Part shown: positions 1-64,000 of the stretch, piece by piece | Layout of the letters: every line of letters starts with the position of its first letter | Numbering within the stretch: position 1 is the first letter of the stretch | DNA from: Trueperaceae bacterium | GTDB taxonomy: Bacteria; Deinococcota; Deinococci; Deinococcales; Trueperaceae | Assembly: GCA_965213705.1 (NCBI GenBank) | Contig: OZ243913.1 | Location: 3,712,001 to 3,776,000, forward strand | Direction of reading: 5' to 3' | Length of the DNA: 64,000 nt | The notes under the pieces: generated by a model | What the model was told of the DNA's origin: nothing | Seen by the model: only the letters and a program-made list of their open reading frames with translations | Database searches by the model: none | Made by a program: the position numbers and the translations under genes

Positions 1-50
1 ACGCACTTCCTTAAACCGCGGGGCGAACCTCGACCGAATTCACACAGTGC

Positions 51-80
51 GAAAGCAGCGGGACCGGTCCCGCTGCTTTC
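51..80. terminator. Perfect 14-bp inverted repeat downstream of modC, probable intrinsic terminator
   Basis: gaaagcagcgggac-cg-gtcccgctgctttc. Confidence 0.7.
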
Positions 81-93
81 TTACGTTTGCTTT

Positions 94-1167
94 TTACGTT
101 TCCAGCGGCCACAGGTACTCGGGCTCGAGCCTGACCCATACCTCAGCGCCGGGCTGCACCCCACATGCCTGACAAACCCGGCTGGCGAGGCGCATCTCGA
201 GCGCTCCCTCTCCCAACTTCAGGCTGACGAGCCGGTTCAAACCTTCGGCGAGGACGGACGTCACCGTCGCGGGGTAGCAGCGCGCGCTCACGGCGTGGTC
301 GCGGCGGACCAACAGCACGTGTTCCGGCCGGATGCCGAGCGTGACCGGCGTGCCCGGAGGGATTTCGGTGTCAGGAACGTTCAAAAGGTGCTCGAGCCAC
401 CTGACCTGCATAAACGCGTTCTTGCGCCCTACCACCGTCCCGGTGAGCCGGTTCGTCATGCCGGTCAGGTCGGCGACGTAAGTGTCGGCGGGCCTTAAAT
501 AGAGGTCGTCGCCGCTGCCGAACTGCACCACGCGGCCGTCCCGGTAGACGGCGATTTCGTCCGCCAGCATCGTCGCCTCGACCAGGTCGTGCGTCACGAG
601 CACCGTAGGCGTGCCGAGCTGGGCCAGCAAGTCGACTAGGTAGCGCCGCAACGAGGTTCGCACGACGTCGTCCAGCGCGGCGAAGGGTTCGTCGAGAAGC
701 AAAAGGTTGGGCTCGCTCGCTATAGCTCGCGCCAACGCGACGCGCTGCTGTTGTCCGCCGGACAGCTGGCGGGGACGCTTGGCGGCGTGCTCAGGCAAAC
801 CCACCAGCTCGAGCAGTTCGGTGACTCGGGCCTTGCGAGACGCGTCCCGCAAACCGTAGCGCACGTTCTCGGCCGCGCTGAGGTGGGGAAACAGCAAATA
901 CTGCTGCGGCACGTAACCGACCCGGCGTGCCTGGGGCGAAAGGTTCAACCTTTGCGCAGCGTCGAACAACGTCACGCCGCCTACTTTCACCACGCCTGAA
1001 CCCGGCGTCGCCAGTCCGGCCAAAACCTCCAGGGTAAGGCTTTTGCCCGAGCCCGACGCGCCGAACAGCGCCAGTCGGCGGCCGGTACTCGTCAGCTTGG
1101 GCGACAGCTCGAAGCGGCCCAGACGCAGCGCAAAGTCCAGTTCGACGGTTGCCGGCCTGGGGGTCAC
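94..1167 (-). CDS. modC: Molybdate ABC transporter ATP-binding subunit with C-terminal TOBE-like domain
   Basis: Walker [17 protein letters not shown] signature, LLLLDEP; GTG start overlaps the modB stop (GTGA). Confidence 0.88.
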
Positions 1168-1982
1168 GACTCGTCTCTGAAGCGCAACGTCAGCCGGAGG
1201 ACGAACAGCAGCGCGAACGAAACGAGGGCGAGCACCGCGGCGACGACGAGCGCGCCGCTCAAGTCGCGCTCCAGCTCGGCATAAATCGCCAGCGGCAGGG
1301 TGCGCGTCACCCCCTGCAAACTGCCCGCGAACACAATCGTCGCGCCGAACTCGCCCAGGGCTCGAGCCCAGGCCAGGGCCAATCCCTCGACCAAAAAGGG
1401 CAGCGCCAAGGGCCACGTGACGCGCCAAAAAGTCGTGCGCTCGCTTTTGCCGAGCGTCCACGACAGCGCCTCCAGACGCGCCGACACCGAGCCGAAGCCC
1501 GCTTTCATGGTGCGAATATAAAACGGGCTGGCGACGAACACCTGCGCCAGCACGACGGCCGTCGTCGTAAACGCCACGTTCACGCCCAAGTCGCTCAACC
1601 ACGGCCCCAACAGCCCGCGCCGTCCGAACACCAGCAGCAAGCTCACCCCCGCCACCACCGGCGGCAGCACGATGGGCAGGTCCAACAAGGTGTCCAAAAA
1701 ACGTCGGCCGGGAAACGAGTAACGCGCCAACAAGTAAGCCACGGGCGTTCCCAGAGCGAGCGTAACGACCATGCTCAGCGCGGTCGTGAGCAGGCTCAAA
1801 CGCAAAGCCTCGAGCACGACTGGGCGCAACAGCGTCGCCAAAAAGTTTGCGTTCAGAGCGCGCGCGAGCAGGGTCAGCGTCGGCAACACCAGCAAGACGA
1901 CCAGCACCCCGCCCGCCACGCCCGCCACGACTGGCGGGCGTCGCCGCGACGAGGTCACGCGCTGAGGTCGGCCGTCCAGCAC
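1164..1982 (-). CDS. modB: Molybdate ABC transporter permease
   Basis: DLPIVLPPVVAG and WARALGEFGATIVFAG motifs; start uncertain by a few codons. Confidence 0.9.
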   Translation of the reverse strand: MLDGRPQRVTSSRRRPPVVAGVAGGVLVVLLVLPTLTLLARALNANFLATLLRPVVLEALRLSLLTTALSMVVTLALGTPVAYLLARYSFPGRRFLDTLLDLPIVLPPVVAGVSLLLVFGRRGLLGPWLSDLGVNVAFTTTAVVLAQVFVASPFYIRTMKAGFGSVSARLEALSWTLGKSERTTFWRVTWPLALPFLVEGLALAWARALGEFGATIVFAGSLQGVTRTLPLAIYAELERDLSGALVVAAVLALVSFALLFVLRLTLRFRDES

Positions 1983-1986
1983 AAGC

Positions 1987-2763
1987 TCAGGGTACTTGAC
2001 TAAAGCCGTGCTCCGCCAGGACGGCTTGTCCTTCGTCGGATAGGACGAACCTCACGAAAGCCTGAGCGAGTTCGGGGTAAGAGGCGCTCCTGAGAACGGC
2101 AATCGGGTAGGTCGCCGCGACGTTGTAAGCCTCGGGAATTTCGATAACGCTCACGTTTTTCAAGACCGCCGCGTCGGTAGCGTAAACGACCGCCGCGTCG
2201 GCCTCGCCCAAGTCGACCTTGGCGGCAGCTTGCCGCACGTTCGGCTCTTCGGAAACGAGGTTGGCCTCGACCCGCTTCTTAAAGTCGGCCCCGTAGACGG
2301 CCCCCAGTTTTTCCAACGCCGTGCGCGCGTACACCCCGACCGGCACCTCGGGCGCGGCCAACACCACCTTGACCCCCGGCGTCGCCAAGTTCGCCAGCGA
2401 GGCAAGCCCCGAAGCCCTCGGCGTGACGACCACGAGCTTGTTACCGGCGAAAATATGGGCCTCCAAAAGAAGCCCCTCGGCCGCCACGACCTGCATTTGC
2501 GCCGCGTCGGCGCTCGCGAACACGTCGGCGGGCGCGCCCTGGACAATTTGGGTACTCAGCGCCGAAGACCCGGCAAAGTTCAGGACGACTTGGGCACCTT
2601 CGTGACCCGCTTCGAAGGCGGCCGCCACGTCTTCGAAAGCTTCGGTGAGGCTCGAGGCTGCGAACACGGTCACCTTTTGGGTGCCTGCTTTTTGAGCGCC
2701 CACCTTCTGGGCGAGAGCCAAACTCAAAACCAGAAGCAGTGCGAGTGCGATGATTCGTTTCAA
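1987..2763 (-). CDS. modA: Molybdate ABC transporter substrate-binding protein
   Basis: Signal peptide; VFAASSL, NFAGSS, GAPADVFASA, VPVG motifs; TTG start after GAAAGGG. Confidence 0.9.
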   Translation of the reverse strand: MKRIIALALLLVLSLALAQKVGAQKAGTQKVTVFAASSLTEAFEDVAAAFEAGHEGAQVVLNFAGSSALSTQIVQGAPADVFASADAAQMQVVAAEGLLLEAHIFAGNKLVVVTPRASGLASLANLATPGVKVVLAAPEVPVGVYARTALEKLGAVYGADFKKRVEANLVSEEPNVRQAAAKVDLGEADAAVVYATDAAVLKNVSVIEIPEAYNVAATYPIAVLRSASYPELAQAFVRFVLSDEGQAVLAEHGFSQVP

Positions 2764-2964
2764 GACGACCCTTTCGTAAATAACCTCTACAGACGAACTC
2801 GCGGACAAAACCGCAGCCCTTCGGAACTGCGCCTCGAGGTGAGCGGACCTCTTTTGAGTAAGTCCGGTGGGACAGCGGTGCCAACCGGCCTCGGGGTTGC
2901 TCGGTTGAAAGCGCAAGAAGTCCAGTGTACGCTTTCGCTGTTTCGCAAGGTGACACCTCGGTAG

Positions 2965-3762
2965 CTACTCGGTATCTGTCAACTCGGCCGTGCCTACCCC
3001 AATAGCTGACCTAGTATCTGCCTCGGCACCCGGCTCAGCATCTTGCAGGTCTTGCAAAAAAGCCGTGTCGCGGGCGCTTAGGGGAGCTGCGCCGAGCAGG
3101 TCCGGGCGACGCGCCAGGGTCCGCCGCAACGCTTGCCGCCGCCGCCACGCCTCGACGTTCGCGTGGTGACCGCTCAAGAGCACTTCTGGAACACCTACTC
3201 CCGCAAATTCGGCGGGGCGGGTGTACTCCGGGTAGTCGAGAATTCGTGTCGTGAACGAGTCCTGCTGGTAACTCGCCGCGTCGCCCAGCACACCGGGCAC
3301 GAGTCGGGCGGTCGCCTCGATAAGCGCCAGCGCCGCCACTTCCCCACCCATCAGCACGAAGTCGCCCACGCTCACCTCGCGCGTGACGAGCTGTTCGACG
3401 CGGGCGTCGAAGCCCTCGTAACGACCGGCCAGAAGGCACAAGTGCTTTTTTTCAGCCAGCGTTTCGACCAAACCTTGCGTGAGCGGTTCGCCGGCCGGGG
3501 ACAGCAGAATAACTTCGTCCGGGGGCGACCCCGTCGCCCGCACTTCGGCCAGCGCCCGCGCCACCACGTCGACGCGTATCACCATGCCTGCGCCGCCCCC
3601 GTACGGGGTGTCGTCGACGCGGTTGTGCTTGTTTTGGGCGTGGTCGCGCAAGTCGCGCACGTCAATACCGACGAGTCCGGCCGCCAGCGCGCGGCCCAGC
3701 AGGGCTTCTTGCGTCCACGGCAGAACGAGCTGGGGAAACAGGGTATAGACCGTGTACTTCAT
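2965..3762 (-). CDS. trmD: tRNA (guanine-N1)-methyltransferase
   Basis: [38 protein letters not shown]. Confidence 0.97.
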
Positions 3763-3801
3763 CGGGGTTGCGTCACCGGGGCTGCACGGGAAACCACGAA
3801 C

Positions 3802-4314
3802 TCAAGGCTCGAGCAAACCCTCGGGCACGTCCGCCAAGTAAACCCCGTCGTCGGTAACCTCGACGTACGGTGCTTGGAGCGGCACCATCACCTCGGCGAA
3901 GTTCGTCCGGACGACGAGCAGGTCTTGCAAACCGGCCTCGAGCACTTCCTTGACCGCGCCGTAGGGCTCGCCCTCCCAATAGACCGGCAAACCCAGCAGT
4001 TCGTCGACGTAAACATCACCCTCTTCCGGCCTGGGCAGCACCTCGGCGGCGGCGTACACGTCTTTGTTGACGAACCCCTGCGCGGTTTCGCGGTCACGCG
4101 CCCGCGCTAGGTAAACGATGATGTGGGACCCGGCGCTGCGCACCCGGCGCACCTCCGTTTCGCCCACGCCCGTCAGCCACACGTGTGACAGGTCGACGAC
4201 CGCGTCGGCCTCGGCGTCACCCAGGGGGTAAAAACGGAGACCGCCCTCGAGCTGAAACGTCTTGCCGAGGGTGCCGAGTTTTACGTGACCGGTTGGGAGC
4301 GTGTCGTGAGCCAT
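3802..4314 (-). CDS. rimM: 16S rRNA processing protein RimM
   Basis: Family-like sequence (YVDELLGL, GLQDLLVV) and position in the rpsP-trmD operon. Confidence 0.92.
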   Translation of the reverse strand: MAHDTLPTGHVKLGTLGKTFQLEGGLRFYPLGDAEADAVVDLSHVWLTGVGETEVRRVRSAGSHIIVYLARARDRETAQGFVNKDVYAAAEVLPRPEEGDVYVDELLGLPVYWEGEPYGAVKEVLEAGLQDLLVVRTNFAEVMVPLQAPYVEVTDDGVYLADVPEGLLEP

Positions 4315-4362
4315 AGGTTTTTAGCCGTGGGGTTTTGGTCTTAAGGTTCTAGTCATAGGGTT

Positions 4363-4593
4363 CTAGTCGACGAGTTGAACCTCGACGTGGTGTTGACCTT
4401 CCGCGGCGGCCCGCGCCAGCGTGCGCACGCTGTTGATAACGCGGCCGCCGCGCCCGATAACCCGGCCCGCGTCACCCTTGGCGCACCGAATTTCGATGCG
4501 CAAACCGCCGCCCTCGCGCTGCGCCGTGACTTGCAAACTTTCCGGCTCTGCGACGAGATTTTGGACGATGAAGGTGACGAGTTCCAGCGGCAC
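4363..4593 (-). CDS. khpA: KH domain RNA-binding protein (KhpA/YlqC family)
   Basis: GRVIGRGG KH GxxG motif; lies between rpsP and rimM. Confidence 0.88.
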   Translation of the reverse strand: MPLELVTFIVQNLVAEPESLQVTAQREGGGLRIEIRCAKGDAGRVIGRGGRVINSVRTLARAAAEGQHHVEVQLVD

Positions 4594-4902
4594 TTACGCC
4601 TCGGCGTTGGCCGCCGCGCGCGCCTTGTACCCGGCCGAGCGCTTGGCGAGCACGCCGCCTAAAGTCACGCCGGACTGCTCCAAGAGCTTCGCGGCGGTCT
4701 CGGTCGGTTGCGCGCCCTGCTCGAGCCAGTAAGACGCCCGCTCCGCGTCCAGCTTCAGCGGCGTTTCGACGGTGTCGCGCGGGTCGTAATAGCCCAGCGA
4801 CTCGATGTAGTCGCTGCTCCGCTTTTTGCGGGAGTCGACGACGACCACGCGGTAGTGAGGGTTTTTCTTCGCGCCCAAGCGCATAAGACGAATTTTAACC
4901 AT
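4594..4902 (-). CDS. rpsP: 30S ribosomal protein S16
   Basis: [21 protein letters not shown]...GAQPTET; GGAGG RBS before ATG 4902. Confidence 0.98.
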
Positions 4903-4983
4903 GTGCCTTGCCTCCAGGTGTTCAAAGACAGCCTCTTTGGAGCGAATTTGCGTCAAAGAGGCGACCTCCGAGAGTTCAACTCA

Positions 4984-6237
4984 CTATCTTACAGGATGAG
5001 CGGGGGGTTCGGCTAGGGCTGACTTGGCAGTGCGCCGACCGAACAAGCGCCCCAGCGGCAAACGTTGGCTGTACTCGAGCGCGCCCGCCTTAAAGAGGGC
5101 GAACGCCGCGTACAGTCCCAACACCACGTAAACGGACAACGCCAGCACGCCGAGCAGCGCCTCGGTTGGGGTGAGGGCGAAAATCGCGTTGCGCAGCAGC
5201 AGCACGAACGGGGCGGTGAGCGGAAAGTAGCTCGTGATTTGCGCGACCGTCCCGTGCGGCGCTTGCAGAATCGTCGAGAAAAAATAAATCGGGCTCACCG
5301 CCAGCAAGATGAAAATAGCGGAGAACCGTCCCGCCTCGCGCGCGCTCGGCATAATCGCGCCGACGCCGATTTGCAGCGAGGCCATGAGTAGTAACCCCGC
5401 GAGAAGGTAGAACAAACCGAGCAGGAGTTGAGCGGGGTTGACCGGCAGCGTCGCTAAGTTTAGTTCGGCGGGCAACGTCGCGCCCAACAGCGCGGCCGCC
5501 CCGACGCTGAAACTGGTCAGCAGCACAAACTGCGTCAGCACCACGCCCATGAGTCCGATGAGCTTGCCCCACACCAGGCGGTAGGGCCGCATCGTCGTCA
5601 GCATGATTTCGATGACGCGGTTTTCTTTTTCTTCGGACACGCCCGTGAGCAGGTAGCCCAGCGACACGTAGATGAGCATAAAGTAGAGCACGACCAGCAG
5701 CCCCGGCAACACGTAGTTCGCCAGCGCGGGCGCGGGCTGGCCGTCGCGGTAGTTCGTGGCGGTCACGTTCAAAGGGCTGTTGAACAGCGCGATTTCTTCC
5801 GGGTCGTTCAGCCCGGCCAAGACGCTCTGCTTGAGAAGCGTTTCGGCCGCGTCGTTGTACTCGCCGCTCGAGAACAGCCCCAAGTCCTGCGCGTAAACCC
5901 GAATCGTTTTGGCGGTCGCCACGTCCGCCGGATAGACGAACAGCGCGTCGACCCTGCCGTCTTTGACGCCTTGCAGGGCGGCGGCTTCGTCCTCTACTTT
6001 TACAAACGGCTTCACGTACTGGCCCGGCGCGATGACGCCCGCCCGGTCGACCACGGCGATTTCTTTGGCCGAGGCGACCTGCGCCTGGGCGCTTTTGGTG
6101 GCGCTCGAGGACGACAGCCCCGAAACCGCGCCGAACACGACAAACACCAGCGGCAGCAGCAAGGTGGTGAGCCAAAACGCCCGGCTCCGCACCACCTTGA
6201 GGTATTCGCGCCGCGCGACCAAACTTATCTGATTCAT
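4984..6237 (-). CDS. ABC-2 type permease (NatB/YhaP-like)
   Basis: EEKENRVIE motif, multiple TM segments, large external loop. Confidence 0.85.
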   Translation of the reverse strand: MNQISLVARREYLKVVRSRAFWLTTLLLPLVFVVFGAVSGLSSSSATKSAQAQVASAKEIAVVDRAGVIAPGQYVKPFVKVEDEAAALQGVKDGRVDALFVYPADVATAKTIRVYAQDLGLFSSGEYNDAAETLLKQSVLAGLNDPEEIALFNSPLNVTATNYRDGQPAPALANYVLPGLLVVLYFMLIYVSLGYLLTGVSEEKENRVIEIMLTTMRPYRLVWGKLIGLMGVVLTQFVLLTSFSVGAAALLGATLPAELNLATLPVNPAQLLLGLFYLLAGLLLMASLQIGVGAIMPSAREAGRFSAIFILLAVSPIYFFSTILQAPHGTVAQITSYFPLTAPFVLLLRNAIFALTPTEALLGVLALSVYVVLGLYAAFALFKAGALEYSQRLPLGRLFGRRTAKSALAEPPAHPVR

Positions 6238-7169
6238 GCCCGTACCCCCTCGTGACTTTTGGACACTTGCAAGAAAATATCGTCCAACGACGGCGTGTCG
6301 ACCTCGAAGGCGACCAGCTCGAGGCCGTTCTGCAGCAGACTCTGCAAGATGCTTTGCGGCGCGACGCCCGGCCGCGGCGTGACGCGCACGGTTTTGACAC
6401 GACTCTGCTTGCCTTTCGGTTTGACCGGTTCGACGTCGTAAAGGTCTGGATTCACGGGAAACTCGCCCGCGAACGAGACGCGCAGGCTGTCGTCGCTGAA
6501 GGCGGCCTTGACCTCGGAAAGCGCGCCGTAAAGTGCGCGTTCGCCTTCGTGAATCATGACCAAGCGTTCGGCGATGCGCTCGACCTCGTCCATCTGGTGG
6601 GTGATGAAGACGATTGAGGAGCCGTTCTTGTTCAGCTCGAGCAGCAGTTCCATAAGCAGCGCGCGGTTGACCGGGTCGAGCGCCTTGGTGGGCTCGTCTA
6701 AGATAAGGAGTTCAGGCTCGTTGATGATGGTCGCGCCGAGCTGGACTTTTTGCTGCTGGCCGCCGGAGAGTTTTTTGATGTCGGTTTTGGCCTTGTCGCC
6801 GAGTCCGACACGCTCTAAATAGTTGGTCGCGCGCTTCACCGCCTCGGCGCGGCGCAAGCCTTTCAACTCGCCGAAGTAGACGAGCGTCTCCAGGACCTTC
6901 GAAGTCGCGTAAAGGCCGCGCTCCTCGGGCAGGTAACCGAGCATGTTGGCCGCCTCGGGTGAGTACGGGCGACCGTCGATGAGTAAATTTCCCTCGTCCT
7001 GCTCGTAAATGCCCAAGAGGGTACGAATCGTCGTCGTTTTGCCCGAGCCGTTCGCGCCCAAAAACGCGAAAATCTCGCCGCGCTCGACCTCGAACGACAG
7101 GTCTTTGACGACTTGAACAGCGCCGAAGCGCTTGGAAAAGTGGTTGACTTCGATAACAGGTGTCGGCAT
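6234..7169 (-). CDS. ABC transporter ATP-binding protein (NatA/YhaQ-like)
   Basis: GANGSGKT, LSGGQQQK, LILDEP; ATGA overlap with the permease. Confidence 0.9.
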   Translation of the reverse strand: MPTPVIEVNHFSKRFGAVQVVKDLSFEVERGEIFAFLGANGSGKTTTIRTLLGIYEQDEGNLLIDGRPYSPEAANMLGYLPEERGLYATSKVLETLVYFGELKGLRRAEAVKRATNYLERVGLGDKAKTDIKKLSGGQQQKVQLGATIINEPELLILDEPTKALDPVNRALLMELLLELNKNGSSIVFITHQMDEVERIAERLVMIHEGERALYGALSEVKAAFSDDSLRVSFAGEFPVNPDLYDVEPVKPKGKQSRVKTVRVTPRPGVAPQSILQSLLQNGLELVAFEVDTPSLDDIFLQVSKSHEGVRA

Positions 7170-7316
7170 AGCTTAGTCCTTTGCTGTTTTTACAACTCTA
7201 CTGCTCGGACGGTTCGGCATGACGTAAAAATATAGGCTCGAGGCCGAACCCAACCACCTTCAAAAGTATAGGCCGTGAGATGAGCCGGGGCTAAGAAAAG
7301 TGTAATCCCTCGAGCC

Positions 7317-7898
7317 CTATGCAGGGGACGCCGTCGCCGCGAGGCGGAACAGGGCCCAGGCGGCGAGCAGGTTGCCGTTGACCGCCTCGCCCCCGCGCAA
7401 ACGCTCTTCGAAGTCGGTCAGGTTCAACCACTGAAGCGTAATAAATTCCTCGGGCTCGGGGCGTGCGTCGCCCTCGCTGAACCCCTCGGCCACAAACACA
7501 AAGCCCTGAATCGGCGTGCGGCGCGGGTTGACCAGGAACGAGCCCAGCGGCGTCATAATTCGGGCGCGCAGGCCGGTCTCCTCCTCCAACTCGCGGTGTG
7601 CGGCTTGCAGCGGCGTCTCGTGGTCGTCGACGACGCCCCCTGGAAACTCGGTGACGGCGCGCTGCACGGAGTGGTTGTATTGCGCGGCGACGAGCACCTC
7701 GCGCCCGCCCTCACCCTCACTTTCACCACCACTTGCACCCCCGCGCAAACAGATGACGCTCACGAAGTCGTCCAGCTTCTCAAAACGCAGCCAGGCGGTC
7801 TCGCCGCCCGTGGGCAGCGTCACCGAGTCTTCGACGACGCGGATGCGTTCGTGCTCCAACAGCACGCGGGACTCTCGGGTGCGCCAGGGGTCGCTCAT
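7317..7898 (-). CDS. NUDIX hydrolase (ADP-ribose pyrophosphatase-like)
   Basis: Nudix box GGVVDDHETPLQAAHRELEEETGL. Confidence 0.88.
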   Translation of the reverse strand: MSDPWRTRESRVLLEHERIRVVEDSVTLPTGGETAWLRFEKLDDFVSVICLRGGASGGESEGEGGREVLVAAQYNHSVQRAVTEFPGGVVDDHETPLQAAHRELEEETGLRARIMTPLGSFLVNPRRTPIQGFVFVAEGFSEGDARPEPEEFITLQWLNLTDFEERLRGGEAVNGNLLAAWALFRLAATASPA

Positions 7899-8069
7899 AA
7901 GGGGTCGCTCATGGTCTCGAGTCTACCCCGGTCGGTTTCGGTCCCAACAGAAGTTTTACGCTTTCGAAGAGGGGTTCGTTTTTCATCCGGCTCGAGGCCC
8001 TCGAATGAAAGAACCGCAAGGACCATCAACCCTCCAGGTAAACCGGGCGGTCAAGGTAGACTTTACGGC

Positions 8070-8825
8070 GTGCGCGTCATGAGCTTCAACGTCAACGGGA
8101 TTCGGGCGGCCCACCGCAAGGGATTCGCGGACCTGGTCGCCAGGGTCAAACCCGACCTGATCTGCCTGCAAGAGGCCAAGGCGCAGCCCGCCGACATCCC
8201 CTCGCTGCCGGACTACTGCAACACCTGGCACTGCGCCGAGCGAAAAGGTTACAGCGGCGTCGGCGTGTTGAGCCTGCAGCCCGCCGACCGGACGATACAT
8301 GGACTGGGCTTCGAAGCCTATGACAGCGAGGGGCGCGTCCTGCGGGCGGACTTCTCGCGTTTGAGCGTGCTGAACGTGTACGTGCCGTCGGGCTCGAGCC
8401 GCGCGGAGCGCCAAGCCTTCAAAATGAGGTTTCTGGCGGACTTTTACGACCACGTCGAACGTCTGCTAACTGAAGGGCGCGAACTGCTGGTGTGCGGCGA
8501 CCTCAACGTGGCACACAGAGAGGTCGACCTGACGAACTGGCGGGCCAACCAAAAAACGAGCGGCTTTTTGCCCGAGGAGCGCGCGTGGTTCGGGCGGTTG
8601 CTCGAGCTGGGCCTGGTCGACGTGGTGCGTGAACACGCCGGGCCGGAAGCCCCTGTTTACTCGTGGTGGTCACAGCGTTCGGGCGCGCGGGCGCGCAACG
8701 TCGGCTGGCGGCTCGACTACCAACTCGCCACACCCGGTTTGGCGAGCCGGGTCGCTCACGCCGAAATCTTCAAAGACCCCGTCCTGTCCGACCACGCGCC
8801 GGTCGTCGTGGACTACGACGTTTAG
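8070..8825 (+). CDS. xth: Exodeoxyribonuclease III / AP endonuclease
   Basis: SFNVNGIRAA, CLQE, GYSGV, GDLNVAH, GWRLDY, SDHAP. Confidence 0.95.
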   Translation: MRVMSFNVNGIRAAHRKGFADLVARVKPDLICLQEAKAQPADIPSLPDYCNTWHCAERKGYSGVGVLSLQPADRTIHGLGFEAYDSEGRVLRADFSRLSVLNVYVPSGSSRAERQAFKMRFLADFYDHVERLLTEGRELLVCGDLNVAHREVDLTNWRANQKTSGFLPEERAWFGRLLELGLVDVVREHAGPEAPVYSWWSQRSGARARNVGWRLDYQLATPGLASRVAHAEIFKDPVLSDHAPVVVDYDV

Positions 8826-8859
8826 GGGCGCTGTTGTTTAGGGGCGACGTTTAGGGGCG
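8816..8859 (+). repeat. Three tandem copies of GTTTAGGGGCG spanning the xth stop codon
   Basis: cgacgtttaggggcg ctgttgtttaggggcg acgtttaggggcg. Confidence 0.85.
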
Positions 8860-9061
8860 GAAGCTCTGAGAAAACACAGAAGCCGGCAAACTGCAGAGGT
8901 CTGAGACGCGGTGGGCTTTACCAGACTTGCCGCGGTCATTAGCACGTCGGCACGGCCTCACGGTCGACGACAGCGACTGTGAAATAGGCACCACCGAACA
9001 TGCGCCCTCAACCGTTCCCAAACTACACACCCGGCGCTTTAAACCTCCTAGAGTTTGACGG

Positions 9062-10690
9062 GTGACGTCGCTGTTCCGAATCCACCTGCCCGTTTACCGG
9101 GAGGTTTGGCACTTGGCGTTTCCGGTTATCCTGACAAACTTGCTGATGACGGCGGTCAACGTCGTCGACGTGTTCATGGTGGGGCGGCTCGGCCCGGTGG
9201 AAATAGCGGCGGTCGGCATGAGCAACACGGTACGGATGCTCGTGATGGTCGGCATCTTGTCGGTCACCGCCGGCGCGATGGCACTCGCCGCGCAGGCCAA
9301 GGGCGCGCAAGACCCCGAACGGCTCAGTTTCGTCGCCAAACAAACCTTGTCGTTGACGCTGTTTTTGGGTGCCGCCTTGAGCGTGCTCGGCTATTTCGCG
9401 TCTGAACCCTTGCTCACCTTTTTGAACAGCGGCGGCAACCCGCTGGCGGTGACGCTGGGCACTTCGTACCTCAAGCTGCTGTTTTTGGGCACCGTCTTCT
9501 TGGTTGGCAACTTCGCCGTGAGTAGCCTCATGCAGGGCGCGGGCGACACGGTGACGCCGCTGTTTTTGAGCGGCGGCATCAACTTGTTGAACATCTTGTT
9601 CAACTACCTGTTCATCTTCGGACCCGGTCCGCTGCCCGAACTCGGGGTGACCGGGGCGGCGCTCGGCACGGTGAGCGCGCGGCTGCTCGGTGTGGTGGCG
9701 GGGTTGGCGGTGCTGTACTCGGGCAAAAACGTTATTCGGTTTTATCCAGGCGGCTACCGACCGAACCTGACGATGTTTTGGGATATTTTGAACATCGGCA
9801 TTCCTTCGGGGTTGCAGGGGGTGGTGCGCAACTCGGCGCAGTTGCTGGTGATTCGCATCGTCACCTCGACCGCTGCCGGGACATTCGGGGCGGCGGCGCT
9901 CGCCATCGGGCTGCAAATCGAGTCCTTGGCATTCATGCCGGGACTCGCCATCAACGTGGCCGCGACCAGTTTAGTCGGACAGTCGTTGGGCGCGTGGCAG
10001 GTCGAGCAGGCCAAGGCGCGGGGCAACGCCGCCATCGTGCTGGGCGTAGTGGTGATGACCGCCATCGGGATTCCCTTGTTACTTTTCGCGCCGGCGCTGG
10101 TCAAGCTGTTCGACCCGAGCGCGCAGGCGACCGTGGTAGCGGCGGGCAGTTCTTACCTGCGTATCAACGGCCTCGCCCTACCTGTTTTGGCGGTGGCGAT
10201 GGTGGTGAATGGGGCGCTCCGCGGCGCAGGCGACACCCGGCCGGGGTTGTTCGGCAACATCCTGGGGCGCTGGTTGACGGTGGTACCGCTCGCTTACTTG
10301 CTCGCGCTCACTCTGGACTTCGGCGTGACGGGCGTGTGGTGGTCGCTCGCCGCGGGCACGACGGTGTCGGCGCTGTACGTGTTGCGGCGTTGGCGCAGCG
10401 GGGAGTGGTTGGAGGTCGCGTTGAGACAAACCCCGCTCTACCGGCAACACTTGAGACACCAGGCGCCCGCGGTGCGGCAAGCTTTTTTGCAAGAGGTCCG
10501 CGCGCCCCGGTTGGCGCAAGGAGCGGTCGAACACGTCGAGGCGGACGGCGTGACCTACAGCCTCGAGGGTGAACACACGCACGTCCATTTTTCCGAACAA
10601 GGCTTCGAGGTCGAAGACCGTCCCCTGCCTGCCGCCGTTCTCTCCCCTAAACCGCCCACCAAGGTTCAGCCCAGCTTGGCTCACGACTGA
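9062..10690 (+). CDS. MATE family efflux transporter with a soluble C-terminal extension
   Basis: About 12 TM, VDVFMVGRLG, GAGDT in both halves, LGVTGAALGT. Confidence 0.9.
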   Translation: MTSLFRIHLPVYREVWHLAFPVILTNLLMTAVNVVDVFMVGRLGPVEIAAVGMSNTVRMLVMVGILSVTAGAMALAAQAKGAQDPERLSFVAKQTLSLTLFLGAALSVLGYFASEPLLTFLNSGGNPLAVTLGTSYLKLLFLGTVFLVGNFAVSSLMQGAGDTVTPLFLSGGINLLNILFNYLFIFGPGPLPELGVTGAALGTVSARLLGVVAGLAVLYSGKNVIRFYPGGYRPNLTMFWDILNIGIPSGLQGVVRNSAQLLVIRIVTSTAAGTFGAAALAIGLQIESLAFMPGLAINVAATSLVGQSLGAWQVEQAKARGNAAIVLGVVVMTAIGIPLLLFAPALVKLFDPSAQATVVAAGSSYLRINGLALPVLAVAMVVNGALRGAGDTRPGLFGNILGRWLTVVPLAYLLALTLDFGVTGVWWSLAAGTTVSALYVLRRWRSGEWLEVALRQTPLYRQHLRHQAPAVRQAFLQEVRAPRLAQGAVEHVEADGVTYSLEGEHTHVHFSEQGFEVEDRPLPAAVLSPKPPTKVQPSLAHD

Positions 10691-10809
10691 GGCAGGTCGA
10701 ACGTCGTTACGAAACTGTAAAACGTCTATGTCGTAAAAACCGCCGGAAAACCGCAAAAACGTCTCGAGCCTACCCCTTTTCGCGGGCGTCACGTGGTACG
10801 CTTTGTCCT

Positions 10810-11796
10810 GTGGACGACCTGACCTTTAGACCGCGCTCGCTGCAAGACTACGTGGGGCAAAAACGCCTCAAAGAGAAGTTTTTGGTGTACCTAGAGGCGA
10901 CCAAAAACCGGGGCGACGCGCTCGACCACGTGTTGCTCTACGGCCCCCCCGGACTTGGCAAGACGACGCTGGCGCACATTATCTCTTATGAACTCGGCGT
11001 CGGCATCAAGGTGACGAGCGGCCCGGCGATTGAAAAACCGGGTGACTTGGCGGCGATTCTGACGAATTCGCTCGACGAGGGCGACGTGCTGTTTATCGAC
11101 GAGATTCACCGTTTGGGCCGCGTCGCGGAGGAGCACCTGTACCCGGCGATGGAGGATTTCAAAATCGACATCGTGCTGGGCCAAGGTCCGGCGGCCCGCA
11201 CCATCCGGCTGGACTTGCCCAAATTTACGCTCGTCGGCGCGACCACGCGGCCGGGCCTCATCACCAACCCGATGCGCGACCGTTTCGGGATTGTCGAGCA
11301 CCTGGAATACTACACCACCGAAGAACTCGCCGAAGGCGTCAAGCGCGACGCCAAGCGGATGGACATGGTCATCGACGAACAAGCCGCCTTAGAGATTGGT
11401 CGCCGCAGCCGCGGCACTATGCGCATCGCCAAACGGGTGTTGCGGCGGGTGCGCGACTACGCTGAAGTGGCGGGCGACGACGGGGTCACGTTGGAGCGGG
11501 TGCAGCACGCGCTCGAGGAACTCGGCATCGACGACATGGGCTTGGAGCAGCGCGACCGCGCCATTTTAAACTTGATGATTACCAAGTTCGCCGGGGGTCC
11601 GGTGGGTTTGGGCACCTGGGCGACGGCCGTGGGCGAGGACAAGGTCACGCTGGAAGAGGTGTACGAGCCGTTTTTGATTCAGCGCGGCCTCGTCAAGCGG
11701 ACGCCGCGCGGGCGGGTGGCGACCGAAACGGCGTATCGGCACCTGGGCTACGCCTACGCTGCAGCCAACGAACCCCTGTTTGAAGCCGGAGTTTAA
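10810..11796 (+). CDS. ruvB: Holliday junction branch migration helicase RuvB
   Basis: YGPPGLGKTTLA, TSGPAIEKPGDLAAIL, FIDEIHRL, RTPRGR. Confidence 0.98.
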   Translation: MDDLTFRPRSLQDYVGQKRLKEKFLVYLEATKNRGDALDHVLLYGPPGLGKTTLAHIISYELGVGIKVTSGPAIEKPGDLAAILTNSLDEGDVLFIDEIHRLGRVAEEHLYPAMEDFKIDIVLGQGPAARTIRLDLPKFTLVGATTRPGLITNPMRDRFGIVEHLEYYTTEELAEGVKRDAKRMDMVIDEQAALEIGRRSRGTMRIAKRVLRRVRDYAEVAGDDGVTLERVQHALEELGIDDMGLEQRDRAILNLMITKFAGGPVGLGTWATAVGEDKVTLEEVYEPFLIQRGLVKRTPRGRVATETAYRHLGYAYAAANEPLFEAGV

Positions 11797-11862
11797 GCGG
11801 ACTGCCGAACGGGTTAAAATTCTGACAAGTTCCGTTGCGCGAATAAGTTTTAATAAAGCCTT

Positions 11863-12951
11863 GTGCTCGAGGGCGACCTAAAAAATTTACCCTTCAACGA
11901 CCTGCTGCAAGTCCTGGCGAGCGGCCAAAAAACCGGCGTGCTCACCGTGACCAAAAAGGGTGCCCAAGCGCGTCTTTACCTGCGCCGGGGACGGCTCGAG
12001 CAAGCGCAGGTCAGGCCGGGAGCCCACTTGGGGGAACTGCTCGTCAAGATGGACCTCCTCACCACTTTCGAAGTTCAAACCCTGCTGGCGCGGCAGGAGC
12101 ACACCGACCCCGGTATGGGTTTGGGACTGCTCGCCGTCGCCGCGGAGTGTTTGAACGCCGACGGGCTCAAACGCGCCCTGAAGGCACAAATTTTGGAAGT
12201 TTTGACCGACCTGGCCGGCTGGCGGAGCGGCAGGTTCTCGTTCGGTGAATACCCGCTCGGCGCGGCGCAACCGCCGAGCGACTACAGCTTCGACACGGGC
12301 TTTTTGCTTATGGAAGCGGTAGGCCGGGTCGACGCGTGGCAACAAGGCGTTTCGCCCGAGCGCGTTCTCGAGCGCGTCGGCGACCCGACGCAAGCCAGCT
12401 TGCCGCACAGCAGTTGGGAACTTTTGGGGCACGTCGACGGGCGGCGCTCGGCCCGCACCGTGGCGGCGGAGGTCGACTTGCCGAGCGCCGAGGTCTACCA
12501 CCTTTTACACCGCCTCGAGACGGAAGGCGTCGTCGCCCCGGCCCGCTATCCGGGTGAAGCCTCGAACGCGCTCGTCTTGTCTGCCAACGAGGCTTTGCAG
12601 CGGCTTATCGCCTTGAGTTTGCAGCGTGCGAACTTCACGGTCTTCAAGGCCGACACGACGGCTGCAGGTCTCGAACTTGTGCAACAGCGACGCCCGCACG
12701 TCATCGTGGTCGACGACGAAGGTGAAGGTTGGGCGTTTGTGCGCGCCCTGCGCGGCTTGACCGGGCGCAGTCACTTGCCCGTCGTGTTGCTCTCCAACCC
12801 CGGACACGGCGGCGCGCCCAACCCCGGCGCACCGCGCACCGGTTTGTTCGGCCGCTTCAAACGCCCTCACGCGCACACGCTACAAAAGCCGTTTCACGAA
12901 CTCGAGCTGCAACAACTCGTCATCCGCGTCGTCGGGCGGCAACTGGCGTAA
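11863..12951 (+). CDS. DUF4388 (PatA N-terminal-like) protein with a C-terminal receiver domain
   Basis: LEGDLKNLPFNDLLQVLASGQKTGVL start, W..GRFSF; C-terminal VIVVDD...PVVLLS...LQKPF. Confidence 0.75.
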   Translation: MLEGDLKNLPFNDLLQVLASGQKTGVLTVTKKGAQARLYLRRGRLEQAQVRPGAHLGELLVKMDLLTTFEVQTLLARQEHTDPGMGLGLLAVAAECLNADGLKRALKAQILEVLTDLAGWRSGRFSFGEYPLGAAQPPSDYSFDTGFLLMEAVGRVDAWQQGVSPERVLERVGDPTQASLPHSSWELLGHVDGRRSARTVAAEVDLPSAEVYHLLHRLETEGVVAPARYPGEASNALVLSANEALQRLIALSLQRANFTVFKADTTAAGLELVQQRRPHVIVVDDEGEGWAFVRALRGLTGRSHLPVVLLSNPGHGGAPNPGAPRTGLFGRFKRPHAHTLQKPFHELELQQLVIRVVGRQLA

Positions 12952-13052
12952 TGACGACAACGAACAACAGGCGTAGGACGGATTAGGTTCGGAGCAGCTT
13001 GGGACGAATCGGGTTTGCAGCGTGGTCGTACACATCCCAGCCAGGTTTGACG

Positions 13053-13097
13053 GGTGTACAACAAGACTCTATACGGTGTACAAGCAAGACTCCATAC
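13053..13097 (+). repeat. 22/23-bp imperfect tandem direct repeat
   Basis: ggtgtacaacaagactctatac / ggtgtacaagcaagactccatac. Confidence 0.85.
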
Positions 13098-13188
13098 AAA
13101 GCGTCGAACGGTGAACTTTTCACCTCATTGAGCTGACTTTCTAAAAGTTCAGGTCAAGGTTCGGTGAAGGAATTGTAGGGTGGGAGGC

Positions 13189-13217
13189 TTGCCGCGCCCG
13201 AAAAACCCTGTTATAGT
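13189..13217 (+). promoter_or_regulatory. Putative sigma70 promoter of the sugar ABC operon
   Basis: TTGCCG-N17-TATAGT with a TG extension. Confidence 0.55.
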
Positions 13218-13316
13218 CAACATACTCAATTCGACCGCAACACGCTCCGCAGACCCCGCTCGGGTTGTCTTTCGAGCCGTGACGTGTCGCAATTGGTAAC
13301 TTGAAAGAGGTGAAAG

Positions 13317-14582
13317 ATGAAGAAATGGCTACTGTTAGCAGCTCTAGGTATGGCGGCGACGCTCAGCGCCGCCACCGCCCAGGTGACCGTGTTCGGCGCG
13401 TTTACCGACGCGAGTGAGGTCGACGCGGTCAACGCGGGCTTCGCCCAGCTCGAGGAAGCGACCGGTATCGACGTCACGTACGAAGGCGCGAGCGACTTCG
13501 AGATTTTGGTCAACACGCGTATCGAAGCGGGCGACCCGCCCGACATCGCTTGCTTTCCGCAACCCGGTTTGATGAACCGCTTTTCCGACCGCATCGTCGA
13601 CGTTACTTCGTTTATCGAACGCTCGACCCTGGAAGAGCGCTACCTGCCCGGCCTGGTCGACATCGCGACCGCCTACGACGGCTCGGACAAGGTGCTCGGC
13701 GTGTGGATGCGCGTGGTCGTGAAAAGCCTGGTCTGGTACTCGCCGAAAATGTTTGACGACTTCGGCTACGAAGTGCCCCAAACTTGGGAAGAACTCTTAG
13801 CCCTGTCCGACCAAATCGTCGCCGACGGCGGCGTGCCCTGGAGCGTGTCGATGGAGTCCGGCGCTGCGACCGGCTGGGTTGGCACCGACTGGATAGAAGA
13901 CATCATGTTGCGCACGACCTCGCTTGAAAACTACGACGCCTTTACCGTGCCCAGCAGCCCGGACGAGCGCCTCATGTTCGACTCGCCCGAAGTCAAGCGC
14001 GCCTGGGAACTCATGGGCGACGTGATGCTCGAAGACGGCTACGTGTTGGGCGGCACCGACCGCATCCTGGGCGTCAGCTTTTTCGACACCGGCGTGCCCA
14101 TCGTCGAAGACCAAGCGTTCATGACCAAGATGGGCTCGTTTATGCCGCCCTGGTTGGGTGACCGTCTGGACGGCCTGGAAATTGCCCCCGACGGCGACCT
14201 GTGGTACTTCGCGTTCCCTTCCATCGACGAAGAGTACGGCAACCCAGTTCTTATCAGCGGCGACGTCTGCTCGATGTTTGTCGACACCCCCGAAGCGCGT
14301 CAGGTCATGGAATACATGACCCAGCCCGAGTTCTTGGAACCCGGCATCGCGGCGGGCGTGTTCGTGTCCCCGGTATCGTCCGTCGACCCGAGCGTGTACC
14401 GCGAGCAAGAGCGCGGCCTGGCTGAAATTCTCGCCAACGCCGACAGCGTGCGCTTTGACGGCTCGGACCTGCAACCCGCCCAGGTCGGCGCGGGCAGCTT
14501 CTGGCAAGGCATTGTCGACTACATTCAGGGCACCGACATCGACACGGCGCTGAACAGCATCGACCAAACCTGGCCCCAGTAA
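13317..14582 (+). CDS. Carbohydrate ABC substrate-binding protein (AglE/alpha-glucoside-like)
   Basis: Signal peptide; PQPG, KSLVWY, ESGAATGWVGTDWIEDIMLR, RFDGSDL. Confidence 0.88.
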   Translation: MKKWLLLAALGMAATLSAATAQVTVFGAFTDASEVDAVNAGFAQLEEATGIDVTYEGASDFEILVNTRIEAGDPPDIACFPQPGLMNRFSDRIVDVTSFIERSTLEERYLPGLVDIATAYDGSDKVLGVWMRVVVKSLVWYSPKMFDDFGYEVPQTWEELLALSDQIVADGGVPWSVSMESGAATGWVGTDWIEDIMLRTTSLENYDAFTVPSSPDERLMFDSPEVKRAWELMGDVMLEDGYVLGGTDRILGVSFFDTGVPIVEDQAFMTKMGSFMPPWLGDRLDGLEIAPDGDLWYFAFPSIDEEYGNPVLISGDVCSMFVDTPEARQVMEYMTQPEFLEPGIAAGVFVSPVSSVDPSVYREQERGLAEILANADSVRFDGSDLQPAQVGAGSFWQGIVDYIQGTDIDTALNSIDQTWPQ

Positions 14583-14618
14583 AAGTTGCATGAGTAAACA
14601 CCGCATCTAGGTGGTCGG

Positions 14619-14645
14619 GGAGGGTCGCAAAGACCCTCCTCTTTT
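14619..14645 (+). terminator. Hairpin plus U-tract between binding protein and permease (partial terminator or mRNA stabiliser)
   Basis: ggagggtc-gcaaa-gaccctcc-tctttt. Confidence 0.6.
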
Positions 14646-14731
14646 AATTTTCGGCAAAAAGTATGTTAGGCTGGCGGTCAAAGCCAAGCTTGACGAAAAA
14701 CCGACCTACAGGGAACGAGGAGGGATTTTAC

Positions 14732-15844
14732 GTGGATCAGAGTCAACCCGCAAAACAAAGAGGTCCGGTCAACCCACTTTTGACCGGACCCTTACGCGTT
14801 CTCGCCGCTTTAGTCGTGCCGGTCGTGGGGTTTTTTCTTCTCTGGCGCAGTTTTATTTTTATGCGCGACGCCGACGCGCCGATGGCGCTCATCGCCGTCG
14901 TGGCGCTCGTGGTCGGGATTTTCGGCATCTGGTTTTTGTACTGGGCGTCGAACAACTTAGTCGAGCGGTTCCCGATAAGGGTGCGAGACGCGCTCAGACC
15001 CTATGTTTTTGTCGGTCCGGCGATGGTGATATTGAGCATCTACCTCGTCTACCCGGCGCTGGACACCTTCCGGCGCAGCGTGATGAACCGCAACTCGACG
15101 ACGTTCGTCGGCCTGGACAACTTCATTTATATTTTCACCGACCCCAGTATGCGGCAGGTCTTGATCAACAACCTCTTGTGGATTGTCCTGGTGACGGGGG
15201 CGTCGGTCAGCGTCGGTTTGCTCATCGCGCTGCTCGTCGACCGCATCGGCTGGGCGGAACCCATCGCCAAGTCGCTCATCTTTTTGCCGATGGCGATTTC
15301 GGCGGTGGGGGCGTCGGTCATTTGGAAGTTCATGTACGCCAAGCAGACCAACCCGAACCTGCCTGAAATTGGTTTCGTCAACGCCATCATCGAGGGGGTC
15401 GGCGGCACCGGCCTCGACTTCGTTCGCACCTTTCCCATCAACAACTTCGCGTTTATGTTCATCATGTTTTGGATGATCACCGGGTTTTGCATGGTGATTC
15501 TGTCTTCGGCCATCAAAGGTGTACCGTCCGAGCTGATGGAAGCCGGACGCATCGACGGGGCCAACGAGTACACGGTCTTTTTCAGGATAATCATTCCGTT
15601 TATCGGCCCAACCATTCTCACCGTGACCACGACGGTGCTCATCATGGTGTTGAAAGTCTTCGACATCGTCTACGTCTTTGGCGGTCAGCTGTTCGGTGCG
15701 GACGTGCTCGCCAACCGCATGTTCCGCGAGATGTTCACCAACGCCAACTACGGCCTCGGTAGCGCGCTGGCGACGCTGCTCTTGATAGCCGTGCTGCCGG
15801 TCATCTTCTGGAACTTGCACGAACTTCGAAAGACGGCGAGGTAG
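14732..15844 (+). CDS. Carbohydrate ABC permease (AglF-like)
   Basis: KSLIFLPMAIS, EAA loop EAGRIDGA; GTG start after GGAGG. Confidence 0.88.
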   Translation: MDQSQPAKQRGPVNPLLTGPLRVLAALVVPVVGFFLLWRSFIFMRDADAPMALIAVVALVVGIFGIWFLYWASNNLVERFPIRVRDALRPYVFVGPAMVILSIYLVYPALDTFRRSVMNRNSTTFVGLDNFIYIFTDPSMRQVLINNLLWIVLVTGASVSVGLLIALLVDRIGWAEPIAKSLIFLPMAISAVGASVIWKFMYAKQTNPNLPEIGFVNAIIEGVGGTGLDFVRTFPINNFAFMFIMFWMITGFCMVILSSAIKGVPSELMEAGRIDGANEYTVFFRIIIPFIGPTILTVTTTVLIMVLKVFDIVYVFGGQLFGADVLANRMFREMFTNANYGLGSALATLLLIAVLPVIFWNLHELRKTAR

Positions 15845-15847
15845 AGC

Positions 15848-17014
15848 GTGACATTCGACGCTAGGAAAGCCCTGGTCCGCAGTCCCTTGTTCATCATCGT
15901 CGCGCTGATTTGCATCTTTTGGTCGATTCCGACCTTCGGGGTGCTGCTCAGTTCGTTCCGCAGCGAACAGGACATCAACGAAACCGGCTGGTGGTCTGTT
16001 TTCAGTCTGCAGCGCGAAAACCCGGTCTACGCCGAACTGACCCGTGACCTAGAAGACCGGCAGCGCGCCGTCGACAGCGCCCAAAGCCAGCTTGGGGCGC
16101 GGCAAGAGGTGCTCGTCGCCGCCCAAGCCGACCTACAAGCGGCGCAGGCGGCAGGTGACGCGGCCGCCGTCAGCACCGCCGAAGCCGCCCTCGCCGAAGC
16201 TCAGGAAAGTGTCGACAGCACGCAGACCCGGCTGATACGTTTGCAGGGTCGCTTGGAGGAGGTCGAGGCGACTTTGGCCTCGAGCGAAGTCCCCCGAACG
16301 ATTCGTTTCGGCTCGAGAGAGTGGCGAGAACAGTGGACGCTTGACAACTACCGCGCCGTGCTGCAGACCGAAAACATGGGTCGGGCCTTTATCAACAGTT
16401 TGCTCGTCACCATCCCCGCCGTGGTCATTCCCATCACCATCGCGGCGTTCGCCGCTTACGCTTTCGCCTGGTTGAGGTTCCCGTTTCGAAACCTCTTTTT
16501 CGCCATCGTCGTCATTCTCATGGTCGTGCCCCTGCACGTGGCCCTCATTCCCATCTTGCGAATTTACTTAGACCTGGACTTAAACGGCACTTACTTGGGC
16601 ATCTGGCTCGCCCATACCGGCTTCGGGATGCCGCTCGCCATCTACTTGCTGTACGGCTACATCTCGACGATTCCCAGCGAGATTATCGAGTCGGCGGAAG
16701 TGGACGGCGCGTCGCCTTTCACCTCGTTCTCGAGACTCGTCCTGCCCCTGTCGGTTCCGGCCATCGCCTCGTTCGCCATCTTCCAATTTTTGTGGGTATG
16801 GAACGACCTGTTGGTCGCCCTGACTTTCCTCGGCACCAAGATAGAAAACCGCGTGGTGACGCGCGAGTTGGCCGAGCTGGTCGGGTCCAAGGGCCAGGAT
16901 TGGGAACTCCTTACCGCGGGCGCGTTCATCAGCATGATCATTCCGCTCATCATCTTTTTCGCGCTGCAACGTTACTTCGTGCGCGGCATGATGGCGGGGT
17001 CGGTCAAGGGCTGA
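15848..17014 (+). CDS. Carbohydrate ABC permease (AglG-like) with a coiled-coil insertion
   Basis: ESAEVDGAS, IFQFLWVWNDLL, LQRYFVRG. Confidence 0.88.
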   Translation: MTFDARKALVRSPLFIIVALICIFWSIPTFGVLLSSFRSEQDINETGWWSVFSLQRENPVYAELTRDLEDRQRAVDSAQSQLGARQEVLVAAQADLQAAQAAGDAAAVSTAEAALAEAQESVDSTQTRLIRLQGRLEEVEATLASSEVPRTIRFGSREWREQWTLDNYRAVLQTENMGRAFINSLLVTIPAVVIPITIAAFAAYAFAWLRFPFRNLFFAIVVILMVVPLHVALIPILRIYLDLDLNGTYLGIWLAHTGFGMPLAIYLLYGYISTIPSEIIESAEVDGASPFTSFSRLVLPLSVPAIASFAIFQFLWVWNDLLVALTFLGTKIENRVVTRELAELVGSKGQDWELLTAGAFISMIIPLIIFFALQRYFVRGMMAGSVKG

Positions 17015-17029
17015 ACCGCTCCTCCGCTC

Positions 17030-17069
17030 AAAAAAACACCGCTTGGCTTTGGCCCAAGCGGTGTTTTTT
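17030..17069 (+). terminator. Intrinsic (bidirectional) terminator
   Basis: aaaaaaacaccgcttgg-ctttggc-ccaagcggtgttttt. Confidence 0.85.
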
Positions 17070-17161
17070 ACTGAGACCTCGTTTATTAAGGCCTCGAGCA
17101 CCCCGGCTGCGGTAATACCTCACTTCCGTAACCACTGCCACATTGTTATACTTCAAAAATT

Positions 17162-18028
17162 GTGACTGTTTTCCCGGCCGACCCCACAACGTCCCACCAA
17201 CCAGAACTGCGCCCTTTAGGCACAATTTCACTCAGCGGCATTTTCAGTTATCCTATCAAGTCGGCGGCGGGCGTGACTTGGACCTCGGCCGAGGTCGGTG
17301 TGCGCGGGCTCGAGCACGACCGCCGTTTTATGGTCGTGGACATTTCCGGCAAGCTCGTCACCCAACGCACCGCGCCCCGCCTGGCCGGTGTTCAAACCGA
17401 CAGGACGAGCACCCACCTTCACGTGACCGCGACCGACATGCCCAAGCTCACCGTGCCCATCAAAGAAACCTATGGCCCCGCCTGGGGCGTGCGTTTGTGG
17501 GGCGACGCGATGGCGGCGGAAACGGTCGGTGCAGAGGCTTCGGCGTGGTTCAGCCGCTACCTGGGGGGCGACTACCACCTTGTGTTTATGCCGGACACGA
17601 CCTTTCGCCCGATGAGCCCTGAATTTCCCGAGACGGCGTTGAGCTTTGTCGACGGCAACCCGTTTCACCTGGTCTCAGAGGCGTCGCTGGAAGACCTCAA
17701 CCGCCGTTTGGACACACCCGTGCCGATGGACCGTTTTCGGCCCAACCTCGTCGTCAGCGGCTGCGCGGCTTACGAGGAAGATACTTGGAAGGTGGTGCGC
17801 GTCGGGCCGCTGTTGCTTCACAGTGCCGGACCCACCGCGCGCTGCATGATGATTGGCGTAAACCAGCAAAACGCCGAATGGCACAAAGAACCGCTCAAAA
17901 CGCTCGCCTCCTACCGCCGCGTGGGCCGCGAAGTCCACTTCGGACAGCACTTTGTCCACAGCTTCGCCGCGAACGAGGAGCGTTGTTTACGGCGCGGCGA
18001 CCGGGTCGAGGTGCTGGAGCGGCGCTGA
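17162..18028 (+). CDS. MOSC domain protein (YcbX/mARC-like)
   Basis: YPIKS, HDRRFMVVD, RFRPNLVVSG, RC, FG motifs. Confidence 0.9.
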   Translation: MTVFPADPTTSHQPELRPLGTISLSGIFSYPIKSAAGVTWTSAEVGVRGLEHDRRFMVVDISGKLVTQRTAPRLAGVQTDRTSTHLHVTATDMPKLTVPIKETYGPAWGVRLWGDAMAAETVGAEASAWFSRYLGGDYHLVFMPDTTFRPMSPEFPETALSFVDGNPFHLVSEASLEDLNRRLDTPVPMDRFRPNLVVSGCAAYEEDTWKVVRVGPLLLHSAGPTARCMMIGVNQQNAEWHKEPLKTLASYRRVGREVHFGQHFVHSFAANEERCLRRGDRVEVLERR

Positions 18029-18096
18029 AGCGGCCCTGGGGCGCGTTTGGAAGAGCGCTTTGCCGCTAGCCGACATTTTCGCGTCAAATGTTCGCG

Positions 18097-20073
18097 TCAA
18101 GAAGCGGCGAGAAGGCTTACCAGTTCGTCCAGCGCCTCTGGGTTCGCCAATACTTCGCGGTTGGGAACGGGGCGACCGTTGACGAGGTGTGACACCGCCA
18201 TCTCCACCGTTTTGCCGCTGCGGGTTCTGGGCAACTGCGAAACTTGAAACACGCGCCGCGGCAAATGGCGCGGACTGGCGTGCGCGCGGATGTGTGTGCG
18301 GACGCGGTCACGCAGGGCGTTGTCGAGTACCGCCCCGTCTTTCAAAACCAGGAACAGCCAAATAGTCTCGTCGCCGTTTTCCCGTTTGCCCACCGCGCAG
18401 GCGTCGACGATTTCGGGGATGGCTTCCAGCGGCCGGTACAGTTCCGCCGTGCCGATGCGCACGCCGCCGGGGTTGAGCGTCGCGTCGCTGCGTCCGTAGA
18501 CGACCACGCCTCCCTGAGGCGTGATTTCGACGAGGTCGCCGTGCCGCCACAAGCCCGGATACTGCTCGAAGTACGCGCCCAGGTACCGTTCGAAGTCGGG
18601 GTCGTTCAAAAACTTCAGCGGCATCGAGGGCAGCGGCTGACGGCACACGAGTTCGCCGGGCTCACCGACCACGCTCTCCCCCGTTTCCGAGAGCGCGACG
18701 AGGTCGACACCCAACGCCGGGCCTTGGATTTGCCCCACGTAAACCGGTTCCGTCGGCACGCCGAGCATAAAGCAGCCGACAATGTCGGTCCCGCCCGAAA
18801 TGCTGGCGAGGTGGACATCTTCTTTAATCTCGTCATAAACGTACTCGAAGCCGCTCGGCGCCAGCGGCGAGCCGGTCGAGGCGACGGTGCGGAGGGCGCT
18901 CGAGTCGGCAATCTTTTTGGGCGACAGGGCCGCGCCGTGCAACGTGTGCAGGTAGCGCGCGCTCGTGCCGAAAAAGGTGACGCCGTGCTTTTCAGCCATG
19001 CGCCACAGCACGTCCAGGTCGGGATACCCCGGCGAGCCTTCGAACTGCACGACCGCCGCGCCCTGGGCCAGCGCCGAGACGAGCCAGTTCCACATCATCC
19101 AGCCACAGGTCGAAAAGTAAAACACGCGGTCGCCCGGTTTTATATCGCAGTGCAAGCGTTGTTCCGAATGATGTTTGAGGAGTGCGCCGCCCGCGCGGTG
19201 AACCATCGCTTTGGGCAAACCCGTCGTGCCCGACGAGAAAAGGATGTAAAGCGGATGGTCGAAGGGAAGCTGTTCGAATGCTAGGGGGGCGGGGGGCTCG
19301 AGCCACTCCTGCCACACTGCGAAGCTAGACCCCCCCCGGCCCCCCCTCAAAGGGGGGGAGAGCGGCGGGGTGGGGGGGTCTCCCGGGTACGGCAATAGGA
19401 CAACCCGCTCCAAACTTCCCATCCCCTCGGTCAGCTTTTGTACCGTCTCCAGGGTTTCGAAGCGTTTGCCGCCGTAATAGTAAAACGGCGAGGCGAACAG
19501 CAGCTTCGGCTCGACTTGCCCGAAGCGCGAAGCGGCCGCGTCCAGGCCGAAGTCCGGCGAGCAACTGCTGAAGACCGCGCCGAGAGAAGCGCAGGCCAAC
19601 AGCAACACGACCGTCTCGGGCGTGTTCGTCGCGAAGGCGGCAACCCGGTCGCCCACGCCGACGCCCTCGCGTTTCAGCGCGGCGGCGCAACGGCCGGTTT
19701 CGGCGCGCAACTCGGCGTAGCTCAACGTTCGCTCGGCACCCGTTTCGGTTATGGCGATGAGGGCGGGTTGGTCGGGGGAGGCCGAGGCTTTGGGATAGAG
19801 AAGCTGCTCGGCGTAGTTGAGCGTCGCGCCCTCGAACCACTTTGTAAAGGGCATGGGGTCGTCGCTCATGACGGACCCGACGGAGCCACCGAACTTAAGG
19901 CCCGCATCCTCGACATAAAACGCCCAAAACGCGGCAACGTCTTCGACCGACCAGGCGTGAAGGTCGGCGTAAGTCTCAAGTTCACGGCCCAAGTGACGAC
20001 TTGCGGCTTTTTGAAAAGCGTACAAGTTGCTCGACTCGAGCCGCGCGCTCGAGGGTGTCCACAACGGTTCCAT
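18097..20073 (-). CDS. Acetoacetate--CoA ligase
   Basis: YILFSSGTTGLPK, TCGWMMWNWL, SISGGTD, GRSDATLNPGGVRIGTAE, TRSGK. Confidence 0.92.
   Translation of the reverse strand: MEPLWTPSSARLESSNLYAFQKAASRHLGRELETYADLHAWSVEDVAAFWAFYVEDAGLKFGGSVGSVMSDDPMPFTKWFEGATLNYAEQLLYPKASASPDQPALIAITETGAERTLSYAELRAETGRCAAALKREGVGVGDRVAAFATNTPETVVLLLACASLGAVFSSCSPDFGLDAAASRFGQVEPKLLFASPFYYYGGKRFETLETVQKLTEGMGSLERVVLLPYPGDPPTPPLSPPLRGGRGGSSFAVWQEWLEPPAPLAFEQLPFDHPLYILFSSGTTGLPKAMVHRAGGALLKHHSEQRLHCDIKPGDRVFYFSTCGWMMWNWLVSALAQGAAVVQFEGSPGYPDLDVLWRMAEKHGVTFFGTSARYLHTLHGAALSPKKIADSSALRTVASTGSPLAPSGFEYVYDEIKEDVHLASISGGTDIVGCFMLGVPTEPVYVGQIQGPALGVDLVALSETGESVVGEPGELVCRQPLPSMPLKFLNDPDFERYLGAYFEQYPGLWRHGDLVEITPQGGVVVYGRSDATLNPGGVRIGTAELYRPLEAIPEIVDACAVGKRENGDETIWLFLVLKDGAVLDNALRDRVRTHIRAHASPRHLPRRVFQVSQLPRTRSGKTVEMAVSHLVNGRPVPNREVLANPEALDELVSLLAAS
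19328..19380. repeat. C-rich/G-rich palindromic element inside the acetoacetate-CoA ligase ORF
   Basis: gacccccccc-ggcccccc-tcaaa-ggggggg...gggggggtc; similar to the intergenic copy at 35641. Confidence 0.7.
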
Positions 20074-20203
20074 ACTTCTCCCTTAACGAACCTCTCGAAC
20101 CAGTTTACCCCGCGGCGCGTAACCGTCCTCAAAAAACCTGCCTCAAAACTCACCCGGAAGCCCGCTTACACCCGCCCAAGTCAGAACTCAGTACACTTTA
20201 CCC

Positions 20204-22006
20204 ATGTTCAGACGACGCGCTTCTACCTCCAACACAGAAGGAGAGCGCAAGCCTCCCGACCTCAAGCAGTTGCAACGGCTTTACGCTTACACCCGGCCCT
20301 ACCGGACACAGCTCGTCGTCGGCGTGCTGTCTGTGAGCATCGCCAGCGTGCTCGGTTTCGCGTTTCCGGCGCTGGCGGGGCGGCTGTTCAACACGGCCTT
20401 CGGGTCGGGGTCGTTCGCGTTTGAAAACCTCAACCAAATCGCGCTCTTGCTCATCGGAATTACGGTGCTGCAGGCGGTGTTCAACTACCTGCGCGTTTAC
20501 AACTTAGGCCTCGTCGGCGAGGGCGTGGTGGCGGACCTGCGCAAGGCGCTCTACGGGCACCTGTTGGGCTTGCCGGTGCCCTTTTTCGAAGCGCGCAAGA
20601 CGGGCGAAATTACCTCGCGGCTCACCTCGGACATCACGACGGTGCAGGGGGCGGTGTCGAACGCGCTGGCGCAGTTCATCAACCAGTCGATAACGCTAGT
20701 GGGTGGCGTGGTGTACCTGTTCATCCTGAACTTTCAGCTGTCGCTGGTGATGCTCGCGATCATCCCGGCGGTGATTTTAGCGGCGGCCTATTTCGGGCGG
20801 CGGCTGCGCAAAATCAGCACCGAGTTTCAAGACCGCGTCGCCGACGCCAACGCCGCCGCCGAGGAAGCGGTCACGGGCATCCGCGTGGTGAAGTCGTTTA
20901 CGGCGGAGGGGCTCGAGACCAGTCGCTACGGTAAACTTGTGGACGACTCGTACCAAATCGCCTTGCGGCGGGCTCGAGTGCGCGCGTTTTTCGTGCCGAC
21001 GGTCATCATGGCGATGTTTACCGGCATCGGCATCGTGCTGTGGTACGGCAGCCGCTTGGTACTGAGCGGCAGTTTGCCGGGCGGCGACCTCATCACCTTT
21101 TTGCTCTTGACCGTGTTCGTGGCGGGGTCTATCGGCAGCTTCACCGGCCTGTACAGCCAGTTGCAAGAGGCGTTGGGCGCGTCGAAGCGGATTTTCGAAC
21201 TGCTCGACACGAAGAGCGACCTGCCCGAAACCGTGACGCCTACCGCGCTGACGGGCGCTCGAGGCGAAGTGCGCTTCGACAACGTCTCGTTCCGCTACGG
21301 CGACCGCGGCGAGGAGATGGTGCTGAGTAACATCACGCTCACCGCGCGGCCCGGTGAAATCCTCGCGCTGGTGGGGCCGAGCGGGGCGGGCAAGAGCACG
21401 CTCGTCACGCTCGTCCCGCGTTTTTACGACCCTGTCGAGGGCCGGATTTTGCTGGACGGCACCGACATTCGGGATTTGGGTTTGGAAGACCTGCGCCGGC
21501 ACATCGGCATCGTCCCGCAGGAAACACAGCTTTTTTCGGGCACGGTCAAGGAGAACATCCGCTACGGCCGGCCGGGCGCGTCCGACGCGGCGGTCGAGGA
21601 AGCCGCCCAAGCCGCCAACGCGCACGAGTTCATCCTCGAGTTTCCCGACGGTTACGAGACCGTCGTGGGCGAGCGCGGCGTGAAGCTCTCGGGTGGGCAG
21701 CGGCAACGGGTGGCGATTGCGCGGGCGCTGCTCAAAAACCCACGCATCCTCATTTTGGACGAGGCGACGAGTTCGTTAGACAGCGAGTCCGAGGCGCTGG
21801 TCCAAGCCGCGCTGGAAACCCTGATGGTCGGCCGTACGACCTTTGTGATTGCGCACCGGTTGTCCACAGTCCGCAACGCCGACCGGATTTTGGTCCTGAG
21901 CGACGGGCGCATTCTCCAGCAGGGCACGCACGACGAGCTTATGCGCTCGGGCGGGCTCTACCGCGACCTGTACGAGCGGCAGTTTCGGGTAGAGGTCGGG
22001 GCTTGA
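20204..22006 (+). CDS. ABC exporter, fused permease/ATPase (MsbA-like)
   Basis: 6 TM plus GPSGAGKS, LSGGQRQR, ILDEATS. Confidence 0.92.
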   Translation: MFRRRASTSNTEGERKPPDLKQLQRLYAYTRPYRTQLVVGVLSVSIASVLGFAFPALAGRLFNTAFGSGSFAFENLNQIALLLIGITVLQAVFNYLRVYNLGLVGEGVVADLRKALYGHLLGLPVPFFEARKTGEITSRLTSDITTVQGAVSNALAQFINQSITLVGGVVYLFILNFQLSLVMLAIIPAVILAAAYFGRRLRKISTEFQDRVADANAAAEEAVTGIRVVKSFTAEGLETSRYGKLVDDSYQIALRRARVRAFFVPTVIMAMFTGIGIVLWYGSRLVLSGSLPGGDLITFLLLTVFVAGSIGSFTGLYSQLQEALGASKRIFELLDTKSDLPETVTPTALTGARGEVRFDNVSFRYGDRGEEMVLSNITLTARPGEILALVGPSGAGKSTLVTLVPRFYDPVEGRILLDGTDIRDLGLEDLRRHIGIVPQETQLFSGTVKENIRYGRPGASDAAVEEAAQAANAHEFILEFPDGYETVVGERGVKLSGGQRQRVAIARALLKNPRILILDEATSSLDSESEALVQAALETLMVGRTTFVIAHRLSTVRNADRILVLSDGRILQQGTHDELMRSGGLYRDLYERQFRVEVGA

Positions 22007-22217
22007 GAACGGCGGCGTTGCTGTAAAACAGAGTTTCAGCTAAGCCGAGTAGGGCGCGTGGCTCCCTCTTCGAGAATTCGGCGAGACCGCTGCCAAAATC
22101 TTAGGTCGACTCGTACCGAGACCCCCTCCCCAGAACCGGCTCCGTCTCGGCACTGCCACCAAGGCTTGCGTTACTTTTCACGCGAGTCGCGCCGGGCTGT
22201 TGAGGTATCCTTGCCCG

Positions 22218-23564
22218 ATGAACGTCATCATTATCGGCGGAGGCGAAATCGGCGCGCAGATTGCCGAGGCGCTGCACCGCACCCACAGCGTGACCGTGAT
22301 AGACGCAGACGCCGAACGCGAAGCCATGTTCGAGTCGATGGACGTGCGCTTTGTCCGCGGCGACGGGGCCGACCCCGAGGACTTGCGCGCGGCCGGAGCG
22401 GCCAAGGCGGACGGCTTCGTCGCTTGTACGACCAACGACGACGTCAACGTGCTCGCCTGTTTGGCTGCCAAAGGCTTGGGCGCGAAAAATACGATGGCCT
22501 TCGTTACCCGCCAGCGCTATTTGGACGCCTTTACCCAGCGCGGCGCGATGGCGTCCATCGGCCTCGCCATCGACCGGGTGGTGTGGCCGCAGCGTGTGCT
22601 AGCCGAACAGATTGTCAACATCATCCGGGTGCCGCGGGCCTTGAGCAGCAGTTTCTTCGCCGAGGGCCGCATCAAACTGTTGGAGTACAAGCTGGAAGAC
22701 GGCGACCCCTTTTTGGGCAAACCCTTGACCGAGTTGGAGCTGCCCAAAAGCACGCTGCTCGTCGGCTCGATTCGGGGTGACAGCTTTATCGTGCCGTCGG
22801 GAAAAACGGTGCTTTGCCCAGGCGACAAGGTGGTTTTTATGGGCACCTCGCAGAGTATGCACGCGCTCGAGGGCAGGTTCGCCCCGCACAAACGCGTGCG
22901 CAACGTAGTCGTCATCGGGGGCGGCAACGTCGGTTTTATGGTGGCGCAATACCTGCACCAAGACCGCATCAACCTCACCATCATCGAACAGAGCGAGGAG
23001 CGCTGCGAGAAGCTGGCGCAGTGGCTGCCGCGCACCCTCGTTCTGCACGGCGACGGCAGCGACTTGGAACTGCTTGAGCAAGAGCGCATCGAAGACGCGG
23101 ACGCGCTCGTCGCAGTCACCGACGACGACGGCAAAAATTTAATCGTGTCGCTGCTCGGCAAAACCCTGAGCATTCCCAAAATCATCACCCGGGTCGGGCG
23201 GGCGCGCAACCGCGCACTTTTCGAGCGCGTCGGCATCGACATTTCCCTGACGCCGCAGACGGCCGCCGTGCAAGAGGTGCTCAACTGGCTCAAACTCGAC
23301 GAGGTCGACCACTTAGCGAGCATCGAGGGGCGCGCTGAGGTCATGGAAGTCACTTACCCCAAGGGTTGCGAAACGGGTCGCCTGCGCGACTTGGGCGCCC
23401 CGCCCGAGAGCCTTATCGGGGCTATCCTGCGCGCCGACAAAGTCATCATTCCGAGCGGCGACACGGTCTTGCACCACGGCGACCACCTGTTCGTCGTGAC
23501 GACCCCCGACAACGTACCCGCGGTGGAGCGCTGGCTCGAGCGGCACAAAACCGCCTACGCTTAA
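22218..23564 (+). CDS. trkA: Trk potassium uptake NAD-binding subunit
   Basis: Two RCK_N (GGGEIG, GGGNVG) plus RCK_C modules. Confidence 0.92.
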   Translation: MNVIIIGGGEIGAQIAEALHRTHSVTVIDADAEREAMFESMDVRFVRGDGADPEDLRAAGAAKADGFVACTTNDDVNVLACLAAKGLGAKNTMAFVTRQRYLDAFTQRGAMASIGLAIDRVVWPQRVLAEQIVNIIRVPRALSSSFFAEGRIKLLEYKLEDGDPFLGKPLTELELPKSTLLVGSIRGDSFIVPSGKTVLCPGDKVVFMGTSQSMHALEGRFAPHKRVRNVVVIGGGNVGFMVAQYLHQDRINLTIIEQSEERCEKLAQWLPRTLVLHGDGSDLELLEQERIEDADALVAVTDDDGKNLIVSLLGKTLSIPKIITRVGRARNRALFERVGIDISLTPQTAAVQEVLNWLKLDEVDHLASIEGRAEVMEVTYPKGCETGRLRDLGAPPESLIGAILRADKVIIPSGDTVLHHGDHLFVVTTPDNVPAVERWLERHKTAYA

Positions 23565-23794
23565 AAACAACAAGTTCGGGGGTCGTCGTTCGCTTTTGGC
23601 TTGTAAGGTTGTTGCTTGCAGGGTCGTTTTCGTACGGGTGGGTGCCGGGAAAGAGCTTGGGAACTACGGAGTACGGAAAAAAACGACTCGGGTGTCCTGT
23701 GTACCGTAACCTACTTTTTGCGCGCTCTCGCTACGGTGCTGCACAAAAAATAGCTACCGCCCGCTCGGCGTGACAGGTTAAGCTGGCGAGCGTT

Positions 23795-25255
23795 GTGCGC
23801 GGACGTTTCGCTCCTTACGTGGTCGGCATGGGCTTGCTCGGGCTGGCCGTGGTCATGCTCTTTTTTTGCGTGTACGCGCTCGTCGTGGGCGAAGCCGCGG
23901 TCGGCTTCGCGGCGGCGGGACTCGCGGCGGGGACAACCGGGGCGCTGCTGGCGTGGCTGGGGTCCAAAGACGCCGAGCCGTCGCGGCGCGAGGCGATCGT
24001 CGGCGTGCTGCTGCTGTGGCTGAGCATCCCCGCCTTTGGCGCGGTGCCGTTCGCCGTGTCGGGCGGCATGAGCCCCTTGAACGCACTGTTCGAGTCGATG
24101 AGCGGCTTTACCACGACGGGCGCGACGGTGCTGCGGGACTTTTCCAGCTTCTCGAGCAGCCTGTTCATGTGGCGCGCGCTCAGCCAGTGGTTCGGCGGCG
24201 TGGGCATCATCGTTTTGTTTATCGCGGTGTTGCCGCAACTCGCCATCGCCGGGCGGCAACTGTTCTTTACCGAAGCGCCCGGCCCGACCGAGGAAAAACT
24301 CACGCCGCGCCTGCGCAACACCTCCAACGCCGTCTTGATGGTTTACGTCGGGCTGACCGTGTTGTGCGTCCTCGCCTACGCGCTGGCCGGAATGTCGTTT
24401 TACGACGCCCTGGCCCACGCCTTTACGACACTGGCGGCGGGCGGGTTCAGCCCACAACCTTTGAGTTTTCAGGGCTTTATGAGTCCTACCTTGGAGTGGA
24501 TTTCAATTGTCTTTATGACGTTTGCCGGGGCCAACTTCGCGCTGCTCTACCGCGCCGCCGCGGGCCGGCCCAGAACGCTGTGGCGCGACGCGGAGTTTAA
24601 AGCCTACTTGGGAATCGCCACCGTTGCGGCCCTCGCCATCGCCCTGGGTTTGTACGGTTCGTATAACCCCGCCGACGCGCTCAGACACGGCTTTTTCCAG
24701 TCGTTGAGCATCCTGACGACGACCGGCTACGCCTCGGCGGACTTTGCGGTTTGGTCTCGCGGCCCGCAAGTCGTCTTGCTGGTCCTGATGTTTATCGGCG
24801 GCAGCGCGGGCAGCGCGGGCGGCGGCATCAAAGTGGTGAGGTGGCTCATGCTCGTGCAAAACACCGTCCGCGAAGTGCGCCGCACCCTGCACCCGCGCGC
24901 CGTCTTGCCGGTCCGCGTCGGCAACCGCGTGGTGCCCGAAGAGGTGTTACGCGCAGTATCGGCCTTTATCACGCTCTACATCGGGCTGTTCGCGCTGACG
25001 ACCGTCGTGCTGACCGTTTTGGGGGCGGACTTCGTCACCGCGTTTACCGCGTCGATTGCCTGCATCGGCAACATCGGGCCGGGCTTGGCGGCGGTCGGCC
25101 CGATGGCGAGTTTTACCGACCTGCACCCCGTAAGCCGCGGGATGCTCGTTTTTGCGATGTACGCCGGGCGCTTGGAGGTGGTCACGGTATTCGTCGTGTT
25201 CGACCCGCAGTGGTGGCGGTTGCCGCGGGAATGGCACCTGGGGAGCGGCCGCTGA
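23795..25255 (+). CDS. trkH: Trk potassium uptake membrane subunit
   Basis: FESMSGFTTTG, TTTGY, GGSAGSAGGGIK, GNIGPG, GRLE. Confidence 0.93.
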   Translation: MRGRFAPYVVGMGLLGLAVVMLFFCVYALVVGEAAVGFAAAGLAAGTTGALLAWLGSKDAEPSRREAIVGVLLLWLSIPAFGAVPFAVSGGMSPLNALFESMSGFTTTGATVLRDFSSFSSSLFMWRALSQWFGGVGIIVLFIAVLPQLAIAGRQLFFTEAPGPTEEKLTPRLRNTSNAVLMVYVGLTVLCVLAYALAGMSFYDALAHAFTTLAAGGFSPQPLSFQGFMSPTLEWISIVFMTFAGANFALLYRAAAGRPRTLWRDAEFKAYLGIATVAALAIALGLYGSYNPADALRHGFFQSLSILTTTGYASADFAVWSRGPQVVLLVLMFIGGSAGSAGGGIKVVRWLMLVQNTVREVRRTLHPRAVLPVRVGNRVVPEEVLRAVSAFITLYIGLFALTTVVLTVLGADFVTAFTASIACIGNIGPGLAAVGPMASFTDLHPVSRGMLVFAMYAGRLEVVTVFVVFDPQWWRLPREWHLGSGR

Positions 25256-25290
25256 CCCGGTGACGAGCCTTCGCTACAGAAAGACCCCGC

Positions 25291-27813
25291 CTACTGCTGC
25301 TCGAACTCGCGCAGGAACAGGTCTTGTTTGATGGACACGGCTCGAGGGGTCAAGGGCGGCAGTTGCGCGGCGTCGCGGAAGTCCAGGTCGAAGTCCCAGT
25401 CGCGCAAAGGCGGCCGGTAGTTGAGACCGCAGCAACCGCCTGAAGAGCGTTCAAACGCTCCGTCCGCCCGCACGGGAAAACGAAAAGCGACCAGCGAGCC
25501 GCGGTAGCGGTAGCGCACACCGCCGCCGACATATTCCCAGCTCTCTAAAAACCGGGGGAAGTTGTGCAGGCCGCCTTCGCCGTCTTTGCTCGAGCCCGCC
25601 ACGACGGCCACGTTCTGCTGCGTCATCGAGGGCCGACGCCCGTCAAGAGCCGCACGGCTGTTTTGGTCTTTCCAGGCGTCGGAAAGGATGTTGACGCTGT
25701 CGGCGATGACCGCCACCCCGCGCTTCAAGCCGTTGTTCACGATGTCAGCGTCGCGCAGCGAATTGCCGGATGCATCAGAAACTACTTGGTGGCAACGCCG
25801 TGGCGGCGGTTGCAGACTGGACACCGGGTTGCCGGAATCGTTCAGGTTGCCCGTGTTGGTCTGGTCGCGGGGAAGTCCTGCCAAGTCCGCGGGGTTGGCA
25901 AACGCTCGGCAGTTGAAATCCCCCTGGATGTACACCGCCTGGTCGCTGACAAACGTCACGCCGTTGGTCATTGAGAGGTCGGCGGCGTCGAAAAGCCGCA
26001 CGCCGTAGTTGTTGCCTTTATCCCGGTTGGACGTGGCGTTCATTGCGGGGGTGTGTCTGGCCCCGTCGACGGACAAGTAGACGACCAGACCGCCGTTGGG
26101 CGCGCTGACCCCAGGGTTGAACAGGCGCGCCGCCGGGGCCGCGTCCCGGTTGGCCTCCAAAAGCTGGCGCACGTTGACGTTGAGCAGCAACATCTCGCGG
26201 TTTTGGCGGTGGTGGTAAAACTCGCCTCGAGCCACGACGTATTTACAAACGTTGCTGAGGTTGTTGGGATTACTCGGGTTGGTGAAGAAAGCGTAGGTTT
26301 GTTCAGGGTTGAGGTTGTTGATTGAAAACGTGTCGATAAGTGCGTTGTTGGGATACAGGTATCCTTTCAGCCGCACGTCTTGGTGGTTGTGGGCGAGGTC
26401 GTTAGCACTCGCGTTGGCGTTGTAAGGACGCGGCAAGTCCGTAAAAGTTTGGCAGTAAGGCGGAATGACCCAGTTGAGGGGATCGCTGTTGGCAGTGGCG
26501 TAGCTTGTCGAGAGGTACTTGTTGGTGAGGTTGGCAGCGTTGTTGGCACCGTCGTTCGCCGGACTTTCCGTGCTGTTGGAATTGGGCCGACCGTTGTCGG
26601 TGCGACCGTTGCGGGGCAGATTAACCGTAATCATGCCGGGGTTGTCGATCATCAGGCTGTAAAGATTTCTCGTCGCTATCGTATCGACAGCTCCCCCGAT
26701 GTGATACACCTGAACCTCCGGTGCCCAGATGGTAACGACCGCGTTGTTGCAGCCGTTGCCGTTACCATTCCCGTTGCCGTTGCCGCAGTTGCCATTCCCG
26801 TTGCCATTGTTGCCGTTCCCGTTGCCGTTGCCGTTGTTGCCGTTCCCGTTACCCGCAGCGGGCACGACGAACCTGGGCTTGTCTCCCGCCCGCCCGGCCG
26901 CCGCGAACAGGTCGACGTAGCGGCCTTGGTTGAGTACGATTCTCAGTTCCGCGCGGTTCCAGTAAAAGCCGGGAACCGTAGCGCCGCTTGCTATTTTCCA
27001 CTCGAACGATTCCGGCGGGGGCACCGCGAGCGGTTGGTCCAGGTACTTCACCAGGCCCCCGAAGGGTGCCAGGTCGTTTTCACTCATTCTTTTGCACGTG
27101 CCCGGCGTTCCGAACTGCTTGTATGTCCCGTTTTGGCTCATAATACGAACCGGGCCGCTACCGCAGCCGTCGGTGTAACCCTGCCGGATGTCCGTCACTG
27201 CAGAAACCTGACCGTCTATCGACAGGGTGTTGCTGCTGGTGTTGGACGCCAGGTACAGACTTTTGTTCGAGTGCACCCGGCCGTGAATGGTCATGGACGG
27301 GCCTGGGTGAAACTCCATGTTTTCCTGGTGAAAACCGAGAAACTGAAACACCGGGATTTCGCGCGAGGTAATTTGCATGTCGAGTTGCGCTTCGGTATCG
27401 CCGGCCGAGCTTTTAGCCACCGAAGAGACGTTGTAGACGTTGTTGAGAGAAGCTAGGCCGTTGAAGTTGTCGTCGGGGTTGCTGATAACGGTGTAGACGT
27501 CCGCGCCGGCCGCCGCCATTTGACTTGCGGAGGTCGCCACGGTGCGGCCGTTGGAGAGCGCGTAACTTTTTTCGACCAGGTCGGTGGCACTCGGGCGGCT
27601 GTAGCCTTGGAATTTTTGCCTTATCTCTTCGGCGCGCAGGTTAAGCCCGGCTTCGGCCGCGTAGAAACCGCTCGCGCTGTCCGCCGTGGCGCGCGTGGTC
27701 TTGACTTCTGTAAGGGTGGTTGAAAAGTAGGCCGCCAACAGCGCCGTGAGCACCACGCCCATAATCAGCACCGTGACGAGGGCAAAACCTTGGTTGGACG
27801 TTTTCATGACCAT
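25291..27813 (-). CDS. Large PilX-type minor pilin / pilus-tip protein
   Basis: G|FALVT prepilin site without Glu5, FYAAEAGL, C-terminal GGLHNFPRFLE..W...Y.PP.RDW.FD...LPPLTP. Confidence 0.75.
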   Translation of the reverse strand: MVMKTSNQGFALVTVLIMGVVLTALLAAYFSTTLTEVKTTRATADSASGFYAAEAGLNLRAEEIRQKFQGYSRPSATDLVEKSYALSNGRTVATSASQMAAAGADVYTVISNPDDNFNGLASLNNVYNVSSVAKSSAGDTEAQLDMQITSREIPVFQFLGFHQENMEFHPGPSMTIHGRVHSNKSLYLASNTSSNTLSIDGQVSAVTDIRQGYTDGCGSGPVRIMSQNGTYKQFGTPGTCKRMSENDLAPFGGLVKYLDQPLAVPPPESFEWKIASGATVPGFYWNRAELRIVLNQGRYVDLFAAAGRAGDKPRFVVPAAGNGNGNNGNGNGNGNNGNGNGNCGNGNGNGNGNGCNNAVVTIWAPEVQVYHIGGAVDTIATRNLYSLMIDNPGMITVNLPRNGRTDNGRPNSNSTESPANDGANNAANLTNKYLSTSYATANSDPLNWVIPPYCQTFTDLPRPYNANASANDLAHNHQDVRLKGYLYPNNALIDTFSINNLNPEQTYAFFTNPSNPNNLSNVCKYVVARGEFYHHRQNREMLLLNVNVRQLLEANRDAAPAARLFNPGVSAPNGGLVVYLSVDGARHTPAMNATSNRDKGNNYGVRLFDAADLSMTNGVTFVSDQAVYIQGDFNCRAFANPADLAGLPRDQTNTGNLNDSGNPVSSLQPPPRRCHQVVSDASGNSLRDADIVNNGLKRGVAVIADSVNILSDAWKDQNSRAALDGRRPSMTQQNVAVVAGSSKDGEGGLHNFPRFLESWEYVGGGVRYRYRGSLVAFRFPVRADGAFERSSGGCCGLNYRPPLRDWDFDLDFRDAAQLPPLTPRAVSIKQDLFLREFEQQ

Positions 27814-27819
27814 ACTCCT

Positions 27820-28746
27820 TTAACGGTTCAGCGCGTTGCGCGGAAAAAACTCGCCGGTGAGCGTGCGCTTCATATTTCTGCCGCTTACCTTCGCCGCCCC
27901 GGTCACCGATATTTCGAAGGCGGCTACTTGCGTCCAGTCGTCGTCAATTCCCAACGCAGTTACGGTAGGACCTGTCCTGAGCCGAGCTTTGATGTTGAAA
28001 GCCTCTACGCCGTAGACGAGCTTTTGGGGATTGTCCGTGTCACCGTCTATGACGACTTCTAAATACTCACCCCGTTTGCGGTAACGCCGCTCTTCCAACA
28101 GGTAAAGCCGGGGTTGTCCCTCGGCGGGCGTACCTAAAGGTGTGTCGTAGGTATTGTTCCAGTTGCCACTCGCACGGCTCAAAGAAAATCCGTTGGGGTT
28201 TTCGCTTTCATAGGTAAAAAATTCGCCAAGTTTGCTGGTCGGGTTATACAGGTAAGCGCGCGCTTTGTTGTTGGGTTGCGCCTCACGGTAGGTGCGCCAG
28301 CTCGAGAGTTGCGCTTTCAGCGACGTCCGCACCGTGCTGTTGCCCGTGTTGCATTCGGGATAAGGTGGGCTGTTGGCCTTACCGATAACGAGCGTGGTGG
28401 TACTCCCGCTGACAGCTGTGCAGAGCGTAGGTTGTACGCCCAAGCGGTTGCGCCGCACGACGAGTTCCGACCCCTCGCTGCCCGCAACAATCTCTACAGC
28501 CGGGAACACGTTGCCCGCCGAAGTCGGCAAGCGCTCGCCGGCCTCGCGGACGTCGGCACCTATCACGGTGAGCGCGTTGCGCAGGTTTTGGTTGACGGAC
28601 GTTCTCGCCTCGTCCAACTCGTAAATCTTACGGCTCGAGAGGGTCAGCGCCAGGGCCGACCCGACCACTATCATGCCGATAACCAGCGCGACGAGCACCT
28701 CGACGAGCGTGAAGCCGTTACCTGAGGTTTGTGTAGACGGTTTCAA
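27820..28746 (-). CDS. PilW-like minor pilin
   Basis: G|FTLVE prepilin motif, DVREAG; TTG start. Confidence 0.8.
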   Translation of the reverse strand: MKPSTQTSGNGFTLVEVLVALVIGMIVVGSALALTLSSRKIYELDEARTSVNQNLRNALTVIGADVREAGERLPTSAGNVFPAVEIVAGSEGSELVVRRNRLGVQPTLCTAVSGSTTTLVIGKANSPPYPECNTGNSTVRTSLKAQLSSWRTYREAQPNNKARAYLYNPTSKLGEFFTYESENPNGFSLSRASGNWNNTYDTPLGTPAEGQPRLYLLEERRYRKRGEYLEVVIDGDTDNPQKLVYGVEAFNIKARLRTGPTVTALGIDDDWTQVAAFEISVTGAAKVSGRNMKRTLTGEFFPRNALNR

Positions 28747-29104
28747 CCTCGTACACCTTCTTTCCGCTGACCTGAACTTCGACGGTGAGGTGGCGGCTGC
28801 TGCCCTGTTTGCAGTAAAGGGCGACAAGGCAGTAGTAGGTGGTCACCTTGTAAGAGCGGCCGTTTAGGAGGTTGGTCTCGGTGCTCGAGCCCGACATCGG
28901 CAGCGAGGCCATGTCGCCGCGGCGCAGGGTTTCGAAAGTCTGCTGCGCCAGCACGACTGCCTCGGAGCGCCGTTCGCTCTGGTCGTTGATGTTCAAGTTG
29001 CCGATAAAAGCGGGGATGACCCCGGCCATCAGCACGCCCAAAATGGCGACCGCGATAACCGCCTCTATCAAGCTGAAACCCTTGTTCGCCGTTGCGTTCG
29101 TCAT
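28718..29104 (-). CDS. PilV-like minor pilin
   Basis: G|FSLIE prepilin motif, Cys pair. Confidence 0.8.
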   Translation of the reverse strand: MTNATANKGFSLIEAVIAVAILGVLMAGVIPAFIGNLNINDQSERRSEAVVLAQQTFETLRRGDMASLPMSGSSTETNLLNGRSYKVTTYYCLVALYCKQGSSRHLTVEVQVSGKKVYEVETVYTNLR

Positions 29105-29583
29105 TGCACGACCCTGGCCGCGCCGCCCAAAAGCAGTTCGACCTCTCGAGTGCGCTCGCGGTCGTCCTCGAGCTTGAGCTTGATATAACTTGCCACAAGG
29201 CCACGGCTGTCGAAACAAACGGGTTGGGTAAGTGTGGTTGTGTAATAGCCCGTGACCTTCAAGGTGACTTTTTCGGGTAATTCGACCTGCAGTTTGGGGT
29301 CGCGTACCCAGGCGCTGTAACCGTCGCTGCACCGCTTGGCGCGCAACGCGTAAAGGCGAACCTGATTCGGCTTGCTGCCCGCCTCAGTCCACACGCGGTA
29401 CGCCGACGTCGTCGACATCGCTTTGGCCCGGGTCAGTTTCAAAAAACCCACGAGTTGCCCCGCCGCGCTGCCCGCGTCGTTGTTTAAGGGTTTCAAGTTG
29501 AGAGCGCCGATACCCATGACGACGCCGACGACGGCCATAGTTATCAACAGCTCAATAAGAGATAATCCTTTGGTTGTTTTCAC
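29101..29583 (-). CDS. FimT/GspH-like minor pilin
   Basis: G|LSLIELL, RAKAM, CFDSRG; AAGGAG RBS before GTG. Confidence 0.8.
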   Translation of the reverse strand: MKTTKGLSLIELLITMAVVGVVMGIGALNLKPLNNDAGSAAGQLVGFLKLTRAKAMSTTSAYRVWTEAGSKPNQVRLYALRAKRCSDGYSAWVRDPKLQVELPEKVTLKVTGYYTTTLTQPVCFDSRGLVASYIKLKLEDDRERTREVELLLGGAARVVQ

Positions 29584-29645
29584 AACACTCCTTCGTCCAA
29601 CTAAGCGCAAGCCTAAACAATAGGTGCTTACAAAATTCTTACAGG

Positions 29646-29769
29646 TAGCTTTTCCACGTGACATTGAGACAAATCGGTTTTGAGCCGACCTCCCTTTTTA
29701 GGGGAGGTGGCCCTGTGGGGTCCGCTTCTGAACTTGTTGGTACGTCTCAGTCGCTCTTGGAACCGCTGA
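29646..29769. repeat. ~125-bp dispersed structured repeat, copy 1
   Basis: Aligns by eye with 57808-57954; imperfect terminal inverted repeats. Confidence 0.85.
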
Positions 29770-30081
29770 GGGAAGGGGTGAGGGCTCGAGCCGGTGGGAA
29801 GCGCGTTCCTGAAACGGAAGAACCAGCAGGGCCTCGAACTCAGACTTTTACTAGACCTCTTACCTAAGTCCAGTGGGTTGCGATGCGAGTCAGCTTTACG
29901 GTTGCTCAGTTGATACTGGTCAAGAGAAGTCTACTGAACGAGTTGCGTTCAAACCTACCGGTCTGATTTTAGAGGCGTGACCAAACAGGGGGCGGCGTCG
30001 GCTCACGAACCGCTCGAGCGACGCCTCTGTAAGTTTGGGCGCTTGCCCAGGCAGTGGCAACTGGACGGCCACCAAGGTCAC

Positions 30082-30108
30082 AAAAAAGAGCCTGGCTTCC
30101 CAGGCTCT
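30082..30108 (-). terminator. Intrinsic terminator of the S8 peptidase gene
   Basis: On minus: gagagcctggg-aag-ccaggctc followed by a U-tract. Confidence 0.7.
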
Positions 30109-30131
30109 CGGCTGTTCAAACGGAAAGCTTT

Positions 30132-31499
30132 TTAGTAACCGCTGGCGACCCGACCGGCACCGTAAAAGTCGTCGTTGCCGGGTTTGCCGAGGTCGGCGGC
30201 TCGAGCGCGCAGCTCACGCTCGAGTTGGGCCGGCTTCAGGCTGTCCGACCCCCCGTACTCGCTCAGGATGAGCGCTGCCACGCCCGCGGCGTGCGGCGCG
30301 GCCATGCTGGTGCCGATGCTCCAGTACCAGCCACCGTTGCCGGTGCTGAACACAAAGTCGAACACGTAACAGGGACGGGTAATGCCCGCTACCGTGCAAA
30401 GCTGACCCGACTCCAACAGGTCGAAGTCGACGTCGCCGCCGGGCGCGGCGACGTCGATAACCGACTGGCCGTAGTTGGTGTAGTAAGCGGGCGTGTCGAG
30501 GTCGGTGTCGGGGTTGACGCCCCAGCCTTCCGGACCGGTCGCCGAAACAGAGACGACGTGCGCGGAGTCCGAGGGCACGTGAACGAGGGCTTTGTCTTTG
30601 TCGCCGTCGTTGGCGTCGTTCCCCGCCGAAGCGATGACCAGGGTACCTTGCTGATAAGCGTAAGTGGTCGCGCGACTGACGGCGCGCAGCAGCTCGGACA
30701 CGTCGCGGGCGCTGACACAACCGTCCTCGTCGCAGTAGCCGTTTTTCACCAGCGTCCCGCCCAAGCTCATGTTGATGATGTCGGCGTCCTTGTCGGCGGC
30801 GTAGATGATGCCCGAGATGATGTCTTCAAAGCTGCCGGAGCCGGCGTCTCCCAAGACCTTCACCAGGATGAGTTCGGCTTCCGGGGCGACACCGATGGTA
30901 CCCAAACCGTTGTCTGCAGCGGCCACGGTACCCGCGGTATGTGAGCCGTGGCTGAAAGTGTCAGGCAGGCTGTAGCCGGCACCCTCACCCGTAAAGTCCA
31001 TCACGTCGACGATGTTGGGGGCGAGGTCGGGGTGGTCCAGGTCGAAACCGCCGTCCAGGACGGCGACCTTCACACCTTGACCCCGCACGCCCGCGTTCCA
31101 GGCCTCGGGCGCGTTGACGGCGTCGTGGCCCCACTGGAGGTCGAAGAAGAAGTCGTCGTCACCACTCGTGGGTGGGTTGGCGTAGTCGGCGCCTAAGACC
31201 TCTTCGACAGGGTCGAGCCACTGAATCGTCACGTCGCGCACCACGCTGCCATACCGCTTGTAGGCGTTCGGGTTTTTGGTGACGACGGCGGCAAACCCCG
31301 CCTGCGGCTCGAAGCTGCTCAAGCTGTCGCCGTTCTTTGCAACTGCCTTTGTGAAGTCTGCAGGTAAGGTTTGATTCGTCACCAGATATTTCTTGGCGGT
31401 GCCTTGGGTCTCGAGCGGTGCCGGACTCAAAGTGTTACAAGCCGCCAAAAAAACGCTCAGCAACGCGGCACCAAATAGACGCCCTATTCCACGCTTCAT
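30132..31499 (-). CDS. Subtilisin-like S8 serine peptidase lipoprotein
   Basis: Lipobox LAAC; triad VAVLDGG, HGSHTAG, GTSMAAPH. Confidence 0.93.
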   Translation of the reverse strand: MKRGIGRLFGAALLSVFLAACNTLSPAPLETQGTAKKYLVTNQTLPADFTKAVAKNGDSLSSFEPQAGFAAVVTKNPNAYKRYGSVVRDVTIQWLDPVEEVLGADYANPPTSGDDDFFFDLQWGHDAVNAPEAWNAGVRGQGVKVAVLDGGFDLDHPDLAPNIVDVMDFTGEGAGYSLPDTFSHGSHTAGTVAAADNGLGTIGVAPEAELILVKVLGDAGSGSFEDIISGIIYAADKDADIINMSLGGTLVKNGYCDEDGCVSARDVSELLRAVSRATTYAYQQGTLVIASAGNDANDGDKDKALVHVPSDSAHVVSVSATGPEGWGVNPDTDLDTPAYYTNYGQSVIDVAAPGGDVDFDLLESGQLCTVAGITRPCYVFDFVFSTGNGGWYWSIGTSMAAPHAAGVAALILSEYGGSDSLKPAQLERELRARAADLGKPGNDDFYGAGRVASGY

Positions 31500-32041
31500 T
31501 CTCACTCCTTGTCAAACCAAAAAGTAGTTCGTTGCGAACCGGAAACGCAGGGCTTTGCCGCTGTACCAAGCTTGTCGCTGCCAAAGCTCATGACTCGACA
31601 ACCGCCTGTTTTTCTCAGCTCTTTGAACCCGGTACAAAGTAACATTTCGCCTACAGAAAAAAAGGTAATTTGTCTTACGTCGAGCAAGTATTTTTAATGC
31701 TTTGCCTGACTTTGTAGAGCGACGCTCTCGGTGAACGTGTTCTGCCGCTCGAGGTTGTTGTGTAAAGTTGAAGTTGTGTAAACGAGTCAAGCTCACCGCT
31801 CGCTGACACAACACGAAACAAGAACCGTTCTCTTGAAGCCGACGCCCGGCGGCGCGACGGTTTTTCTGGCCCCGAGCAGCGCCTCCAGTGTACTTCCTGC
31901 TGTTTTGTCCAACATCGTCTAGCACTCTCGAGCTTTCCGCGTGGTAAATTAGTTCACGCACGTTCCTCACTTCGTTTTCAGCCCCTACTCAGCCTGGGTC
32001 TGCGCTCGTACAGAGGTGGGTGCCAGTTCAAGGGAGGCAAA

Positions 32042-34981
32042 ATGAAGCTAGCACTAAGGCTGCTGACGTTGTGCCTGTTCGCGCTTTTTGTGGTGTCGTG
32101 TAACACCACGAGCGTGACCGAGCCGACCGAAGTTCCAATCCTCACCGACGCCGACATAGACGCGGCCGTTATGCTGGACATGACGAGCGGGCAAGCCGAG
32201 CGAGTTGAACTTTCGCAAGGCGGCGCGACCCAGCTCGACTTGTCCACGGGTTCCGCGCCGAGCGCGCTGGACCGGGCGCTGAGCGAGTTGCGCGCGAGCA
32301 AACTGCCGGCGAGCAGCGGGCTCGAGCCCCTGGACATCACCTTCGACGCGCCGGGTTATTTGGCTTACGTCGAAACCGAGTCCGACATGTACACCATCCG
32401 CATCCGCACCACGCGGCAAGGCGAGGCGGGCTACCCCAACCGCAAGCTCATCTACCGGGGCACCCGCGTGGTCGACTCGGTCGCGGTGAGTCAAGACGGC
32501 CGTTTTATCAGCTTTATCGTTCAAGACAGAAACGGCAACTCGGAAGTTTATGCTTACGACGGCAGCGGCAGCGTCTTCGGGCAGGAGCAGTTCTCGCAGC
32601 TCACCGCAACCGAAGCCGACGAAAGCAACTTGTCGATGTCCTTAGACGGCAAGACGCTGGCTTGGCAGGGCGTCAACGAAGGCGAGGGCGACGCGGCCGA
32701 CTTCTCCAACTTCACGGTCGTCAACTTCGACTTGAGCGTGCCTTCAGCCTCACAGTTGACGTTCAACTTCGGCGAGTTGGGCGTCTTCGACCCCTCGCTG
32801 AGCGGTGACGGACAGTTTGTCGCTTTCGTCGCAGACTTCGGCGGCCTGGTCAACCCGAGCCAGAACCTCCTCGCAATTATCCCCAGCGACGCTTCGGACG
32901 ACGCCGCGGGCCTCTACGCTGGAGACATCCACGACCCCAGCTTGACCCTGAACGGTAACCAACTCATGTTCGAAATCGTCGCAGACGGCACGGACCTCGT
33001 CGTCTTCGACAACAGCGTCACGGCGAACGTCTTAGCGGCGGCACCGACACCCTCAATCAATCATCCTTACGTCACCTCGGACGGGCTTTACTTTACCTAC
33101 GCGCTGGACGGCGACATCTTGACCAGCACCGTCGACGTTGACGACCCCGGCAGCGCCGAGGTCGACGTGGTCGACGACGACGGCGGCAACAGCCAGCCCT
33201 ACTGGGCCAAAGTCGGCTTTGACGTTCGCAACGTCGCCACGACCTTCGGCCGGGCCGAGTTTACCCGCCCCGACGACGGCAGCGGCTTGACCGACGAGGA
33301 GCGCACCTCGCGCTACCGCCCCTTTACCTTTACAGTTCCGGTCACGGACTTTTACAGAATTGACAGCAGCCAAGACTTCGACGGCTTCATCTTGCTGTAC
33401 GAAGGTAGTTTCGACCCTGAAAACCCCGAAGAGAACCTTGTCGCCCAGAACGACGACTTCGGCGGCAGCTTTGACCCGGACGAGGGCGGCAACTCGCGAA
33501 TTAACGCCGAACTCGAGGCGGGTCAAACTTATAACCTCGTCACCACGGCTTGCGGCGACCCCGACGCGGGTTGTGGCCCGGATGAAGGCTACTTCGTCAC
33601 CTTGATTACGCGCACCGGCGTCGCGCCGCTGCCGCCCGACATCCTGCCCGAGCCCGACGACTCGCGCTACAACATCACCCTGCGCTTTGTGACCGACAAC
33701 CTGACCGACGCGCAAAAAGAGGTCTTTGTGGGCGCGGCCGAGCGTTGGGAAGCCATCATCACCGACGACCTGCAAAACATTCCCGGCTTTACCCTGACCC
33801 AGGACTTCAGCTTTCCCGACACGCCGCCGGTCGAAGGCACCGTCGACGACCTTCTTATCGACGTGGCCTTCAACGACTTAGACGGCCCCGGCGGCCTGCT
33901 CGGCCGCGCCGGTCCGCGCTTCATCCGCGACGGCACCGACGACGACCCGCTCTCCATTTACGGCATCATGGAGTTCGACATCAACGAGTTCGGCGCGGGC
34001 GGCTTCTTCGACGACATGCAGCAGTACCAAGACGTCATCGTCCACGAGATGGGCCACGTCATCGGTATCGGTACGCTGTGGCAACTTACCGGCAACACCG
34101 ACGGCGTCATGAGCGATCCGCCGACCGTACCGCCCGGACTGCCCAACCCCGATTACGACCCCCGCTTTACCGGTGAGGGCGCTGTCCGGGAGTACCAAGA
34201 ACTGCTGGAGATGGCCGGTTACGACCAAGAGGACACCGTGCCCATCGCCAACACCGGCGGTCCCGGCAACTACAACGGCCACTGGCGCGAAATCACCTTC
34301 GACGACGAACTCATGACGCCCTACGCGGGCGGCGCGGAACTGCTCTCGCGCATGACCGCAGCGAGCTTGGGCGACTTGGGCTACGTCGTCGACACCGAGT
34401 CCGACGCCATCGACAAAGACTACATGCTGCCGCCGCCGCGCGTCCCGGGCGTGTTCAGGCAAACCGCCCCCGACGAGGTGACCTACCAAGAAGCCAAAGA
34501 CTTCCTCGCCCCGCGCGATTCGGTCAAGGCAACCGTCCAGGATGCGGTCGTCAACGTCGACCTGAACTTGGACGATTTGGAAAACTCGACGAGCGGCTGT
34601 GAAGCAGAAGACTTCGGCAGTGACGTAAGCGGCAACATCGCGCTCGTGCGCCGCGGCACGTGCGCTTTTGAACTCAAAGTGTTGAACGCTCAAGCGGCGG
34701 GCGCGACCGGCGTCATCATCATGAACCAGGGCAACGCGCCCGACCGCGTCGGCCTGCTCGACCCGACCCTCGGTGACGCCTCGGACACCATCCCGGTCGT
34801 CTTCGTCACCTATGACCTCGGCGTCGACCTGGCGAACACCGAAGGCTTGGAAGTCTTCATCGACACCGGCGTTGAAGACAGTGGTTTGTCCACTGCCATG
34901 CTGAAACCCAGCTTCGACGAAGAACTCTTGCTGCCCATCGGCACCGTCGGTCCGGACGGCAAGATCACGCTGTTCAAGTAA
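32042..34981 (+). CDS. Acidic multidomain lipoprotein: TolB-like repeats, PPC-like domain, leishmanolysin-like Zn peptidase, PA domain
   Basis: Lipobox VVSC; S.DG repeats; HEMGHVIGIG, HW, ELMT; IALVRRGTCAFELKVLNAQAAGA. Confidence 0.75.
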   Translation: MKLALRLLTLCLFALFVVSCNTTSVTEPTEVPILTDADIDAAVMLDMTSGQAERVELSQGGATQLDLSTGSAPSALDRALSELRASKLPASSGLEPLDITFDAPGYLAYVETESDMYTIRIRTTRQGEAGYPNRKLIYRGTRVVDSVAVSQDGRFISFIVQDRNGNSEVYAYDGSGSVFGQEQFSQLTATEADESNLSMSLDGKTLAWQGVNEGEGDAADFSNFTVVNFDLSVPSASQLTFNFGELGVFDPSLSGDGQFVAFVADFGGLVNPSQNLLAIIPSDASDDAAGLYAGDIHDPSLTLNGNQLMFEIVADGTDLVVFDNSVTANVLAAAPTPSINHPYVTSDGLYFTYALDGDILTSTVDVDDPGSAEVDVVDDDGGNSQPYWAKVGFDVRNVATTFGRAEFTRPDDGSGLTDEERTSRYRPFTFTVPVTDFYRIDSSQDFDGFILLYEGSFDPENPEENLVAQNDDFGGSFDPDEGGNSRINAELEAGQTYNLVTTACGDPDAGCGPDEGYFVTLITRTGVAPLPPDILPEPDDSRYNITLRFVTDNLTDAQKEVFVGAAERWEAIITDDLQNIPGFTLTQDFSFPDTPPVEGTVDDLLIDVAFNDLDGPGGLLGRAGPRFIRDGTDDDPLSIYGIMEFDINEFGAGGFFDDMQQYQDVIVHEMGHVIGIGTLWQLTGNTDGVMSDPPTVPPGLPNPDYDPRFTGEGAVREYQELLEMAGYDQEDTVPIANTGGPGNYNGHWREITFDDELMTPYAGGAELLSRMTAASLGDLGYVVDTESDAIDKDYMLPPPRVPGVFRQTAPDEVTYQEAKDFLAPRDSVKATVQDAVVNVDLNLDDLENSTSGCEAEDFGSDVSGNIALVRRGTCAFELKVLNAQAAGATGVIIMNQGNAPDRVGLLDPTLGDASDTIPVVFVTYDLGVDLANTEGLEVFIDTGVEDSGLSTAMLKPSFDEELLLPIGTVGPDGKITLFK

Positions 34982-35013
34982 GCACGTTCAAGTAAGCTTT
35001 CCAAGCCTCTAGC

Positions 35014-35041
35014 CAGGCCGCCCACAAGGGCGGCCTGTTTT
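35014..35041 (+). terminator. Intrinsic terminator
   Basis: aggccgccc-acaa-gggcggcct-gtttt. Confidence 0.75.
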
Positions 35042-35091
35042 GTTGACGCCGGGCGGCCTTACCCGCTTGCCCCGTGCGGTAGACTCCACTC

Positions 35092-35598
35092 GTGTCGCCC
35101 GCCGCGCCCTCGAGCCCCAAAACACCCCTCGTCGCCGACGTCACGCTGACACGAACCGACCTCGAGACCTACAACTGGGTGCTGGCATTGGAACGGCCCG
35201 TGCTGCCCTTTTTCATGTACACCTTCGCGCTGCTGTTGCTGGCCGACCTGTTCCGGGTCTGGTCGGACGCGCGGCTTTACGCCTTCGCGGTCCTGGTGCC
35301 CGCGCTCGGCTACTTGCTGTTCGTCAAGCTCAGCAGCCTTGCGGTGTGGCGGCGCTACCCGGAACTGCGCGAGCCCAAACGCTACACCTTCAAAAAAGAC
35401 GCTTATCAGCTCAAACAAGCGGGCAAAACGGTGAGCGTTCCTTACGCGGACGTTGCGCGCGTGCTCGAGTCGCGCCGCGCCTACTACCTCGTCCGCATGG
35501 ACGGCAGCGCCGATATTCTGCCGAAGGGGGCAATTGAGGAGGGGGTGCTCGAGGGTTTGTTGAAAGACCGGTCTTGGAAGCGCTCGAGCTTCCTGTAG
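35092..35598 (+). CDS. Membrane protein with a YcxB-like C-terminal domain
   Basis: Two TM segments then ...ES...YYL.....ILPK. Confidence 0.7.
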   Translation: MSPAAPSSPKTPLVADVTLTRTDLETYNWVLALERPVLPFFMYTFALLLLADLFRVWSDARLYAFAVLVPALGYLLFVKLSSLAVWRRYPELREPKRYTFKKDAYQLKQAGKTVSVPYADVARVLESRRAYYLVRMDGSADILPKGAIEEGVLEGLLKDRSWKRSSFL

Positions 35599-35640
35599 AT
35601 CAAAAAAGGTCGGGGCGACCCGCAGGCCGCCCCGAGTTCT

Positions 35641-35685
35641 AATCCCCCCTGGCCCCCCTTTGGAAAAGGGGGACCGAGGGGGATT
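35641..35685. repeat. Palindromic REP-like element
   Basis: aatcccccct-ggcccccctt-tgga-aaggggg-acc-gagggggatt. Confidence 0.7.
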
Positions 35686-35687
35686 CC

Positions 35688-37361
35688 TCAGTCGTGCGCC
35701 GTTGCGCCCCCCGCCCCGCGCGGGTAACGGATGCCCTCGACGAAGTTCTGCATTTCCGTTGACGGCTCCTCGGTCATGCGCGAAATCGTGTAGGTGAGGA
35801 TGAAGTTAATCAGCATGCCCACCGTGCCGATGCCCTGCGGGCTGATGCCGAACAGCCAGGGCTCCCAGCGGATGCCGATGCCGGGCGCGGTCGTGATGAT
35901 GTAAAAGGCGGTAAACACGATGCCGACAATCATGCCCGTGACCGCGCCAGTCCGGTTGGTGCGCTTGTCGAAAATGCCCAGCACGATGGCCGGGAAAAAG
36001 CTCGCCGCCGCCAAGCCGAACGCAAACGCGACCACCTCACCCACGAACCCCGGCGGGTAAATTCCCAACAGGCCCGCAATCACGACCGCGAACAGCACGG
36101 AAATACGCGCTACCACGAGTTCGTTGGCCTCGGTCGCGTCGGGGCGGATAAACTTTTTATAGATGTCGTGGGCAATCGAACTGGCAATCACCAGCAGCAA
36201 CCCCGACGCGGTCGAGAGCGCCGCCGCCAAACCGCCCGCCACCACAAAAGCGATAATCCAGGGCGGCAAGTTGGCGATTTCGGGGTTGGCGAGCACCATG
36301 ATGTCGTTGTCGATGGTGAGTTCGTTGGCGTCGCCGCGCACGTACTGCACCAGGCCGTCGCCGTTTTTGTCGTTGATGGTGAGCAAACCGGTTTCTTGCC
36401 AGTTCGTCACCCACTGCGGCAGGTCGTCGATAGACGCGTTGCTCACGGTCTGAATCATGTTGAACTTGGCAAAGGTGGCAATCGCCGGGGCGGTCGTGTA
36501 CAAGATGCCGATAAAGAGCAGCGCCCAAAAACCGGTCCAGCGCGCGCCCGTCACGCTGCGCGCCGTGTAAAAGCGGATGATGACGTGGGGCAAGCCGGCG
36601 GTGCCGCACATCAAGGCCATCGTGATGAGAAAGACGTTCAACGGACTCAAACTGTTAAAAGGCGAGGTGTACTGACCGAAGCCCAAGTCGGCCTGAATCG
36701 TGTCGAGCCTACCGGCGACCTCCATAAACGCGAGTTGCGGCACCGGGTTGCCGGTCAGCGTGTTGGCGATGGCAACGGCCGGGATGATGTAGGCGAGGAT
36801 CAACACGAGGTACTGTGCGACTTGTGTGTAAGTGATGCCCTTCATGCCGCCCAGCGTCGCGTAGGTCGCCACAATCGCCATGCCGATGACGACGCCCCAC
36901 AGGATGTCGATCTCCAAAAAGCGGCTGAAGGCGATGCCCACCCCGCGCATTTGCCCGGCGACGTAGGTGAACGACACGAAAATAGCGCAGATGGCGGCCA
37001 CCAGGCGCGCCGTGCCCGACTCATAGCGGTCGCCGATAAATTCGGGCACCGTAAACTTGCCGAACTTGCGCAAGTATGGGGCGAGCAGCAGCGCCAGCAG
37101 CACGTAACCGCCGGTCCAGCCGAGCAGGTAGATCGCGCCGTCGAAACCGTTGCGCGCCAGCGCGATGAGTCCGGCCATCGACAGAAACGAGGCCGCCGAC
37201 ATCCAGTCGGCGGCGGTCGCCATGCCGTTGAAAATAGACGGGATGCCGCGCCCCGCCACGTAAAAGCCCGAAGTCGTCGAGACCCGCGACCAAATGGCGA
37301 TGCCGATGTACAACCCGAAGGTCACGATGACGAAAATAGCGGTCAAACCGAGTTGGCTCAT
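35688..37361 (-). CDS. actP: Cation/acetate symporter (SSS family, ActP-like)
   Basis: ATAADWMSAASF, GTAGLPH, AAALSTASGLL; adjacent to acs genes. Confidence 0.85.
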   Translation of the reverse strand: MSQLGLTAIFVIVTFGLYIGIAIWSRVSTTSGFYVAGRGIPSIFNGMATAADWMSAASFLSMAGLIALARNGFDGAIYLLGWTGGYVLLALLLAPYLRKFGKFTVPEFIGDRYESGTARLVAAICAIFVSFTYVAGQMRGVGIAFSRFLEIDILWGVVIGMAIVATYATLGGMKGITYTQVAQYLVLILAYIIPAVAIANTLTGNPVPQLAFMEVAGRLDTIQADLGFGQYTSPFNSLSPLNVFLITMALMCGTAGLPHVIIRFYTARSVTGARWTGFWALLFIGILYTTAPAIATFAKFNMIQTVSNASIDDLPQWVTNWQETGLLTINDKNGDGLVQYVRGDANELTIDNDIMVLANPEIANLPPWIIAFVVAGGLAAALSTASGLLLVIASSIAHDIYKKFIRPDATEANELVVARISVLFAVVIAGLLGIYPPGFVGEVVAFAFGLAAASFFPAIVLGIFDKRTNRTGAVTGMIVGIVFTAFYIITTAPGIGIRWEPWLFGISPQGIGTVGMLINFILTYTISRMTEEPSTEMQNFVEGIRYPRGAGGATAHD

Positions 37362-37621
37362 CAGCCCTCCACGTCAAATTCTCTGTCAAGCCGGTTCATG
37401 CTGAGGCAGTAAATGAGAATCAGCAGGATAAACACGTAAATCGCGCCGTTTTGCGCAATCCAAAAGCCCAAGGGGCCGCCCAAAAAGGTGATTGAGTTGA
37501 GCGCCGGGGCGAAAATGATGGCGAGTACATAACCGACGATGAACCAAATGGCGAGCAGCGTCAGGGTCAACCTGATGTTGCGCCGCCAGTAAGCCTCGAG
37601 GCGTTCTTTGGTAGGTTCCAC
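37361..37621 (-). CDS. DUF4212 small membrane partner of the SSS transporter
   Basis: YWRRNIRL, GGPLGFWIAQNG. Confidence 0.88.
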   Translation of the reverse strand: MEPTKERLEAYWRRNIRLTLTLLAIWFIVGYVLAIIFAPALNSITFLGGPLGFWIAQNGAIYVFILLILIYCLSMNRLDREFDVEG

Positions 37622-37779
37622 GTTTCCTCCTAAAAGTTGAGTACCAAAAAGTTAAGTACCGAGTACCGAGTGAAAAGTTGAAGGTTTTGGCCCCTCCGCT
37701 CCCTTTCTCCTCCGCTTCACGTTTTCTCATACTTGTAGCGGTAGGTGAACTGAGCCCATGCAACGTTACATCTGGAGCT

Positions 37780-39669
37780 TCACGTCTCGAGCGTGGACAA
37801 GTCGCCGGGGTCTTGCCCCAACTCGCGAGCTTTGAGGAGTCGGCGCATGATTTTGCCGCTCCGGGTTTTGGGCAAACCGTCTACAAAGGTCACCTCCGCA
37901 GGCGTAGCGATAGGTCCGAGTTCGTCCCGGACGTGAGAAATCAAGGTTTTGGAGAGGGCGTCGCCGGACGTAAAACCGTCTCGCAGGACCACGTAGGCCT
38001 TGATGGCCTCGCCCTTGATGTCGTCGGGCACGCCGACGACCGCCGACTCGGCGACCGCCTCGTGCGAGACTAAGGCCGACTCGACATCGGCCGTGCCTAT
38101 TCGGTGACCGGACACGTTCAGCACGTCGTCGGCGCGGCCGAGCACGCTGAAACGACCCGCTTCGTCGCGCACGGCGATGTCCCCGGTAAGGTACAAGCCG
38201 GGCACTTCGGTCCACGCCTCCTCGTAGCGCTCGGGCGCGTTGTAAACCGTGCGGAGCATGTGCGGAAACGGCCGCTTCAGCGCCAGCAGCCCACCCGTAT
38301 TGGGCGGCAGCGATTGCCCGGCAGCGTCCACCACGTCGGCCTCGACCCCCGGCAAGGGTCGGCCCACGAAACCCGGCTTGTGCTCTTGCACAGCCAGCGT
38401 GCCCAGCGTCGGCCCACCGAGTTCGGTCTGCCACCAGTTGTCCATGACGTAGCCGTGCTCGCCCATGAGGTGCCGCTGCGCCCAGCGAAACGCCTCGGGG
38501 TTCAGCGGCTCGCCCGCGCAGGCGAGGATGCGCAACGTGGAGAGGTCGTAACGCGCCGGATACGCCTCACCCAAACGCATCCACATCCGCACCGCGGTCG
38601 GCGCGGTGAACATGGCGGTGACGCCGTACTTTTCGACGATGTCCCAGGTGATGCCCCCGTGCGGCGTGTCGGGGGCGCCCTCTCTAAAAATCGTCGTCAC
38701 GCCGCCGACCAGTGGCGCGTAGGTGATGTAACTGTGTCCGACCACCCAACCGATGTCGCTCATACAGTAAAACACGTCGTCCGGCCCGAGGTCGAAAAAG
38801 GTTTGCAGGTGATAGGCCGTGCCGACCATGTAGCCGCCGTGAACGTGGACGACGCCCTTGGGCGTGCCGGTCGTGCCGGAGGTGTAGAGGATATAGAGGG
38901 GATGTTCGGCCTCGACACTCTCCGCCGGGCAGTCGGCGGGGTGCTCGAGCAAGTCATCGAAATCGACCTCATGTTCCGCGAGGTCTTTTTTGGGCCGTTG
39001 CCGCTGAAACACGACGACTTGGGGTGAGGGCTCCAAACCCGCCACCGCCTTGTCGGTGATGGTTTTCAAATCGACCGTCTTACCACGTCGATACCCCACG
39101 TCCCCGGTGATGACGACCTTGGCCCCAGCGTCTTCAATGCGTGAACGCAGCGCGCCCGCCGCGAAACCCGCATAGACCACGCTGTGAACCGCCCCGATGC
39201 GCGCGCAGGCCAGCATCGAGGCGACGCCCTCAATAGTCAAAGGCATGTAGATGACGACGCGGTCACCCTTCGCCACACCGAGCGCCTTGAGCCCGTTGGC
39301 GAGTCGGCAGACCAGCGCCAGCAGCAGCCCGTAAGTGACGGTGCGTTCGAGGCCGTCTTCACCGAGCCACAGCAACGCGACCTTGTTTTTGTTCCCATTT
39401 TCAACGTGCCGGTCGAGCGCGTTCAGGGTGATGTTCGTCTCGCCGCCCTCGAACCAGCGGTGGTTGACGCCGTCGAAGCTGCGTACCTCACGCCACGGAG
39501 TAGTCCACCAAAAGGTCGCGGCGACCTCCGCCCAAAAAGCCTCATTGTCCTCTACGGAACGTTTGTAAACCGCGTCGTAGTCTTGCAGCCTAGCCGCGCG
39601 CCGCACCGCCCCGGGCGGCGTGAACAGCTCTTGCTCGCTCAGCAACGCTTCGATGGACTCAGTCGGCAA
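37780..39669 (-). CDS. Acetate/propionate--CoA ligase (Acs/PrpE family paralogue)
   Basis: [29 protein letters not shown]. Confidence 0.88.
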   Translation of the reverse strand: MPTESIEALLSEQELFTPPGAVRRAARLQDYDAVYKRSVEDNEAFWAEVAATFWWTTPWREVRSFDGVNHRWFEGGETNITLNALDRHVENGNKNKVALLWLGEDGLERTVTYGLLLALVCRLANGLKALGVAKGDRVVIYMPLTIEGVASMLACARIGAVHSVVYAGFAAGALRSRIEDAGAKVVITGDVGYRRGKTVDLKTITDKAVAGLEPSPQVVVFQRQRPKKDLAEHEVDFDDLLEHPADCPAESVEAEHPLYILYTSGTTGTPKGVVHVHGGYMVGTAYHLQTFFDLGPDDVFYCMSDIGWVVGHSYITYAPLVGGVTTIFREGAPDTPHGGITWDIVEKYGVTAMFTAPTAVRMWMRLGEAYPARYDLSTLRILACAGEPLNPEAFRWAQRHLMGEHGYVMDNWWQTELGGPTLGTLAVQEHKPGFVGRPLPGVEADVVDAAGQSLPPNTGGLLALKRPFPHMLRTVYNAPERYEEAWTEVPGLYLTGDIAVRDEAGRFSVLGRADDVLNVSGHRIGTADVESALVSHEAVAESAVVGVPDDIKGEAIKAYVVLRDGFTSGDALSKTLISHVRDELGPIATPAEVTFVDGLPKTRSGKIMRRLLKARELGQDPGDLSTLET

Positions 39670-39878
39670 AAGCGGCTCCTAAGTATGGCCTGGTGTTACA
39701 AAAAAGCGTGCCCGTCGGTGATTTTGTGTTGCGACATCCTACCTGTAAACGTAAAGCCGCGTCAAGCGTGACTGTAGCCGCGTACAGTTGAAGACAAAAG
39801 GCAGCGTGGGCTATGCTCGGCGTAACACGAAACCCTAGTTTCACGGCCATACCGTGACCCAAGCCAAGGAGGAAACCC

Positions 39879-41912
<2,034 letters not shown>

Positions 41913-41921
41913 GGCGACATC

Positions 41922-41964
41922 AACGCAAGAGGGCGAACCATGCAGTTCGCCCTCTTGCGTTTTT
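41922..41964. terminator. Intrinsic terminator between convergent genes
   Basis: aacgcaagagggcgaac-catgca-gttcgccctcttgcgtt-ttt. Confidence 0.85.
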
Positions 41965-41988
41965 GGACAACTAAACAACTTGCTCTCT

Positions 41989-42975
41989 TTAACGCTTTTG
42001 AATCCGGCTGTCCGAAAGTCCAAAAAAGTTGGTGGGGTCGAAGCTTACAGGTGGCTCGGGCGGGGGAAACTGAGTAAGGTCGACAAAGTACCAGTTCAGG
42101 TCCGCGGGGGGCACAGCTGTGAAAACTGTGCCCACAGCTTGGTTAAAGGTGGGGTCGATACCTGTCACTGTGAAGACAACCGTGTTCCAACCTGCTTTAA
42201 GCTCGAGGTTATATTTGCCTCCAGACAAACAGTTTTCTCCAGATTGATACGAAGTGTTTTCAGCAACGTAAAGCCAGACAACAGCCACATCACCCATCTC
42301 CCCTGGACCTGCCAGTGCCCGTTGCGCCGCTGCCTGTGAAGAGGCAAGAACAATTCCCTTAGTTATTTCCGGCTGGTCCCCTATAAATAAAGCAGGGCTG
42401 AAAGCTCCTTCGACCCCCGCGTCGCCAGTACCACACAGCAGGATCGAGGACAGGCTAGCGACCGTTGCGTTGTATGTAAAAGTGAACTCACCCTGCGCCG
42501 AGATGGTGCCATTTCCTAAGGAAGTAAAGTTGAATAGGTCGTAGAAGTTCCTAGCAACAAGCTGAGCCTGCCCAGCACCGTAATCAACCACCTCACCCGT
42601 AAACGACCGCACCGCCTCGCCGTGGTAAGACACCGACACCCCGGCCTCGGCCTGAACTGTTTGCGCCGAGTTTTGCGCGCTACCCTTGGCGGCGACGGCG
42701 TAGCGGTAAACCACGTCGGCTTCCAAAGCCGTGTCCCGGTAGCTCGTCACGTTCGGGCCAACTTCGGCTACTTGAACAAAGTCGCCCTCACCCTCAGCCC
42801 GGAAGACGACGAAGCCCTGCTCATTGTCGCTCTCATCTTGCCAATTTATGTTGATAGCACTGAGTTCCGGCGTCGCCGTAACGTCGCTCGGCGCGGTTAA
42901 GGAAACGGTACCGGGGCAGGCGGTCAGGAAAACCACCAACGCCAACCCCGTTACAGCAGCTTGTACTCTCCTCAT
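41989..42975 (-). CDS. Lipoprotein with a fibronectin type III domain
   Basis: Lipobox LTAC; APSDVTA..INWQD.SDNEQGF.VFR...YRY.V.A; C-terminal LELKAGWN. Confidence 0.75.
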   Translation of the reverse strand: MRRVQAAVTGLALVVFLTACPGTVSLTAPSDVTATPELSAININWQDESDNEQGFVVFRAEGEGDFVQVAEVGPNVTSYRDTALEADVVYRYAVAAKGSAQNSAQTVQAEAGVSVSYHGEAVRSFTGEVVDYGAGQAQLVARNFYDLFNFTSLGNGTISAQGEFTFTYNATVASLSSILLCGTGDAGVEGAFSPALFIGDQPEITKGIVLASSQAAAQRALAGPGEMGDVAVVWLYVAENTSYQSGENCLSGGKYNLELKAGWNTVVFTVTGIDPTFNQAVGTVFTAVPPADLNWYFVDLTQFPPPEPPVSFDPTNFFGLSDSRIQKR

Positions 42976-43083
42976 GTGAACTCCTCTCCGTATTCGGTCC
43001 AGCAACTCCCCAATTGTTTGAACCAGCGCAAGTTTACCAAAAGCTTGCACAGAGGGGCTTCATCAAAGGGGCTCGAGCCGTTC

Positions 43084-43389
43084 TCAACTCGCCCCCCGGC
43101 GACCCACGAAATAGCCCAAAAGCCCCGTAAACAGCGCAGGCAATACCTGCGCGGCCAGCTCACGCGCTTCCGGCGTGGCGCTCGGCAGGCTGATACTGAT
43201 GAGGCTGAAGACCAACAGCAGCGTTAGGGTGAACAGGGCACCTATAAAGGTGACCCGCTCACGCCACAGCGCGTGGCGGCGGCGCTCGGCGTCGTCTTCG
43301 AGCCGCGCCGAAGTCTCGACCTCGCTCTCGGGCGGAACCAGCTCGAAGGTGCCCTTCAGGCGGCTGCCCGCGTCGAGGTTTTGAGGCAC
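43084..43389 (-). CDS. Small two-TM hypothetical protein
   Basis: Charged N-terminus then two hydrophobic segments ending GLLGYFVG. Confidence 0.6.
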   Translation of the reverse strand: MPQNLDAGSRLKGTFELVPPESEVETSARLEDDAERRRHALWRERVTFIGALFTLTLLLVFSLISISLPSATPEARELAAQVLPALFTGLLGYFVGRRGAS

Positions 43390-43391
43390 CT

Positions 43392-43515
43392 GTACGGATT
43401 CCGATAATGCACTAAATAAACCTGGAAGAAATTTTTCCGTTCCTTATCGGAATCCGTACTTTTTTCGTCTCGCTACGCTCGGGTTAATTCCTTGGAGAAT
43501 CAACCAGAAAAGTTA
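43392..43515. mobile_element. MITE-like, Deinococcus-type small repeat
   Basis: 15-bp inverted repeat gtacggattccgata...tatcggaatccgtac, followed by ttttttcgtctcgctacgctcggg; resembles the TACGGATTCCG repeats of Deinococcus (from memory). Confidence 0.6.
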
Positions 43516-43749
43516 TTAGTAGTTGACGATTTCCCGCTCTAACCTCGAGCGGTCTTTGGCGAGGCCCAGGTGATAACCTTCCCCCTTGCCCTCCACCGCG
43601 ATGTCGTAAATGCCTAAGCTGCGCCGCATCACCTCACTTTTGCTGGTGTGGGCGCTGGTGGCTAACTGCTCGAGCTTCTCGTACATCTCCGGGGACAAGC
43701 TCAGGGTGAGGCGAATAGTGTCCTTGGGTTGACCGTTGCTGTTCGACAT
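43516..43749 (-). CDS. Ribbon-helix-helix (CopG-like) DNA-binding protein
   Basis: IRLTLSLSPEMYEKLEQLA...SKSEVMRRSL; AGGAGG RBS. Confidence 0.8.
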   Translation of the reverse strand: MSNSNGQPKDTIRLTLSLSPEMYEKLEQLATSAHTSKSEVMRRSLGIYDIAVEGKGEGYHLGLAKDRSRLEREIVNY

Positions 43750-43885
43750 AGTTTCAGTTTCCTCCTGAGCGTCAGTGTAACACAGGTGATGCATCGATGA
43801 TGCAGCAAAGCAGCATGGAAGTCGAGAGAAGTTGAGTGGAGGCTTTCTTACCTATACCCACTCAAGCTATGTTTGCCTGCAAAAG

Positions 43886-44058
43886 TCATTTCGGGCTTCG
43901 CGGCTCGAGCCCCCGTAACCTCTCCGCCACAAACTCCACTTCCGCCCGCACGGTTTCCCGGTCGAAAGCAAATTTGCGCCCGCCGCTGCGAACAACTCCG
44001 CCGTCGAGCGCGTCGAACCGAGGGTGAGGGCGTCACGATAACAACGCAGGGCCGCCGC
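43886..44058 (-). pseudogene. Remnant of an M3 oligoendopeptidase 3' end, frameshifted
   Basis: AALRCYRDALTLGSTRSTAELFAAAGA / FAFDRETVRAEVEFVAERL read across a single-base frameshift near 43970. Confidence 0.55.
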
Positions 44059-44211
44059 TCTGTTTTGAAGCGAGCCGCGCCGAACCTGAACAGTGTCTAA
44101 AAAACCATCACGTACTGAAGATAATCAGGCCTTCAGTTCCAACAAGCTTGGCAAAGCATCACTTTCAGTCATCAGTTGATGTAAACTTAATCCATCTTAG
44201 CGAGGTGACCC

Positions 44212-44421
44212 ATGCGTACAACCGTGAACTTAAATGAGGACTTGCTCGGCGAGGCGCAACGGCTGACGGGCATTCAGGAGCGTAACGCCTTGATTCACGC
44301 CGGACTCAAAGTGCTCATCGAACGTGAAAGCGCTAGGCGGCTGGCACGTTTGGGTGGAAGCGAACCGCAGCTCGAGCCCGTCCCCCGACGCCGAACCGAA
44401 CCCGACACCGATGCCCCATAA
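44212..44421 (+). CDS. vapB: VapB-family antitoxin
   Basis: MRTTVNLNEDLL...LIERESARRLARLGGSEP; palindrome CATCAGTTGATG at 44170-44181 upstream. Confidence 0.88.
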   Translation: MRTTVNLNEDLLGEAQRLTGIQERNALIHAGLKVLIERESARRLARLGGSEPQLEPVPRRRTEPDTDAP

Positions 44422-44430
44422 TTACCCAGC

Positions 44431-44793
44431 ATGGTTCTGGTAGACACGTGCGTCTGGATAGACCACCTGCGGCGGGGTGAAGGCGAGTTGGAGACGGCGC
44501 TCGAACTCGAGCAGGTGCTGATGCACCCCTACGTTATCGGCGAACTCGCCTGCGGCAACCTCAGAAATCGGGAGGAGGTTCTTGCCCTTCTTCAAAAGCT
44601 GCCCAGGGCAAATGTTGCTTCCGAAGCCGAGGTGTTGCGTTTTATAGGGCGGCGCAACCTGATGGGCCGGGGCATCGGCTACCTGGATGTTCACCTGCTT
44701 GCATCAGCAGCGCTCACGGAAGCTCAACTCTGGACTCGAGACCGTCGCCTTGCCGCTGCCGCTGGCGAGTTGAACTTAAATCGAGACCTGTAG
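44431..44793 (+). CDS. vapC: VapC PIN-domain toxin
   Basis: VLVDTCVWIDH, GELACG, GIGYLDVHLLASA, WTRD. Confidence 0.9.
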   Translation: MVLVDTCVWIDHLRRGEGELETALELEQVLMHPYVIGELACGNLRNREEVLALLQKLPRANVASEAEVLRFIGRRNLMGRGIGYLDVHLLASAALTEAQLWTRDRRLAAAAGELNLNRDL

Positions 44794-44816
44794 CGTCCAA
44801 AAAGTATCGACTCAGT

Positions 44817-45590
44817 TCAATACTGTCCCAACAACCCCCGGTTCATCGCCCGCCGCTCGGCGAGCTTGTACAGCAAAATCCCAAGCGCGAAGTAAACAAC
44901 CGTGTTGGCGACGAGCAGCGCCCAAGCTGTAGCCGAAAATCCTGCCAGCGTCACGCCTTCGGTCATCGCCGCGCGAATCATGCTTGCGCCGCGCACGACG
45001 GGGAGAGCTTCCAACCACGGCGACAGCGCCACCGGCATCGCCACGAGCGCAAAGAAAATAAACTGCGCGATTTGCAAAAACGCTTGAATCTGCTTGAACA
45101 CCAGCGCCAAACCCGCGACCATAAAACCCACGCCGAGCATACAGACAACCGTGAGGAACAGCAACGGCGCGAGCGTGAGCAAGTCGAAATCGAGCCAAAC
45201 GCCTGCCGTGAGCATGTTGAGGACGAGGACGATGATGATGACGGCGAATTCTACAACCACCCTCCCGACCATGCGCGAGAGCAAAATCTTCCAGGTGCCT
45301 ATTGGCGACATGTAAAGCTGCTCCAAGGTGCCCCGCGTCGCCTCGTTGGTAATCTCCCAGCCGATGCCCTGCATCGCTATGAGCGCCAAGACCCACAGCA
45401 CTATGCTGACGATGAGGTACTCCGAGCTTCCGCCTGTCGTCTCCACCCCGCCGATAACGCGGATGCCGAGGAAAAATAGCAGAAAAATCGCGTAAAAGGT
45501 GATAATTTCACTAATCGTGTTGGGCAAGTAGCGCAGCATTTCGATGCCGACTTTGCGGACGTTGGCCGACAGTACGTTAAGAGACAACAC
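44817..45590 (-). CDS. ABC-2 type permease
   Basis: EATRGTLEQLYMSP, 6 TM. Confidence 0.85.
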   Translation of the reverse strand: MLSLNVLSANVRKVGIEMLRYLPNTISEIITFYAIFLLFFLGIRVIGGVETTGGSSEYLIVSIVLWVLALIAMQGIGWEITNEATRGTLEQLYMSPIGTWKILLSRMVGRVVVEFAVIIIVLVLNMLTAGVWLDFDLLTLAPLLFLTVVCMLGVGFMVAGLALVFKQIQAFLQIAQFIFFALVAMPVALSPWLEALPVVRGASMIRAAMTEGVTLAGFSATAWALLVANTVVYFALGILLYKLAERRAMNRGLLGQY

Positions 45591-46563
45591 GGTTCACCTC
45601 TTGACCATTCATTTCTTCACCGTTCACGATACGCCGGAACACCTGCTCGAAATTGATGGTCGTGCGGTCGATTGACTCGACCGGCGTGCGCGCCTCTTTT
45701 AAGATGTCCATGAGTGTGTATATGTCTTCGTCGTGCTCGAGCGTCACCTTCAGCAGCGGCTTGCCACCTCTGTCCTCCACGGTCACCGCCGGGAACACCT
45801 CCAACTTTTTTGCCTGCGCACCCGTCAGCGCCGCACCGAGGCTCACCTCGTAGGCCCGCGTCTCGAACAGCTTGAGGAGGTTGCCCACCCGGTCGTCTAC
45901 CACAACGCGGCCCGCGTTGATAATCACGGTGCGTTCGCACAGGTCTTGGACAACCGGCATGTCGTGGGTGCTGACGATGATGGTGCGGCCCTCGCGGGCG
46001 ACCTCGCGCAGCAGCTCGCGCACCTCGTAGCCCGTCTCGACGTCCAGCCCGAGGGTGGGCTCGTCGAGCAGGACCAGTTCGGTCCCAGCGAGCATTGCCA
46101 CGGCGATGGCGAGCTTTTGCTGCATCCCGCGCGATAAGTTGTTGACGAGTTCGCCCGCCTTGTCAGCGAGCCGGAACTGGGTTAGAAGTTTGTCGATTTC
46201 AGCCTTGACGCTGCGCCTCGAGCGCCCACGGTTCCCCGCGAAGTAGTCCAGGTTTTCGCGCACGCTCAAGCGCCAATAAAGGTTGCGGTTCCCCTCCAAC
46301 ACCGCGCTGATGTGCCGTAACGCGGCGAGGCGCTGCCGCGTGTTGTCGATGCCGAGAATCTTAACCGTGCCGGCGTCCGGCCGGATGAGGCCGCACATCA
46401 TCTTGATGGTCGTCGTCTTCCCCGCCCCGTTCGGCCCGAGGAGGCCCAAAATTTCGCCGCGCTCGACCCGGAACGACACGCCGTCCACCGCCTTGACGAT
46501 TTCTTTGGACTTGCGCTTTTTGTACGACTTCGCCACCTTGTCGACCTCGACCAGCGTTTCCAC
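45577..46563 (-). CDS. ABC transporter ATP-binding protein
   Basis: GPNGAGKTT, LSRGMQQK, LLDEPTLGLD. Confidence 0.9.
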   Translation of the reverse strand: METLVEVDKVAKSYKKRKSKEIVKAVDGVSFRVERGEILGLLGPNGAGKTTTIKMMCGLIRPDAGTVKILGIDNTRQRLAALRHISAVLEGNRNLYWRLSVRENLDYFAGNRGRSRRSVKAEIDKLLTQFRLADKAGELVNNLSRGMQQKLAIAVAMLAGTELVLLDEPTLGLDVETGYEVRELLREVAREGRTIIVSTHDMPVVQDLCERTVIINAGRVVVDDRVGNLLKLFETRAYEVSLGAALTGAQAKKLEVFPAVTVEDRGGKPLLKVTLEHDEDIYTLMDILKEARTPVESIDRTTINFEQVFRRIVNGEEMNGQEVNRVVS

Positions 46564-46623
46564 CCGTCACCGCCTTAAAGTTTCCGAGGGCTTGTGTTCA
46601 CGAGTTTCAACTTGCTCCCGTCA

Positions 46624-46809
46624 TTAGACCCGCCGGGCCGAAAGTTCGCCTCCTGCTTTTGGCGTAGCCTCGCGCTCGAGTCCGGCCGCCAGCGTCCGCA
46701 AACTCGCGGCGACCCGAGCGCGCCACGATGTTTTCGGCAAGCTGCGGTACACCTCGGCTTCGCGGTAGTAGCGGCTCAGTTTTTCGTGGGCGGTTTGTTT
46801 GTCGGTCAT
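46624..46809 (-). CDS. 61-aa small helical protein (REAE family, see findings)
   Basis: AAGGAG RBS; YYREAEVYR...WRARVAASLRTLAAGLE resembles ORFs 51638-51829 and 51816-52001. Confidence 0.7.
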   Translation of the reverse strand: MTDKQTAHEKLSRYYREAEVYRSLPKTSWRARVAASLRTLAAGLEREATPKAGGELSARRV

Positions 46810-46842
46810 GTCGTTCTCCTTTGCATTCACAATGCGGGTTCT

Positions 46843-46875
46843 CTGCTTCAAATAAAAGAGGGGTTTTTGAAGCAG
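46843..46875. promoter_or_regulatory. Inverted repeat in the divergent promoter region, candidate operator
   Basis: CTGCTTCAAA-N13-TTTGAAGCAG. Confidence 0.55.
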
Positions 46876-46894
46876 CGGTCGTTTACACTCAGAC

Positions 46895-47554
46895 ATGGAA
46901 AAAGTTCTGACGGTGACCAGCAGCGAAGCGGCGGGCTTGTTGACGGATACCTCTCAGTTGCGACTGCTCGAGCCCTTTTTCAAACGCGAGGCCACCCTGA
47001 GCGAGGTTGCCGCCGAACTGGGTGTCAAACTCAATACGCTGCTTTACCGGGTGAACAGGTTCGTCGAGTTGGGTTTGCTTACCGTCGTGCGCGAAGAGCC
47101 ACGTCGGGGCAAGGCTGTCAAGGTTTACCGGGCCAGCGCCGAGGACTTTTTCGTCCCCTTCGAGGTGATGGCAAGCTCGAGCCTAGAGCAACTTTTATTG
47201 GGTATGTTGGGTGACGTGGAAAAGGTGTTTCACCGCGAAGCGGCCAAGGTTTTTCAAGAAACTTTTCAGACGCAGGGTGTTCACATCATCCTCACGCACG
47301 ACCAGCTTTCGGTCGTGCTCGGTGACTACGAGGGAGGCGAGTCGTTTGCCGAGACTTTTTTCGGTCCCGGCTCACCGGCCCTGTTTATCGGGGACGGCAA
47401 CCTCAACCTCGACTTCGAAACGGCCAAGGCCTTTCAAAAAGACATGTTCGACCTCTTCCAACGCTACCGCACCCGCCAAACGCCCAACGCGCAGCTTTAC
47501 GCTTACCGGCTCGGGTTGACGCCGGTGAGTGACGAGTCGCCTGTAAAGGTGTAA
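46895..47554 (+). CDS. Winged-helix (ArsR-like) transcriptional regulator
   Basis: LRLLEPF..EATLSEVAAELGV..NTLLYRV.R..ELGLL...RRGKAVKVYR. Confidence 0.8.
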   Translation: MEKVLTVTSSEAAGLLTDTSQLRLLEPFFKREATLSEVAAELGVKLNTLLYRVNRFVELGLLTVVREEPRRGKAVKVYRASAEDFFVPFEVMASSSLEQLLLGMLGDVEKVFHREAAKVFQETFQTQGVHIILTHDQLSVVLGDYEGGESFAETFFGPGSPALFIGDGNLNLDFETAKAFQKDMFDLFQRYRTRQTPNAQLYAYRLGLTPVSDESPVKV

Positions 47555-47612
47555 GGAAGGCTCGAGCCTCAACCCCCGAGCGCCTCGTACTCAAGCCAAA
47601 AGATTCGGTGAA

Positions 47613-47948
47613 TTAGGGATTCGTGCGAAGCAACTTGATGACGGCTTCCACGACGTCGTTTGTCACCACAGGCTTCAAACTACCCACCTGCGCTGCGATG
47701 AGCTGTTCGTTGGCTGTAAAAAGCTTGCCTGGGCGAGCGTAGCTGGTGCGCTGCAAGCTTCCTCGGCTGAAACTCTTATCCGTCAGGACGACGGCTTCGG
47801 GGTCGGCGTAGGGATTGCTGGTGATTTGGCACAACAGGTAGTCTCCGCGTCCGGCATCCGCCAACACCGCGGCGGGCCGCAGTTTTGAACGGGAAAGGTC
47901 GGAGAACGGAAAGAGGACGAGGACTACGCCTCTTGCAAGTGCTGCCAC
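47613..47948 (-). CDS. MazF/PemK family toxin
   Basis: RGVVLVLFPFSDLSRSKLRPA, CQITS. Confidence 0.88.
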   Translation of the reverse strand: MAALARGVVLVLFPFSDLSRSKLRPAAVLADAGRGDYLLCQITSNPYADPEAVVLTDKSFSRGSLQRTSYARPGKLFTANEQLIAAQVGSLKPVVTNDVVEAVIKLLRTNP

Positions 47949-48136
47949 GCCTCGTCTTCCTCGGGACGGTTCCAGTCGGACAGAGCCGCCTCGCTGAGCA
48001 AGGCTGTTTCACCGGCCGCCTCGAGCACAGTATCAACGACAACCACAACCCGGTGTTTGCCCGGCGGCAGCTTGTCGGGCAACTTCACAACCAGCTCGCC
48101 GTCTTCGGAAATCGTGCCGATGGTGTAGGTGGTCAC
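47924..48136 (-). CDS. Cognate antitoxin
   Basis: C-terminal LLSEAALSDWNRPEEDEAWQHL; overlaps the toxin start. Confidence 0.8.
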   Translation of the reverse strand: MTTYTIGTISEDGELVVKLPDKLPPGKHRVVVVVDTVLEAAGETALLSEAALSDWNRPEEDEAWQHLQEA

Positions 48137-48197
48137 GAGTTGAGTTTAGCACGCGGGGGTTTGGGGGCTCGAGCCTTTCTGAGTGCGAATACCACCT

Positions 48198-48644
48198 TCA
48201 AATCAACTTCGCCGCCTTCAAGTCGGACGGGTGCAGGGCAGGCAACCCGAGGGCTCGAGTCACCCGCAAAAGGTCTTTATCTTGAGTAATCAAACAGTCC
48301 GCTCCGCTTGTGTAGAGCAAATCCAGCAAGTACCAGTCCTTACGGTCCGGCAAACTGGGCCAGTCGAAAAAGGCCACGGGTGCAGTGTACTCGCCGAGTT
48401 GAAGCAAGTCGACGGCTATCTCGAAGGCCAGAGCAGGTGTCAGGCCCAAGGCGATGATTTTCGGGTAGGTGAGCACAATTTTGAGTTCGCTCAGCATTTC
48501 CTGGCTCAGCACGTAACGGAGTTCGGCGTGGCGGAAGCGCTCGTGCAACTGCCTCAAAATACTCCCCTGTTTGCCCGCCGCACCGTTTAAGATGACGTTC
48601 ACGTCCGCCACCACGCGGGGTAGGGACGACAGGTGAAGCGTCAC
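48198..48644 (-). CDS. PIN-domain putative toxin
   Basis: RVVADVNVI, LSEL, D.KD..LLD, LITQDKDLL. Confidence 0.85.
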   Translation of the reverse strand: MTLHLSSLPRVVADVNVILNGAAGKQGSILRQLHERFRHAELRYVLSQEMLSELKIVLTYPKIIALGLTPALAFEIAVDLLQLGEYTAPVAFFDWPSLPDRKDWYLLDLLYTSGADCLITQDKDLLRVTRALGLPALHPSDLKAAKLI

Positions 48645-49021
48645 TTTGCAAAGCGACGGGCGATGTCTTCGGGAGACAGGGTTTTGCCACTCAACGCCGG
48701 TTCAGCTTTTTGGTCTTTTGCCCAAACGACCGCTTCGTTTATAAGGGCTTCACGCACCCCATCATCCAAGGGAGCGAACAACGCACCCAAGGCCTCGAGC
48801 CCCGCAGCAATGCCGAACACGGCTCGGGCGTTCTCGGCACCCAGCCAAGCTGCCAAATCCCTTGCCAAAATCCGGTACTGCTTGCGCGCGCCGCCACCCA
48901 ATTCGATAGCGCTCAACTCCCCCGCCGCAATCTTGCGCCGGACGGTTTCAGGAGAAACCCGCAACGCTTCTGCTACCTCGCTGACCGAATAGACAACGGT
49001 GGACAACGCTCGGCTGGTCAT
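48641..49021 (-). CDS. Excisionase-type HTH protein, probable antitoxin
   Basis: YSVSEVAEALRVSPETVRRKIAAGELSA; GTGA overlap with the PIN gene. Confidence 0.8.
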   Translation of the reverse strand: MTSRALSTVVYSVSEVAEALRVSPETVRRKIAAGELSAIELGGGARKQYRILARDLAAWLGAENARAVFGIAAGLEALGALFAPLDDGVREALINEAVVWAKDQKAEPALSGKTLSPEDIARRFAK

Positions 49022-49078
49022 AAACACTGACCTCCCTAACCTATTATGCCATATTAAGCACACAAACGCTCAAAAACA

Positions 49079-49106
49079 ATGCGGCGGGAGACGTCTCCCG
49101 CCGCAT
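49079..49106. terminator. Perfect palindrome downstream of the molybdoenzyme gene
   Basis: atgcggcgggagac gtctcccgccgcat. Confidence 0.65.
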
Positions 49107-49135
49107 CTCTAAACACTAAATTCTGACGACTGCCT

Positions 49136-51448
49136 TTACTCTGCTTCGTTCAGCGCCCGCCACACCCGCTGCGGCGTCATCGGGATTTCGGTCAGGCGCA
49201 CGCCGACGGCGTCCCGGACCGCGTTGGCGAGGGCCGCCGCGCCCGCGGTGACCGGCGGCTCGCCCACGCCACGGGCTCCAAAGGGACCGTAGGGAGATTT
49301 GTTTTCAACCAGTACCGTTTCGATGTTCGGCACGTCCGCCGCTTTGGGCAGCGCGTACTCCGAGAAACTGCTGGTGAGGGGTTGGCCGTTGTCGGCGTAG
49401 GTCAGCGCCTCGAACAAGCCCATGCCGACGCCCTGCACCACGCCGCCGTGAACCTGCCCTTCGACCATCATCGGGTTGAGGGCGAAACCGACGTCCTGGA
49501 CGGCGACGTACTGTTTCAGCGTCACCGCGCCCGTCTCGCGGTCGACCGCCACTTTGACGAGGTGGGCGACCGTGCCGGGGGCGTTTTCCTGGACGGCGGC
49601 GCGGCCTTCGCCGACGAGCGGCCCGGCCCCGCCCGCCGTGCGCTCGGCCATCGTGGCGAGTTTGGCGAGCGCGACGGCCGAGGTCGGCACGCCCTTGACC
49701 TGCACTTTGCTCTCTTTGAGTTCCAGGTCTTCCAAACGCGCTTCTAAGTGTTCGGCGGCCAGCTCGAGCACCTTGGTGCGCACGTCCTTGGCCGCCTCGG
49801 CGACCGCGCCGGCGACGCTGTAGGTGACCTGCGAGCCGCCGCTGCCGGGGGCGAACGGCCCCATGTCGGTGTCGCCCTGGACGAGTTCTACCTCGTCGGG
49901 CGACACGCCCAACATCTCGGCGGCGACGAGGACGAGGCTGCTGTTGACACCGGAAATGTCCACCGAGCCGACCTGAATCCTCACCGTGCCGTCCGAGTCG
50001 ACGCGGCACAGCGACGCGGCCGGCGACATCGCGGTGGGCCAACTGCCGATGGCGATGCCGACGCCCTCGTTCTCGAGCGTGCTGCGCCCCGTCCAGGCCG
50101 GGTGCTGTTGCAAGTGCTCCAGACACTCTTTCAGACCCAAGCTCGGCCAGGGGGTGCCGTTCGTCATCGGGTCGCCGCCCTGGGCGACGTTTTTGAGGCG
50201 GAAAGCCAGGGGGTCGAGACCCAGGGCTCGAGCCAGCTCGTCGACGCACGACTCCATCGCAAAGGTGGTGTGCGGCGCGCCCGGCGCGCGGTAAGCGCCC
50301 ATCTCGGTTTTGTTGGTGATAACTTCCGTCGAGTCGATGCGCAAGTTCTCGACCCGGTAGTTGCTGCCCAAGAGCAGCGGCCACAAGCCGCCGAACCCAA
50401 AGGCGAACGCGCCCGCGTCGAGCACGGTTTCGGCCTTCAGCGCCGTCAGGGTGCCGTCTTTTTTGGCTCCGAGTTTCAGGGTGATGTGCGAGGCGGGCGC
50501 GGGCGTGGTGGACTGCATGTCCTCCGAGCGGCCCAGCACGAGCCGGACGGGTTTGTTCAGCGTGTAAGCCACCGCCGCCGCGAGCGGTTCGATGGTTCCG
50601 TACTTCGCCCCGAAGCCGCCGCCGACGGTCATCGGCACGACCCGAACGTTGCCGCGTTTCAGCCCGAGAATCCCGGCGACGCTGTTGCGCACACCGAATT
50701 GCCCCTGCGTGCTCGTGTAAACCGTCAGGCTTTCCGCCACCCGGTCAGGGTCGACCACGACCGACTGGGGCTCGAGGTAACCCTGGTAAGCGCTCGCCAG
50801 CCGAAAGGTGTGCTCCACGACCGCGTCGGCGGCTTGGAGCGCCGCCTCCACGTCGCCGCGTTCGTAGGTGCTCGTTTTGTAGACGTTCGAGGGTTTGCCC
50901 TCGGCCTCGTTTTCTTGCTCTTCGACGGCTGCGTGGGTGACGCCCGTTTCCCCGGCTTCGGGCAAGCCGTCCGGCCAGATGACCGGCGCGTCCGGGCTGG
51001 CGGCCTCGCTTAAGTCCGAGACGGCCGAGAGGGGTTCGTAGTCTATCCTCACCCGCGCCGCGCCGTCCTCGGCGGCGGCCTCGGTTTCAGCGACGACGGC
51101 GACTATCGGCTGGCCGACGAACAGCACCCGCTCTTTGGCTAGGACGGCGTCGCTCCGTGAAGTGATGGTGCGCCCGCCCGTCACCAGGTCTGCGGCTGTC
51201 AGCACGGCGACGACGCCCTTGACCGCCTCGGCCTCACTTTTGTCGACGCTGAGAATGTTCGCGTGCGCTTCGGTGCTCAGGACGGGCCGCAGGTGCAACA
51301 GGCCCGGCACGACCACGTCGCCCGCATAGCGCGCCCGGCCCGCGACCTTGCTCAAGCCCTCGAGCAGTTTCCTCGGTTTGCCCAAGTAGGTGTGGTCCTC
51401 CCCATGAGCGTAGGCACTGACCGGTTTCTGTTTTTCCAAGGTCGGCAT
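49136..51448 (-). CDS. Xanthine dehydrogenase family molybdopterin-binding subunit
   Basis: VGGGFGAK, AYRAPG, GSGGSQ, VEGQVHGG, GVGEPP. Confidence 0.92.
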   Translation of the reverse strand: MPTLEKQKPVSAYAHGEDHTYLGKPRKLLEGLSKVAGRARYAGDVVVPGLLHLRPVLSTEAHANILSVDKSEAEAVKGVVAVLTAADLVTGGRTITSRSDAVLAKERVLFVGQPIVAVVAETEAAAEDGAARVRIDYEPLSAVSDLSEAASPDAPVIWPDGLPEAGETGVTHAAVEEQENEAEGKPSNVYKTSTYERGDVEAALQAADAVVEHTFRLASAYQGYLEPQSVVVDPDRVAESLTVYTSTQGQFGVRNSVAGILGLKRGNVRVVPMTVGGGFGAKYGTIEPLAAAVAYTLNKPVRLVLGRSEDMQSTTPAPASHITLKLGAKKDGTLTALKAETVLDAGAFAFGFGGLWPLLLGSNYRVENLRIDSTEVITNKTEMGAYRAPGAPHTTFAMESCVDELARALGLDPLAFRLKNVAQGGDPMTNGTPWPSLGLKECLEHLQQHPAWTGRSTLENEGVGIAIGSWPTAMSPAASLCRVDSDGTVRIQVGSVDISGVNSSLVLVAAEMLGVSPDEVELVQGDTDMGPFAPGSGGSQVTYSVAGAVAEAAKDVRTKVLELAAEHLEARLEDLELKESKVQVKGVPTSAVALAKLATMAERTAGGAGPLVGEGRAAVQENAPGTVAHLVKVAVDRETGAVTLKQYVAVQDVGFALNPMMVEGQVHGGVVQGVGMGLFEALTYADNGQPLTSSFSEYALPKAADVPNIETVLVENKSPYGPFGARGVGEPPVTAGAAALANAVRDAVGVRLTEIPMTPQRVWRALNEAE

Positions 51449-51577
51449 AAACCCCTCCTCCGCTAAAGCTGGTCTGAGTTTACGACGAAAAAGGGGAGAA
51501 AGCCCTACCGACCGACACGAGCCGAGAGAAAGCGGTTTCTCAGCGGGTTCGCCGAGCGCTCAGCGACCTTTGTCGGC

Positions 51578-51616
51578 AAAAAAACACCCGCCGCGCTTTG
51601 ACGCTCACGGCGGGTG
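51578..51616 (-). terminator. Intrinsic terminator closing the small-protein operon
   Basis: On minus: cacccgccg...cggcgggtg-ttttttt. Confidence 0.8.
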
Positions 51617-51637
51617 GTCGGGTTGTTCGTCGTTCAT

Positions 51638-51829
51638 TCAGCGGACGTTCAGGGTGGCGTCAAGCTTCGGCGCGGGCTCGAGCCGCTCGGCCAAGCGGTG
51701 CAAGCCGGCGGCGAAACGGGCGCGAAAGCTGGGGCGCGAGGCGGCGACCAGGTGGTCGCGCGCGGCCTCTTGCCGGTACTGCTCTACGCGCGCGGCGGCT
51801 TGTCTATAAACGACGTCATGTACGAACAT
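51638..51829 (-). CDS. 63-aa small protein (REAE family)
   Basis: GAGG RBS; RVEQYRQEAA...SFRARFAAGLHRLAERLEP. Confidence 0.7.
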   Translation of the reverse strand: MFVHDVVYRQAAARVEQYRQEAARDHLVAASRPSFRARFAAGLHRLAERLEPAPKLDATLNVR

Positions 51830-52001
51830 GGCGGCCTCTAGTTTCTCCTCGAACGGCGTCGGGCTCGACGAACTCGGCAACGCTTGTCAAGAAACGGGCG
51901 AAGCTGTGTCTGAGGCTCGGGCTGAGGCGCCTCACCTCGGCTTCTCGGTGGAAGCGGGCAACACGCTCTTCAGCCTGCGCGGCGGTTATTTCGTTGAACA
52001 T
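51816..52001 (-). CDS. 61-aa small protein (REAE family)
   Basis: AAGGAG RBS; RVARFHREAEVRR...SLRHSFARFLTSVAEFVEP. Confidence 0.7.
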   Translation of the reverse strand: MFNEITAAQAEERVARFHREAEVRRLSPSLRHSFARFLTSVAEFVEPDAVRGETRGRHVRT

Positions 52002-52054
52002 ACTTTCTCCTTGTGGGCCGAACCGCCGCGCTGCTACGCTGTACATGTGTTCGC

Positions 52055-52195
52055 TCAGCGGTTGGTCCAGTGTTTGAGGTGCTTGGGTTGGCGCTCGACG
52101 TCCGGGTAGGTGGTCACCAGACGGTTTTGCCAGTTGATGCGCCGCAGGTCCGTCATGCGGTCTTTGGCGATTTGCAGGGCAAAGGTGTTTAACAT
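52055..52195 (-). CDS. 46-aa small protein MLNTFALQIAKDRMTDLRRINWQNRLVTTYPDVERQPKHLKHWTNR
   Basis: Strong AAGGAGG RBS; too short for the ORF track. Confidence 0.6.
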   Translation of the reverse strand: MLNTFALQIAKDRMTDLRRINWQNRLVTTYPDVERQPKHLKHWTNR

Positions 52196-52241
52196 GCTGT
52201 CCTCCTTTCTTTGGCTTGAAAACGGGGTTTAATGGGGCGTT

Positions 52242-52268
52242 AAAAAACCCGGCGTTGTCGGCGCCGGG
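52242..52268 (-). terminator. Attenuator-type terminator upstream of the small ORFs
   Basis: On minus: cccggcg-ccgacaa-cgccggg-tttttt. Confidence 0.75.
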
Positions 52269-52290
52269 GAGTCGTTGCGGGTTGCAGAGC

Positions 52291-52404
52291 TTAGCGCTCT
52301 AGCTCCCACCAACTGTCCCCTGCAGGCGCAAGGATGTCCGCACTGCAACCGCGAACTGACAAGCGTTCGGTTTGTTGCGATAGGCTTTGCTGCATCGGAG
52401 TCAT
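52291..52404 (-). CDS. Candidate leader peptide (37 aa, ends SWWELER)
   Basis: ATG after GAGAGGCAGG; lies between the promoter and the terminator. Confidence 0.5.
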   Translation of the reverse strand: MTPMQQSLSQQTERLSVRGCSADILAPAGDSWWELER

Positions 52405-52448
52405 CTGCGCACCTGCCTCTCTCGCCCGGGTTGGGCGGTTACTTGATT

Positions 52449-52477
52449 ATGATAGCAGAGATATGCCGAATATTCAA
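52449..52477 (-). promoter_or_regulatory. Sigma70 promoter of the leader/small-protein unit
   Basis: TTGAAT-N17-TATCAT with TG extended -10. Confidence 0.65.
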
Positions 52478-52527
52478 GTGTATATTCACACGCTATCCGA
52501 ACCTTCTCAGCAGGCTTAAAATGCTCT

Positions 52528-53145
52528 ATGAAACCGCATTTTTCAAAGCCGACTTCGGAGCCGAGGTGTGCCTGGGTGACGGGCGACCCGCTTTACCTCG
52601 AGTACCACGACCGTGAGTGGGGCGTGCCGCTGCACGACGACGCAAAACTGTTCGAACTGCTCGTGCTCGAGACCTTCCAAGCCGGACTGAGCTGGCTGAC
52701 GGTGCTCAAAAAGCGCGAGAACTTCCGGACAGCTTTCGACCACTTCGACGCTTCTAAAATGGCGCGCTACGACGGGGCAACGCTTGAAACCCTGCTGCAA
52801 AACCCCGGCATCGTCCGCAACCGCCTCAAGCTGCGCGCGGCGGTGGAAAACGCTCGAGCTTTCTTGAAGGTGCAAGAAACGTTCGGCTCGTTTGCAGGCT
52901 ACCTGTGGGACTTTATCGGCGGCGCACCCGTCCTCAACACTTGGGAGAGCAGCGCAGAGGTTCCCGCCGCCACGCCGCTCTCAGACCTTCTAAGCCGGGA
53001 CCTCAAACGGCGCGGCTTCAGCTTCGTCGGGCCGACCGTCGTCTACGCGTTCATGCAGGCGTCCGGCATGGTCATGGACCACACGACCGGCTGCTTTAGA
53101 CACGACGAACTCAGCCGCGAAGGGTTCAGGGAAAAGTCGCCGTGA
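52528..53145 (+). CDS. tag: DNA-3-methyladenine glycosylase I
   Basis: RCAW, YHDREWG, LETFQAGLSW, IVRNRLK, FVGPT, DH..GC. Confidence 0.95.
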   Translation: MKPHFSKPTSEPRCAWVTGDPLYLEYHDREWGVPLHDDAKLFELLVLETFQAGLSWLTVLKKRENFRTAFDHFDASKMARYDGATLETLLQNPGIVRNRLKLRAAVENARAFLKVQETFGSFAGYLWDFIGGAPVLNTWESSAEVPAATPLSDLLSRDLKRRGFSFVGPTVVYAFMQASGMVMDHTTGCFRHDELSREGFREKSP

Positions 53146-54163
53146 CCGTTTTGTCGCCGGTCATTTCAAGCGTGCAGGTGTCCTCTTGGAGACGGTCACA
53201 CCCGTTCCAGTTCAGCAAGACGCCGTCGGTGGCCTGCAAGGTCACGTTCGTCCCCACCTCGAAAATTTCGGTGCAGTCGCCGCCCGAGCGGGTACAGTTG
53301 ACGGTGTTGACGGGTGTAACGCTCGCGACGGTGCCGCCGCCGTTCACCTTCACCGTGAGGGTGGCGCTGGGTCTCACCTCGACCTTGACTTTTTTCTCGA
53401 CGCTGCCGAACTCGCTTTCAACTCTCAACGTGTAAGTCGTGGTGCCGCTCGGGCTGACGAGGGCGTTCGTCCGACCGGTCACGTCACCTACGGCTGGGGC
53501 AAGCTTGAGCTTTATCTCGCCCTTGCCCGCGACCTTCCACTCGAGCCGCGCGCTCTGACCGGCCAAAATCGACGGCGGCGTGACCGTGAAGCTTTTTAGA
53601 GTAGGCGGCGGAAAGGTAAAGTCGGCGACGACGTTTCGGTCGGCGGTCAGCTCGAGCAAACACACCACGCCCGTGCCGCTGCAGTCACCTTCCCAACCCT
53701 TGAAGAGCGCACCTTCGTCGGGAATCGCCTGAACGCTGACCTTGAGGCCTTTTTTGTAAACCTCTGCGCAGTCGTCGCCACAGTCGATGCCCTCGGGCGT
53801 GCTGACGACGCGGCCCTGCGCGGCCCCCGTCCGGGTGACGTTCAAGCTGTACCGGGTCCGCTCGAACGCGGCCGTGACCGTTTTGGGCGCGTCCAGCAAG
53901 ACTTGGCAGCTCGAGCCCGTACAAGCGCCGCCCCAGGCCGTAAACCCGGAGGTGGGGTTAGGTTGGGCCTCGAGCACCACCCGCGTGCCTCCGTCAAAGC
54001 TGCCGGTGCAGGTCTGGGCGCGACAGGTTAGGCCGGGCGGTCGGCTCGTCACCGTGCCGACCCCGTCGCCGGTCAGGTTTACGGTCAGTTCGACTTGGGG
54101 CGCGCCGCAAGCCGCCAGGCCCAGCAGGGTCGCAAGCAAAAACCACAAACGTGCGTTTTTCAT
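53126..54163 (-). CDS. Lipoprotein with divergent InlB B-repeat-like Cys-containing domains
   Basis: Lipobox LAAC; three repeats G.G.V.S.P.G..C...C...F.GW.G.C...V.A.F. Confidence 0.75.
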   Translation of the reverse strand: MKNARLWFLLATLLGLAACGAPQVELTVNLTGDGVGTVTSRPPGLTCRAQTCTGSFDGGTRVVLEAQPNPTSGFTAWGGACTGSSCQVLLDAPKTVTAAFERTRYSLNVTRTGAAQGRVVSTPEGIDCGDDCAEVYKKGLKVSVQAIPDEGALFKGWEGDCSGTGVVCLLELTADRNVVADFTFPPPTLKSFTVTPPSILAGQSARLEWKVAGKGEIKLKLAPAVGDVTGRTNALVSPSGTTTYTLRVESEFGSVEKKVKVEVRPSATLTVKVNGGGTVASVTPVNTVNCTRSGGDCTEIFEVGTNVTLQATDGVLLNWNGCDRLQEDTCTLEMTGDKTVTATFP

Positions 54164-54369
54164 CCTCAACTCCTAACGCAAACACGACGAACAAAGTTCG
54201 CTAGGTTGCCGAATCATACCTTTTAGGACGCCGGGTAAACATTAAGTTTGAGGGTTGTCGACTTAGGAGCTTGCGCCTTTAGGCCGGCGGGCCGTAAGAA
54301 TCCCGTTATAACGCTTCACCTAAACTCGAGCTGTGGGCTTGACTTGTTTCACCTAGCGGCGGTCCCGCC

Positions 54370-57300
54370 GTGCTGAGCGGTCCCGGAATAGCCGCCCTTC
54401 AAGCCGTTGCCGAACGCGGCGCGCGGCAAGACGCCGCAACGCTGCGCCCCGTGGGTTCGGTCGGCGCTCACGGCGCGCCGGACACCCTGGCGTCGGCAAC
54501 CGAACTCACGCTCGTCGAGCACTTGGGCGAGGGCGTGCTGCTGACCGACCTCGACGACACCGTCCTCTACGCCAACGCGCAGATTTTGGAACTCACCGGG
54601 TACACCCTGGCCGAGATGCTCGGTCGGCCCGCGTACACGCTGCTGTTGCCCGAGGCGCAGTGGCCGGACATCCGCGCGCCCGCTACCGCGGCAAAACCGA
54701 GCGCTACGAGGTCGAGTTGCAGCGCAAAGACGGCAGCCGTTTTTGGGCCGAGGTGACCGGCACACCGCGACGCGACGCCGCGGGCGAGGTCGTCGGGACG
54801 CTCGGGGTCGTCAGCGACGTCAGCGAGCGCAAAGCCGCCGAAGCGCAGCTGCAACAACAAAACGCCTACCTAGCGGCCCTTCACGAAACCTCGCTCGGGC
54901 TGATGCGGCGTTTGGAACTCGGCGAGCTGTTGGAAACGATAGTCGCCCGCGCGACCGACCTCGCCCAGGCAGCGCACGGCTTCGTGTACCTTGTCGGCGA
55001 AGACGGCCGCAGCATGAAAATCATGGCGGGCGTCGGCTTGTTCGCGAGCTACCGCGAACTTCACCTGCGGCCCGGTCAGGGTGTGGCCGGTCACGTCTGG
55101 GCGACGGGCGAGCCCCTGGCGGTTCAAGACTACGCGCTCTGGCCCGAACGCGTGGGCGACCGGCGCCTTGTCACGCTCAAGACCGTCGTCGGGGTGCCGC
55201 TGCGTTCGGACCCCCGCTCGGACAGGGTCACTGGCGTCATCGGCGTCGCCTACGACAGGTCCGTCCCGACCACGGCGCAAACGACGGAGTTGCTCGGCAG
55301 CTTTGCCAAGCTGGCCGCCATCGCCCTCGACAACGCGCGGCTTTACAGCCACGCGCAGAGCGAACTGCAAGCGCGCGTCCGCAAAGAAGCCAGACTGCTC
55401 GAGAGCGAGCAGCGCCACCGCGAGCTGTTTTTAGAAGCTCGGCAGCAGGCCAAAGAACTGCAACTCCTCGACAAGGTGCGTTGCGCCGTCGCCGCCGAAC
55501 TGGAGCTTGACAGCCTGCTGCGCACCACCGTCGGGGCCGTCGCCGACACCTTCGGCTACGCGCTCGTGAGCTTGTACTTGCTGCGGGGCGAGGCGCTGCA
55601 CCTGCAGCACCAGGTCGGTTACCACCAGGTCATCAAGACGGTGCCGCTCGAGTGCGGCGTGATTGGGCACGTAGCCCGCAACGGCGAGCCGGCGCTGCTC
55701 GAAGACGTCCGCAGCGACCCCAGGTTTTTAGGCGCCGTGGGCGGCATCGTTTCGGAGATTTGTGTACCTTTTTTTGATCAGGGCCTGGTCGCCGGCGTTA
55801 TCAACGTCGAAACCACGCACAACGTCACCTTGACCGGAGCCGACTTGCGGCTCATGACCGCGCTGGGGTCGCAAATCAGTGTTGCGGTCGAAAAAGCCCG
55901 GCTGCACGCGCGCACCAAGGCCGACCTAAAGCGCGCCCACGCCCTCTACCGGGTGAGCCAGGCCGTCGCGACCTCGAACACGGTTGCCGTTCTGTTGGAA
56001 CGGGTTGCGCGCGACGTTGCCACCGCGGTCGACGCCGACCGGGTAGCCGCTTACGCGCTCGACGTGGGTAGGCGCGAGGTTTTTGCGGCGAGCGTGAGCG
56101 CGTCGGCGAGTGTGCGTCCAGGGGCGGCGCCGCTGGAACCTTTAGGTTTCGAGGCGCTGTGGGCGGGCTCGCTGGGCCAGGCGCTGCGGGAACGGCGCAC
56201 GGTCTCAGGTCCGGGAGGGGCCGACGCGGCGCTGGCGGTCCCGCTACTGTTCGAAGACAAACCGTTGGGAGGTTTGACCCTTTGCAAACACCGCGGCGCG
56301 CCCGACTTTGACAGCGACGACCGCCAACTCCTAGAAGCCATCGCCAACCAGGTCGCGGTCGCCGTGGAGCAGCGGCACCTGCTCGACCGGCTCGAGCACC
56401 AGGCCTACCACGACGCCCTCACCGGGCTGCCCAACCGCCTTTTGTTCGAAGACCGTTTGGCGCAGGCCGTCGCCCGCTCGGGTCGCAGCGGGCAACCCTT
56501 CGCGCTGCTGTTCGTCGACCTCGACGAGTTCAAACACGTCAACGACACCTTCGGGCACCACGTCGGCGACGGCCTGCTGCGGCAGGTCGCCGCGCGGCTC
56601 GGCGGCTGTTTGCGCCAGGGAGACACGCTAGCGCGCATGGGCGGCGACGAGTTCGCCCTCGTCTTGACCGACTTGGGCAGCGCCGACGGCGTGCGCGTCG
56701 CGCAGCGTTACTTAGAACTGTTCAAACACCCGTTCTGCACCGAAGGCCACGAGCTGTTCGTCACCGCCAGCATCGGCGCTTGTATCTATCCCAAGGACGG
56801 AACCGACGCCTCAGTTCTGCTTCAGCACTCGGACAGCGCCATGTACAACGCTAAAACGCACGGCAAAAACGCGGTGCGCGGCTTTACGCCCGAGCTAGGT
56901 CAACAAGCGCGCGAGCGCCGCGCCCTCGAGCGCGACCTGCGCTTCGCCCTAGAGCGCGGTGAGTTGGCGCTTTACTATCAACCTCAGCTCGAGCTTGAGA
57001 CCTGCGGCGTGGTCGGCTTCGAGGCGCTGCTGCGCTGGCACCACCCCGAGCGCGGGGCTGTGCCGCCGAGCGACTTTATCCCCGTCGCCGAAGCGTCGGG
57101 GTTGATTGTGCCCATCGGCGCGTGGGTGCTGCGTGAAGCCTGTCGCCAAAACGCCGCCTGGCAGCGCGCCGGACGGCCGCCGGTGCGCGTGGCGGTCAAC
57201 GTCTCGGCGCTGCAATTCACCCGCGCCGACTTTATCGACACGGTGCTCGCCGCCCTTGGTGAGAGCGGTCTAGCGCCCGCTTTTTTGGAACTCGAGGTGA

Positions 57301-57695
57301 CCGAGAGCGTGGTGATGTTCGACTTGGAGCTGGTTGTCGAGCGCTTGCAAACTCTCCGCGACTTGGGCGTCCGGGTCGCCGTGGACGACTTCGGGACCGG
57401 CTACTCGTCGCTGCGCTACCTGCAAGAATTGCCGCTCGACAGCCTAAAAATCGACCGCTCGTTCGTCGGCCTCGTCGGGTCCGAGGGTAAGCCGCCCGCC
57501 CTCGTGGGCCTCATCGTCAAACTCGCCGAGGTGATGGCGCTCCGGGTTGTCGCCGAAGGCGTCGAAACCGCCGCGCAGCTCGAGTACCTGCGCAGTCTCG
57601 GCTGCCACGAGGTGCAGGGCTACCACGTCGGCAAACCTCAGACCGGCGACAAGGTGTGGCCGATGCAAGAACGGCTGAAAGAGCTGGCGGGTTAG
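54370..57695 (+). CDS. PAS-GAF-GAF-GAF-GGDEF-EAL c-di-GMP protein, frameshifted within PAS near 54680 (possible pseudogene)
   Basis: PAS N-half in ORF 54370 (EGVLLTD..YAN..TGY..EMLGR), C-half in ORF 54660 (RKDGSRFW); intact GGDEF with RxxD, EAL, DDFGTGYSS. Confidence 0.85.
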
Positions 57696-57807
57696 CTTAG
57701 TTGACGTTCGTCCTTTGGGAAAAGAGGCGGGAAGTAGACTCGAGACACTGGCGCTTGGCACGTTTGTCACGACAGAGGGCGGCAAAACTTGCGCAGGTAA
57801 GTCGAAA

Positions 57808-57954
57808 TAGCTCTTCCACTTGACATTGAAACAAATTGGTGAGACAAATCGGCTTTGACCTTACCCTCCTTTTGAGGGAAGGGAAGGTAGCCCTGTAGGG
57901 GTCTACTTCTGAACTTGCGCGTTGGTACGTCTCAATCGCTCCTGGAACCGCTGA
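57808..57954. repeat. ~145-bp dispersed structured repeat, copy 2
   Basis: Aligns with 29646-29769; carries an extra 13-bp internal duplication. Confidence 0.85.
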
Positions 57955-57975
57955 AACGCCTGCAGGATGCCAGCT

Positions 57976-58815
57976 TCAGCGCGCCATTTTTAGAGCTATC
58001 ATCCGCCCCGTGGGCGTGTCGGCGACGCCACCCTCGCCGGTTTCGCGCAACTCGGGCGGCAACATCCGCCCGACCGAGGCCATCGCCGCCACGACCTCGT
58101 CGGGCGGGATGACGCTTTCCAGCCCAGCCAGCGCGAGTTGCGCCGAACTGACCGCGTGGACGCTGTAGAACGCGTTGCGCGACACGCAGGGCACCTCGAC
58201 GTAACCGCCGACCGGGTCGCAGACCAAACCGATGGTGTTCATGAGCGCCATCGTCGCGGCGTGAATGGCCTGTTTGGCCGCACCGCCGAGCAGTTCGCAC
58301 ACCGCCGCCGCCGCCATCGCCGCCGACGAGCCGATTTCCGCCTGACAGCCGCCACTGGCCCCCGCGATAAACATGCTCTTGCTGATAATTTGCCCGACGC
58401 CCGCCGACAACACGAGCGGCATGACCACGGCCTCGTCGTCCAGCCCTAAGTGGTCGGCCACCCCGAGCAGCGCGCCCGGCAGCGTACCCGCGCTGCCCGC
58501 GGTCGGCGCGGCGACAATTCGGCCCATGCGCGCGTTTTCCTCGTTGACGGCCATCGCGTAAGCCTGCACGCGTTTTAAGAGGGGGGCTTGCAACTTGTCT
58601 TGACTTTCCCACAGCGTTTTCGCGTTCCAGCCGACCATGCCCGTTCTGGACGGTTTGTCGGAGCGCAAACCGCGCTCGACCGAGTCGCGCATTTCGGTGA
58701 GGCGCGCGCGCATCTTGTCCAAAAGCTCGTCGCGCTCGGCCTCGTTCAAACCCTCTTCGGCCAACACGGCGGTGGAGGCGGGACCGGCAACCTCGGCAAG
58801 TTCGTTTAAATTCAC
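57976..58815 (-). CDS. sdaAA: L-serine dehydratase, Fe-S dependent, alpha subunit
   Basis: [52 protein letters not shown]. Confidence 0.95.
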
Positions 58816-59576
58816 CTTGTGTCCTCCTTTACCGCGTCGCCGCTCATCACTTCGGGCAGCAGGCGCAACCAGCTCACCGAAGGCAAGCCGGACAAGTAGT
58901 CGCGGGCGTAGCCGCCCAGGGGCCGGTCTATTTCGAGCGACATCAGCGCCTTGCCGCCGCGGCGTTTGCGGGCGCTGTGCAAGGTGGCGATGTTGACGTG
59001 GTCGTCCGCCAACACGCGCGCCACGCTGGCGATGACGCCGGGCCGGTCGTCGTGTTCGACGAGCAGCGTGTGGTACGCGCCGGAAAAGTGTATTTCAAAA
59101 GAGTTGACGCTGAAAACTTTCACCAGACCGCCGCCCAAGCTCGAGCCCACCACCGTGACGCGTTCTGGCCCAGCCGCGTTCGTTCCAGTACCGTTCGTCC
59201 CGTCTTCAGTTGTTCCAGTCTCACTTGTCCCAGCCTCATTTGGTCCAGTCTCGAGGTCGAACTGCACCGTGTTCGGGTGAACGTCGCCCAAGTCCTTGCT
59301 GGCAAAATCGATGTCGAGCCCCCGTGCTGCGGCAAGCTCGAGCGCGTTCGGCAAGCGGTCGTCGTCGGGAAACAGCCCTAACAGGCCCGCCGCCAGGGCC
59401 AGGTGTGTGCCGTGGCCGTGGCCCGTCTTAGCGAACGAGCCGTGCAGCGTTAGTTGGGCGCGCGTGGGCGGCGCTCGCAGGGTAAAGCGTGCCAGCAGCG
59501 CCAGGCGGCAAGCTCCGGCGGTGTGGCTGCTCGAGGGGCCGACCATGACCGGACCGATAACGTCCAAAAGGCTCAT
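58812..59576 (-). CDS. sdaAB: L-serine dehydratase beta subunit with ACT domain
   Basis: [37 protein letters not shown]. Confidence 0.95.
59163..59252 (-). repeat. 6 x degenerate 15-bp tandem repeat in frame in sdaAB
   Basis: Encodes [30 protein letters not shown]. Confidence 0.8.
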
Positions 59577-59627
59577 CGCCTCAGTTTAGTTTGTTTTGAG
59601 GTGTGCTTGCTGAAAACGGGACTTGAC

Positions 59628-59921
59628 TTAGGCCTTGACGGCTTCCTTGAGCGCCTTACCGGGTCGAAAAGCAGGATACTTGCTGGCCGGAATCTTGATG
59701 CGTTCGGTCGTGCCGGGTTTGACACCCGCGCGCGCCTTACGACTGCGCACTTCGAAGGTACCGAAACCGGTGAGCTGAACTGTTTGGTTCTTGTCCAGGT
59801 GCTGAGTGATGTGAGTAAGCATCGTGTCGACCACGGTTTTGACGTCTTTTTTCGTCATACCCGTGTCGTCGGCAACGAGGTCGACCAAATCGGCTTTAGA
59901 AACGGTCTTCTGCTTCGCCAT
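59628..59921 (-). CDS. hup: DNA-binding protein HU
   Basis: VQLTGFGTFEVR.RKARAGVKPGT.E.IKIPASKYPAFRPGKALK. Confidence 0.96.
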   Translation of the reverse strand: MAKQKTVSKADLVDLVADDTGMTKKDVKTVVDTMLTHITQHLDKNQTVQLTGFGTFEVRSRKARAGVKPGTTERIKIPASKYPAFRPGKALKEAVKA

Positions 59922-60271
59922 AAGCTCCTCCTAAATTTTTGTTTCGTGAGCACTCTAGCATGGCGATAATGAGAAAGCAAGTTCCTCACGTCGTTTTTGG
60001 GGTTGGCGAGGCGGCCGTAAAGCAGGCGTGACCTAAGCTTTGAAAACCCTCGTTTCCGCGGACGCTCTCTTCAAATTCTGCGCAGAGCGTGCCCTCAGGT
60101 GCCCGGACTCAGGAGGAGAGTCTCGACATGTACCGACATACAGTGGTGGGCAACGAAACTCCGTTTGAGGCGTCAACTAAAAAAGAACGACTGCCTGCGC
60201 CGCTCTTTTTTAGTGTCGTTTTTAAGTTTACCTTGTAGCTGGTTTGTGGCTGATTCGTGTCGGAAGAGCGT

Positions 60272-60916
60272 CTAAAAGCCCTCGGCGATGTCGCTCAGGC
60301 CAGCGGTGTCCAGCAACACGATACTGCGGTAGCCCGACTCGATGAGGCCGTCGCTGCGCAGTTCGGTGATGATTTTCGACACGCTCTCGCGCGTGCTCGC
60401 CGTGCCCTCGGCGATAAGTTCGTGCGTGGCTGAGACGACCGGGCGCCCCGACTCGTCGGCGGTGCAGAGCGGCGTTTCGGAGAGTTTGATGAGGTAACGG
60501 GACACGCGTTGGCGCAGGTCACCCGTCTGCAAGTGATATTCGTAGTCCATCAGGCGCTGCATCTGTTTGGACAAGGATTGGGTAATCGTCATGAGGTCGC
60601 CGTAGTTGATGAGTTGGGGGTCGATGGCCTCGATTTGGGCGCTGGTCAGGGCCTCGGCAATTTCCTCGCGCTTGCCGCTCATAAACGCTTCTTCTCCAAA
60701 AAAGTCACCGGGCATGACGTGGCGAACCGTTAACACACGGCCCTCGGGCGTCATACGGGTGATGCGAATAAGACCGTCACGGACGCGAAAGACCGACTGG
60801 GCCGGGTCGCCGTTGTGGTAAAGCGTTTGCTTGCGCTGAAACTTCAGCGTTTGAAAAGGTGCTTCTAAGGTGGGGTACTCGCTTACGGTTTCGGGCACTG
60901 AGTGTAACGTCATCAT
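60272..60916 (-). CDS. Crp/Fnr family regulator (LdrP/DdrI-like)
   Basis: LYHNGD, PGDFFGEEA, HTH ATHELIAEGTASTRESVSK. Confidence 0.88.
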   Translation of the reverse strand: MMTLHSVPETVSEYPTLEAPFQTLKFQRKQTLYHNGDPAQSVFRVRDGLIRITRMTPEGRVLTVRHVMPGDFFGEEAFMSGKREEIAEALTSAQIEAIDPQLINYGDLMTITQSLSKQMQRLMDYEYHLQTGDLRQRVSRYLIKLSETPLCTADESGRPVVSATHELIAEGTASTRESVSKIITELRSDGLIESGYRSIVLLDTAGLSDIAEGF

Positions 60917-61283
60917 GAAACTGCCTCCCTGGGCGTGAATGGCGCACAGCTTTTCGCTACGCAGATTTTCGTTGTGCAGGTGCGGTGTTTGACTATAAAC
61001 AGGTACGGTGTTTGACTACAAAGAGGTGAAGCCTCGAGTCCAAACCTGAAACGCTTGCTCACATGGTCGACTTTCCGCAAGTTCTGTAACTCACTCATGC
61101 CCTCCCCGGCTGGCGCGACGTTTTTGCTGGGTTGCCCGTTTGCGAAGTCGCTTCGGCCGCTCGCGCTGGCGACCTCACGACTCCGCAAACCGTCCAAAAT
61201 CGGACCCGAACGCTTGACAAGACAGTTCTCAGTAACGCGGTTTATAGAAACGTTCCCAGCGACAGAAAAGTTGAGGTTTTGCA

Positions 61284-62174
61284 TCAGCGGTCTACTTTCT
61301 CGAGCAACGTCGTCAAAGTCCTGACGACCTCCGACAAAGAGTTGGAGAGGTACTTGCCCCCCAAACTTCTGGCTAGTTCGGGTTGTTGGTCGAAGGCTAC
61401 ACCGCCGAAAACGAGCACGGGTGCGATGTTGCGGAGCATTTCGCGCTTCGCCATAAGCCGTTCTACCGACGTGCTCAGCGAGGCTGAGACCATGACCGCC
61501 GCAGGTGTGAGCGTCCTCGCCATGTCTACCAAGTCCGGAACGGGTGTGTTGGCACCGACGTAGTAGACCCGGTAGCCCGCGCGTTTGATAAGCACGGCCA
61601 ACATGAGCGCGCCGAGTTCGTGCTGGTCGTGCGGAGCGCAGGCCACGATGACGGCCGCCGCCTTGGAACGGCTGGGGGTAAGGCTGAACAGGGCGCGCAA
61701 CCGCCCCTGCAAGTACTGGCTCGCAAAATGCTCGGTCGCCACGTTGATTTCACCGCGGTGCCAACGCTCGCCCAGCTCTTGCATGACGCCTTGCATCAGC
61801 TCGAGCATCACCGTGTCAACCGTGTGCAAGGCGTAGGCCTCGCTCAAGATTTCGTCAGCGCGCACCTCGTCGAGGTCCAGAAAAGCCGCCAGCAGTTCGT
61901 ACAGAAGCGTTTGGCTCGCGCGCGGCCCAACCGGCGCGACGCTCTGGTGCTTGACGAGTTCGGCGGCTCGGGAGGCCGGAACGCCGTCTTCGATGTGGCG
62001 CTTCATTCCCTCTATTTGCTCTAGGTCCAAGTCGCTGTACAGGCGGTAGCCCGAGTCCGAGCGCTCCGGCAATGGGAACTCGTAGCGGCGTTCCCACTGG
62101 CGCAGGGTGCTGGCCGGCACCTTGGTCCGCTCTTCAACTTCGTTTACCGTGTATTTGCCGGCCACCCGGTTCAC
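61284..62174 (-). CDS. carH: B12-binding MerR-type photoreceptor repressor (CarH/LitR family)
   Basis: MerR HTH TLRQWERRY; W-x9-EH (WHRGEINVATEH); DQHELG cobalamin motif. Confidence 0.85.
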   Translation of the reverse strand: MNRVAGKYTVNEVEERTKVPASTLRQWERRYEFPLPERSDSGYRLYSDLDLEQIEGMKRHIEDGVPASRAAELVKHQSVAPVGPRASQTLLYELLAAFLDLDEVRADEILSEAYALHTVDTVMLELMQGVMQELGERWHRGEINVATEHFASQYLQGRLRALFSLTPSRSKAAAVIVACAPHDQHELGALMLAVLIKRAGYRVYYVGANTPVPDLVDMARTLTPAAVMVSASLSTSVERLMAKREMLRNIAPVLVFGGVAFDQQPELARSLGGKYLSNSLSEVVRTLTTLLEKVDR

Positions 62175-62186
62175 TTCCCTCCGACA

Positions 62187-62247
62187 ACCTGTACAAAGTC
62201 TGTACGAAACTTCAAACAGTATAGTAGGCTGCTACGCATTTCGTCAA
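62187..62247 (-). promoter_or_regulatory. carH promoter with downstream 11-bp direct repeats
   Basis: TTGACG-N18-TATACT on minus; on plus, repeats acctgtacaaa/gtctgtacgaa/acttcaaacag. Confidence 0.55.
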
Positions 62248-62417
62248 CGTTACCAAAGTACCTAGCTGACAGGTACTTCAGACATCATAAACAGTTATTG
62301 TTGTTGCAGTCGAGTATTTTGATGTACTGGAGCTTTCGGAAAAGACTCCCTTCGCCCTTGCGAGCGGGGCGTAGAGTCTTTGAACAGCTTTGCCCTTTGA
62401 AGGGGTAAACTGTGCGA

Positions 62418-62882
62418 ATGAACACCAAAAAGAAGGTCGACTTGTACACGGACGGTTCCTGCGATACCGGCACCCGACGCGGGGGCTGGGCTTACTTGCT
62501 CGTTTACAACGGGGTCCGCCAGCAGGCTGCAGGTTTCGAAGCCGACACGACCAACAACCGCATGGAACTGAGCGCCGCCGTGAGGGGGCTGGAGCGGCTC
62601 AAAGAAAGCTGCTGCGTCACTCTTACGACCGACTCGCAGTACCTGCGCCGCGCCTTCACGGACGGCTGGTTGAACACGTGGCAGCGCAACGGTTGGCAGA
62701 CCTCGGCTAAAAAACCCGTCAAAAACAAAGACCTGTGGCTCGAGCTGCTGGCTTTAGCGGCGGTTCACGAGCTTGCCTGGGCGTGGATCAAAGGCCACGC
62801 GGGCCACGCCGAAAACGAACTCGTCGACGCCCTAGCGTTGCAAGCGCGCAAAACGGGCAAGTCGTTCGGAGAGGGCGCTTGA
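62418..62882 (+). CDS. rnhA: Ribonuclease HI
   Basis: YTDGSC, TTNNRMEL, TDSQY, PVKNKDLW, WIKGHAGH.ENE.VD. Confidence 0.97.
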   Translation: MNTKKKVDLYTDGSCDTGTRRGGWAYLLVYNGVRQQAAGFEADTTNNRMELSAAVRGLERLKESCCVTLTTDSQYLRRAFTDGWLNTWQRNGWQTSAKKPVKNKDLWLELLALAAVHELAWAWIKGHAGHAENELVDALALQARKTGKSFGEGA

Positions 62883-63006
62883 AAACGAGCCCGAGAGAGA
62901 TGGACGGTCAGCTTGTTAGCTGGTCCTGTGCCGAACGAAGACTCTCTGCTGATTTAGCGCTTGAGAGTCTTCGTTTGGCACACTTTATTCAGGGGAACGG
63001 CCGGGC

Positions 63007-64000
63007 TTACTTGCGCCGGTCCGGGTCGCCGAAAACCAGGACGCGTTTGCGGCCGGGCCGCGGCGCGGTCGGTGCCGGTCGGGGCGTGGTGGCTCGAGCC
63101 GTGTTTGACCGGTCGCTCTGGGTCCGGGGGGCTCTGCCGTCCGCCCTGCGCGCGTCGGTCTTGGGCGCGTCGGTTTTGGGCGCGTCCGCTTGGGGCGGGG
63201 TGGCCTCTAGCTTGTCGGGACGCCCCGCCCGGTCGGGCAGCGCACCTGCGTTTTGCTCGGCGCGGTCGTCCTCTTTAGGGTGCGTTTTGCGCGACAACGG
63301 CGTCTTGAGGTCCTTGGGCGGCTTGGTGTGTTCACGTTCGCGCTCTTCTGGCTCGGCTTCGGGCAGTTCCATGTAACCGGGGATGAGGTCTATTTGCCGC
63401 TGAACCGGGTTGCTCGCCAAAATCTTGACTTCCAGCCGGTCGCCAAGTCGGAACTTGCGCCGCGAGTGTTTGCCCAAGAGCATTAGCGAATCTTCTAAGT
63501 AAACGTAATAGTCGTCGTCGAGCTGTGACACGTGAATCAGGCCCTCGACCGCGTTCGGCAGCGCCACGAACACGCCGAAGTTCGTCACGCCGCTGATGAC
63601 GCCGCCGAACTTCTCGCCGACGTGGTCTTTGGCCCAGCGCGCGTGGTAGTAGCGGGTGAGGTCGCGCTCGGCGTCCTCGGCGGTGCGCTCGCGCTCGGAG
63701 GTGTGCTCGGCCAGCGCGGGAAAGTCGCTTTTCAGACGTTCTTTCAAGGTCGGCGACAAACGGCGCTGGAGCAGCGCGCGCAGCACGCGGTGGACGACCA
63801 GGTCGGGGTAGCGACGAATCGGACTGGTGAAGTGCAGGTAGTAGTCGAAGGCGAGGCCGAAGTGGCCCAAGTTGTCGGCGCTGTAGCGCGCCTGTTTGAG
63901 CGACCTCAGCAGCAAGGTATTGACGAGTTGCGCTTCGGGCTTGCCGGCGGCTTTTTTGATAATGTCCTGGAGGTCCTGGGGCGAGGCCTCGGCTTTCTCG
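63007..64000 (-). CDS. rnr: Ribonuclease R, C-terminal part (truncated by the window edge)
   Basis: GHFGLA..YYLHFTSPIRRYPDL, S1 domain, basic tail. Confidence 0.93.
   Translation of the reverse strand, partial: EKAEASPQDLQDIIKKAAGKPEAQLVNTLLLRSLKQARYSADNLGHFGLAFDYYLHFTSPIRRYPDLVVHRVLRALLQRRLSPTLKERLKSDFPALAEHTSERERTAEDAERDLTRYYHARWAKDHVGEKFGGVISGVTNFGVFVALPNAVEGLIHVSQLDDDYYVYLEDSLMLLGKHSRRKFRLGDRLEVKILASNPVQRQIDLIPGYMELPEAEPEEREREHTKPPKDLKTPLSRKTHPKEDDRAEQNAGALPDRAGRPDKLEATPPQADAPKTDAPKTDARRADGRAPRTQSDRSNTARATTPRPAPTAPRPGRKRVLVFGDPDRRK

Follow-up and report, generated by a model that had tools for sequence, protein, structure and literature searches.

A candidate translation-coupled transcription attenuator ahead of three small genes in the Trueperaceae

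What could a short leader ORF followed by an intrinsic terminator sense when the genes behind it encode only tiny proteins? The question is raised by a locus on the minus strand of a Trueperaceae genome (assembly GCA_965213705.1, contig OZ243913.1), which we analysed within a window of 64,000 nucleotides (positions 3,712,001 to 3,776,000 of the contig). A sequence-only reading of this window had proposed a ribosome-sensing attenuator, and all the elements that it listed are found where it placed them. In the direction of transcription these are a sigma-70-type promoter detected by sequence scan (TTGAAT-N17-TATCAT with an extended -10 TG, 52449..52477), an upstream ORF (uORF) of 37 codons that ends in GDSWWELER (52291..52404), an intrinsic terminator, T1 (52242..52268, a 7-bp all-GC stem at 52268-52248 followed by U6), the basic ORF1 (46 aa, 52055..52195), the two-helix ORF2 (61 aa, 51816..52001), its paralogue ORF3, which overlaps the end of ORF2 (63 aa, 51638..51829), and an operon terminator, T2 (51578..51616). 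T2 had been missed by a simple terminator scan and was recognised by folding (-22.9 kcal/mol, z -2.9). The promoter is the sole promoter-like site within 3 kb (shuffle mean 0.2). The arrangement of uORF and terminator exceeds chance expectation in its own genome: among 405 terminator-like sites there are just 2 with a short SD-led ORF whose end lies 38-65 nt upstream, and the ORF1 locus is the sole one of them in which the terminator arm is also sequestered and the stop codon lies in a loop. The expectation that annotation pipelines would miss the unit held for the uORF, whose sequence has no entry in the public protein collection searched, but not for ORF1, which, like ORF2 and ORF3, is already present as a call in public protein sets. 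The four small ORFs gave no Pfam match at cut-off and the Rfam scan of the locus gave none either (best E 1.5).

The family-wide conservation of the unit, the direct repeat at the promoter, the hairpin at the end of ORF1 and the linkage to an ABC-2 exporter were not part of the sequence-only reading. ORF1 was found in 60 out of 102 Trueperaceae genomes; a set of 198 genomes, drawn from four further families of the phylum, gave none. The raw counts of the 46-sequence profile were 61/102 and 3/198, and the false matches (G128 inside the family, as well as G193, G215 and G294), which lay in non-coding or overlapping frames, were removed by inspection. Against 1.84 billion representative sequences the profile gave 59 matches, 57 of them 40-75 aa long and two of them long and spurious. 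One of 32 ORF1 records is labelled Tessaracoccus, but its locus is of the type found in genus g12 and the contig has probably been mis-binned; another record, from Spirochaetaceae, matches weakly and in part. Scanning metagenomes for close relatives yielded 4 partial matches, none of which entered the counts. For the comparison of leaders 70 ORF1 loci were fetched, three of which (L105-L107) were false, leaving 67 loci from 19 genera; loci of the same genus are not independent samples, which applies to all locus counts given here. One locus (L042, from the unpublished genome G111) contributes 1 to each of the totals 67, 57, 34, 28, 24 and 35, and no conclusion depends on it because it is just one in each total and the outlier in the swap test described below.

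The promoter is present at 63 of the 67 loci, with the family consensus TTGCAT...TGCTAnnnT, and at 57 loci it is followed by a strongly initiated uORF of 21-62 codons with an extended Shine-Dalgarno sequence (AGGNAGGTG in this genome, 52410..52418). Both the uORF and the intrinsic terminator occur at 34 loci belonging to 14 genera. The family thus offers natural variants for comparison in a compact unit, i.e. the full switch at the 34 loci, a uORF without a U tract or intrinsic terminator at 23, a promoter without the leader ORF at 6, and stand-alone ORF1 copies. The switch is dispensable, since those 23 and 6 loci lack one or the other of its parts. Just one ORF1 comes from a named species, Truepera radiovictrix (WP_013179048.1). 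Its locus has neither uORF nor terminator, and this may explain why the switch went unnoticed.

A direct repeat (G.ATA-N7-G[AC]ATA, 52471..52487) overlaps the -35 element and was recognised by comparing the loci. All 34 terminator-bearing loci have it, but genera g6, g9 and g12, where the U tract is missing too, have it at none of their 19 loci. The repeat is a likely binding site for a factor. In its own genome the repeat occurs in one copy, and matches elsewhere in five relatives were not at promoters of related genes; it is not a regulon motif. Right behind the predicted start site (about 52443) folding places a hairpin at the 5' end of the transcript (52423..52437), and at least one hairpin lies between the start site and the SD of the uORF in the leaders compared. 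Its role would be a stabilising one.

The uORF peptide itself drifts freely, and the conserved part, as judged from the alignments, is the geometry of its start and stop. Between genera the identity of the uORF peptides is 0.25, as compared to 0.23 for shuffles and 0.42 for ORF1, and in comparison to a genome of the same genus the uORF is only 32% identical, and carries a compensated frameshift, while ORF1 is 93% identical. Arrest-peptide leaders of the TnaC/ErmCL type carry a conserved nascent-peptide motif in the uORF, and such a motif was sought among the Trueperaceae uORFs but none was found. G000, G001 and several genera have a likeness of the form A-P-x-G in common, but it was rejected as protein conservation because the RNA at this place pairs with the SD and with the arm of the terminator. 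Compared to their off frames, the uORFs show no clear enrichment of any amino acid. Trp is depleted, if anything, making up 0.6% in the uORF frame and 1.1% off frame. The sequence-only reading had assigned the sensing to the two adjacent Trp codons, and this part of it is not borne out by the relatives: Trp-Trp occurs in 1 out of 57 uORFs, i.e. in this genome alone, any Trp in 9 out of 57, and Trp within the last 10 codons in 5 of the 34 terminator-bearing loci, and the genome of the same genus has Trp-Leu instead. Its conservation check thus came out in two ways, as leader geometry and pairing are kept in relatives but neither Trp-Trp nor the peptide is.

The position of the stop codon is a different matter. 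The distance from the uORF stop to the terminator is 18-34 nt in 29 out of 34 loci, and it is independent of the length of the uORF over 25-62 codons (Spearman 0.07). The stop is located in a hairpin loop at 24 out of 34 loci, as compared to 210 out of 600 (35%) ordinary gene stops, i.e. the enrichment is about twofold and it holds in 9 out of 14 genera; a first null expectation, 6.7 of 34, was discarded as too lenient in view of the ordinary gene stops. In one genome (G110) a point change has created an earlier stop, and the old stop position is still at the apex of the hairpin.

The hairpin in question is the predicted antiterminator (52261..52329), found by folding and by the swap test. GCGCC/GGGGA (52329-52316) pairs with UCCCC/GGCGC (52270-52261), so that codons 26-30 occupy the terminator's 5' arm over its full length, with the uORF stop in the apical loop. 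The register drawn in the sequence-only reading, in which the Trp codon stretch GUUGGUG-GGAG pairs with the terminator region, can be drawn but has to be replaced: at -24.4 versus -37.5 kcal/mol it falls short of the best fold by 13 kcal/mol. In this genome the antiterminator (-37.5 kcal/mol, hairpin z -2.7) competes closely with the terminator fold (-36.3 kcal/mol), and in 30 out of 34 loci the two folds are within 3 kcal/mol. The T1 stem, recognised by scan and in aligned leaders, is 94.9% paired over all cells of the alignment, two of its pairs showing compensatory changes (26 of the 34 loci were aligned, 8 were left out). The degree to which uORF codons sequester the terminator arm is above the shuffle mean in 33 out of 34 loci and in 13 out of 14 genera, and individually the duplex is better than shuffles (p<0.05) in just 11 of the 34. 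When leader halves were exchanged between genera, own halves paired more strongly than the mean chimera in 27 out of 28 loci (6 near-duplicate or truncated loci were left out). These comparisons show a co-evolved pairing between the last 5-12 codons of the uORF and the 5' arm of the terminator.

The effect of a translating ribosome was modelled by equilibrium folding, with the ribosome represented as a 28-nt unpaired block on the leader. In this genome the probability of the terminator, P(terminator), is 0.23 without a ribosome and stays mostly at 0.2-0.3 while the ribosome is at codons 7-18. It reaches 0.88-0.94 once the A site is on codons 26-37, Trp32 and Trp33 included. The value on the two Trp codons, 0.94, is the same as on neighbouring codons. 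In genome G001 the change is sharper, from 0.02 without a ribosome to about 0.9 with the ribosome on the last codons. The family means for the whole leader (n=34) are 0.47 without a ribosome, 0.49 with a ribosome in mid-uORF and 0.80 on the last codons, and in this last position P(terminator) exceeds 0.8 in 25 out of 34 loci. Without a ribosome it is below 0.5 in just 16 loci, i.e. the terminator already wins in about half of them, and a gain of more than 0.05 through the ribosome is seen in just 20. The equilibrium model therefore describes a clean switch in about 20 of the 34 loci, not everywhere. The antiterminator is made first in transcription, so that kinetics would favour it beyond the equilibrium values. 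In this genome, a shortened folding segment that includes the U tract has the terminator as its best fold. When the ribosome is placed right on the stop codon, P(terminator) here is 0.23 for a 28-nt footprint and 0.80 for a 34-nt one, the low value arising because the model lets the RNA pair across the ribosome. A ribosome on the uORF start was considered as a second trigger of termination and rejected: it gives 0.93 in this genome, but over the family P(terminator) went up in 6 and down in 12 of 34 loci.

Based on the comparison of loci and on the folding models we propose that promoter, uORF, competing hairpin and terminator form a translation-coupled transcription attenuator ahead of the three small genes, and we put the probability of this reading at roughly two in three. 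Folding predicts that an untranslated leader RNA forms the long hairpin that captures the terminator arm, often with the stop codon in its loop. A ribosome coupled to the polymerase and moving through the last uORF codons would unzip this antiterminator, the terminator would form and transcription would end at 52247-52242. If initiation failed, or if the ribosome stalled before about codon 25, the hairpin would stay intact and ORF1-3 would be transcribed. In this form the inverted logic of the sequence-only reading, with termination when a ribosome is near the end of the uORF and read-through when translation is lacking or stalls further upstream, is supported by the comparison of loci and by the folding models. 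The input would be the general efficiency of translation, as affected by ribosome-targeting antibiotics or by shortage of charged tRNA or of ribosomes, rather than tryptophan, and Trp starvation would not be expected to induce the genes. The output would be ORF1 together with the helical ORF2 and ORF3, in several genera also an ABC-2 exporter, and it would help against translation stress.

A further predicted pairing concerns the start of the uORF. Codons about 14-25 in the family, and codons 25-28 in this genome (52322..52331, a candidate anti-SD segment whose alternative partner is the terminator arm), can pair with the SD of the uORF according to folding. This pairing is above the shuffle mean in 30 out of 34 terminator loci, with p<0.05 in 3, and in 20 out of 23 terminator-less loci, with p<0.05 in 11; the pairing is weak at terminator loci and stronger where the terminator is missing.

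Several other explanations of the same leader have to be weighed against translation-coupled attenuation in response to translation stress. The switch could be the same but with a different input, i.e. it might sense the coupling of RNA polymerase and ribosome, or a narrow signal such as NTP level, pausing or one amino acid in one lineage, instead of broad antibiotic or translation stress. The model for such a switch is pyrBI-like logic. The geometry requires just a ribosome close behind the polymerase, the spacing between stop and terminator is fixed, and the whiB7 response depends on uORF composition according to the passages cited from PMC10274678. This alternative is nevertheless unlikely, as no pyrimidine or amino-acid genes are among the downstream neighbours examined, where an ABC-2 exporter is linked instead, and the lack of a clearly enriched amino acid in the uORF frame also speaks against it. 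Still less probable is that the terminated leader of about 200 nt is itself the product, an sRNA or a dual-function RNA, and that the downstream genes live on constitutive, leaky read-through. The 5' hairpin, the strong terminator and the loci in which the terminator wins without a ribosome would fit with such an RNA, but leader sequence and peptide are free to drift, uORF codons and terminator arm have co-evolved as a pair, and the terminator-less genera retain promoter, uORF and ORF1. We regard as improbable that a ligand or a protein controls the antiterminator (a riboswitch, a T-box or an RNA-binding protein, e.g. ORF1 itself) with the uORF being incidental. The folds are indeed bistable and ORF1 is basic, with a mean net charge of +6; however, neither this leader nor those of 12 relatives matched Rfam at gathering score, the leader has no nucleotides that are invariant across the family beyond SD and terminator, and an extended SD, an open frame and a stop position have been kept at 57 loci. 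Sensing of Trp, classical or inverted, with stalling at Trp32-Trp33 as the signal, can practically be dismissed, since the tandem codons do sit within the antiterminator hairpin of this genome, but Trp is scarce and depleted in the family's uORFs, its two codons behave like their neighbours in the model and trp genes are absent among the neighbours examined.

What the switch would control is best seen in ORF1. Its tail is nearly invariant (L-R-R-A-G-Y-x-D-x-E-R-x-P-R-x3-H-W-A-N-R): in 168 distinct sequences Y-x-D-x-E-R-x-P-R-x3-H-W-x-N-R is 92-100% conserved at nine fixed positions, whereas the N-terminal half is variable. At E, P, D and G the choice among synonymous codons is variable. AlphaFold predicts a helix at residues 2-29 and a tail of low confidence, and the predicted structures of the small proteins consist of one or two helices (pTM 0.42 and 0.38). 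Searches against Pfam, NCBIfam and PDB sequences gave nothing significant, and the ESM Atlas gave clusters of hypothetical proteins alone, with scores of 0.91 or lower. A comparison of the ORF1 and ORF2 profiles aligned the N-terminal helix alone (probability 31.6) and can be taken as a lead. Copies of ORF1 that stand alone, with no gene in the same orientation behind them (a sub-lineage of g12, and g13), have retained the motif; ORF1 therefore likely has a role in trans, and the variable synonymous codons support such a role as well. Its retention in these copies and in C-terminally extended ones argues against a purely cis role. ORF1 was also considered as a WhiB7-like activator with a regulon, and this was rejected: ORF1 has neither a match to WhiB models nor a Cys motif, being devoid of cysteines, and the promoter motif is not found at other promoters.

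A second hairpin is predicted between the last four codons of ORF1 and the ORF1-ORF2 gap (52014..52069). It is above the shuffle mean in 38 out of 53 loci (14 of the 67 loci have no called next gene and were left out), and it is weak in this genome, with a z of just -0.4. A synonymous Ala codon co-varies with the pairing (GCC class -15.1 versus -13.2, GCG class -15.7 versus -12.4 kcal/mol), but in the Thr-codon class, to which this genome belongs, the hairpin pairs worse than the alternatives. With a ribosome modelled on the ORF1 stop the RBS of ORF2 becomes harder to open in 24 out of 53 loci and easier in 5, and it is unchanged here. ORF1 was itself considered as a candidate arrest peptide, for which an invariant stretch of the last 20 residues, a fixed stop and a hairpin towards the next RBS would be the signs. 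The conserved tail, the effect on the RBS of ORF2 in the family and the co-varying Ala codon speak for it; the copies that stand alone or are C-terminally extended speak against a purely cis role, as does the unchanged RBS in this genome. We speculate, with considerable doubt, that ORF1 might be a Trueperaceae-specific stress factor that acts on the ribosome in rescue, protection or hibernation, docking by its invariant tail, and that two translation sensors in tandem might control its operon: transcription would be gated by the uORF attenuator, and translation of ORF2 or the exporter genes by the last codons of ORF1. If this were true, stalled translation would turn on its own remedy, in a feedback loop that does without WhiB7.

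ORF2 and ORF3 belong to a two-helix family that occurs in 56 of 151 genomes of the phylum. Outside the Trueperaceae, 18 of its loci were inspected; they are at or near the front of operons, together with SHOCT-like/DUF2089 or BTAD genes, and no comparable attenuator was found in the 330 nt upstream of these 18 loci. DUF2089 contexts are tied to envelope stress in the part of PMC11237479 that treats them. Within the family, the ATPase of an ABC-2 exporter directly follows ORF1 in g6, g20 and g33, and it follows behind an HTH_20 gene in g24 and g35. In this genome the orthologous ATPase (56% identical) is 5.5 kb away, past an insertion of xanthine-dehydrogenase-type and other genes, in a linked module 4-7 kb downstream (44817..47554). 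The module comprises an HTH_20 regulator gene (46895-47554, plus strand) and, divergent from it on the minus strand, an ORF2 paralogue (46809-46624), the ABC ATPase gene (46563-45577) and an ABC-2 permease gene (45590-44817). Among the 35 genomes that have both genes, 24, in 7 genera, carry the orthologous ATPase on the strand of ORF1 and no further than 7 kb downstream (a hand count, the remaining 11 being mostly fragmented assemblies). No trp, pyrimidine or amino-acid genes were found among the downstream neighbours examined and ORF1 belongs to no known family, and in this the sequence-only reading, which saw tiny proteins and no trp enzymes behind the leader, was right. The gene neighbourhood and the likeness to the systems below suggest that the output likely belongs to an antibiotic or translation-stress response, and if the proposed attenuator is correct, ORF1, with its 46 aa and its nearly unchanging tail, would be a likely factor in that response.

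How does this arrangement compare with known leader-controlled systems? The one closest in logic is the uORF attenuator of whiB7/wblC, which Lee, Lee and Roe reportedly treated in 2022. In Actinomycetota the whiB7/wblC leader contains a variable uORF; its full translation leads to an intrinsic terminator and its impairment to an antiterminator and read-through, as outlined in the passages cited from PMC10274678 and PMC11550727, and the WblC motif GAAAWY is, in the account of PMC7157823, an AT-rich element just upstream of the -35. As far as these accounts go, the Trueperaceae locus shares a uORF variable in length and sequence, an intrinsic terminator, an antiterminator blocked by the ribosome (here in silico), a small regulated gene and an element just upstream of the -35. 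It differs in its phylum, in having no detected homology and an ORF1 with neither WhiB match nor cysteines, in a promoter element that is a direct repeat of 12-bp period, present once per genome and not a regulon motif, and in a shorter uORF, a stop at the antiterminator apex and a second hairpin over the end of ORF1. Classical amino-acid attenuators of the trpL type, predicted in Deinococcus deserti according to the relevant part of PMC4007540, have a leader ORF, an antiterminator and a terminator as well, but in the Trueperaceae control codons are not conserved, termination is favoured in the model when the ribosome is on the 3' codons, and no biosynthetic genes follow.

The other parallels come from stress genes. 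The three-codon uORF of Bacillus vmlR, with an anti-antiterminator and stalling in the start region, controls an ABC-F protein (cited part of PMC9226507), and at Listeria rli53-lmo0919 a uORF, an antiterminator and a terminator gate an antibiotic-response gene (cited part of PMC11550727). The order of uORF, antiterminator and terminator ahead of a gated gene is common to both and to the Trueperaceae locus. In contrast to vmlR, as that source presents it, the Trueperaceae uORFs are 21-62 codons long, their predicted sensitive zone lies towards the 3' end, and a novel small protein is encoded directly behind the leader. In Sinorhizobium the uORF of duf1127-1 senses how efficiently translation runs and, in a Rho-dependent manner, regulates a small protein rich in Arg (cited part of PMC12218461). 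There, too, uORF codons can pair with their own RBS, the codons being C-rich in Sinorhizobium, but at 34 loci the Trueperaceae have an intrinsic terminator, and a search for the Pfam family DUF1127 matched 0 of 46 ORF1 and 0 of 27 ORF2/3 members. By analogy with what that source describes, the 23 terminator-less loci may resemble the Rho-dependent duf1127-1 system, as Rho is present and the anti-SD pairing is significant in 11 of them; a Rho-site signature was also considered for the terminator-less genera and rejected, the C excess after the stop not being above that of terminator loci.

No paper on this element was found in the literature searched; the main text of PMC11109978 makes no mention of Truepera, Deinococcus or Thermus, and its supplement, or subscription journals, may list the element. 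The Trueperaceae attenuator works like whiB7/wblC but is not a member of that group, since it has no WhiB protein and no regulon. It is a variant form of a known kind of regulator, combined with a family of small proteins that has no match in the libraries searched. If our reading is correct, a whiB7-like, sequence-independent attenuator for translation stress also exists in Deinococcota, where it was apparently built independently.

In many genera the gene for prolyl-tRNA synthetase lies directly upstream of the attenuator unit (loci L060, L108, L050, L116, L131 and others), a small unknown gene between the two being sometimes present and sometimes absent. The unit in the window has been relocated and adjoins a 3-methyladenine glycosylase gene.

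The leaders themselves also vary. In genera g6, g9, g12 and g33 the intrinsic terminator is gone and the uORF is retained (L085-L103, L067-L084, L075-L088), and in these leaders the uORF segment that can pair with its own Shine-Dalgarno sequence does so more strongly. It is possible that they represent a Rho-dependent or translational variant of the switch. One ordinary g12-type locus (L183) is on a contig labelled Tessaracoccus, which is probably mis-binned. At L061 (genome G110), a TGG-to-TAG change shortens the uORF relative to that of genome G002 and thus displaces the stop from the hairpin apex; this locus offers a natural variant for testing.

ORF1 paralogues also stand alone (L200-L206, L082, L102, L104). 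They carry a basic extension of 13-25 residues past the W-x-N motif and follow a long structured leader in which no uORF was called, and most are convergent with an EamA-like gene. At L208 (G139, contig C393) there is a tandem ORF1 pair, one copy with the attenuator and one without, followed by ORF2, an HTH gene, an ORF2 paralogue and the ABC ATPase gene. This arrangement is probably near the ancestral layout.

A fourth ORF2-family paralogue, L167 (G000 C1:433076-433222, minus strand), is the first gene of an operon with an AT-rich promoter region, and the next gene resembles SHOCT-like proteins found after ORF2-family genes in outside loci. In other families of the phylum (L141-L164), ORF2-family genes head operons with DUF2089/SHOCT-like and BTAD genes, preceded by similar AT-rich promoter sequences. 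The unnamed ORF2 family is a recurrent neighbour of several kinds of regulator.

Within the window, at 44817-47554, an HTH_20 regulator gene is transcribed divergently from genes for an ORF2 paralogue and an ABC-2 exporter. The inverted repeat CTGCTTCAAA...TTTGAAGCAG in the divergent gap is a likely operator. Two pairs of small genes at 47613-49063, between the xanthine-dehydrogenase-type gene and this HTH gene, look like toxin-antitoxin modules, one presumably PemK/MazF-like and the other PIN-like.
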